From Craspedostauros australis (Eukaryota): a stretch of 36,765 bases of DNA. The DNA lies in contig JALAGF010003341.1 of NCBI GenBank assembly GCA_030167865.1, positions 1 through 36,765 of the forward strand, read 5' to 3'. A program made the position numbers and the translations under genes. How positions within the stretch are numbered: the stretch's first letter is position 1; each line of letters begins with the position of its first letter. Shown piece after piece: positions 1 to 36,765 of the stretch. Under the pieces are notes generated by a model. That model made no database searches, had not been told where the DNA came from, and was given only the letters and a program-made list of their open reading frames with translations.

Positions 1-922
1 GTGATTCCCTACTGGTAGACGATGGTGTAAATGCTGTTTCTGTTTGCTATTTCATCACGTGGGTGGTTGAGTATCTCTGCGGATAGCTCTCGCTCGACTA
101 TGAGTTCACACAAGATGCTCTCTTGTGTTTCCGTCTCTACAAGTGTTGGAACTCCAGGGTTATCGTAGTACTCTATTCTGTTATTAGATTGTACCGTTTT
201 AGAACTGTGGAGATCAATCTTCTTGACCCTCTTCAATTCAAATTTGATTGCAAGTGTAATCCATAGCAGTTCACCATAGTCATACACTTGTCCATAGTTG
301 CTCTCATCTGCATCATCAACTTGCTCTCATGCTCTCTCCTTCAGATTCATTGTGCATTTCAGTAGTGCCATGCCTCTTCTATATTCAAGCAGTATTTCTT
401 GTAGCCGCACGGGTACCTCAGCTTGGGTCTCAGCCTGATCGATCCCACATCATCTTTGATTCCTCAGTATTCTTCCTATGCCACCCCCACGGTCTCAGCA
501 ATCATGTTTGTCCAATGTCGCATTGTCATTCGTGCTCTTGGGTGACTCAGGGATCGCCTCCGTTTCTCCTTCTCGCCGTTTCTCCCATTGGGGTGACTCT
601 GGAGCGTCTCTTGTCTGTTGAGGCATGTCGACTTGCTTGGAATTTATTGACTGTATTGCACATAGTCTTGACTCATGTGCAGATACATCCCTAGTGGTCA
701 AATTACAGGTTCGCCCTCATTTCCATGACAGTTCATAGATAGACTCTATTGTGGGACATGACTGCGTATGGTGCCAGCCACAAAAGGTGGAGTGAGGAGA
801 GACAAGCTACAAGGTAGTCCAAGTGTGATCAACAAGGTTGAATTGTTCAAGTTGTGAAGATATTATTGGGAGGTGCTGCAATCAGGGGTATCTTGACAAA
901 GTTGTACCCTCGATTCCTGACA
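1..922 (-). mobile_element. Repeat element terminus (LTR-like, begins TGTCAGG at 922 and reads leftward out of the window)
   Basis: The reverse complement of 866-922 (tgtcaggaatcgagggtacaactttgtcaagatacccctgattgcagcacctcccaa) aligns ungapped with 36144-36200, 48/57 identical. Similarity stops exactly at the TG dinucleotide. No convincing gene lies within 1-922. Its extent to position 1 is assumed. Confidence 0.6.
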
Positions 923-3771
923 TCGGGAGTGCAAGGATCTTGCAAATATGCAACGCCATAAATCGGCATGTGTATGGGTCTCCCGTGGTGGGAGTGAAGT
1001 TGTGATGGAGGCCATTGAGGTCTTCCTTGGTGAGGAAGGTGAGGTCGCCAATGTTTCCACCGCTGCGTCGATGATAACGTGGCAGTGATCAGAGTTGTTG
1101 GAGATACCCACAGTCTTGAAGACGTGGTTCTGTACAGTGATGGAGTTGGTGGGTTCTGTTGTTTTGTTCGGTTTGTCACGGAGAAGCGGATACGCTGTGC
1201 TCGGTGTGTTCGTGTGTGCTGCCTTGGTTGGCTCTTCTTGTTGTTTGGTTTCTGCTTCACATCGTCACATGATGCACTTGGTTCGTTGCTGATAGGATCA
1301 GCTCGGTGTGTTGGAGTTGATTTCACTCAGGCAGATCAGGACGTAGCGCTTGCGACTGTTAATCTATTGTCCTGTTGTTGTAAAGAGCGAAATCGCATGA
1401 GTCCTTCAAGAGAGATCAAGTCTTTCAGGATGATGGCGATGAGCTGTAGTAAAGAAGATGCTGATTGGGTAGAGTGACTTCTGAATCTATGGTTATCTTA
1501 CTTAGGTGTATCTCATGCTGTCGCGTTCAAAGACATCTCTTGCTTGTGCCAAGTTGAGGTGCTATCCTTCTCTAAGATTCTTTACTTTTGATCCACCAGA
1601 CTCAAGAGGAGTGGCTTGGTTTTGTCTGTCATGATGAGTCCCTAGTGTGTCCCTATGTCAACAATCATGTGCATGGAGGAAAGCGTCGTCTCGGCACATA
1701 CCAGGACGAACAAATCAGAAAACGTATCAGGCGAATAAAGCATTGTGCTAATAGCAGCCGCCATTCTACGTTGCAGTACATCAATGGCTTCTTGTCCTGT
1801 GTTCTTTGCAAGGAAGCGGACCAGTTCATTCGCTACAATTGGATGATCACAAAATCCTTTGTCCGTGATTTCTTCCATGATATCCAAGCTGCAGAGGATG
1901 GCGAAGAACTTGACCTTGTTGTTACTTGCTTGATTGTTGACATTGAGAGCACCATGTGACATTCGTCGTGGTTTGACAATCTCGCTGATGAGGCGATAAC
2001 CAAGAGAGGTGACAAGGTGCCAGGACTTGGCTGTGCTATAGCATGAGCGGTTCAGGTCGTTGTAATCGTCGTCGATGAATCGAATGAAGCCGTGAATCCA
2101 CTCAGCAGACCTGCTGAGCGCAGCTTACATGAGACTGGCTTGATGGGACGAGAAATCGTAGGTGTCACATGTGGAAGATTTGATATCAAAGCGGACATCG
2201 CGCAGGTGCAGCTCCAGTTTGTCCTTGTATCCAGTGGATACGATGGAACAATCCGCATGTGATGGAATCTTGTTGAAGAATGAGTGTGTAACATTAATGG
2301 GCTTGCCCACACCAAGGGAGCAGAAGAAGGCAGGGATGGTGTGATCAAATGACTCCACTGTTGTGGTGAAATTTCCTGTGGCAATGTCTGCTTTCTTGAG
2401 TGTAGTATGCATCTTGAGGTTGCTTCTGCCTGTCATCCGAGCCAGGATTTGTTGGGAAAGCACATGAGTGTCGACAAAGTAGCCACAGTCGAAATCAGGG
2501 CACTCAGTGTTGAGCCAGAGATTGGCTTCCAGAAAAGATCCAAAACCCATGCCTCCGAACCAAACTTGAGAAGTATCGGTTGTGGATTGGCTGTGTGCAA
2601 GCATGGTTTCGAGTTGGTTCAGTTGTTCAGTGGGATCACCTTTGGCTTGCATGGCGCCAACAGTGTCCGAGAGGCATTGAACCTCAGGATTGCTTCTGCC
2701 AGACGACTGTGCCGCAAGTTCTTTTAGGCGATCGTATAGCTGGGACATTGTGGACACAGTTGAGGATTCCAAACACGACACAGAAGCTTGGGATTTGGTT
2801 TTTTCTGCTGCTATCTCAGAGATCATCTTTTGCTCCAACATGAGTACAGCCTTGGTTGTGGGTGGGTCCGCGAGTGCATCATCAAGTGATGCCATCATGT
2901 CCAGGACCGTCGTGAGAGTACCACAGACAGTCATGGACTAAAACCCTTCAAACTGGTTCCTGCCATGCTTGCCAAGACTGGGCTCCACTTCATTGATGTC
3001 ATGGGCAGCCATCTTGTGTGCAGTATGGTTGGTCTATTGTTCTTGGAGGAGAAGCTGTACTGTGCCATTGAGAGCCATGGATATTTTGGCCACCTTGCTA
3101 TCGATGAAACACAGTGCTTTGGCCACATCATTCACTGTGCCTTGTTGGTCGAAGTCGGATGAGTATTCACTTGTTTGGTGTAACCAGGATTGTCTGCAGC
3201 GTCTTCCATTGCAGAAAGGGTATTGTTTTGTAAGGGGCATACTACAGGTGGGCTTGGTCAATGTCTTTGTATTCAATTTGAAGGATTTTGGTGGTAATGG
3301 GCAGTTCTGATGGTATGCTTGTGACAGTGGTGAAGAAACGAAGCCAATCGTCAAGAGAGAGAGAGAGAGCAAAGCATCAGTCATGGGTTTGGCTAGCTCT
3401 GCATGCAAATGAGACAGAGGCAGACTGGGAGTGAAGTACGCAGTCATCGCTGTCTTTGCAATGTACAACCCCGCTTTCGGTGGGTCCCATGCAACTCCAT
3501 GATATGTTTTGGAGCAGCTTCGGCCTGTGCAGAAGGTTTCTCTCTTCCCAATCATCGTGAAACACGCTCGTTCATACTTGTGGTCGTTCGTGGGAACACA
3601 ATACAGCTTGTAGTGCTTACCAGAGACAGCTTTCTTCCCAGGGTTGAAAGTTACCACAGCTGCTGTCTGTGGCATTGCAAAGCCCATCATCACCCCTGCC
3701 GCCCCCTCGCTGCCAAAGTTCTCAAAGAGGGAGTCGGCCAAGCGGCGAGAGAGGTCCTGGAGGCTGGACAT
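923..3771 (-). pseudogene. Decayed, frameshifted ORF(s), probably from a transposable element (gag-like ORF of a tyrosine-recombinase/DIRS-Ngaro-type element suspected)
   Basis: Collinear minus-strand fragments (3034-3771, 2125-2934, 1642-1962) read as one broken protein. They include a Cys/His cluster (CFTMIGKRETFCTGRSCSKTYH), a coiled coil, GGMGFGSFLEANLWL...YFVDTH and MEEITDKGFCDHPIVANELVRFLAKNT. There are multiple stops and frameshifts. The element-class assignment is from recollection of similar repetitive diatom hypothetical proteins and is not verified. Confidence 0.5.
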
Positions 3772-5036
3772 GATGAACAATAAAGGAAGAGAGGAGATCA
3801 ACAAATGAAGTTGCATGCAGTATTGTGCACCGTGTTCATGCAACGACAGCGACTGATGCATTCTTGTGATCTTATGTGCTTGTGTTGTGGCTTTCTGATG
3901 TTGGCCTTGCATTGTTGTTGTTTGGCCTTGCTGGTGTGACTGCCCCAATTGAGGTTAGCGTAAGATCAGGGCAGTATTGCATCTGTTCATTGATTGGCCT
4001 GTTCAGGTACCATGCGTGGGTCGTGCGTCCAGCTGGTTGAGTCGATCGGGGTCAACGGTCTGATGTCACGGCCTGCTTGATTGAGGATTCGTGATGGATT
4101 GTCGCGTCGGAACACCTCAGAAAGAGACTAAACAATTCAAAATGGGAACAAAATCGCTGAAACAAAGAACAGCAACGCGAAACGTTGGATCTATGTAGTC
4201 GGAAGCAAGGCGCTGACTCCCGGAAGAGACTGATACATGTGCACATCAGTTGGTATTCCGTGTCTTTTGCACGTTGTCAGGAGGATGATCTGTCCTTCAA
4301 CCGGTTTTGACGCCGTTTGATGTTGAGGACAAAGCTGTATCAGACGATGATGTAACTGTAGTAGACTCGGAAGTAAGCTGTAAAGATTGTTTCTGATTGC
4401 TTGTTTTATGTGTTAAGCTTACTATTGATAGGATGATCGAGTAAAAAGGTGGGGTTCATGCCGTCGTGCTTCAGCCGTTCTTTGTTGCGCAGCAACATGC
4501 CGTGGTGATCCTGCACACATACAGTCGTTCAGCATCATCACCCATGGAGCAGCAGCTGATCCATTCACATGGATATGCTTCAAGATGGGTGCATGTTCTG
4601 CAAGATGGTTAGCTGGACAGGTGGGATGGGTGCATGAGCTGGAGGGTGAGCAGAGCATGGATCGTGGTTCAACTACACACCATGCGCGCGGTAGCCTTCC
4701 ATCACAGTACCGGTTTTGGATACCGAATACCGTGTACGCGGAATGGACAGCCAAGTCCCGGATCAGTCCCGGATCTAGTCTGTCCCAACTACATCCATCG
4801 GTCCATAAAACTTAAAATAGGACCTAACTCAAAGCTTTAATGGATCCTTATTTATTTTAGATCTACAAGGATTACGAATATGTGCTTGGTTTGGATAACG
4901 GAGATAGTAGTTAGGAGATCAATTTCAAACTGTAGATCGACTCGCTCGAGGGGGTCATACATGAGTTCCTCACAGAAGGTCAGAACGAAAGAGAACTCGT
5001 TGCTCTGTGTTGTCTGTGTTTGTTGTTGCAACAAAA

Positions 5037-6392
5037 ATGCAGCCCACAGAGAAACGGCGCGTAATCTTTTGCTCACAAATGAGAACGCAACATCACACAC
5101 TATCGCACACTGTCGCAGAACACCGCACAACATCGCGGAAGAACATCAACCAGATCCGCCGAAAGATCATAACACAGCCACCAACAACAAGCACCGACGC
5201 GCCAAAAGAGAGTATTCCGATACGTAGACACGCATTCATGCACGCCATCCAAGCATCAATCGGAGACATGGCACTGACGAACTTGAGTGCAGCACACCAG
5301 CAGAGGCTGCTCGAGGAAGAGGATGGAGCAGATGCCATGGGCCCTGGCCTTCTTGCGCTCGTCACCATCTTCTTCCTGATTTGGAACACCGGAGTAGGGG
5401 GTTGGGTAGTCCGTGCTATTCTCAATGCGTACAATGGTGACTACGCCGAGCTCATGATCTTTCTTTGTCCTCATTGGATCATCGGCATCATCATTCCGGT
5501 ATACTTCTGGGCGATGTCGCTGGGAGTGGCTGGGATCATCATTGGCTGCGCGATCCCAGTGGGGATACCTTACTCGGTGTGGATCGTCAGTTGCTGTTGC
5601 CTGGGAAATGAAGGCACCAATCATGCCAATACTCCTACCAACGCCAACATTGTCGATAACATGAATTCCAACCGTTTCACCATCGACAGCAGCAATACCA
5701 ACGGCAACAGAAACGATGGTGGGTCACCCTTGCACGATCCACTGGGCGATCACGTTGAACCCATGCATGGAAACATCCTGGAGACAATCACTGGGCAGGA
5801 AAATCAAGTGAGCACGACCGGGGACACAGATGTCGAGCTCGGGGAATTGCCGCTGTCTCTCTTCAGACGGCGCAACCGCAACGAGGATGACATTCTTCAA
5901 AAACTCATCGTGAAGAAGGTCGTCAGCAATCCACCTTTCCCATGGACGTTGGCGACAGCATTTACATCGTCCTTCCGAGCCACACACCCAAAGACCGACA
6001 TCGTGGCGTCTGGCGAGCCATTACCGTCGTCGCCGTCATCATCATCGCCGTCGCCAAAGTCTCTCGATGGCACGACATCACGTAAGACGAAGAAGTGCAG
6101 GTGCAAGAAGGTCCACGATGGAGACGAGGATTGCATGCCGTCAACTTCCGAAACGGAAGGGTCCGAAATCAGCGTTTCTGACGCGGCACCACAGGAAAAT
6201 GTGGGCGAGGATCACATCTCGCGCAATCCGTCGGAACACGTGTGCAGCATCTGCCTGGAGGGATATCAGGTGGGAGAATCGATAGCGTGGTCGAAGAATC
6301 CGAAGTGCCGCCATGTCTTCCACACCGATTGCATCGTGTCTTGGCTGCAGAAGGGTCACAGTGCCTGCCCCATGTGCCGCAGCACGTATTGA
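5037..6392 (+). CDS. Membrane-anchored RING-H2 E3 ubiquitin ligase (ATL-like)
   Basis: C-terminal C3H2C3 RING-H2 (CSICLEGY...CRHVFHTDCIVSWL...CPMCR) and 2-3 hydrophobic segments in the N-terminal half. The start codon is uncertain (5037, 5238 or 5268). Confidence 0.85.
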   Translation: MQPTEKRRVIFCSQMRTQHHTLSHTVAEHRTTSRKNINQIRRKIITQPPTTSTDAPKESIPIRRHAFMHAIQASIGDMALTNLSAAHQQRLLEEEDGADAMGPGLLALVTIFFLIWNTGVGGWVVRAILNAYNGDYAELMIFLCPHWIIGIIIPVYFWAMSLGVAGIIIGCAIPVGIPYSVWIVSCCCLGNEGTNHANTPTNANIVDNMNSNRFTIDSSNTNGNRNDGGSPLHDPLGDHVEPMHGNILETITGQENQVSTTGDTDVELGELPLSLFRRRNRNEDDILQKLIVKKVVSNPPFPWTLATAFTSSFRATHPKTDIVASGEPLPSSPSSSSPSPKSLDGTTSRKTKKCRCKKVHDGDEDCMPSTSETEGSEISVSDAAPQENVGEDHISRNPSEHVCSICLEGYQVGESIAWSKNPKCRHVFHTDCIVSWLQKGHSACPMCRSTY

Positions 6393-7150
6393 TATGCAAG
6401 CGCAAGACGACGGAACGCACGCTTTCATGATGCTGCATGAGATACCGGTGTGCACTGGCGTTGGAGCCGAGCCGACCACTGCCGAATGGGTTGGGGAAGG
6501 GTGCTGGAATGGATGGAGACAGAGTCGCTGATGATCTGCTCACGTAGAAACAAGAAATGAGGTCTGTATAATTAGGTAGTAATATCAATTTCCCGCTGCT
6601 TCTTGAGTGTGATGACGTACAGACGTTTGTGTGGGATTTTAGTGGAAGAGCTTTACTCATGCTATCACTATGGATGAAGTTCTAGCAACATTCCAGTTAT
6701 CGTCTGATTCTTCGAGAGCAGTCTGCAATCATACCATACACAGAACGAAAGACAGCTCAGTCATCATGGGATGTCTGGAAAGAAGCGAGTAGGTGTGGCA
6801 TGGGCATGTAGACATGTCGGAATCTATATTCCTTCGTGGTCATCGCCACGAGAGGAGGAGACGATGGCTATCGTACTTGAGGAGAACAGAACAGAAAAGA
6901 ATGCTCGATTCCACGCACAGCTGTAGTAGTTGTGATCCGTCCAATCGAGCAGAGCAATAGAATGGATGTGATGTTGGTGCAGAATGTCCGGCTCTGGTGA
7001 GGCTGACCTTTGTGGAAGCAGTTGAAGATGGTGCTACAATGTTGTTTATGTTGGTTAACTGTTGTGCTATGGGTTCCTCGGCCTATGTTCCCCTCACAAC
7101 ACACGCGCCTGACTACCCCTTCCTCTGCTCAAGCACATGGCCAGAAGATA

Positions 7151-8242
7151 TTAGCTGAAAGCCATCGCCGCACGTTGGATGGCTCCGTTGGTGCCTACAT
7201 GACCGTCCATCGAGGCCCTGCGCATGAACCTTGCTGATGAACTGCTTCGCCTTCGCTGCTCAGGTCCTCCTTGGCAGACGGACGGCAGCGCCTGGGGATG
7301 CAGGTCCATGTATGCGTTCGGGTCGAGGGAGGCGCTGAGGCTTCTTCGTCTGCTTGACAGCGAGGATCTTCGGGGGAAACTGTCCTGGGGGTCCATGCGA
7401 TCGTTGGCGTTGTTGTTGTTGAGCATCGTGGCGGAGTCGCCGGCAAAGGAGATCTGCACGCTGCTGTCCAACGACTGTCGTCTCATCCTGTGGGATGAGG
7501 ACCGTCGTTGTGCGGAACGGCCCTTGGAGCGAGCTGGCTGCGATGACAGTGCGCCTGCGTCGTCGCCGCTTCTCCAGCTGTTGCTCATCGAAACGGAGCT
7601 GGTGCTCTGCCTTCTCTTCCTTTGATTCATGGCTTTCGGCGTCGCGTCGATGTTCTCGGGTGCGTGGCACGGTGGTGCGAGGGGTGCAGGTGGAGTCGGT
7701 AGGACGGATGCGATGGGAACGACCGAGGTCGGTGACATGGTCTCCGCAAGCTTGGACAAGGAGCCGCTGTTGGCGTGGGTGTTGCTGTGCTCCGAAGAGG
7801 GCGGGGTGCCCATGCGGTGGCTGCTACTGTCGCCTTCCGTCAGCTGTTGTTGCGCATTGTCGCTGGCATTGTCATTGTCAGTGTCCTCATCGAAGGTGTC
7901 CTCATTGTCGACCTCGTAGATGGTGAAGAGAGCACCGAAGGCATCCTCTTCTTCGATCGTCACGTAGGTTGCAGTGTCGTCGTCTTCATCGTAGACTTCG
8001 AACTCCTCGTAGAACTCCTCGTAGTCTTCATCGCTGCTGTTGTTGATGTTGTTGGTGCTCCTGCTGCTCCTGTTGCTGCTGCTCTTGATGCTGTTGGCGT
8101 CGCTCTCCCAGTCTTCGATCTCGATCTCTTCGTATGACAGCTCGTCGAACTCTGCCTCGACATGTTCCGCGCCGTTGTTGGCGTGAGCTGTGAAGTCCAA
8201 CCCACCGGTCGATGATCTTCGTGAATGTGCTATGGCGGACAT
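7151..8242 (-). CDS. Hypothetical acidic, low-complexity protein (~363 aa)
   Basis: Long ORF with coding-like GC3 bias from ATG 8242 (MSAIAH...). It has an Asp/Glu-rich N-terminal half and many RRxS motifs. The upstream ORF extension is repeat-rich and UTR-like. Confidence 0.65.
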   Translation of the reverse strand: MSAIAHSRRSSTGGLDFTAHANNGAEHVEAEFDELSYEEIEIEDWESDANSIKSSSNRSSRSTNNINNSSDEDYEEFYEEFEVYDEDDDTATYVTIEEEDAFGALFTIYEVDNEDTFDEDTDNDNASDNAQQQLTEGDSSSHRMGTPPSSEHSNTHANSGSLSKLAETMSPTSVVPIASVLPTPPAPLAPPCHAPENIDATPKAMNQRKRRQSTSSVSMSNSWRSGDDAGALSSQPARSKGRSAQRRSSSHRMRRQSLDSSVQISFAGDSATMLNNNNANDRMDPQDSFPRRSSLSSRRRSLSASLDPNAYMDLHPQALPSVCQGGPEQRRRSSSSARFMRRASMDGHVGTNGAIQRAAMAFS

Positions 8243-9557
8243 GGTTGTGTGTAATGCAGTGGTATTTGATGTTGTGAGACGTTGTGAGATGTCTTGTTGT
8301 TGTGAGATGTGGGAAGTGATCGTTCCTGCTCTCTGTCTCTGTCTCTCAGAGCTATTCGGATGCTGGATGTCAAGGTTGTTCTGTGCTTCTGGTTTCTTTG
8401 TTGTTGTGGTTGTGCTCCACTGCTCGTGCGAATACTCACGGACCTCTTGTTCCCGCTGGTTCTCTCTCACATTCACACACGCGCACACACGCTGCACGGG
8501 TACAGACCAAGATGGGCGAGTTGTGTGGTTGGTTGCTGGTAACTGGTCCCATGTTGTGTCGTGCCTTGGCAAATACGTGAGCAACTCAAACCACGACGAC
8601 TGGCGATGATGGCAACTCACCAACTGTTGGAGTTGGCGACACGCAGCGGTCATGGCTTGTTGGGATCGCATCAAATTGTCACGACAATGCACACAAAACG
8701 CGTCTGGCTTGCACTTCCGCTCGTCAATCTTGCGAACACGGAATGATTCATGTCACATTCAATACCTCTGACAAGTCGCAGTGACTCACATACGATTGCG
8801 AGTCAACAGTACCGTTATGTGGACCGTTCACGAGTTCCGTCTGTGACAGGTCCTGACCACCGTGGAGAAACGTTGCAAGGCGGTCGGACTTTCCTCAACT
8901 GCGTACTTTGTACGGCTTGCTCATCTTTTGTGTTCTCCGTGGCGAAACCGCGCGCTCTTGGCCATGTCTGTCCATTTGCGATCGATGACGCAGCTGTGGT
9001 CGCGCAACGATCATGAGTCGTATTGGACTTTGACGCACGACGGATGCACACAAAGGAAAACGACCATCAAAGCCAAAGCGAAAATTCAGTTTCTGTCGTT
9101 GAGGGAGAGAACATGTGGGCTTTTGTTGGAATCATGAGTACACACCCAAGACGCTTTCGAGCGATGTGGCTTCGCTTTGAAATCCGGGTTCCTTTTGTGT
9201 TGCTGTTGGCGTGTTCGCTCACAAACACGTCTCGAGGCCTCTCCACAAAATGGGAGACCGGCTCTCCTTGGCTCTCCTTGGCTTGTTGTCCATCCATTCC
9301 AATGCAATCGTCACAACCAACATGCGATTACCTGTGCGCACACACACATGAGAGTGTGCGTGAGAGAGACAGAAGATGGGAGGTCACAATTGTCGAGAGC
9401 AGAAAGTGGGGTCCATATGTACGACCTATGGTTCAATACTCTTCTATCCCCATTACTGCACAACGATGATGGATGGGCAGGCATTGCATCCGCAGAGCAA
9501 TGCATGCCACCACTCTATCCTTTTTCTCATTCGTTGCCCCCATAACGCGCATCCACA

Positions 9558-11928
9558 TCAAACGGAACGAGTCAACGTGGCCTCGACCAGGAACCATCCA
9601 CGAGAAGCGTCTCTGAATCGGGCAGGTGTATCGTTCTGATCCTCGCCGACAACTTCGATCTCTGCTGTTGCAATTGCCGTGGTGTCGAGAGGCAATTCGA
9701 TTCCCCCGGAGCAAGTCATGGTGCTGCCGTCATTGTGCTGCGCACCACGGACCTTGACCGAGTCACAAAGTAACGTTCCGGATTTTGTGCGTGCATGGAA
9801 CTTCGCGGAGGATGATGATCGGGTGTGGATGCGAATGGATCGCAAGGTCTCGCCTGTCTTGCATTTCACGATATGCTTGACGGTCTTCTGCCGTTTCAAC
9901 GACAGCAGCTGGGTGTCGATGCGCTGTTTCTGTGTGCGAGTATTGAGTGGCGTCAACTCATCGATAGTTGTATTCGTATTGTTGACCGAGATTTTGGTAT
10001 CCGTTCCATCGACGTTGCTTTCTCCAACAATTTCCTTGGCAGGATCGGCATCATCGTCGCAGTCACCGAATGCATCATCCAACGATGTGTTGAGGCCTGC
10101 GTAATCCGAAGGCAGGTGTTCCAAGTCGATGAGCTCGTGCAGCCGTTGGAATGCCTTCGTCTGGCTGGAAAAGACCTGGATGCGTTGTGCCGTGCGCGGA
10201 TCGATGAGCCGTTTGATGATGCGCCATGACACGGAGAAGTAACTGGGCGCATTCAAGACGATGAGACAGTGCAAGGTTTCTGGGAAGGAATCGCCGACGG
10301 AACCCGCGAGCTTGACGCATTCCATGGCGTCCGGCGATGCGAGCGTCGAGGCGGAGATGCCATCGAGATCCAGCACCACGACGACCTCCATGCGGCAGAC
10401 GTTGGGGTGGATCTTCTGCGATCTCTTCATGGCATGGATGAAGGCATGGTAAGACTGGTGCCAAAAGAAGTTGCTGGCCTTTTCGATTGTGGTAACGCAG
10501 AGCAAACCTTCAGGTTGGATGCGGCCCGCCCGCAGGTACGATACGGGACATCCGTTCTTGGCCTGCCCTATGTATTTGACCGGGTACTGGCTGAGGAAGA
10601 GCGACTTTGGACAATCCAACGCGATCTCCACCTGCGGGTACATGTCGTTTGCCCTGGCCTTCTCCCAGCTTGAGCTTTCACCTCGCAACCGCTGCAGCGT
10701 ATCCGCCGCGACAAACTTGTTGGCACGCAGGAATCGGCACAACGCAAATGGCTCCTCCTCGATCTCTGAGAACATGTAGACCATGTCGGCCAAGGTTTGG
10801 TTTTCCGGCTTTTGCAATTCTTTCATAAGAAGTTGCTGCAGAGTGTAGTATAGTATAGTGTAGTATAGTATTGTGCGGTAGAGTGGAGGCAGATCCAATA
10901 AAGCGGAGCGAAGGAGAGTGAAGTGGGGTCAGATATGATGGAGTAGAATCGAGACAAATCAAAGATCAGAAATGGTCGTTGTTGACGAAGGGTCAAGCAT
11001 CCAATGCAATGCAATGCAACGAGATACGTACCGCTTGCTCCAGCTCCTCTTTGGTGAGCCTTCCTGGAAAGCCCTTGTCCGGAACCACGACATCAGGATG
11101 AATGAGACCTTCCGTGGTCGAACGCTGGTTGCGTTTGGATTGTAATTTCCCGTTGGATCGCACGCCATGAAAGAGGTTGGAGAGACTGCGTGACATTCTC
11201 CGCATCGATTTCTTGTGCTTCAATCGCCTGTTGTGCGGATCACCTTTGGTTGGGGATCTGCCCTCTGCGGCAATGGCCGTCTCGTGCATGCCACTATTGA
11301 CGGTAGCAGCATTCTCGTCACCGGTGTCATCATCGGCCAGTTGCTGCAATTCCAGAGCATGTTCGAGCAACATGGTCCGTGGTTCGAGCATCGAGACTCG
11401 CGGCTTTGGCTTGAGATATGTTGTTGTGACGATCGGATAGATATCTTCGTGCTGGTCTGCGTCTGTGTTGCTGTTGCTTTTGTCCGGAGCGTTTCGTTGG
11501 TACTGCGACACCTTATCGCGCTGATCGGTCGAGGCCATGCCATCTTCCTCTTCCTGGACCGTGTCGAAGAACATGGTGCTGCCGTCCACGGAGAAGTTGG
11601 ACTGTCGTTTGGACGTTGCTCCGGTCATCTTGCCGTTTGGTGCAACGTCCACCTGATATTCCTCCGCATCTTCAAACTCATCCAAGTCGGAATCGCCAAT
11701 CCAGCTGGGAAGGCATCGTAGACCATCCGCCGTCTCATGGTACATGGTGCGTCGCCGCACAGGTGCATGTTGGTTGGAACGCTGCTTGCGTTGCTTGCGC
11801 GAGGATGGCCAGCATGTGCAGACGACGGCGCCTGCGTCCAGATCATCGCCGCCCGTGGAGACTGTGGAGGCGGTGTTCGATGCCATGGTCATGCTGGCGG
11901 ATGGCGTTGTGGTGGGGTTCGGAGTCAT
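9558..11928 (-). CDS. Sec14/CRAL-TRIO lipid-binding protein, 2 exons (11928-11032, 10835-9558), ~724 aa
   Basis: CRAL-TRIO motifs: LCRFLRANKF, VVVLDLDG, FPETLHCLIVLNAPSYFSVSWRIIKRLIDPRTAQRIQVF and LIDLEHLPSDYAG. The phase-0 intron 11031-10836 (GCG|gtacgt...ctgcag|CAA) joins the two ORFs in frame (ELEQA-QLLMKE). Confidence 0.88.
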
Positions 11929-13045
11929 TCCAGTGTTGGGCTTGGTGGTTGGCACTCCCACTGGTTGCTTTTGCGAACAGCGTCGGAATGACTGTGGAAA
12001 GATGGGTGGGTGGGTGGGAAGAGGATGGATGGATAGTAGCAGATGGGTGGAAAGAGGATAGAGATTATGGGCACAATGTCTGCTTTCGGTGTTGCTATTG
12101 TTGTGGTTTGTTGAACAAGGTTGTTTGGATGGAAGATTGAGTTGAATTGCGATGATCGAATGCTACTCTCTGGCTTTTTGTTGTGGTCTGCAGCAATCGT
12201 GTCGCCTGTGCTTCTTTGTTGTTGCTGTTGCTGTTGACGCCATCGCCCTTCGTTCGCTGCGCAGACTTGTGACTCTGTTGTTCTTGCACAGCTGATTGTT
12301 CTTGGGACGATTGCCACAACAACACAAAGAGAGCACGCAAGTTGGCGGAAACGCTTTCGAGTCTTGATGTCTTGCGTGTGCCTCCATCAGTCGTGGAACA
12401 CTTGCGAATCTTCCACCCAGTCGAATTCATGGGCTGTTGGCTCACACGATTTGGCGGGAAACGCCTCGCAAACTGCCGGTTTCGGGATAACCGTTTGAGG
12501 CAGTTCATGTACGGAGCGAGCTTGTCGGAGTAGTGTAACAGTAGGATGAATAAGAGTGATGTTTGTTGTACTCTACTAATCTTGTGCGTGTGCTTTTTAT
12601 GAGTTAGTTGTTGATAGTAGTTGTGCTAGTAGGATGAAGAAACGACATTCACGCAGCTGGCACGACCCTGCACGGATCCTCATGGCTCAGCGTGTTGGGG
12701 CAGACCAACTGCTTCTTCTACTCCGTCTTCAATCTGCTGTTGCTTTACAATGCATTAAAGAGCACAACACTCAACATTCTGTTGAAGTTGCAACCACGTG
12801 GCTGTGGCTGTGGCTGCTGTCGTTGTTGTTGTCGTAATAATCTATTATAATCGATGTCAACACCGTCACATGAGTCAATTTCGTTTCTGTTGTTTGGTGT
12901 TATTTCTATGCAATTATTGTGGTATCTTTTGCTCTTTGAGGTGTATCCACGAGTTCTCTATCCTTTCGCACTGTCTCAGTCAAGGCTTCATTCTTTTTTC
13001 ACATCTCTCTCACAATCAAATGTGGTTGTACTGTCGGGGAATGCT

Positions 13046-13606
13046 TCAATGATCCCAAGTCTCGCGTCCGTAGCCCAAGACGGCCATGGCATCGCGCTGC
13101 TTGTTCGTCAGCTCGTCCCATGACTTGTACAGATCTTCTGGCCACGTGTCTTCGTCCCACATGGCGGAAGTGAATCCACCGGCCGTGGCGGCCTTCTTCA
13201 CGATCTCTGGAAGATCCTCCCACGAGTAATCCTCGTACTGGCTCTCCCAGGCACCCTCGGACCATCCCATGGTCTCGGCGGCCGCCTTCTGCTCCTCGCT
13301 GAGATCCCACCAGTGGTAGTCGGAGACCTCGATCCAGGTCGAGTCGTTCCAGGATTCTTCTTCGTATCCCAGGACCTTGGCGGCCTTGCGGGCCTTGATG
13401 GACAGCTGCTTCCACTTCATGTTCTCGTACTTGGTCTGGACGCCGGTGAAGGCACTGACCTTGATGATATCATCGCGCTTGGCGGGGGCGGCGACTTCCT
13501 CTTCTTCCTGAATCTTGTCGTCCTTCTTCTTGCCGAACATCTTGAGCGCCGTGCTCATGGTCTCGCTCTGCGAGCAGCAAAGGCCGAGCATCTTATCGAG
13601 AATCAT
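13046..13606 (-). CDS. Small Trp-rich tandem-repeat protein (~186 aa)
   Basis: Very strong codon bias. Four repeats of W-x-[DEQ]-L-x5-[KAD]-A-[AM]-x2-[LMG]-G-[YWF]-x4-W, and an N-terminal GLCC motif. Confidence 0.8.
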   Translation of the reverse strand: MILDKMLGLCCSQSETMSTALKMFGKKKDDKIQEEEEVAAPAKRDDIIKVSAFTGVQTKYENMKWKQLSIKARKAAKVLGYEEESWNDSTWIEVSDYHWWDLSEEQKAAAETMGWSEGAWESQYEDYSWEDLPEIVKKAATAGGFTSAMWDEDTWPEDLYKSWDELTNKQRDAMAVLGYGRETWDH

Positions 13607-14312
13607 GGTTGCGGTTTGTTGGTTTACTAGTTGCCGTGGAGTAGTGGAGTAGTGGAGTAGTAGAGACGGAGTGGGTGAGCTTGGCAATTGTGATTGCGAT
13701 GGACTGCTGTCTTGATTGTGTGAGAGATGGAGGTGACATCTCTCCACAGCAACGACGACGACGACGTGGTATCTCACGACAAAGGCACAACACGTGACAA
13801 CCATGGACATCATTCAGCGAGAAAATCCCATCACTGCCCGCGACAACGAGTCCGCCAAACCCAACCACCGATTTCGCTCTCCAAATTCTTCCGCAGTCTT
13901 GGAGAAACTTGGGGAGTTGGGGTTGGCAACTCCAACCGTTGGACTCGTGTTGTGTATGTATCTTAACGCCAAATAACGTCATTGGCCCGCAGTGAAGGGC
14001 GTTGAACCGTTGAATCCATGTGTTCGATTCGACTAGATGGAGTCTTGCAGAGAAACTGCAGTCATCGTTGTTGAAATCAATAAAATGTCAACAGTCATCC
14101 ACAAGCTCAAAATGTGATGAAAACTGATTGTTCGCTTGCAAGGCATGGCGATCGTTGATGTGATGAAGATGATGTGATGAAGATGTTGTGAGGATGCTGC
14201 CGAAGTGCATGCCATCTGATGCTTCACACCATCCGATCTATGAGTACAGGCACTCGTACTCGCCCTCGTACTCGCACTCGCACCTCCATCATACCATCAG
14301 CACTGGAATGAC

Positions 14313-16199
14313 ATGCAACGCAGAATGAGTGAATCACGCACAAGGAAATCAGCAGCAAAGCAGCTGCAGCTGCAGCGGCGTCAGAGGGCGATCAGCAAGG
14401 CCAAAGGAGGCACCGCTTCCTCGACGTCCTGCCTGTCAAGAACGAGACGATGGATCCCCCGAGCTGTGCTCCTGCTCTTCAGTCTCTACTGCCTCGTCGT
14501 CGTCCCGTACTTCGTCCTGCGGCAGTCTGCCGACAATGCAGCGAAGGCCGCGGCCAATGATACGCATCAATCCGCAACTGCAACTGCGAATAAAGAGTCG
14601 GCAGCAGCCAGCAACGCAAAGTCCATGTTCCACAAGCGCATGCTGCCCAACAGACCTTCCATGTCTCAATCGGCAGCAGAGTTGCAACGGATATCCTCCA
14701 GATTGGACAACATGAATAACAAGGTCAACATGAATGCCAATAGCGATGGGAATAACGATGCCGATACCAATGTTGCCAACGTTCAGGATGCATCAACGAT
14801 CAACTCATGCGACTTTCGACGCTACCCGAGACGGCGGTACTACAAGCTCAACGAGCAACCGATGCCGGACTTCCTGGAGACTGCCGAATACATCTACGGA
14901 CAGCTGCCCACTTTGCTGGAACCAGAATCATCATCGATGGGAGCGTCCAAGTTGTGCGTCGATCAATCCGAGTGGCTAAATGCTGACAACGCCCACAACA
15001 AGGAACTGCCATTCGCAGACGGTACCAACCCGTCTCTGCTCTCGCTGCAAAACCCAATCACGAGAAGCAAGATCGACCCGGCGGTGTTGCAGATGTTCCC
15101 GCCCAACGTCAAGTTCCTGGCCACCATCTGCATGACCAACTCGCAATGCGCATGGCGGGACACGCCACAAGAACAGGCCGAGTACCATTCGTCCACGCTG
15201 GCGGAACCCACCACCGTGCGCACCGTCCTGCTCTTCCTCGATGCATCCTTCCGCACCATCCAAGAGACGACGATTCGCACGCAGATGGATGCCCCATTCG
15301 GCCGCAAGCACAAGCGCGCCATCCCCGATGCCACGACGCAATACGCCCTGAGATCGTTCGCCCTCGATGATGCCCGCCTGTTCACAAACCGCGGAGATAT
15401 CTGGGTATCGTACCGCGAAGGCAAGGCGTTCGGCTACGACAAGCAGGTCCTCAACAAGCTGCATTTCGACAAGGATCTGCGCGTCGTGGCCAAGGCGTCC
15501 GAGACGTCCACCTTTTGCTGCGGGCGCAACATGGCCTTGATCGACAACGTCCATACCAACGAACTGCAGAGCCTCAAGTGGGTCGATCCCGTCGTAGTGG
15601 AAGCCGTGGATGATGCGCAAGGCCCACGTCCGGCGGCGGCACGTACAAACAGAAGGCGATTATCGCTGCAAGGCACCGGCAGCACTATTCGTCCTGCATC
15701 GAGAAATCCCAACTACAATCCCATTCCGAGCGGTCACAGACGACTGCGCGAACTCCACGCCCAACCAACCAAAAAGAGCGACTTCCATGGCACCAACGGG
15801 ATGATGGTCTACCTGCCCCAAACCGACGAGTACTTGGGCATGGGGCATTTCCACAGACCGCCGGGTCGCAAGGAGAACGAATTCGCACGGTTTGGTCATC
15901 ACTACACGCACGCCTTCTTCACCATACCAGCGCAACCGCCTTTCCGATTGCAACGGTTGAGTACCGAATTCGTTCTACCCAGCCATGCGTACGCCGACGA
16001 CGCCGAGATCATCCAGTTCATGAGCGGTTTGGAACTCGTGGAGGACAAGCACGTCGTGATCGCGTACGGCATCAACGACTGCGAAGGCGCGGCCGTCATT
16101 GTGTCGATGGATCGCGTCGATGGTATGCTGCGAGACGTGGAGGAAGGCAAAGAGGTTGTCGATTTGATGCAGCCGTTGCAAACGCAGCGGCGGTTATGA
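14313..16199 (+). CDS. Type II membrane protein with a C-terminal domain resembling 5-bladed beta-propeller glycosidases/glycosyltransferases (GH43/GH130/BMT-like fold)
   Basis: Basic N-tail, a single TM (AVLLLFSLYCLVVVPYFVL) and a stem. The catalytic-like region has DDARLF, RNMAL, HYTHAFF...PPFRL..LSTEF and IQFMSGL...VVIAYGINDC. Confidence 0.7.
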   Translation: MQRRMSESRTRKSAAKQLQLQRRQRAISKAKGGTASSTSCLSRTRRWIPRAVLLLFSLYCLVVVPYFVLRQSADNAAKAAANDTHQSATATANKESAAASNAKSMFHKRMLPNRPSMSQSAAELQRISSRLDNMNNKVNMNANSDGNNDADTNVANVQDASTINSCDFRRYPRRRYYKLNEQPMPDFLETAEYIYGQLPTLLEPESSSMGASKLCVDQSEWLNADNAHNKELPFADGTNPSLLSLQNPITRSKIDPAVLQMFPPNVKFLATICMTNSQCAWRDTPQEQAEYHSSTLAEPTTVRTVLLFLDASFRTIQETTIRTQMDAPFGRKHKRAIPDATTQYALRSFALDDARLFTNRGDIWVSYREGKAFGYDKQVLNKLHFDKDLRVVAKASETSTFCCGRNMALIDNVHTNELQSLKWVDPVVVEAVDDAQGPRPAAARTNRRRLSLQGTGSTIRPASRNPNYNPIPSGHRRLRELHAQPTKKSDFHGTNGMMVYLPQTDEYLGMGHFHRPPGRKENEFARFGHHYTHAFFTIPAQPPFRLQRLSTEFVLPSHAYADDAEIIQFMSGLELVEDKHVVIAYGINDCEGAAVIVSMDRVDGMLRDVEEGKEVVDLMQPLQTQRRL

Positions 16200-16340
16200 G
16201 CAATGTGTAGTACTACTATAGAGGATGAATCTTGTACCATAATGCTAGCGCAGCAGTACGCAGGAGGAGCAAAGTTGAGGACTGCAAATACGCTCTACTT
16301 TCTGCAGAGATTGTGGAGGGGACACACCGTACGCAGGATT

Positions 16341-18428
16341 TCATCCGCCTTCGGTGATACGTTGTTTGCGATCCTGCCGCTCCATCAACTCTGCAACGCG
16401 TTTGGCCTTTTGGTCATGCCTTAGGTCCTTGCGATGCTCCTGTCTCCATTGACGGAATGCGGCGCTGTGATTTACGCGCCGTTCCTTGCGCCGTTCGTCG
16501 TCATCTTCGAATATGGATGCCGCGACTGCAGCATCGGCGTCATTGCGTTGCAAGTCCTTTGCGGTGGTCTTGGTGCGATGGTTGATGTTGTGCTGTCCCC
16601 AGCAATCGGCGTAGTACCGTATCGCATGCTTATTGTTGTTGGTGGTGTTGGAGGTCCTGTTGTTGCTGCTCCTGTTTGCGAGCATTGGCATTGGTTTCTG
16701 TGGCTTGGTTGCGAGTTCAGAACCGAACAGGAACTTGGTGAGAAGCTGACCTGTGCTGTTGTTGATGTCAACCTCCAAGAACGACAGCGTGGGATGATCC
16801 TGGACGAAACGTCGCACCTTGAGCGTGTGGCGGAATGCAAATTCACTGAGGAATGCACCGGTATTGTTGATGGCAATGTTGGAGGGGAAGTTGCCTAACC
16901 TGCGCTGGTACAGGCACTCATTGACGAATTGGAGCTGGAGATTTGGCGAATGGCGCTGCACGGACTTGGACCAGGCATCGTAATCGGATGGTGATTCTTC
17001 AGTGGGTTCTCTATTCTGCTTCGTTGCTGTTTGTTGTTCCTGTCGTTGTCGTTGTTGCTGCACCTGCGTATCAAGATCCCCATTCTCATTCTCGTCCATC
17101 TTTGCGGATGTGGCCCGTCCCCGCCGCACATTCAGGATCCACGTCGCCTCTGGGTAGGCATCGTACAGTTCTTGCAGATGGAAATGCTGCGGGATGAAGA
17201 GCTTGGATTCTCGAATGTTGGACTGGTCCGGAAGCTTGTTGAATATGCGTCGCGGACCGTTGATCTCCGTGAAGACATCGTAATCACCGCATCCCTGGAA
17301 GATCGAATCCTTGCGCTCTTTCGACGACGGTGACGACGAAGATGACGCTCTCCTGTGCATCGTTCCAACAACCACCTCGCCTTGACGAAAGCTCACAAAT
17401 TCACGCGAAGTATCGTTGGCGTAGACCTTGCGATAGTGGTTGTACGCCAGACAATCGCTCATCAAGCCAGGCCCGCCGATCTGCGCCTCGTACTGAAAGT
17501 CGCAGCAGTACCAATGCTGACTCGCGAGCCCGACACGGTCAAAGTACACGAAGAGTGACGAAGTGCCGGCCTTGGGCAGGCCCACGACGATGATCGGTAA
17601 TGGCACCTGCAGTTGCAACCGCCGGTGGACGAAGTTGGATCGGTTGAAATCACGATGGACAGGACGCGAGTGCTGGAACATGGTGTGCGGCACGACCGCC
17701 TCGTCATAGGCGTCCGCAGTTGGATTCAGATGCAACGCGTCTCTGACCAAGGTGCGCATCCAGCGCATGCCGGTGGGTACGCGGATGTGATGATCCCGCC
17801 ACGTTGGTTCGAGTTGCATATAGATGATGATTGTGAATCCAGAAAATCCCACCGTGATGAGGAGTAGGGAAGTGAGGATAGATGTCCGGAATGATCTCTT
17901 CTTCGGTGCCTTGGATCGACCGCCGCCATGTCTTTGCTTTCTCGTTCGTCGTCGTTGCGTGCCTCTCGGTGGGGGCATCTGCCGCTGTCTGTTTGTCCTC
18001 GTACATGCGTGTTCATATTGCGGATGTGCATGTGCATGTGTATGTGTATGTGTACGTGGACGGGTCTGCGAATTCACCTGCATCTGTGACCGTTGATCAT
18101 TGATTCGAGCTTGGGTGCGATCCTTCGAATGAGGCTTGGAAGCCGTCGTGACTGTTGCTGCGACAGATGTTGCGGCAGCTCCCATGTGAGCTCTTTGCCG
18201 AAGTCTAGCATTTGGCTGCTCCTGCCTCGCTGCTTTATCTACCACCTGCAGAGGAACAATGCTGCTTGCATTGGCTTGCCCAATTTCTTGTGCACCATGT
18301 GTGCCTGGCAACGATGTTAACTCCCGTGAACTCGGACGTGCACTTGTGGATGCAGAGGTGGATGGAGGTGTGGAGCGATCTGGACCATCCCGTACGATCA
18401 TTCTTCCCATGTCATTGGTAGATGGCAT
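16341..18428 (-). CDS. Type II membrane sulfotransferase-family protein (P-loop fold, Sulfotransfer_4-like)
   Basis: 5'-PSB-like IIVVGLPKAGTSSL and 3'-PB-like LYDAYPEATWILNVR...W..SV, with a single TM (ILTSLLLITVGFSGFTIIIYM). The start codon is uncertain. Confidence 0.75.
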   Translation of the reverse strand: MPSTNDMGRMIVRDGPDRSTPPSTSASTSARPSSRELTSLPGTHGAQEIGQANASSIVPLQVVDKAARQEQPNARLRQRAHMGAAATSVAATVTTASKPHSKDRTQARINDQRSQMQVNSQTRPRTHTHTHAHAHPQYEHACTRTNRQRQMPPPRGTQRRRTRKQRHGGGRSKAPKKRSFRTSILTSLLLITVGFSGFTIIIYMQLEPTWRDHHIRVPTGMRWMRTLVRDALHLNPTADAYDEAVVPHTMFQHSRPVHRDFNRSNFVHRRLQLQVPLPIIVVGLPKAGTSSLFVYFDRVGLASQHWYCCDFQYEAQIGGPGLMSDCLAYNHYRKVYANDTSREFVSFRQGEVVVGTMHRRASSSSSPSSKERKDSIFQGCGDYDVFTEINGPRRIFNKLPDQSNIRESKLFIPQHFHLQELYDAYPEATWILNVRRGRATSAKMDENENGDLDTQVQQQRQRQEQQTATKQNREPTEESPSDYDAWSKSVQRHSPNLQLQFVNECLYQRRLGNFPSNIAINNTGAFLSEFAFRHTLKVRRFVQDHPTLSFLEVDINNSTGQLLTKFLFGSELATKPQKPMPMLANRSSNNRTSNTTNNNKHAIRYYADCWGQHNINHRTKTTAKDLQRNDADAAVAASIFEDDDERRKERRVNHSAAFRQWRQEHRKDLRHDQKAKRVAELMERQDRKQRITEGG

Positions 18429-19450
18429 CGCCTGATGAAAAATCAGCAGGAGAGGACAGTGTGCCACAACAGCACAGCACAAGTACGGGAAGCACTGTGA
18501 TCCTCTCACTCAGCACTCCACACTCCTACCACTGTTCCTTTCACGCATCACGTTGTGCACCAACGCGTATGGATTCATAGGGCAGTGTGGTAATATATTG
18601 GTAAAGTAGTAATGTAATATAATATAATACGATGTTCGTCGCCTCTGAAACCACCATGATCGTTGCTATTCGGCTGGCGAAGATCGCGTCGGCGTGTTGT
18701 TGTTCGTCTTTTCCACGATTTTTGTTCTTCTTCGTCATTCTCTTGTTTCCAGACACCATGTACGATCCATCCGACTTCAAATATCATCGAGTCACGAATA
18801 TATCGTGATCCAGAAACTGGAATGATCTTGTTCGCAACATCCACATTAATCATGAAGTGGCAGACGACAACAGAGTATTGTAGAGTCTATGGTATGCAGT
18901 GAGTACTCGTAACGATTGCTTTTCTCTCTCTCTGGAATATTGTGTCCGTAATAATAGTATTGTGAAATAGCCAATTTGTAGCTGTTGCTATTGCTGTTCG
19001 TCTTCTAATCCCAAAATGACGATGGATCGCTGGCGAGGATGACAAGACCACTCACTCTTGGTCTGTGGGCGCAGGATGGATGCATCTCTTGCGTCCCTGC
19101 CTCGCCTTGCGATAAAAACTGCGCACTTGCGTCGTGCCATGTGTTGTCGTTCCGTGGGCGGAATAAAATCCATGGATAATGAAATGTCTGCGCGTGCCTT
19201 GTGAACAACACCGAGAGTCTTCGTGAAGATCTCCGCTGTCGCTTTTGCTCCTGTTCTTCCGTGCTATTCTTGACTGTCTGGTTGCGCCGCGTAGGGCTCA
19301 CAATGATTGTTGTCACTTGCCGCACAACTGATCAATCAATCTGTGGTCCGCCCTCGAGCTGCGCTTACGCTGTGCTGCCACCGTTGTAAAGGTGTCGATG
19401 ATGATAACGATGCGTTGCGGTTGCGTTGTCGTCAATATTGAACCATCGCG

Positions 19451-22005
19451 CTACACCGAGGACCCTGCTACCGTGCCTGGACTCTGCTCCTGCATGTAAG
19501 CACCTCCCTTGTTTGACTTGTGCGACCGGCTGCCGGAATGATCGTCCGTGTGTTGCGTGACGCTGCCGGGCTGGCCCAGGTAGCTCTCGGCCGATCGCTT
19601 CAGTTCGTCGATGTCGGACGGAGACAGCGCTTCGCCTGCCAGCTGTCCCGTTTCCAGCGCCTCACGCACGATGTTCTTGTAGAAGAGGGCCTGCCGCGCC
19701 GTCATCTCGCCGCTGTGGATGCCGCCGTGGAATGACTTGTCCAGTCCGATGACTTCGTCCTTTGCCAAGGAGCGGAAGAGGCCCTGCTTGGAGAGGATCC
19801 AGAAGAAGGGGTACATGAGCGCCACGGTCCATGCCATGATGAAGACACAGCCGACGAGTTGGGCGCCGAGGAGGTTGCCATCGATTTCTTGGCGTTCAAA
19901 GATGGAGTAGAACAAGCCGGGGTGCTTGTCGTTTCCGTAGGCCATCTGCAGTTTGCGTGGCGTGGCGAACAGTCCGACAGCGATCATCCCCCAGATCCCG
20001 TTGAACATGTGCACGGGGATGGCGTTGACAGCGTCATCCAACCGCAGCTGGATGAGGAGCCACGAACCGAAGAGGTAGAAGATGCCCGCGAGGATGCCGA
20101 TGACGACGGATGCCCATGGATCGACGACTCCGCAGCCGGCTGTGATGGCGACCAGCCCGCTGAGAGCGCCGTTCATGACAGGGGCGATGTCGTAGAAGGA
20201 TTCGCCATTGATGATGCTCTGCGCGAGCATGTTGACACCGAGCGCTGACATGCCGGCAGATCCAGCGGCCAGAGTGGTCGTGACAGCAGCGTTTGCCGCA
20301 ATGAGATGAACCTCGTCGCCTTCGAAAAGCAGAGCGGAACCGGCATTGAAGCCGTACCATGCGAACCAAAGGATCATGGTTCCGATCATCTGTTCGTGCA
20401 TTCATAGTCGTACATTCGTGCATTTGTTCATTCGGATTGGTGGAGCCATGGTGGTGTTGATGTTCGCGACGGTGACGATGGCGATGGTGGTGTTCATGTG
20501 AAGAGGTGAGAGTTGCATGCGAAGACGGAAGGGTGCATTCGCGTGTGTGGAAGAATGCACGTTGATGTTCGTGGGATGCACAACACCAAAGCAGGATCAG
20601 GGGAGAAGCGTGAGAAACAGAAAGAGAAAGAGAAAGGACGGGTGTGAGTGCACCTGCGGAGTTTGAATGCAGATTCAGCGCTGCGAGTTTTGCAGGAAGC
20701 GGGCGCCCCGTTGTGAGATGCAAACGGCTTTCTGGTGTGGTGTCTTGATTTTTCGTTGTGAGGTTCGCCTTGTCCTGTTGACAATTTTCCCGTGCACCAA
20801 GAATGGGGAAAAAGTCGCTTTGCTGGCACCAAGAGGATACTTGATGATGAAGTCAGCTCAAGCGAGATTGCGAAACTCCCTTGGACAGTATCGATGACAC
20901 GAGCGCTTTGTCCGCATGCCATGTCAGCGCCTGTCTGCAGATTCTTGGGATCGTTGCGCCGCCCAAACGATCTTTGCGATGCGCTCCCCAGCTTGCTTTC
21001 TCTCTCTTTCTGTGCCACGTCTGGTGGGTTGACTTGGTACTGGTCGTGGTCGCACTTGTATCTGTGTTTGCATCTGTGTTTGATACATACTGCTTGATTG
21101 CAAGATCGTTGAGATTGCGTCGTCACAGCGGTGCCAAGATCGTGGATGGAGATGTTGCGCTCTTGCCGCCTCCTCCATCATCATGCCTCGCCACTCTGTC
21201 TGACGCTACTGCGCTGACTGCTTCGGAATGAACTTACCTGCAAGCTGATGCTGTGACCACGGATCTCCACGGGAACCTCGAGGGGCTCTCCCGTGACTTC
21301 GTCGTGGAATCGACCGCGCCTGGCACCCAGGATATGGGTTGCCACCAAGGCCGTGACGCCGCCCGTCAAGTGCACCACGCCGCTGCCTGCAAAGTCAATG
21401 ACGCCGATATCAAGGAAGGCGCCACCGGGTCTCGCGGGGCTGAGGAAACCTTCGGCACTCCAGATGGAATGCACGACGATGGGGTAGACCCATCCCGACA
21501 CGAAGATGGAGTAGAAGAGGTAGGCCTTCATCTTGCATCGCTCCGCCAAGGTTCCGGCCACGATGGTGACGGCGGCCGCCGAGAAGGCGTACTGGAAGAC
21601 CCAGAACGCGAGATCGTCGACGTCGACGAGGAAGAAGTTCTTCGTGCCCATGAATTGGTTGGGATTGTCGCCATCCCCAAAGGCGAAGGCATATCCCACG
21701 CTCCAGAAGCTCATGGCGGAGCCGCAGGCATCGAGCAGATTCTTGAGCATGGTGTTCTGAAGGTTCTTTCGTCGCACGGCTCCCGCGCAGACCATGGCGA
21801 AGCCTGCCTGCATGAAGAAGACGAGGGCGGCGGCGAGGACGAGGAAGATGTCTCGTGAGTAGGAGGCCTGCACTGTGATGCTGGATTGGTTGCTCTGGAC
21901 CAGCTCCTCCAGCTGCGCCATTCGATTCGTCACGCAGACCAGCAGGGCGTCGGTGGTGCCATCCGAGGAGGCGATGCATGCGCTGTACTCTTCAGTGGAG
22001 CTCAT
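19451..22005 (-). CDS. AMT: Ammonium transporter (AMT1-type), 2 exons (22005-21238, 20389-19451), ~568 aa
   Basis: Motifs FFMQAGFAM, FQYAF, GTLAER, DFAGSGVVH, LWFAWYGFN, NGALSGLVAITAGC and DDAVNAIPVH; both conserved His residues are present. The phase-0 intron 21237-20390 (CAG|gtaagt...aacag|ATG) joins HSISLQ-MIGTMILW. Confidence 0.95.
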
Positions 22006-23884
22006 GCTGATTGTTACGTATTATAGTGTAGTATTGCGTTGTGTTGTTGCTTGTGTTTGCGATAGTGGTGGTACTGGTGATACCTGATGCCTTCAATTGT
22101 GAGACACACGGTGTAGATGATGATGTAGATGATATTGTTGGTGTTGTCGGATGTCCGTGTTCATTCAGGGTTTCTCAGATTTATGATCTCCTGTCTCGCT
22201 TGATGCGCAACGAATGGGGAATGTTGGAAACGACTCCTCTCGTTGTGCTCGTTGTTTCGTGTGCGGAGTTACACCCACCAAGGAGAGAGAGAGAGAGATC
22301 TGTTTGGGCCGAGAGGGGTCAAATGATTGTTGTTGAGACACAGACACACCGGTTGTTGTCGTCGATGTCAACTTTGGTTGGTTGTATCCGCACGAACTCT
22401 CTGAGTAGGATTTGGATCGCCATTGGACGAATGCAAGAGTGGATAGCACGTCTGCGCCAGTGTTTTCGCTCTGTGTCAGTGTGTCGTGTTTGTGTTGTTG
22501 AAGCGCTTTGCGCAGCTCTTGTGCTGAATGCTGTGTCCGCTGGAACAATCAGTGGGCATGAGCGCAGAGCCAATCGCCTCCAACAGCACTGTTCAGTCGA
22601 ACAAAGTCTGGCGGCAATTTCTCATCCGTCCATGATTTCTCGGTTCTTCAGGCAGTTCAACCTTCGCGACAGAGAGGTGGCGGCAGTTGCGTCCTCCTCT
22701 TCCACGGCACCATGAAGCCACAAGGACAGAGCGGAGAAATCTTGCTCACAACCGACGTTGAAATCCAACTCGTTGCCATGTCCATGCGGATTCTCTCTCC
22801 ATCGCACTTCGTACGTTGTGCTCCCACAGTCAACGACATCGGCATCCATTCGCAGAGCCTCTCTTGCTGGTCGCGGAAGCAGCAGCAATTCCAGCAACGG
22901 ATACCTCACAAGAACACAGCCACACACACACACACGGCATCATGGACTTCGTTTCGCGTCCAACAACTTCTTTCTTCCCGCTTTGTCCGACACAACTCTC
23001 GTGGAAGGAATACTCTTATCCTTCAAGGTGACACATTAGGTCACAACAGAAGACGGTGGAGTTGAGGGAAAACTCTCAATTCGCAACAAAGGCGTTGACA
23101 TTTGAAGCACTGGATAAATGTCCCAATGACCTCTCCCAAAGTGCGATAGTTCGTGAATCAACACGGTAAACCAAAAACATGTTGGTGGTGGTGCATTTCT
23201 TGTGTGCGTAGAAGCGAGAGACAAAATGATGAAGTATCACGGCGTTGTGTGGCGCAGACATGGAGCATCGACAATTAACCTTCCACATCGTGGTTGAACG
23301 TTCCATCAAGACCAACGGTATATCCATCCACTCCCAAACCGTGTGGTAGCGTGTTGCTGACTATTTCGCGAAAGGCCAGTCGTCACGATTCGTGATTGCG
23401 AAGCGAATGCAAAAGCTGTCTGTGTCGTGTATGTGTCGTCATTGATATTGGGCAGAATACACCATAACTGTCAGACAAGAGTACAAGAGAGAAGGAATCA
23501 ACTGACACGAACCGACACGAAATCCGAACACCAAGCTGAAAGATACCTCCACCACTTGACACCACGCGACCACATGGCGCGGCCATGGAGACTGGTCCAT
23601 GATCCATGATCCAAGATGCGGGGCGTCATGATGAGCAGGGACAGCGAAGAGTCAGCGAACATCATAGTAGTATCATAGATCGAACTCCACTCCGCAGGAA
23701 GAGCAGCACATCTCCATCTCTACGGCGACTGCCAATGGTATGCATGCGTACATGAATGAATGCATGCACACTCAAGAGAGAGATCGAAGCTGCCGAACCA
23801 AATTGAGTACCAATGATCAAGCAGAGCGGATCCATCCGAATGCAAACAGATCCCAACTTTCACCCCTTCCCTTCGTTGTGGACG

Positions 23885-25957
23885 ATGTCCGGATCCATCG
23901 CTGATGAGCTGGCCCCAGTCTCCGCGAACGACGATGGTAATCGCGTCACCTTTAGCGGTAGATCAGGTGACGCCTTGCGTCGTGATCAAGAGGGTGACGT
24001 GGAACAGCCTCGTGACCTTTTGATGACAGAGGCGAGTGAAGACCGCGCCCCTGACGATGACATTGACAATGACAATGATGATGACATTGACGATGACAAT
24101 GACGACGGTGGCTATGATGGTGATGAGGACATCAACGACGGCGACGCGGATGATGGCGAAGATGAGGAGGAGGACAGCGACAGCGGCAACGAGGAACTGC
24201 GCAGATCGTTTCATTGCAGATACATCGGCAGCCCCTTCATCAGCTTCCTGCTGTGGATCGAGAACTGGGGCGCCGCCCTCTTCTCACCCAACATCCGCAA
24301 CAAGTTCTTTGCGTGGCTCAGCGTCGGGGCTGTCATGGCCGCCATCATCGTTGCTTACGTCACCCTCTTCCGCAACGACTCCAGCCTTTCCAGGCTGACG
24401 CTCTTTCTCGTCTTGGATTCCGGCACCAGCTTCTTTGCCTTCCTCATCATCCTCTTTGGTCCCATCCGCTACGCGTTATCGGGGTTGGAGTTCAAGTCGC
24501 CTCACACGTCGTCGTGGGCGTTGTCCTATTCGGCCTATCGGTACAAGCACAGGAAACGGGGCAACAAGAAGCGCAAGGCGGGCCATGGCAATGGGAACGG
24601 CGGCAATGGCAATGGTGGTGGTCTGAACACAGAGAGCGATGCATCTAGCGCTATATCCGATGTGGGAGGCGAACCGTTCCTGCCTGTTGCGGCTACTAAC
24701 GACAACAGCACCGGTGCTTTGCAGAAAGAGGACGCCGGAATTCCATCAGAAACGATGCCCCTGGTTGGATCGCATCCTTCTGCTCCCACATATTCGCATG
24801 CAGCGACCAGGGACAACGAGCATGCCAATCCTGCTCATGGCGATGACCAAATTGAAGCGGATATTGATATCTCCTTCCTTCGCAACGACATGCTCATCAA
24901 CATGAACATAGTCCTCTTCCTCATCTGCTTCGCGCTCACTTGCTGGAAAGATTACGTGAGGGTGGATCATGACAGCGGCCCTGACACGTCCTTAACGTGG
25001 AAGGTCATCTTCGTCCTCTCCAGCCTCGTCGAGGACACGGTCTTCTGCGGTGGATTCTTGATGCTGGCGGTGGCCTACAGGATACTCGCATTGAGAGTGT
25101 GGCGACTGCGCACGCGTCTCTTGATCGCCATGGAACGCCGCATCAAGCATCGCCAGGTGCACAAGCAGCATCGCTACCTCAACGCGGCGCTGCGATCGCA
25201 CATGTTCCTGGATTTACCCCAATCCTCCTCTTCGTCGCCTCCCACCGCAGTCGCGAAGGAGCGGATGTTACGCCAGCTGCACAAGGAGCACGAGCGTGAC
25301 AAGTCGCAGTACCATCTGTTCGAACTCATCCGTGCGAGGTACGAATCCACCTTCCAAGCTGCGAGGTCGCTGAGCGAACGCACCAGCCTCTTCACCTTGC
25401 TCATGATCTCCATGATCTTGCTGCAGATCACGTCGATCGGATACGACATCATCGTGTCACCTTCATCGGATGAGGACGGCTGGGAAACACCGTCGACCGC
25501 AGCTTCTGATGCGACGTCCAACCCCGTCACGTCCGCTTCCTTTCGCAAGGATTACGCCCATTTCCAACTCCTGCGCATGCTCCTCTTCCTCTCCATCCAA
25601 CTGTTCCAGATCGTGATCTCGGCCGCCAACCTCATGTTCGCAAGCCGCCGATTGGCCGAACGGTTGGTGCGCGTCGAATGCCTCGTGCGTGAAGAGATTT
25701 ACGAATTCGAGGTGCAGCAGCTCAAGATGGAATCCAGCACGGCACCGACGACGGCCATCCTGACACGCACCCAACGCGCCGTGAAGCAGGCGCAGGCCGA
25801 TCTTCTGAAGACGCTGTCGTACCGCGTCAAGAATCATCCCGTGCGCATCTCGTGGGGGTGGTTCAATCTCACAACGGGGTGGTCGGTCGGTATGAGCTTC
25901 ATCATCGCGACCGGGATTCTGGGGTTCATCGGTATTCAGTTGCCGACAGGGACGTGA
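23885..25957 (+). CDS. 7-TM membrane protein, gustatory-receptor-like / 7TMIC ion-channel superfamily candidate (~690 aa)
   Basis: Intronless ORF with an acidic N-terminus, about 7 hydrophobic helices and long amphipathic loops after TM4 and TM6. It ends in HPVRISWGWFNLTTGWSVGMSFIIATGILGFIGIQL, resembling the GR TM7 signature. An alternative start exists at 23813. Confidence 0.7.
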   Translation: MSGSIADELAPVSANDDGNRVTFSGRSGDALRRDQEGDVEQPRDLLMTEASEDRAPDDDIDNDNDDDIDDDNDDGGYDGDEDINDGDADDGEDEEEDSDSGNEELRRSFHCRYIGSPFISFLLWIENWGAALFSPNIRNKFFAWLSVGAVMAAIIVAYVTLFRNDSSLSRLTLFLVLDSGTSFFAFLIILFGPIRYALSGLEFKSPHTSSWALSYSAYRYKHRKRGNKKRKAGHGNGNGGNGNGGGLNTESDASSAISDVGGEPFLPVAATNDNSTGALQKEDAGIPSETMPLVGSHPSAPTYSHAATRDNEHANPAHGDDQIEADIDISFLRNDMLINMNIVLFLICFALTCWKDYVRVDHDSGPDTSLTWKVIFVLSSLVEDTVFCGGFLMLAVAYRILALRVWRLRTRLLIAMERRIKHRQVHKQHRYLNAALRSHMFLDLPQSSSSSPPTAVAKERMLRQLHKEHERDKSQYHLFELIRARYESTFQAARSLSERTSLFTLLMISMILLQITSIGYDIIVSPSSDEDGWETPSTAASDATSNPVTSASFRKDYAHFQLLRMLLFLSIQLFQIVISAANLMFASRRLAERLVRVECLVREEIYEFEVQQLKMESSTAPTTAILTRTQRAVKQAQADLLKTLSYRVKNHPVRISWGWFNLTTGWSVGMSFIIATGILGFIGIQLPTGT

Positions 25958-26281
25958 TGGTGTACTAGCAGAGTCATATAATATATATAGAAATGTATAC
26001 TAAAATCCGCATGCAGTTCTTCTGGAGATAGATCGTATTGTGCATCATCAATCAACTGCATTGTTACATAGTCTGAGTCCAACATCGACTGATTCGAAAG
26101 TTCGGACACATGACAGATGAAAAAGACTTCTGATTTTGGCGAAGGATGTCCACAACAACACACGAACATCTTCTGCGCAATCATTCGCAACCGCACTCAC
26201 CCACCTCCATGAAAGGAAGAGAGGACAGGTATTATATAATACTATACCGATGCAACAGAAGAGGAACAACAAAGCACGACA

Positions 26282-27401
26282 ATGGACGAAGTGAAGAAGA
26301 TCAAAGGAGATGACCTTCTCTTGAAGGTAGGTGCGTTGTCATTGTCGTTGCCATTGTAGTTGATGGCAGTACTCACTCTACCGCTATTGTTCCTATGATA
26401 TGATCTGTCATGCATCCGTGTATGGCTTCGAAGAAGATCGGAGGCCGACTCTCACCATTCCTCCAACTTCTCCATCCATTCATCCATCCATCCATCTATC
26501 TATACTCACACGCTCACAGGTCATCAAATCCACAAAGACCGGAGATGATGCCAAAACCATCCAAAGCGATGATCACGTCCTGATTCAGATCGTCGGCAGA
26601 CAATCGAACGACCTGAACCACATCGACGGACCCATCTTTCAGGACACGAAATCCAAGTCCTGGCTGGTCAAGGCCAGCGCCTCCGATCTGCTGGTCCCCG
26701 CCATCCGCCTCTGCCTGCCGCACTGCAAGGTCGGCCAGACGGTCCATATCTGGTCCACGGCGCAGCATGCCCTCGGCGACAGCGTCCGCAAGCTCGGCAA
26801 GTACCAGCTGCCACCCAACTCCAGCGTCCTCTACACCGTCACGGTCTCCCAAATCGTCATGGACACATCGCGGTTGAATCCTTACTTCACCATCCAACTG
26901 CACAAGACGCGCAAGGAGATCGCCAACGACCTCTACCAATGCCAATTCCGATCGATGTGGCAGCGCGCCATCCTAATTTACGATGCCAGCGGCAAGGCGC
27001 TCGAGACGTTGCTCAATGGCACGTACTTTGCCAGCGTCGAATCGAATCATCCGCAACGCAACGAGACAAGGCAGCTCATGCTGGACTGCTTCAACAACGT
27101 CGTCGCCGTCTGCGTCACGGCCAAACAGTACAAGCGAGGACGCGACGCCGTGCAAACGGTGCTCAAGCATGATGCGAACAACAAGAAGGCGCTGTTGCGC
27201 AATGCCAATCTGGCGTTGATGGACGCGAAGCTGTCGGGTGGTGATCGGGCGCAGGCCATGAAGATGGCGCAAGATGCGATCACGTATCACGATGCGAAGG
27301 AGTTTGCGGAATTGGAGAAGCTGCAGACCAAACTGAAGGCGGCATTGCAAAAGGCGAAGCAGGACAAGGAGGAGGCAGAGGCGGTCCGCGAGGCCGAGTA
27401 G
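26282..27401 (+). CDS. FKBP-like domain + TPR-repeat immunophilin co-chaperone, 2 exons (26282-26326, 26520-27401), ~308 aa
   Basis: Exon 1 encodes MDEVKKIKGDDLLLK, then intron 26327-26519 (AAG|gtaggt...cacag|GTC) is in frame. FKBP-like segment: LPHCKVGQ...HALGD...LPPNSSVLYTVTV. TPR-like segments: KEIANDLY, CFNNVVAVC and NNKKALLRNA. Confidence 0.8.
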
Positions 27402-27627
27402 AGTGGAGAGGTGCGTGCATGTATGTACGGGTGTACACGTGCGGTTTGAGCCTACACCAGGCACATGTCACGCCATACCCTACCATGCCAAGCAATTGAT
27501 AACACACTGCGTTACACTTAGAGTATGCGGAGGCCGATGTTAACTCGTAGACGAGGTGTTCAGTGATCGATCCATTCTATCTGACTCGTACGTACGAGGA
27601 TTCCATCTCATGCTCCATGCACTTGCA

Positions 27628-29874
27628 TCAGAACGGCACGTTATCATAGTCTTCTGGCGCTGGCACATCCGCCTTGTCTTTGGGTGTGTACGCCCTCTTC
27701 TTCTGTGTGGGAGAATAGAACTGGTTGCCGCCGACTGCCGCGGATCGCGCCGATGTGCTGTATTCTCGTTTGGGCATGGGTTCCGAACCCACACCACCAA
27801 ATCCAAAGTGATTTGCGATGGCGCTGTACGAGCGCTCTTCCGCCTCCTGCAGCTTTTCGTAGGGGAAGTTGGACCGCTTCATCTTGTCCAGAAATGTTCG
27901 CTTGATCGTGTAGAAGTCCATGTCATCGTAAAACGAGATCACACGATCCACATCCAACTCCGTCATCCTCATCACCGACAGCTCATCTGCATCCATCGCA
28001 GTCTCATCCGCAGGACGGATCATGGAACCAAAAGGCACATCACGCTCCAGCTCCACCAACACGCGAGACAAACGGGCCTGATCCTCATTCTCCATCAACG
28101 TTTCACGACGCTTCTTCTGCTTGATATCATCCACATTCTCATAAATACCATCCAACGACCCATACTCGTTGATCAGCTGCGCGGCGATCTTCGGTCCAAT
28201 GCCTGGCACACCAGGCACGTTGTCGGCCGCATCACCTGCCAACGCCAACACATCACCCAGCTGATCCGAGTTGACGTTCCACTTCTCGACCACAGCATCA
28301 TGATCGACTCGGCTCATCTTCATGGGATCGATCATCTGACACACCCCAATGCCACCATCGCTGTCAGATGCATTGGGAGTGATGAGCTGCATGAGATCCT
28401 TGTCACCTGACAGGATGTTGACATCCATTCCCATCTGTGTGGCTTTGCATGCCAGAGTGGCGATGACATCATCTGCTTCGAAACCAGCCGCTTCCACTTG
28501 TGGTATGCCGTATGCTCTGCCGGCTTCACGGATGAGACTGAACTGAGGGATGAGATCGACGGGCACGTCGGGTCGTTGTGCTTTGTAGAGGGGATAGATC
28601 TCGTTTCTGAATGTGGGTCCAGGTGCATCGAACACGAGGACGAGTCTTGGTCGTTCTTGGTTGAGCATTCTGTTGAGCAGCATCCTGTTGAGCATGTTGC
28701 AGAATCCGAGGACGGCGCCAACGGGCATTCCGTCGCCTCTGTGCATGGGTGGCATGGAGTGGTATGCTCGGAAGATATAGGCGGATGCATCGACGAGCAG
28801 CAGCGGGTCCTTCGACCGGACCACCTGGCGTTTCTTCGACTCGCCGGCGTTGGGGGCGACGTCCGCCACAACCTTGGACATGATGGGTTTCTTGGAAGCT
28901 GCCGCTGCTTTGGGAGAACGCTTGGGTTTGGTTTGCGTCATGATGTTGAAGACGTGCGTGCCGGCCTCCCTGGCCTCCTTCGTTTTGATCACCCTGGCGC
29001 GGCGGTACTTGAGGCTGCGGTGCTCCAGGATCAATCCGGCCATGGGATTCTGATGCGCGATACCTTCCAGCGTGCTCTTGTTGGTGGACCTCCCCTCGAT
29101 GCCAAAGAGAGCCATGGAAACCTGCTTGGGACTCCCGACCTTGAATTCCTTGCCGTCGTTCATTTCGAAGATGCGCACCTCCAAACTCTCGAGGTCAAGA
29201 TCGATCTGCTCTAACGTGCTTTCCTGGTGGCTGCGTTTGCCGGGCATGGGGGATTGCTTCGTCGTCGCGCCGCGTTCATTTGGCTTGTTTGTTTTGTCTG
29301 CAGCTTGTGCAGTGACCGACGGTTTACTGCCACCGGAAGACGCAGTGGAGTCTTGATCCGGCGCTTCCTTGACTTCGGCATCACTCAAGATGTTGTCATC
29401 CGTGGCCTTCGTGGAGGCGGTCACGGGACCCGCAGACTTCTGTGGAGGCTTCTGTGCAGACTTCTGTGGAAACTTCATTGGTTGATAGCCATATTCATCC
29501 TCATCATGTGCTGTCAAATCCATACCAACATCAACGAAGTCGTTGAGCGAATCGGAAGGATCGGGCAGTGAGGAATATGACATGAAGTCGTTGAACTCAG
29601 CCCCCGACATCTCCTCAGCGTAATTGTTGATGGGCCAATAATGGCTAGAGGCCTCGTCGTCGCCGTCGTCACCGGCCTTGGAGTACAGCGTGGGCGACGA
29701 TGAATAGATGGACTGCCGTTGCTTGCGGAAGTTGTGCGAACGGCCATGCTGCTGCTTCGCTCTGTGCCTCACAGCGCGCCATGCTTGACGCTGAAACGTC
29801 CACATATGCACCACGCGAAACGACGAGGCTATCAGCAACACCGAGAGCAGCCGCCGGAGGTCAGGATTGGGCAT
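27628..29874 (-). CDS. Pol I-type 5'-3' exonuclease (flap endonuclease) with N-terminal Pol A thumb fragment, paralog 1; probably organelle-targeted
   Basis: Nuclease motifs LLVDASAYIFRAYH, VFDAPGPTFRNEIYPLYKAQR, EADDVIATL, SGDKDLMQL and the H3TH motif LAGDAADNVPGVPGIGPKIA. Thumb-like segment EFKVGSPKQVSMALFG...STNKSTLE...LILEHR. Signal-peptide-like N-terminus. Confidence 0.9.
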   Translation of the reverse strand: MPNPDLRRLLSVLLIASSFRVVHMWTFQRQAWRAVRHRAKQQHGRSHNFRKQRQSIYSSSPTLYSKAGDDGDDEASSHYWPINNYAEEMSGAEFNDFMSYSSLPDPSDSLNDFVDVGMDLTAHDEDEYGYQPMKFPQKSAQKPPQKSAGPVTASTKATDDNILSDAEVKEAPDQDSTASSGGSKPSVTAQAADKTNKPNERGATTKQSPMPGKRSHQESTLEQIDLDLESLEVRIFEMNDGKEFKVGSPKQVSMALFGIEGRSTNKSTLEGIAHQNPMAGLILEHRSLKYRRARVIKTKEAREAGTHVFNIMTQTKPKRSPKAAAASKKPIMSKVVADVAPNAGESKKRQVVRSKDPLLLVDASAYIFRAYHSMPPMHRGDGMPVGAVLGFCNMLNRMLLNRMLNQERPRLVLVFDAPGPTFRNEIYPLYKAQRPDVPVDLIPQFSLIREAGRAYGIPQVEAAGFEADDVIATLACKATQMGMDVNILSGDKDLMQLITPNASDSDGGIGVCQMIDPMKMSRVDHDAVVEKWNVNSDQLGDVLALAGDAADNVPGVPGIGPKIAAQLINEYGSLDGIYENVDDIKQKKRRETLMENEDQARLSRVLVELERDVPFGSMIRPADETAMDADELSVMRMTELDVDRVISFYDDMDFYTIKRTFLDKMKRSNFPYEKLQEAEERSYSAIANHFGFGGVGSEPMPKREYSTSARSAAVGGNQFYSPTQKKRAYTPKDKADVPAPEDYDNVPF
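27918..28798. repeat. 881-bp near-identical direct repeat, copy A (5'-3' exonuclease coding segment)
   Basis: Ungapped match to 31039-31919 (offset 3121), with about 26 substitutions counted by eye. Confidence 0.95.
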
Positions 29875-30439
29875 GGCAAACTATGAATGCGGGCTTCGTT
29901 TGCGTATGGGATGCAGAGAATGCTGCGTGTCCTCGAGTTCGTGTTGGTCCTGCACAGTGTTACTGACGATCTACTCACACTCATTGGACTGTGCGCACTG
30001 TGTTGGTTGAGGGATGTTCCGCGTCGATTTGGAAAGTTTCGCGATTTCTCGCAGTTGTGTTGCGCTTGGAAAATTGTTGGTTTGTGTTTCGGATTTTGTG
30101 GAGAATCCTCGACTCGTTCGAATCAATCTCAATTGTGCGATAGTCCACAAACGTCATGATGTGACGAGTTTAGAGGTGTTGTCCGCTCCACTCTACTCTG
30201 CTCTACCGTACTCTACTCGTACATGGTATGATCAGCCTTGACGATCACAACAGAACATTGAATCAAAGAATAGGACCGAGTTAAATTGAGGTGAACAGCT
30301 ATCTTGTTTCTGGTGGTGGAAGGTTGGTGGCGTCTGGTCCCCGGGCCACATCCCACTCTTTGGAATGGTTCCTGCGTTTACTCCTATTATTCGATTCGAC
30401 ATTGTTTCGCAAATTTTGTCGGCGCGGTCGCTGCATTCG

Positions 30440-33073
30440 CTAGAATGGGACACCGTCGTAGTCTTTGGGCGTCGGCACAGCCGCCTGCTTGCTCGCGATG
30501 ATCAGCAGAGCCTTCCGCACGTTTTCGTCTTCGTAGTAATCCAGAAATAGTTCTTCCTTGTACGATGTGAGGAAGATGTCATTGGGTGGGTCCGCAACCA
30601 AGGCCTCCCACTCATCGATGGACCTCGAGCCCTTGCTTTTGGCCTGCTTATGGGCGGAGAGATAGATTTCGGCTGGTGCGCTGGAGAGGAAGTGCTGCGT
30701 CTCTTCAGCGAGAGCAGCAAAGAACTGCCGAGTGCTCGTCGAGGGGAGGATCTGGTCCTCGCCAAGTTGTTCGGTGCGACCGCCGCTGTCGCTGTGATCG
30801 CTTTCGTTGCTATCACTGCGACGGTCGAGATTTATCTGTACCTCTCCTTGGGCGGCCGCATGCGCCGCGTCGGCGCGATCAGTTCCAAGCCTGTCTTTGT
30901 CCTTGCTGTGGTTTGGGTTTGCATTCCCTTCCATCTTGGCGCAGTCAATGCATTCGGTTGAGTTCTTTGCGGATGCCGAGGCTCCTTCGCTTTGCGGTCG
31001 CAATCGTTCTGTCATCTGCTGCTTCACCTTCGTGAATCCCATGTCATCGTAAAACGAGATCACACGATCCACATCCAACTCCGTCATCCTCATCACCGAC
31101 AGCTCACCTGCATCCATCGCAGTCTCATCCGCAGGACGGATCATGGAACCGAAAGGCACATCACGCTCCAGCTCCACCAACACGCGCGACAAACGGGCCT
31201 GATCCTCGTTCTCCATCAACGTCTCACGACGCTTCTTCTGCTTGATATCATACACATTCTCGTAAATGCCATCCAACGACCCATACTCGTTGATCAGCTG
31301 CGCGGCGATCTTCGGTCCAATGCCTGGCACACCAGGCACGTTGTCGGCAGCATCACCTGCCAACGCCAACACATCACCCAGCTGATCCGAGTTGACGTTC
31401 CACTTCTCGATCACAGCGTCATGATCGACTCGGCTCATCTTCATGGGATCGATCATCTGACACACCCCAACACCACCATCGCTGGCAGATGCATTGGGAG
31501 TGATGAGCTGCATGAGATCCTTGTCACCTGACAGGATGTTGACATCCATTCCCATCTGTGTGGCTTTGCATGCCAGAGTGGCGATGACATCATCTGCTTC
31601 GAAACCAGCCGCTTCCACTTGTGGTATGCCGTATGCTCTTCCGGCTTCGCGGATGAGACTGAACTGAGGGATGAGATCGACTGGCACGTCGGGTCGTTGT
31701 GCTTTGTAGAGGGGATATATCTCGTTTCTGAATGTGGGTCCAGGTGCATCGAACACGAGGACGAGTCTTGGTCGCTCTTGGTTGAGCATTCTATTGAGCA
31801 GCATTCTGTTGAGCATGTTGCAGAATCCGAGGACAGCGCCGACGGGCATCCCGTCACCTCTGTGCATGGGTGGCATGGAGTGGTATGCTCGGAAGATGTA
31901 GGCGGATGCATCGACGAGCCACAAGGCGTCGTCGTCGACGGCTTCTGACTGCTGTTCGCTTGATGCATCCATGGATATCGTGCTGTCGGCTGAAAAGTTG
32001 CCGTGTGCGTGTTTCAACGCAGTTCGTGCGCGCCGTTTCCGCCAGAAGTGGCGCATCTTCATTCGTTGGTGCTCTTTCTTCCTTTGCAGACGCGACAGCG
32101 ACGACTTGATAGTGCGATGCTTCAGCATCAACGAAGCAAATTCGCTGTGCCGTGCCATTCTCTCCAACACCTGCTTGCTGGTGGATCGCGTCGCGTTGCC
32201 GAACAGGAGCTTGGCGACCTGCCGGGGACTGTTGACATTGAATTCGGTGCCGTTCGCATGATTCGCAATGATGGCTTCCTCGACCCTCCGAAGCTGCCGG
32301 CTCGCTTCATCCAGCCGATTCTCGAGATACTGTCCGCGTCCACCATACTTGGCGCGCTCCACGAAGAACTTGTATGCGTCTTCATCGATTCCAACCAAAT
32401 GGGAATTTTTGCCCAATTCCACATGGCGCAGTGCAAAATAGCCTTCGGGAACGCTGTTGGCCCTGTCGGTCATCCTGAAGGATGGTTCATAGCCGTCGCT
32501 GTTGCCATCGCCGTGCTCGTCATAAGTATCACCTCCATTGATGCCACGCTGTTTGTGAAACTGATTGATGTACTCGTTGTCGATTGCTCTCCAATATTGC
32601 GCGCTGCTATCCTCCCCCAGTTGTTTCTGTACATCCAAACTGGTACTCATCCTCATTTCGTCACTCCAAAGTCCATCTTCTTTCAGTTGGATTGGTGCAT
32701 CTCCCGCTTCCATCGTTCCATTGACGAGTGGATCATGCGCCTGGGGCGATGGTTTGCCATCCTCTTCTCCCACAGAACGTCGCTGTGCACGGATTCGCGT
32801 GGAAGTTGCACATCTGAATCGATCCGCTTGTGTCCTTCCTCTGTTGTCAGCTCGGAGTCGCAGGAGGATGCCGCCAGCATGGAGAATCGCACCGAAACCC
32901 GAAGATGGCGGGGTTGTGCGGATCCATGTCTCTGGCTTGGCAACATTTCCGACAGTGCTGCTGCCATTGAGGGGATGGAAACCACTGGCCACTCCCTTGC
33001 ACCCATCAAAGCCCGTGTTGCATGGCAGCAACAGCATGATGCGCGTCAACAATCCCAACCACCGACATGTCAT
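30440..33073 (-). CDS. Pol I-type 5'-3' exonuclease with N-terminal Pol A thumb fragment, paralog 2; probably organelle-targeted
   Basis: Same nuclease motifs as paralog 1. Thumb-like segment EFNVNSPRQVAKLLFG...STSKQVLERMA...LMLKHR. Hydrophobic N-terminus followed by VASGFHP. Confidence 0.88.
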   Translation of the reverse strand: MTCRWLGLLTRIMLLLPCNTGFDGCKGVASGFHPLNGSSTVGNVAKPETWIRTTPPSSGFGAILHAGGILLRLRADNRGRTQADRFRCATSTRIRAQRRSVGEEDGKPSPQAHDPLVNGTMEAGDAPIQLKEDGLWSDEMRMSTSLDVQKQLGEDSSAQYWRAIDNEYINQFHKQRGINGGDTYDEHGDGNSDGYEPSFRMTDRANSVPEGYFALRHVELGKNSHLVGIDEDAYKFFVERAKYGGRGQYLENRLDEASRQLRRVEEAIIANHANGTEFNVNSPRQVAKLLFGNATRSTSKQVLERMARHSEFASLMLKHRTIKSSLSRLQRKKEHQRMKMRHFWRKRRARTALKHAHGNFSADSTISMDASSEQQSEAVDDDALWLVDASAYIFRAYHSMPPMHRGDGMPVGAVLGFCNMLNRMLLNRMLNQERPRLVLVFDAPGPTFRNEIYPLYKAQRPDVPVDLIPQFSLIREAGRAYGIPQVEAAGFEADDVIATLACKATQMGMDVNILSGDKDLMQLITPNASASDGGVGVCQMIDPMKMSRVDHDAVIEKWNVNSDQLGDVLALAGDAADNVPGVPGIGPKIAAQLINEYGSLDGIYENVYDIKQKKRRETLMENEDQARLSRVLVELERDVPFGSMIRPADETAMDAGELSVMRMTELDVDRVISFYDDMGFTKVKQQMTERLRPQSEGASASAKNSTECIDCAKMEGNANPNHSKDKDRLGTDRADAAHAAAQGEVQINLDRRSDSNESDHSDSGGRTEQLGEDQILPSTSTRQFFAALAEETQHFLSSAPAEIYLSAHKQAKSKGSRSIDEWEALVADPPNDIFLTSYKEELFLDYYEDENVRKALLIIASKQAAVPTPKDYDGVPF
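31039..31919. repeat. 881-bp near-identical direct repeat, copy B
   Basis: Ungapped match to 27918-28798. Confidence 0.95.
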
Positions 33074-33904
33074 TGCTCATTCGACTCATCCCTGTCTTGA
33101 CTGGTTCCAGATGGTGATTGAATCGTTGAGTGGTTGAGTGGTTGAGTGATTGGGCGCACAAGTATGCGTATGCGTATGGTATGAAGACAGCAGATGATGG
33201 AGCGTGCAGCATCAAGTGAGCTTTAGATGGTGGTGACTGCGACCATTCGAATGGAGGTGGGGATGGAGATGTACGTACGAGTTGTGAGTCAATGTATTGG
33301 TGGTCAGTGTGGATCGGACAGCACCACCAACCGGCGTTGTTCTTCTGTTTTGGATCTTTGTCGGTGTTCGGATTCTTCGGTGTCGAGAACTAACATGAAA
33401 TGGTGGTTGTGCTTCTGATGATGTGATGATTCGATTCTGTCGTCGCCTTTCTCACTGCGACGCCAAAGATGGTGCGAGGAATGGTTGATGTGGCGACACC
33501 CACGCGACCAACATCAAGGCGGGTGGTTGTTGTGGTGGTGTATGCGATGAAGCCCAGCCCAGCCTTGTCATCTCGTCTCTGCTGTCACAACAGCTCGCCA
33601 CACATACCCTTTGAGGTTGTCCCAGAGAAATAAGACGATCATTGGTACAGGACGGTACACTCCTTGTCACAATCGAACAGTGATTCATCCAATCGACGCC
33701 ACCCACGCAACCAGCAGCATACAAAGGATCAAAAGCATCACGCGAACAACGATCAAAATGTCCAGCAGTCAATCGGAAGCGTGAGTTGTCTTGGTTTGGT
33801 TTGGATTGGTTTGGCCGCATCTCTCGGGAGAGGTGTACACAAATGCGACTACGCGTCTGAGCGTCCTTGTTGTACCATTCTGATAGTCCTTGTCACTCAC
33901 ACTG

Positions 33905-36130
33905 ATGCTGGTGCTGGTGCTTTCCTTCTCTGGTCCAATTCAACCTCGACCTCCCAACCATACATCTCTTTCGTCACAATGGAATCAATGTACCATACGC
34001 AGTGACAAGGCTGTCTGTGAGTGGATCAGACAGGTGGACGGTGCATGCATCAATCATAACTTGACAGAGCTTCAAGATCTGGTTGAATCGTATGCGGACG
34101 GAGCAGTCATCCCTTCCAATACGGTAGACGAGTACGGCGAAACTGTGTTTCATCGTGCATGTTCTCATGGAACCAGGGAGATGGTGAAGTATCTGGTGGA
34201 GTCTGATCGAATCGGTGTGGATGTCAATCTCCAAAACACGCAAGGACGCACGCCATTTCATCATGCTTGCTCGAATGGGCACAAGAGCATCGTTGAATAC
34301 TTGGTGGAATCGAATGAAATCGATGTGGATGCCAACATCAAATCCAACAGTGGTCTAACACCACTCTACCTCGCTTGTTCGAGTGGACGAAAAGCCATTG
34401 TTGAGTATCTGATGGAGTCCGATCGAATCGATGTGGATGTCAATATCAAAGACGACGACGGCCGGACAGTGCTTCATGGTGCCTGCAGACACAACAACGC
34501 TGAGACTGTGAAGTATTTATTGGAATCCGGCCGAGTGCCCATCACCATGGAAGACAAAGACGGTTCCACATTGATCCATCACGCATGCGGGAGCAGACGG
34601 CCCGATGTACTGGATTACTTGGTGCAATCGAGTCATGTCAACGTTGACGCTTACATCAACAAACAGGACAAGGAAGGTTGCACGCCTTTGCATGTCGCAT
34701 GTATGTTCGGTCACATCGATGTAGTCAGATACATGATGGAGTCGGATGGGATTGGTGTCGATGTCGACGTCAACGTCCGAGATAACAGTGGGAACACTCC
34801 ACTCCATCATGCTTGTTGCAGTGGAGAGCATGAACTCATCGCATATGTGTTGGGTTTAGATGAACTCGATGTTCGTCCTGAGGTGATTGGACCAAACTGC
34901 GATGGTGATTCGCTGCTTCATCTTGCTAGCCTATGGGTGGAAAGTGATTTGATTATGTGTCTGATGGAAACGGATCGTATCGACATCAACAGCATGCTTG
35001 GTATCAACGGCAACTGCAACATCCATGTCAGCGCTACCGCCAATGGGAGCATTCAAAACAACGAAGGGAATACACCGCTCCATCTCATTCTCAGACATTG
35101 GCCGGTCTTTGACGCGGTTGAGTATCTGATGAATCATGATCGCATCCTCACTCGCATCATGCTTCGCACCCAGAATGACGATGGGAATACGCCCCTCCAC
35201 ATCGCTTGCTTGGAAAGGGAGCGAAGCTTCATCAAGGAATTGCTACAGTCACGCAAGAGCGATGCAATCCTCAACATCAACGACGACGATAATGGCATCC
35301 ATATCGATATCGACGACATCTTCAACATCCAAAACAACCATGGAAATACGCCTCTCCACCTCGCTTGCTTGGAAGGGGATCGAAGCTTCATCAAGGAATT
35401 ACTACAGTCACGCAAGACCGATGCAAACCTCAACATCCAAAACAAACATGGTGACACACCCCTTCACATTGCATTCAACAGGGGCATGTTCTTCACCTTC
35501 AATCACACCGCCAGGCTTCATCACGTCTTCGATTTCATCCAACACCAATTCATTCCCACAACCAACCTCATCCATCTCTCCAACAAGCACAACCATGATG
35601 TTGGTGATGGTGATACCGTTGGTGATATGGAGATCATGCAACGGTTGAGGGAGAATGCCACAGCAATCGCGAACATTCAGAATCATGATGGCACCACTCT
35701 CCTCCATCTCGCATGCAAGAAGGGTGATGTTTCTGTCCTTCGGAATCTGATCGGATGTGACTCAGTGGATGCCACGTTGCGAAACAGCAGGGGTGATACA
35801 GCATTGCACTGTATTTGCAAAGGAGCAGATAGAAATGTATCTGAGGATGGATGTGAAAGTGAGAGCGAGAGCGATGATCACAAGATTCGAGCTGAGAAGA
35901 TGAAACTGTTGGTCGAATCGAACAAGGTGGATGTGGATGTGAACATGGTGAACGATGAGGGAGATACGGTGCTGCACTGTGCTGTGAAAGGCGAGTATTT
36001 GGAAGTGGTTGAGTATCTGATGACATTGGAGATGATCGATCCGCACATGCAGAACAAGAGTGGTGATACGCCGTTGCAATGTGCACAAGAGGAAGGTTGC
36101 GATGGGAGAATGTTGGCATTGTTTGAATAG
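33905..36130 (+). CDS. Ankyrin-repeat protein (roughly 15 repeats)
   Basis: Repeated G-x-T-P-[LF]-H-x-A-C...[IV]V-x-YL motifs separated by DVDVN linkers. The start codon is uncertain. Confidence 0.9.
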   Translation: MLVLVLSFSGPIQPRPPNHTSLSSQWNQCTIRSDKAVCEWIRQVDGACINHNLTELQDLVESYADGAVIPSNTVDEYGETVFHRACSHGTREMVKYLVESDRIGVDVNLQNTQGRTPFHHACSNGHKSIVEYLVESNEIDVDANIKSNSGLTPLYLACSSGRKAIVEYLMESDRIDVDVNIKDDDGRTVLHGACRHNNAETVKYLLESGRVPITMEDKDGSTLIHHACGSRRPDVLDYLVQSSHVNVDAYINKQDKEGCTPLHVACMFGHIDVVRYMMESDGIGVDVDVNVRDNSGNTPLHHACCSGEHELIAYVLGLDELDVRPEVIGPNCDGDSLLHLASLWVESDLIMCLMETDRIDINSMLGINGNCNIHVSATANGSIQNNEGNTPLHLILRHWPVFDAVEYLMNHDRILTRIMLRTQNDDGNTPLHIACLERERSFIKELLQSRKSDAILNINDDDNGIHIDIDDIFNIQNNHGNTPLHLACLEGDRSFIKELLQSRKTDANLNIQNKHGDTPLHIAFNRGMFFTFNHTARLHHVFDFIQHQFIPTTNLIHLSNKHNHDVGDGDTVGDMEIMQRLRENATAIANIQNHDGTTLLHLACKKGDVSVLRNLIGCDSVDATLRNSRGDTALHCICKGADRNVSEDGCESESESDDHKIRAEKMKLLVESNKVDVDVNMVNDEGDTVLHCAVKGEYLEVVEYLMTLEMIDPHMQNKSGDTPLQCAQEEGCDGRMLALFE

Positions 36131-36143
36131 AAGATGATTGGTC

Positions 36144-36765
36144 TGTTAGGAATTGAGGGTACGACTTTGTCGGAATACCCGTAATTGCCGCACCTCCCAA
36201 CATTGTTCGTCACAGCTTTGAATATTATTCGTCACATGTTCGGAGACTATTTGTCACACCTTTGTATACCATGTCATTATGACTATGACTAAGCATACAG
36301 ACGCAATTGATACCTGTATAACCGCAAGGAGGGTAGCCTGTCCTCTGGTAACGTAAAGAAGACACCCACGGCGGATCAGGAGGTCCTGATACCACGCCTA
36401 CCATGGTAACCATCCAGATGACGACGTCGATCAGAACAGCATGTCTATGGGCAAGTGACGCACCTTCTTCAGAGGACAGCACACGCCCCTCCTACGGACA
36501 AGAACATCCGCAGGTTTGGAACATCAGAAAGGATCAGAACATCCGCAGGTTTGGAACATCACCAAAGGAGACATCGGGTATGAGACAATGGCGTCATGAA
36601 GATCAACGAAGGAAACATGAGACAGGCAAGTGCTCAGGGCTGCAGATCCCTACCATGCAAACGTAGACAGCTACAGCAACGCAGAGGCAAAGAAGCAAGA
36701 ACAGAGCATGATGAATGAAGAGGGAAGCACCTAAGAGACAACAGGATGCCCCGTGTCGTTACCGC
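36144..36765 (+). mobile_element. Repeat element terminus (LTR-like, begins TGTTAGG, runs out of the window)
   Basis: The first 57 bp are 84% identical to the reverse complement of 866-922. The region contains an internal 26-bp direct repeat and no convincing gene. Confidence 0.6.
36501..36561 (+). repeat. 26-bp direct repeat x2 (agaacatccgcaggtttggaacatca)
   Basis: Exact copies at 36501-36526 and 36536-36561. Confidence 0.9.

Follow-up and report, generated by a model that had tools for sequence, protein, structure and literature searches.

Two tandem genes on the minus strand of a Craspedostauros australis contig raise the question of why a 5'-3' nuclease should carry a piece of a DNA polymerase, and carry it on the wrong side. 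The window analysed here is the whole 36,765-nucleotide stretch. The original prediction, made from its letters, held that both genes encode rearranged DNA polymerase I (Pol I) derivatives in which an isolated thumb lies upstream of an intact FEN-type nuclease.

Results

Gene layout and the nuclease domain

The first of the two ORFs, W1, encodes in order a variable N-terminus, a thumb-like segment, a linker, a 5'-3' exonuclease/FEN domain, a C-terminal extension and a conserved tip; W2 has the same architecture with different N-terminal and C-terminal extensions. The coordinates are shown in Table 1. In both ORFs the thumb-like segment is about 80 residues long and is placed ~60-140 residues upstream of the nuclease. 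It contains the residue pattern that the original prediction had located at ~29220-29000 and ~32330-32090, and this is present in both translations. Contigs of one sequencing run, taken as RNA only as a guess, cover 27400-28734, 30276-30748 and 30874-31034 with no differing letters and no joints, and leave the rest of the two genes uncovered.

Table 1. Features of the two tandem genes (window positions; aa, amino acid residues of the encoded protein).
Feature	Position	Strand	Evidence
W1 (paralogue 1) ORF, 748 aa	27628..29874	-	ORF list, Pfam, family alignment
W1 C-terminal tip, aa 734-748, ...PEDYDNVPF	27631..27675	-	family tail count, AF2
W1 5'-3' exonuclease/FEN domain with H3TH, aa 356-660	27895..28809	-	
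Gene-conversion tract, W1 copy (aa ~359-652, nuclease core)	27918..28798	-	blastn
W1 ordered stretch after helix I, aa 304-326	28897..28965	-	AF2
W1 thumb-like segment, aa 218-300 (helices H, H1, H2, I; tip loop deleted)	28975..29223	-	Pfam, profile, hhalign, AF2
W2 (paralogue 2) ORF, 877 aa	30440..33073	-	ORF list, Pfam
W2 C-terminal tip, aa 863-877, ...PKDYDGVPF	30443..30487	-	family tail count
W2 5'-3' exonuclease/FEN domain with H3TH, aa 382-686	31016..31930	-	Pfam E 7.6e-48, 5.7e-29
Gene-conversion tract, W2 copy	31039..31919	-	blastn
W2 thumb-like segment, aa 249-328	32090..32329	-	Pfam, hhalign, family HMM

The nuclease of both proteins has the FEN fold. Pfam matches spanning aa 358-617 of W1 and aa 384-643 of W2 were obtained with 5_3_exonuc_N (E 3.5e-48 and 7.6e-48) and 5_3_exonuc (E 7.4e-30 and 5.7e-29). 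The PIN-like N-terminal nuclease domain (PF02739) scores 163.8 and 162.8 bits (cut-off 34.3), and the H3TH (SAM-fold) DNA-binding domain (PF01367) 103.7 and 100.9 bits (cut-off 40). Nine metal-binding carboxylate positions were checked, which we take to be the equivalents of Taq D18, D67, E117, D119, D120, D142, D144, D188 and D191, and none of them varies among the 122 aligned sequences, to which W1 and W2 belong. The nuclease is thus intact, and the thumb lies N-terminal to it in a reversal of the Pol I order, as had been proposed.

Catalytic polymerase parts are absent

No palm, fingers or motifs A, B and C were found in W1 or W2, where only positions 3-94 of the 381 in the DNA_pol_A profile were matched, under the cut-off; NCBIfam DNA polymerase I models reach 318-328 bits against a cut-off of 720. 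The 3'-5' exonuclease (PF01612), whether intact or vestigial, has no match in either protein, and the remainder of both proteins matches no Pfam family at E<=1. The same is true of the intergenic ORFs but for one insignificant row (ARC6, E 0.11), and none of the 15 other large ORFs tested in the window matches a polymerase or proofreading-exonuclease family. The predicted lack of palm, fingers and proofreading domain in the genes and their flanks is borne out by these searches. We note that an ammonium transporter in the window is split over two ORFs; introns may exist in this genome.

Homology of the upstream segment to the family A polymerase thumb

DNA_pol_A matches W1 at aa 219-297 (27.7 bits, E 1.7e-6, profile positions 6-94 of 381) and W2 at aa 249-328 (29.2 bits, E 6e-7, profile positions 3-91), both under the Pfam cut-off of 34.3 bits. 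A family profile of 79 members was compared with polymerase large fragments from the PDB, which have no 5' nuclease, and matched those of Bst (E 4.1e-10), Klenow (6.7e-6) and Klentaq (~2e-4), each in a single stretch comprising the thumb only. Alignment to E. coli Klenow by hhalign has a probability of 95.2% (E 2.7e-8, 69 columns); a second alignment, listed for the W2 segment, gives 95.1% (E 3.1e-8). In all 128 full-length bacterial Pol I proteins examined, an HMM of the family thumb locates the thumb in its normal position, scoring 21.9-48.3 bits. With W1 and W2 left out of the HMM, these two score 87.2 and 82.5 bits; no family thumb falls below 50.9 bits and no Pol I thumb exceeds 49.8 bits. 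Judged by these profile comparisons, the segment in W1 and W2 is a true homologue of the Pol A thumb, more than a chance match.

The helices H, H1, H2 and I of the thumb subdomain are recovered by the profile, by hhalign and in the helix topology of an AF2 model, with a short tip loop. The model of W1 aa 205-748 has a mean pLDDT of 86.6 and a pTM of 0.82, and its thumb helices, at model positions 10-34, 45-53, 62-68 and 73-100, have pLDDT values of 96-98. The Pol A thumb is described as an antiparallel H/I coiled coil (PMC10520511), and the predicted topology agrees with this; the thumb of W1 and W2 is predicted to be a two-helix antiparallel stalk with two short tip helices. Structural searches with the whole W1 model were dominated by matches to the nuclease and bear on that domain only. 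The comparison with DNA_pol_A, proposed as a check by the original prediction, came out in its favour, and so did the modelling at the level of helix topology.

The prediction of an isolated thumb needs one amendment, in that the segment is homologous to the thumb but is not the whole of it. The tip loop has a median of 4 residues in the family versus 15 in Pol I, as counted by a regular expression that failed on 39 of the 188 family proteins and on 44 of the 134 from Pol I. In M. smegmatis Pol1 a tip hairpin (aa 579-585) is reported to make several primer-strand contacts (PMC7102940), and by position the residues lost from the family thumb would be this hairpin.

The residues that hold the DNA backbone fared differently. 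Template phosphates in M. smegmatis Pol1 are reported to be held by Asn558, Ser561 and Gln564 (PMC7102940), and a family N..S..Q motif aligns exactly onto these; its N, S and Q are found in 119, 117 and 121 of the 122 aligned sequences, respectively. The DNA-contact residues described for Klenow include T609 and R631 (PMC10520511); at the positions equivalent by hhalign, T is found in 116 of 122 sequences and R in all 122, and every one of the 122 has K or R at the equivalent of Klenow E611. W1 departs from the family, with K where the conserved N stands. In the aligned sequences, the best-conserved thumb residues (N..S..Q, ST and one invariant R) are thus backbone-phosphate contacts of solved Pol I complexes. 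Strong basicity is not a feature of the thumb block, whose net charge averages +1.3 in the family and is 0 in W1 and +8 in W2. The thumb tip of the M. smegmatis Pol1 apoenzyme (aa 546-601) is reported to be disordered without DNA (PMC7102940), so the isolated thumb may bind weakly.

Between helix I and the disordered linker, the W1 model has a stretch (positions 101-120; pLDDT 91 and 70) with one beta bridge, at 103, and one short helix. Structural alignments of the model begin at 100-102 with FEN1-type proteins and at 150-152 with bacterial ones, and aa 304-326 of W1 possibly form an extra strand on the nuclease sheet. A predicted complex of the nuclease (A1 150-462) with the thumb (A1 5-100) scored 0.00 against a mark of 0.34, a value that counts neither for nor against a contact: the alignment was unused in this prediction, and the cut at 100 drops the ordered stretch after helix I.

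Distribution of the thumb-before-nuclease order

The search for relatives with the same domain order, also proposed at the outset, was productive. We collected 188 proteins with the thumb before the nuclease, and 134 classical Pol I proteins with the opposite order, which is the invariable one in bacterial Pol I. All of the named proteins with the thumb first are from diatoms or the bolidophyte Triparma, and a cluster look-up of 20 proteins (divergent family members and best bacterial matches) returned one name, Proboscia alata. The linker between thumb and nuclease varies from 16 to 78 aa in the family. A metagenome scan with the family alignment yielded no locus with the thumb before the nuclease among the 80 kept, the patterns being generic nuclease motifs. 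Purifying selection on the thumb, originally argued from its retention in the two local paralogues, rests less on these than on the 188 same-order relatives.

The best matches of one divergent family member beyond the family are alphaproteobacterial Pol I proteins. Thumb HMM scores average 43.5 bits in alphaproteobacterial Pol I (n=63) versus 37.2 bits in other Pol I (n=65), and do not discriminate the donor. A rearranged remnant of a single Pol I is one possible origin of W1 and W2, and the thumb could have come from the same Pol I, from another Pol I or from a POP polymerase.

A literature search found no paper on this architecture in diatoms, although supplements, including those on bioRxiv, might list such sequences. 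The word 'thumb' has no occurrence in the main texts on OEX1, PfExo, the organellar family A encyclopedia and the PIN classification. A preprint on a cryptophyte Pol III was set aside as a lead, as it is not about diatoms.

Relationship of the two paralogues

The two genes had been described as diverged paralogues, and this is true of their thumbs, which are only 39% identical, but not of their nuclease cores. Blastn aligns 881 bp of the cores (27918-28798 with 31039-31919) at 97.0% DNA identity, with 26 mismatches and no gaps, and detects no DNA-level similarity between the two genes outside this tract. The 881-bp tract is one of gene conversion, by which the two nuclease cores are homogenised. 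In a tree of 112 columns outside the tract, W1, W2 and the sequence P0031 group together with support of only 0.46-0.55.

C-terminal tip and N-terminal targeting

Among the 155 family members with at least 25 aa after the nuclease, 149 have the tail x[VIL][PS]F. The free C-terminus of both W1 (...EDYDNVPF) and W2 (...KDYDGVPF) consists, as in SSB, of acidic residues and then [IVL]-P-F. The W1 tip has a pLDDT of 85 in the AF2 monomer model, a value suggesting that the tip may dock in cis and that the thumb could have a regulatory role. W1 and W2 also pass a crude targeting test (signal peptide then [AGS]x[AGS]F); just 14 of 169 family members do so, these two included.

Discussion

A proposed second grip on DNA in a stand-alone FEN

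The reading that we favour, and consider probable, is that W1 and W2 are stand-alone FENs, probably targeted to an organelle, which have kept a trimmed thumb for additional binding of duplex DNA. Plant OEX1 and Plasmodium PfExo make an organellar location and a role in primer removal plausible by analogy. The enzyme would probably go to a DNA-containing organelle, and there would trim RNA primers and 5' flaps, replacing the nuclease domain absent from POP, the organellar polymerase described in plants as having no 5' nuclease (10.1101/2024.11.05.621957). From the conserved contact residues we infer a DNA-binding or processivity role for the thumb, which keeps side chains that in Pol I hold backbone phosphates across the minor groove. 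At a nick, gap or flap junction the thumb would be the second duplex-binding element, next to the nuclease's H3TH, and would hold the upstream duplex, which in intact Pol I is gripped by the polymerase core. The acidic-aromatic tip (...PEDYxDVPF-COOH) is probably a docking peptide, acting in cis or on a replisome partner.

The tip is also at the heart of the strongest competing explanation, in which the thumb is not a DNA clamp but a protein-binding or regulatory module whose helical stalk either binds the protein's own acidic C-terminal tip in auto-inhibition or attaches the nuclease to a partner such as the organellar polymerase. Conservation of the C-terminal tip matches that of the domains, its pLDDT is unusual for a free tail, and the invariably basic residue at the Klenow E611 position means that the thumb offers basic residues. 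The acidic tails of SSB (PMC11873582) and gp2.5 (PMC5872125) are reported protein docks, that of T7 gp2.5 binding T7 DNA polymerase in a comparable way, and a yeast two-hybrid interaction of OEX1 with POL1A/POL1B has been described (10.1101/2024.11.05.621957). However, the best-conserved thumb residues are the Pol I phosphate contacts, for which a pure protein dock would have no need, and we regard this explanation as unlikely, albeit one to be taken seriously.

A bolder extension of the duplex-binding reading is that three additions turned a Pol I-type 5' nuclease into a functional FEN1 analogue: the thumb would grip the upstream duplex, the extra strand would anchor the thumb on the nuclease sheet, and the tip, mimicking an SSB tail, would plug into the SSB-interaction pockets of a bacterial-type organellar replisome. 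We think it rather doubtful in this complete form. If true, it would make a polymerase subdomain an autonomous DNA-binding module and would mean that a nuclease is recruited by imitating SSB.

Already disfavoured is the idea that the segment has no function and survives by chance from a degraded Pol I gene or an exon capture. The sub-threshold Pfam score, the lost tip loop and the low identity of the W1 and W2 thumbs would fit it, but the segment occurs in all 188 relatives, the named ones spread across diatoms and Triparma, with invariant or near-invariant residues. W1 and W2 score comfortably within the range of the family on the HMM (87 and 82 bits) and the helices are modelled with high pLDDT, which makes a leftover very improbable.

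Least credible of all is that the ORFs are exons or fragments of a larger complete Pol I-like gene and the permuted order a gene-model artefact: sources name some relatives' entries 'DNA polymerase I' and the split transporter points to possible introns, but each ORF is unbroken between its ATG and its stop codon and has the conserved family tip at its end, no other Pfam match at E<=1 was found in the proteins or flanks, the relatives include transcriptome ORFs of the same order marked 'type:complete' by their source, and a search of proteins of 1310-3740 aa gave 7 weak matches, none of them (0/7) with a thumb before the nuclease.

Stand-alone organellar 5' nucleases, namely OEX1 in plants and PfExo in Plasmodium, have been characterised only recently, and locating nick and flap junctions without a polymerase core is a problem that diatoms appear to have solved with a reused polymerase piece. 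Should the thumb bind DNA alone, this would show that a subdomain inserted in the palm can be taken out and put to independent use, and would provide a compact duplex-binding tag. The tip offers a direct handle on partners of the diatom organellar replisome, and the ideas on both thumb and tip are testable by ordinary biochemistry in Phaeodactylum or Thalassiosira.

Comparison with known systems

Bacterial Pol I (E. coli PolA, Taq, M. smegmatis Pol1) has a 5' nuclease homologous to that of the family (6vde E 7.2e-68, Taq 2e-67) and a homologous thumb, whose phosphate-contact residues the family keeps. The family differs in its reversed order, in having no 3'-5' exonuclease, palm, fingers or motifs A, B and C, in the deleted tip loop, in a linker of 16-78 aa in place of ~250 aa, and in the addition of a eukaryotic N-terminal extension and the conserved C-terminal tip. 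During engagement of DNA by the 5' nuclease of Pol I, the upstream duplex is reported to stay within ~7 Angstrom of the thumb (PMC7952088), and the FEN domain packs against the thumb in the crystal of full-length M. smegmatis Pol1 (PMC7102940).

Among organellar enzymes, OEX1 is reported to supply the 5' nuclease that the plant organellar polymerases do not have (10.1101/2024.11.05.621957); for OEX1/OEX2 (organellar 5'-3' exonuclease/FEN) no thumb segment is reported in the main text on OEX1. The family profile matches only the nuclease in PDB 9l55/9l56, 'Plastid-localized exonuclease 1', for which a literature search found no paper. PfExo, described as a stand-alone organellar (apicoplast) FEN serving a family A polymerase without a 5' nuclease (PMC11260460), shares the Pfam nuclease families of W1 and W2; according to its main text it has a low-complexity insertion altering DNA binding, and no polymerase thumb. 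Stand-alone bacterial FENs (M. smegmatis FenA, E. coli ExoIX/Xni) have neither an accessory thumb nor a conserved C-terminal tip.

FEN1-type nucleases are described as having an extra N-terminal beta strand beside S1 and a C-terminal clamp-binding peptide (PMC5499597). Like eukaryotic and archaeal FEN1, though by analogy only, the family has an ordered stretch before the nuclease and a conserved C-terminal peptide; unlike W1 and W2, FEN1 belongs to another Pfam family (XPG_I), and its peptide is a PCNA-binding motif, not ...PEDYxDVPF. That the resemblance is functional is speculation on our part. The bacterial SSB tip (DDDIPF) and the family tip both finish the protein with [IV]-P-F preceded by acidic residues, and one divergent family member ends in ...VDEIPF. 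Unlike that of SSB, the family tip belongs to a nuclease rather than to an OB-fold protein, with an aromatic residue at -5 and P.P before it.

Domain organization of the two tandem genes

Two tandem minus-strand genes, W1 and W2, each encode a complete Pol I-type 5'-3' exonuclease (W1 aa 358-617, W2 aa 384-643), identified by Pfam as 5_3_exonuc_N plus the H3TH-containing 5_3_exonuc (E 1e-48 to 1e-29). N-terminal to the nuclease there is a match to the family A polymerase profile DNA_pol_A at aa 219-297 of W1 (27.7 bits, E 1.7e-6) and aa 249-328 of W2 (29.2 bits, E 6e-7); both are below the Pfam cut-off of 34.3 bits and span only profile positions 3-94 of 381. The original prediction had placed a polymerase thumb-like segment of recognizable pattern ahead of an intact FEN-type nuclease in both genes, and its coordinates, pattern and domain order were all reproduced. 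It had also seen neither polymerase motifs nor a 3'-5' exonuclease, and the DNA_pol_A match does not extend beyond the first quarter of the profile. W1 and W2 are not family A polymerases, because the catalytic parts were tested for and are absent; NCBIfam Pol I models give 318-328 bits, with cut-offs of 600-720. The nuclease is a Pol I-type FEN family member in every feature tested, and all nine carboxylates checked are invariant among 122 aligned sequences, so that the enzyme should be active. The general features of the region are shown in the table.

Features of the region encoding W1 and W2
Feature	Coordinates	Strand	Description
W1	27628-29874	minus	ORF, 748 aa, tandem with W2
W2	30440-33073	minus	ORF, 877 aa, tandem with W1
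Conversion tract	27918-28798 (W1); 31039-31919 (W2)	minus	881 bp, 97.0% identity
Post-thumb ordered stretch	~28897-28965	minus	W1 aa 304-326; model 101-120, pLDDT 91 and 70
C-terminal tip	27631-27675 (W1); 30443-30487 (W2)	minus	...PEDYDNVPF (W1); ...PKDYDGVPF (W2)
Convergent neighbour ORF	26400-27401	plus	without Pfam family
Ankyrin-repeat protein	33890-36130	plus	746 aa, Ank_2 E 1e-95; directly upstream of W2, opposite strand
Ammonium transporter ORF	19451-20401	minus	PF00909 profile positions 193-395
Ammonium transporter ORF	21181-22005	minus	PF00909 profile positions 2-191

No Pfam match at E<=1, except for one insignificant one, was found in the N-terminal parts, the C-terminal extensions or the ORFs between and beside the two genes, and none of 15 other large ORFs in the window encodes a polymerase or proofreading exonuclease. 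A search restricted to proteins 1310-3740 aa long brought up only 7 weak relatives, none with a thumb before the nuclease; it is weak evidence of absence. Around the two genes lie ORFs for a RING finger, a CRAL/TRIO protein, an ammonium transporter (in two ORFs) and an ankyrin-repeat protein, and the window is therefore eukaryotic nuclear DNA. The gap of ~780 bp between the ammonium transporter ORFs is an intron or an insertion. We note that a 2333-letter contig from a single sequencing run, whose RNA origin is a guess, matches positions 26402-28734 with zero differences across the compared part (27400-28734); it covers the convergent neighbour ORF and the 3' part of W1, and its end lies close to the border of the conversion tract.

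Homology of the N-terminal segment to the polymerase thumb

A profile of W1 aa 205-748, the corresponding part of W2 and 77 relatives was run against all PDB sequences, and matched the Bst/Geobacillus large fragment (E 4.1e-10, 42.4 bits), the Klenow fragment (E 6.7e-6) and Klentaq (E about 2e-4). These large fragments, which are without the 5' nuclease, match over the thumb stretch alone, one stretch each. Profile-profile comparison with E. coli Klenow (K-12 record) gave a probability of 95.2% (E 2.7e-8, 69 columns, 38% identity) over Pol I residues 555-634, and a second, W2-headed alignment gave 95.1%; the predicted relationship of the W1 segment to DNA_pol_A, sub-threshold in Pfam, is thus borne out at the profile-profile level. 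An HMM of the family's thumbs also picks out the thumb, where it normally lies, in 128/128 of the full-length bacterial Pol I proteins collected (21.9-48.3 bits). Of 30 matches obtained with language-model features of W2 aa 240-335, 27 were to clusters of DNA_pol_A, which we regard as a lead only.

An AlphaFold2 model built on the alignment of W1, W2 and 77 relatives (mean pLDDT 86.6, pTM 0.82) predicts for the segment a long helix, two short ones and a second long one (model 10-34, 45-53, 62-68 and 73-100; pLDDT 96-98). The polymerase thumb is described as having this arrangement, its H and I helices running antiparallel (PMC10520511). Fold searches with the whole model were uninformative on the thumb, the matches being taken up by the nuclease.

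A conserved family with permuted domain order

The architecture is that of a conserved family and not a local oddity. All of the 120 best W1 relatives (of 7829 at E<=0.001, from 8000 candidates scored; 438-1015 aa long) have the thumb before the nuclease by local HMMs, and 109 have a precomputed PF00476 match. The closest named relatives are diatoms; named sources among the best include Mayamaea, Seminavis, Chaetoceros, Fistulifera, Nitzschia, Bacillariaceae sp. and Thalassiosira profunda, together with the bolidophyte Triparma columacea, and Proboscia alata is the source of a further member. Several relatives are transcriptome ORFs with the source label 'type:complete'.

When 1.84 billion representatives were searched exhaustively with a profile, 40470 matches were obtained, and the best 150 included 129 new proteins: 40 with the thumb before the nuclease, 69 classical Pol I proteins of ~900 aa with the opposite order, and 20 with the nuclease only, five of which end in the family tail and are therefore N-terminally cut fragments. 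A search from the most divergent member recovered 57 family members followed directly by alphaproteobacterial Pol I, with no other eukaryotic lineage between them. In total, 188 proteins with the permuted domain order were collected, as against 134 of classical order. A family thumb HMM from which W1 and W2 were left out splits the groups cleanly, the lowest family score being 50.9 bits and the highest Pol I score 49.8 bits, and scores W1 at 87.2 and W2 at 82.5 bits, so neither thumb is decaying.

Three blocks are conserved, namely the thumb (W1 aa ~218-300), the nuclease (356-660) and the C-terminal tip, while the N-terminus and the thumb-nuclease linker (16-78 aa) vary. A short acidic-aromatic motif, GAYDY.PD, lies N-terminal to the thumb in 28/167 members (0 in a reversed-sequence control) and is weakly recognizable in W1 (~29557-29607, aa ~90-106) and W2; it is probably a sub-clade linear motif. 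Separately, bacterial ESM Atlas clusters of 450-475 aa named 'Fragment', most commonly from the phylum Minisyncoccota, combine a 5' nuclease with a partial DNA_pol_A match, and could represent either truncated Pol I or a genuine form that joins the nuclease to a piece of polymerase.

Divergence and probable gene conversion of the paralogues

The conversion tract corresponds exactly to the nuclease core and is the sole DNA-level likeness between W1 and W2. The nuclease proteins are 98% identical, whereas the thumbs, at 39% identity, resemble each other no more than they do those of other diatoms (means of 40% and 38%), and the N- and C-terminal extensions are unrelated. Such a near-identical tract between far-diverged flanks points to gene conversion, and the simplest reading is that the genes arose by an old tandem duplication and that conversion has kept their catalytic cores alike. 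A tree on 112 columns outside the tract groups W1 and W2 loosely (support 0.46-0.55), with 1.67 substitutions per site separating them. At each N-terminus a hydrophobic stretch is followed by [AGS]x[AGS]F (...IASS/F in W1), which resembles diatom plastid presequences; this heuristic is crude, and only 14/169 family members, W1 and W2 among them, pass it.

Putative DNA contacts, the trimmed thumb tip and the C-terminus

Near-invariant thumb residues include N..S..Q (N, S and Q are present in 119, 117 and 121 of 122 sequences, respectively; W1 has K at the N position). By sequence alignment these fall on M. smegmatis Pol1 Asn558, Ser561 and Gln564, which in the crystal structure grip two successive template-strand phosphates (PMC7102940). 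Klenow T609, E611 and R631 are listed in a review as DNA-phosphate contacts (PMC10520511); the aligned family positions have T in 116/122, K or R in 122/122 and R in 122/122. The thumb-tip loop is short, with a median length of 4 residues (range 2-8; n=149, 39 missed by regex) where Pol I has a median of 15 (n=90, 44 missed), and E. coli Pol I residues 596-606 have no counterpart in the Klenow alignment. By position, albeit not by alignment, the deleted residues would correspond to the M. smegmatis hairpin 579-585, which bears several primer-strand contacts (PMC7102940).

The ordered stretch that the model shows between helix I and the disordered linker includes one beta bridge. Structural alignments start at model 100-102 for FEN1-type enzymes and 150-152 for bacterial ones, and an additional strand ahead of S1, absent from the Pol I type, is described for FEN1-type nucleases (PMC5499597). 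Taken together, these suggest as a lead that the stretch may anchor the thumb base on the nuclease sheet, and it may be an extra strand like the seventh of FEN1-type enzymes.

Nuclease and thumb aside, W1 and W2 are alike in their tails only at the tip (family consensus P.PEDY.DVPF-COOH). The ending x[VIL][PS]F is present in 117 of the 120 best W1 relatives and in 149/155 members with at least 25 aa past the nuclease, and one divergent member ends in ...VDEIPF. The motif is similar to the bacterial SSB tip DDDIPF (PMC5872125); numerous proteins are recruited by the acidic C-terminus of SSB, and T7 gp2.5 uses its acidic tail to bind T7 polymerase and helicase-primase (PMC11873582). The monomer model gives the tip a pLDDT of 85, which suggests that it docks somewhere on its own protein.

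Proposed function and comparison with known systems

In these proteins an intact FEN nuclease is joined to a thumb that is trimmed but conserved and in which the phosphate-contacting residues are retained; polymerase chemistry is absent. In E. coli Pol I, DNA moves between the polymerase and 5' nuclease sites inside one molecule, the upstream duplex being displaced by only ~7 Angstrom with respect to the thumb (PMC7952088), and the full-length M. smegmatis Pol1 crystal has the FEN domain packed against the thumb (PMC7102940). A nuclease separated from its polymerase would lose its hold on the upstream duplex. By contacting the template strand and the minor groove, the retained thumb could restore part of this hold, and would thereby lend the enzyme affinity, or junction specificity, at nicks, gaps and flaps. 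We moderately favour the thumb as a DNA-binding element of the nuclease, judging from its conserved residues. That it is mainly a protein dock or a regulatory partner of the C-terminal tip seems unlikely to us.

No description of the thumb-before-nuclease architecture was found in the main texts of the literature searched; automatic annotation already records the Pfam matches and sometimes misnames the proteins 'DNA polymerase I'. The observation is real, conserved and testable, and from it we infer the role of the thumb as a DNA-binding element. Red algae are described as retaining a plastid PolI with both 5' nuclease and polymerase domains (PMC4166229). Plant organellar polymerases are without a 5' nuclease, and OEX1 provides exonuclease, flap and RNA:DNA activities (10.1101/2024.11.05.621957), while the Plasmodium apicoplast uses PfExo (PMC11260460). 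By analogy, the W1/W2 nuclease could plausibly work like OEX1 or PfExo, from both of which, as reported in these accounts, it differs in carrying a thumb.

Follow-up and report, generated by a model that had tools for sequence, protein, structure and literature searches.

The locus raises the question why two paralogous nuclease genes, whose C-terminal extensions have little else in common, close with almost the same short acidic tail ending in V-P-F, and whether this tail could dock the enzymes on another protein in the manner of the tip of bacterial SSB (single-stranded DNA-binding protein). Components of bacterial, phage-like and eukaryotic kind are pieced together in the replication system of diatom organelles. 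Here a 12-residue tail, kept almost unchanged among diatoms and bolidophytes, offers a concrete experimental handle. The window, the whole stretch of DNA analyzed, comprises 36,765 nucleotides; the features discussed are listed in Table 1.

Nuclease domains and C-terminal tails of the two paralogs

Judged by their domains, both genes encode Pol I-type 5′-3′ exonucleases. Pfam detects the PIN-like nuclease domain PF02739 (E 3.5e-48 in P0001 and 7.6e-48 in P0002, both above the cut-off) and the H3TH/SAM-fold DNA-binding domain PF01367 (7.4e-30 and 5.7e-29). Nine acidic residues, candidates for the catalytic metal-binding carboxylates, are unchanged in 116 sequences (D362, D416, E466, D468, D469, D491, D493, D548 and D551 in P0001 numbering). 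The top structural matches found with Foldseek were 9L55/9L56, the Mycobacterium smegmatis FEN structures 6C33-36, ExoIX (3ZD8-3ZDE) and the Taq and Pol1 5′ nucleases, with E values of 1e-17 to 1e-12; FEN1 and PCNA-FEN1 structures were also among the fold matches. These Pfam matches and the relatives described below support the preliminary reading of the genes as nuclease paralogs: both encode 5′ nucleases of the Pol I type, and the nuclear genome that carries them is diatom-like.

The nuclease is preceded by a fragment related to the thumb of family-A polymerases. In P0001 it matches PF00476 over profile positions 6-94 of 381 (E 1.7e-06), and the bit scores of 27.7 and 29.2 lie below the curated cut-off of 34.3 in both paralogs. 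A complete family-A polymerase domain with palm, fingers and thumb is absent, as only profile positions 3-94 of 381 are matched. The fragment of paralog 1 was matched weakly by phmmer to the Pol I chains of Bst and Klenow (about residues 205-310), is modeled with a pLDDT of 97-98, and is nearly invariant from N245 to R286. The OB fold of SSB (PF00436) was not found in P0001 or P0002 at E ≤ 0.01.

The translations confirm that both proteins close with a tail of the type DYD[NG]VPF-COOH. The last 15 residues are KADVPAPEDYDNVPF in paralog 1 and QAAVPTPKDYDGVPF in paralog 2, and a stop codon follows the terminal Phe directly: TGA (27628-27630) after ...NVPF and TAG (30440-30442) after ...GVPF. 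Position −4 is thus N or G, not D. The 42-nt ranges first assigned to the tails place them correctly, apart from the trivial point that they hold the stop and only 13 codons, one fewer than the 14-residue pattern given with them. In a BLASTP comparison of the paralogs the tails form a segment of their own, with 10 of 15 residues identical (E 0.003, for a single comparison). The extensions are of unequal length (about 88 and 191 amino acids) and cannot be aligned outside the tail, where aligned blocks have 22-42% nucleotide identity; here too the first reading was correct.

Table 1. Features of the two nuclease genes (window coordinates)
Feature	Position	Strand	Description	Basis
Paralog 1 (P0001)	27628..29874	(−)	748 aa, stop codon included; predicted organellar-type Pol I-derived 5′-3′ exonuclease / flap endonuclease	ORF and translation
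Paralog 2 (P0002)	30440..33073	(−)	877 aa, stop codon included; architecture as paralog 1, C-terminal extension longer	
C-terminal tail, paralog 1	27631..27666	(−)	VPAPEDYDNVPF-COOH	Translation and family consensus; AlphaFold pLDDT 67-82
C-terminal tail, paralog 2	30443..30478	(−)	VPTPKDYDGVPF-COOH	Translation and BLASTP between paralogs
Linker, paralog 1 (residues 695-731)	27682..27792	(−)	Predicted disordered, unconserved	pLDDT <50; no phmmer match
Nuclease core, paralog 1	28024..28803	(−)	PIN-like residues 358-532, H3TH/SAM fold residues 535-617	Pfam
Nuclease core, paralog 2	31145..31924	(−)	Residues 384-558 and 561-643	Pfam
Family-A polymerase thumb fragment, paralog 1	28984..29220	(−)	Residues 219-297, N-terminal to nuclease	PF00476
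Polymerase-thumb fragment, paralog 2	32090..32329	(−)	Residues 249-328	PF00476 profile positions 3-91, E 6e-07

Contigs of one sequencing run of uncertain kind (X1) cover positions 27400-28734, 30276-30748 and 30874-31034; they show neither a difference nor a joint there. The sequence is therefore unbroken through both tails, stops and 3′ flanks; the contigs cannot serve as proof of transcription.

Conservation of the tail among relatives

The pool of 248 relatives includes 130 proteins in which the nuclease is internal and the core complete, and 126 of these end in [VIL]PF, with 101 distinct 12-mers among their tails. Orthologs thus keep the ending on which the proposed SSB likeness was built. 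The consensus is [IVP]-P-x-P-[ED]-[DE]-[YF]-x-D-V-P-F-COOH. Among the best 120 relatives a PF end is present in 117 (VPF 112, IPF 4, LPF 1; 84 distinct 12-mers), and in these 117 the counts by position are P 112 at −11, P 107 at −9, E/D 103 at −8, D/E 111 at −7, Y/F 115 at −6, D 94 at −4, V 112 at −3, and P and F 117 each at −2 and −1. The commonest residue at −5 is Lys (31/117). Exchange of V for I at −3 also occurs inside the family, with DIPF in P0009, P0012, P0020 and P0125 and ...VDEIPF in P0153. Orthologs derived from MMETSP transcriptomes (P0022, P0093, P0094 and P0109) share the same ending, which argues that the tail is the true C-terminus.

The pool also contains 94 proteins with an N-terminal nuclease. 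The tail is missing from 89 of them, which are mostly about 900 amino acids long and end in the way usual for bacterial Pol I, and the five that carry it are all 310-413 amino acids long and resemble N-terminally cut copies of the eukaryotic type. Since the tail is found in 126/130 complete relatives of the same architecture against 0/89 of these N-terminal-nuclease proteins, its occurrence is beyond chance. Within the sampled relatives it is confined to a eukaryotic clade of diatoms and their sister algae, the bolidophytes.

Over their last 9 residues the tails have a net charge that averages about −2.6, and a basic stretch precedes them. An acid is present at −4 or −5 in 94 of the 101 distinct tails. 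Of the 23 tails that lack an acid at −4, 16 have one at −5, as compared to 20 of the other 78 (Fisher p 3e-4, for sequences that are related), which suggests compensation within the tail.

The rest of the extension behaves differently. When the last 15 residues are left out, either extension gives 0 phmmer matches at E ≤ 10 in 120 relatives, and residues 695-731 of paralog 1 are modeled by AlphaFold with a pLDDT below 50. The predicted disorder and the unconserved sequence agree with the earlier proposal that the tail stands at the end of a disordered linker. The nuclease cores of the paralogs are 93-100% identical in DNA as a result of gene conversion, while the tails lie outside that tract and have 6 synonymous differences within their 10 shared codons. 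In view of the unmatched linkers, the synonymous divergence of the tails and their position outside the conversion tract, the tail is maintained by selection.

Resemblance to the SSB tip

Both the SSB C-terminus (...DDDIPF) and the nuclease tail form the very end of their protein and follow a disordered linker. They have in common an invariant Phe as last residue with Pro before it, an aliphatic side chain at −3, an acid close by, and an aromatic residue and a Pro upstream of the tip. The end of Escherichia coli SSB, ...PPMDFDDDIPF, has Pro, acid, aromatic, acid, aliphatic, Pro and Phe in the same order as the nuclease tail. The Phe, the Pro, the aliphatic residue and the adjacent acid are features that PMC10164576 describes as essential for SSB docking; there the penultimate Pro is the ssb-113 site, the terminal Phe is indispensable, the α-carboxyl is anchored and the Asp residues lie on a basic ridge. 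A V at −3 also has a counterpart, as DIPF, DLPF and DVPF tips are all tabulated for SSBs and the SSB of Desulfotalea psychrophila ends in DVPF (PMC3991886, Table 1).

There are also clear differences. The protein that carries the nuclease tail has no detectable OB fold, the aromatic residue is one position nearer the end, a single acid adjoins V-P-F, and −5 is often Lys, which would be awkward for docking on a basic ridge. The run of Asp (DDD or D[DE]) before the aliphatic residue is absent from the nuclease tails, which have one acid, at −4 (D 94/117) or −5. Proteobacterial SSB-like ORFs that were sampled end in D[DE]IPF in 103/111 cases and in VPF in 0/111. With a 6-column SSB-tip profile built from these ORFs, 41 distinct nuclease tips scored between −5.5 and 14.2 bits with the median at 2.0, compared to 20.8-24.8 for the SSBs, and 11 of the 41 outscored the best of 1034 background C-termini.

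The idea of an SSB-tip mimic therefore needs qualification. The Phe, Pro, aliphatic −3 and adjacent acid are shared and DVPF occurs on a real SSB, but the tail is not the canonical DDDIPF and scores poorly against it. The likeness is real but partial. The tail is a genuine, conserved C-terminal motif, which we read as one of the docking type, a variant of the SSB tip placed on an enzyme that is not an SSB. Literature searches found no earlier description of this motif.

Possible functions of the tail

The explanation that we favor, with slightly better than even confidence, is that the tail serves as a short linear motif for docking, which tethers the nuclease to an organellar replication or repair protein. 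The motif would be made up of acidic residues with a single aromatic one among them, the [VI]-P-F end and the free carboxylate, and a flexible, rather basic linker would present it behind a stand-alone Pol I-type 5′ nuclease that may remove primers and cut flaps in diatom and bolidophyte organelles. Binding could proceed as with the bacterial SSB tip: a hydrophobic pocket of the partner would take up the Phe at the end, basic residues of the partner would hold the carboxylate, and the neighboring acids would lie along a basic ridge. The nuclease would thus be kept at the replication or repair apparatus of the organelle.

As partners, the likeliest candidates would be the organellar family-A polymerase (POP), which has no 5′ nuclease of its own, or proteins of a kind that has an SSB-tip pocket in bacteria, such as plastid DnaG primase, RecG or RNase H. 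For plant OEX1, yeast two-hybrid assays showed an interaction with POL1A and POL1B, the polymerases of its organelles, as stated in a preprint (10.1101/2024.11.05.621957). Two further papers report that diatom plastids use DnaB and DnaG (PMC3914683) and that in E. coli the SSB tip is a ligand of DnaG (PMC5872125).

A more elaborate version of the docking mechanism is tentative and, in our estimate, rather doubtful. Here the tail would re-assemble a split Pol I. In diatom organelles the client nuclease would have taken over the docking tip from SSB, and it would compete with or replace SSB at the tip pocket that the organellar polymerase or the plastid DnaG/DnaB primosome offers. The outcome would be a hand-off switch by which primer removal reaches every new Okazaki fragment, a trick that tailed phage primases and DUF669 proteins would share. 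If the partner is indeed the organellar polymerase or primase, a Pol I that was split into polymerase and nuclease proteins would be functionally rejoined, and the SSB-tip docking principle would reach into eukaryotic organelles, with the tip on the client enzyme.

The other explanations differ in what the tail would contact. It had also been proposed that the tail regulates the DNA-binding surface of the nuclease itself: as a DNA mimic, it would fold onto the basic surface or onto the thumb fragment and be released by the substrate or a partner. The acidic character of the tail, behind a basic stretch, would fit such a cis contact, as would the rise of the pLDDT in the full-length AlphaFold model to 67-82 in the tail after values below 50 in the linker. 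However, the tail reaches a pLDDT of 85-91 in a construct of residues 660-748 in which both the nuclease core and the thumb fragment are absent. The confidence in the tail is therefore independent of these parts, and the raised pLDDT was rejected as a sign of cis docking since the tail-only control is even higher. Complex prediction of residues 210-692 with tail residues 712-748, made with alignments unused and without controls, scored 0.12 and 0.15 where the mark is 0.34, and speaks neither for nor against a contact. Autoregulation gained nothing from the AlphaFold confidence, and we consider it unlikely. With reversed polarity, the tail would bind an organellar ssDNA-binding protein, or nucleoid proteins bound to ssDNA, and load the nuclease on SSB-coated flaps without a classical SSB-tip pocket. 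The flap and gap substrates of the enzyme are the ones that SSB would coat and the basic linker followed by the acidic tip would make a bipartite handle, but PMC4166229 reports that the SSB of red-lineage plastids had yet to be identified. This arrangement seems quite unlikely.

Two further readings would place the tail outside replisome docking. As a C-terminal signal for a protease or sorting factor, for example one with a PDZ-type reader, it could govern turnover or sub-organellar placement. PDZ domains read C-termini of the hydrophobic-x-hydrophobic kind with a free carboxylate, and the tail end is of this kind. Yet 12 conserved residues, including two prolines, two acids and an aromatic residue, go beyond the usual needs of a degron, and the presence of the same tail on phage replication proteins points to DNA metabolism. 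A signal of this sort is very unlikely. That the tail is a neutral relic or an annotation artefact is exceedingly improbable; no point in its favor was found, and it is contradicted by the retention and diversity of the tail in complete relatives (126/130, 101 distinct 12-mers), the synonymous differences between the paralog tails and the identical ending of transcript-derived orthologs.

Comparison with other systems

Searches outside the family were made with the tail itself. A phmmer search of PDB sequences with each paralog tail (25 aa) gave 0 matches at E ≤ 10, with queries too short to inform. A word-index search with the tail of P0021 gave no candidate among proteins of 30-395 aa; among those of 396-1260 aa it returned the query alone and missed known tailed members, so that both blanks are weightless. 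In a metagenome scan for the strict tail, 0 of the 29 ORFs scanned with Pfam were PF00436 SSBs.

The same ending is found on phage replication proteins. A phage DNA primase (L003; phrog_1156, 1.3e-60; L158 in IMG/VR) and a DUF669 SSB-like protein (L040) both end in P[DE][DE]FxDVPF, and prophage DUF669 proteins have SSB-like tips that are said, in the part of PMC13687109 at hand, to mimic the SSB C-terminus. These are likewise replication proteins, non-SSB or SSB-like, but they come from prokaryotic viruses and belong to unrelated protein families. The likeness may reflect convergence or the common use of host SSB-tip pockets. Acidic tails with a terminal Phe are also present on T7 gp2.5 and gp4, where they dock on T7 polymerase; as far as we are aware these tails lack the V-P-F end.

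Nuclear FEN1 is similar in being a flap nuclease that is tethered to a replisome hub through a short motif near its C-terminus. It differs in the hub (PCNA), in the compartment and in the motif, since a PIP box is not present in the diatom tails. PIP boxes are of the type Qxx[LIM]xx[FY][FY] and β-clamp motifs of the type QL[SD]LF, and neither is present in the last 12 consensus positions, which have no conserved Q or L.

Also close are plant OEX1 and OEX2 and the ‘plastid-localized exonuclease 1’ of entries 9L55/9L56, the two structures that match the model best (E about 1e-17, 25-27% identity). No relevant paper was found in the literature under ‘plastid-localized exonuclease’ or PLEX1, and in the available portion of the OEX1 preprint (10.1101/2024.11.05.621957) the term ‘C-terminal’ is absent and no tail motif is described. 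Like the diatom proteins, these plant enzymes are stand-alone 5′-3′ exonucleases or flap endonucleases derived from Pol I, and OEX1 and OEX2, as far as the accessible sources describe them, serve organelle genomes whose polymerase (POP) has no 5′ nuclease domain. The diatom proteins differ in that they add a polymerase-thumb fragment before the nuclease.

Gene organization and neighbourhood

The tandem nuclease paralogs P0001 and P0002 share the Pfam domain order PF00476 fragment, PF02739, PF01367. The PIN-like 5'-3' exonuclease domain (PF02739) is matched at about 1e-48 and the H3TH/SAM fold (PF01367) at about 1e-29 in both ORFs; the match to family-A polymerase (PF00476) is weak in both: it stays under the cut-off and spans positions 3-94 of the 381 in the profile. 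They belong to the Pol I 5' nuclease family, not to the SSB family; among solved chains, M. smegmatis and Taq Pol I are closest by sequence. The polymerase piece is a thumb-region fragment from the start of that domain and matches residues ~205-245 of the Bst large fragment and 233-310 of the Klenow chain. It contains residues that are nearly invariant throughout the family, and it may be a handle for duplex DNA. The fragment precedes the 5' nuclease, which is the opposite of the domain order in Pol I.

The surrounding ORFs are of eukaryotic type: they encode a RING finger, a CRAL/TRIO domain, ankyrin repeats and, split in two, an ammonium transporter. The transporter halves are separate ORFs with ~780 nt between them, probably a single gene with an intron or frame change. 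By eye, P0001 begins with a signal-peptide-like stretch followed by ...ASS-F, which we take to resemble the plastid-targeting cleavage motif of diatoms. Named relatives come from the diatoms Mayamaea, Seminavis, Fistulifera, Cylindrotheca, Nitzschia, Pseudo-nitzschia, Chaetoceros, Leptocylindrus and Proboscia and the bolidophyte Triparma.

Features of the two nuclease genes and the nearby transporter ORFs
Feature	Position	Strand	Remark
P0001 ORF	27628-29874	minus	748 aa, tandem with P0002
P0002 ORF	30440-33073	minus	877 aa, tandem with P0001
P0001 residues 1-30	29785-29874	minus	signal-peptide-like, by eye
Thumb-region fragment, P0001	28984-29220	minus	PF00476, ~80 residues
Thumb-region fragment, P0002	32090-32329	minus	PF00476, ~80 residues
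Shared core tract, P0001	27910-28785	minus	~880 nt, 93-100% nt identity
Shared core tract, P0002	31031-31906	minus	~880 nt, 93-100% nt identity
Ammonium transporter half	19454-20401	minus	PF00909 positions 193-395
Ammonium transporter half	21184-22005	minus	PF00909 positions 2-191

The tail and its conservation

P0001 and P0002 end in KADVPAPEDYDNVPF and QAAVPTPKDYDGVPF, respectively. The preliminary description held that both terminate in a shared motif at the end of C-terminal extensions that differ in length and cannot be aligned, and both points were borne out. The last 15 residues align as a segment of their own (10/15 identical, E 0.003 in a single BLASTP comparison), and the extensions, about 88 and about 191 aa long, are not alignable outside the tail, the blocks that do align having 22-42% nucleotide identity. 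Without their last 15 residues, the extensions gave no match at E<=10 among 120 relatives.

The nuclease cores (P0001 residues about 364-655) are nearly identical in DNA, and the flanks of this tract, polymerase fragment included, fall to 25-64%; the genes look like old tandem paralogs in which gene conversion has kept the cores alike. The high-identity tract excludes the tails, whose 10 shared codons differ at six synonymous sites and whose stop codons differ too. Judged from sequence, it is the tail itself on which selection acts.

Among the best 120 of 7998 relatives at E<=0.001 (8000 candidates scored), 117 end in PF (112 VPF, 4 IPF, 1 LPF), with 84 distinct 12-mer tails and 109 matches to the extended pattern, which is far beyond chance. 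The exceptions are P0086, in which further residues follow the motif, P0099, ending in ...DDVSF, and P0112, which lacks the motif. These relatives were pooled with the best 150 of 28631 matches at E<=0.001 from an exhaustive search of cluster representatives, and the resulting 248 were classed by nuclease position and core completeness. The tail ([VIL]PF) is present in 126 of the 130 proteins with an internal nuclease and a complete core (not in P0086, P0099, P0127 and P0133), in 3 of 24 with an internal nuclease from a truncated gene model, and in 5 of 94 with the nuclease at the N-terminus. The latter five are pieces of 310-413 aa that resemble N-terminally cut eukaryotic-type proteins; N-terminal-nuclease proteins are mostly ~900 aa long with the usual Pol I ending and thus bacterial Pol I-like. 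This distribution argues that the tail is a trait of the eukaryotic clade, not inherited from bacterial Pol I. Since transcriptome-derived orthologs share the same ending, the stop after Phe is a real protein end. The P0133 cluster (six members: P0133, P0264-P0268) has a complete core and stops right after it, with neither extension nor tail, and is a genuine tail-less variant.

Counting the terminal Phe as −1, 94 of 101 distinct tails have an acid at −4 or −5. Of the 23 tails with a non-acidic −4, 16 have an acid at −5, compared with 20 of the other 78 (p 3e-4), a compensation that is indicative only because the sequences are related. Both window genes have a non-acidic −4.

Predicted structure and possible role

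In an AlphaFold model of P0001 built with 116 sequences, three parts are confident: the nuclease, the polymerase fragment in front of it (pLDDT 97-98 at residues 215-305) and C-terminal helices to ~690. Residues 1-205 and 695-731 are predicted to be disordered. By structure, the model is closest to 'plastid-localized exonuclease 1' (9L55/9L56), mycobacterial FEN, ExoIX and Pol I 5' nucleases. Confidence climbs again in the tail (pLDDT 67 at 731-740, 82 at 741-748). Mean net charge is about −2.6 in the last 9 residues and about +3.6 in the preceding 15.

We lean towards reading the tail as an SSB-tip-type docking peptide through which the nuclease, itself a stand-alone enzyme, would be tethered to some component of organellar DNA replication or repair. 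This reading draws on three points. Organellar family-A polymerases (POP) have no 5' nuclease, and yeast two-hybrid assays show the plant organellar exonuclease OEX1 interacting with them (preprint 10.1101/2024.11.05.621957), an interaction also stated in the title of PMC12164749; DnaB and DnaG are used in diatom plastids (PMC3914683, PMC4166229); and E. coli DnaG binds the SSB tip (PMC5872125). Autoregulation, also raised in the preliminary description, would instead have the tail act in cis on the nuclease's own domains as an inhibitor. In the models this alternative has lost its only support, as the confidence of the tail is independent of the core: in a construct of residues 660-748, which lacks the core, the tail still reached pLDDT 85-91 (14 sequences). 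As to docking, no description of such a tail on organellar nucleases was found in the main texts of open-access papers, and the OEX1 preprint (10.1101/2024.11.05.621957) has 0 occurrences of 'C-terminal' and 0 of 'diatom'.

The same ending occurs elsewhere. Metagenome contigs were scanned for the pattern P-[DE]-[DE]-[YF]-x-D-V-P-F with TRR (stop codons, but also TGG) as the next codon. There were 43 loci: 18 of this nuclease family (16 by Pfam, 2 by tail only), 12 other ORFs of at least 50 aa with a real stop, 7 with TGG instead of a stop and 6 very short ORFs. Among the 12 are a phage DNA primase (L003; DUF5906 and PriCT_2, phrog_1156 at 1.3e-60), a fragment with weak likeness to primases (L014), the phage SSB-like DUF669 protein L040 and two similar members of a small family without assigned function (L001, L035); all five end in P[DE][DE][FY]xDVPF. 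The tailed primase and DUF669 protein show that the tail recurs on non-SSB replication proteins; SSB-like tips have been noted on prophage DUF669 proteins (PMC13687109). The contigs of L003 (= L158) and L037 are also present in IMG/VR. The further ORFs of that group, L010, L011, L013, L015, L016, L019 and L038, had no family match, PF00436 SSB was not among the 29 scan ORFs checked against Pfam, and none of the eukaryote-like scan loci came from a family other than this nuclease.

Comparison with the SSB tip

In SSB-tip docking, a hydrophobic pocket takes the terminal Phe and a basic lip its carboxylate, a basic ridge accommodates the Asp residues, the penultimate Pro matters (ssb-113), and loss of the terminal Phe abolishes binding (PMC10164576). 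The DDDIPF hexapeptide is termed highly conserved (PMC5872125), and tabulated tips include DIPF, DLPF and, for Desulfotalea, DVPF (PMC3991886, Table 1). In our samples, 74 of 80 gammaproteobacterial SSB-like ORFs end in DDDIPF and 29 of 31 from a phylum-wide set in D[DE]IPF, with VPF in none of either. Eight SSB-like ORFs (L127, L129 and 6 of the 80 in L045-L124) have no canonical tip, some ending ...YAIS-like; they may be tip-less paralogs or wrongly chosen frames. In a subgroup of SSBs from Pseudomonadota (L135, L138, L140, L145, L151), ...PDFNDVPV or similar directly precedes the DDDIPF tip and resembles the nuclease PEDYxDVP stretch, which could be coincidence or a hint to the origin of the tail.

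On a six-column profile from the sampled proteobacterial tips, 41 distinct nuclease tips had a median of 2.0 bits, the range for SSBs was 20.8-24.8, and the highest value for 1034 other C-termini was 2.0 bits. This low score and the lack of VPF in the SSB sample limit the likeness claimed in the preliminary description to general acidity and the final three or four residues. Four of five sequence features of an SSB-tip motif are present; the acidic run of the SSB tip is not conserved in the nuclease tail. Several nuclease-family members exchange V for I, and P0153 ends in ...VDEIPF. The E. coli SSB C-terminus (K-12 record, ...NEPPMDFDDDIPF) and the nuclease consensus, [IVP]-P-x-P-[ED]-[DE]-[YF]-x-D-V-P-F, have Pro, acid, aromatic, acid, aliphatic, Pro and Phe in the same order.
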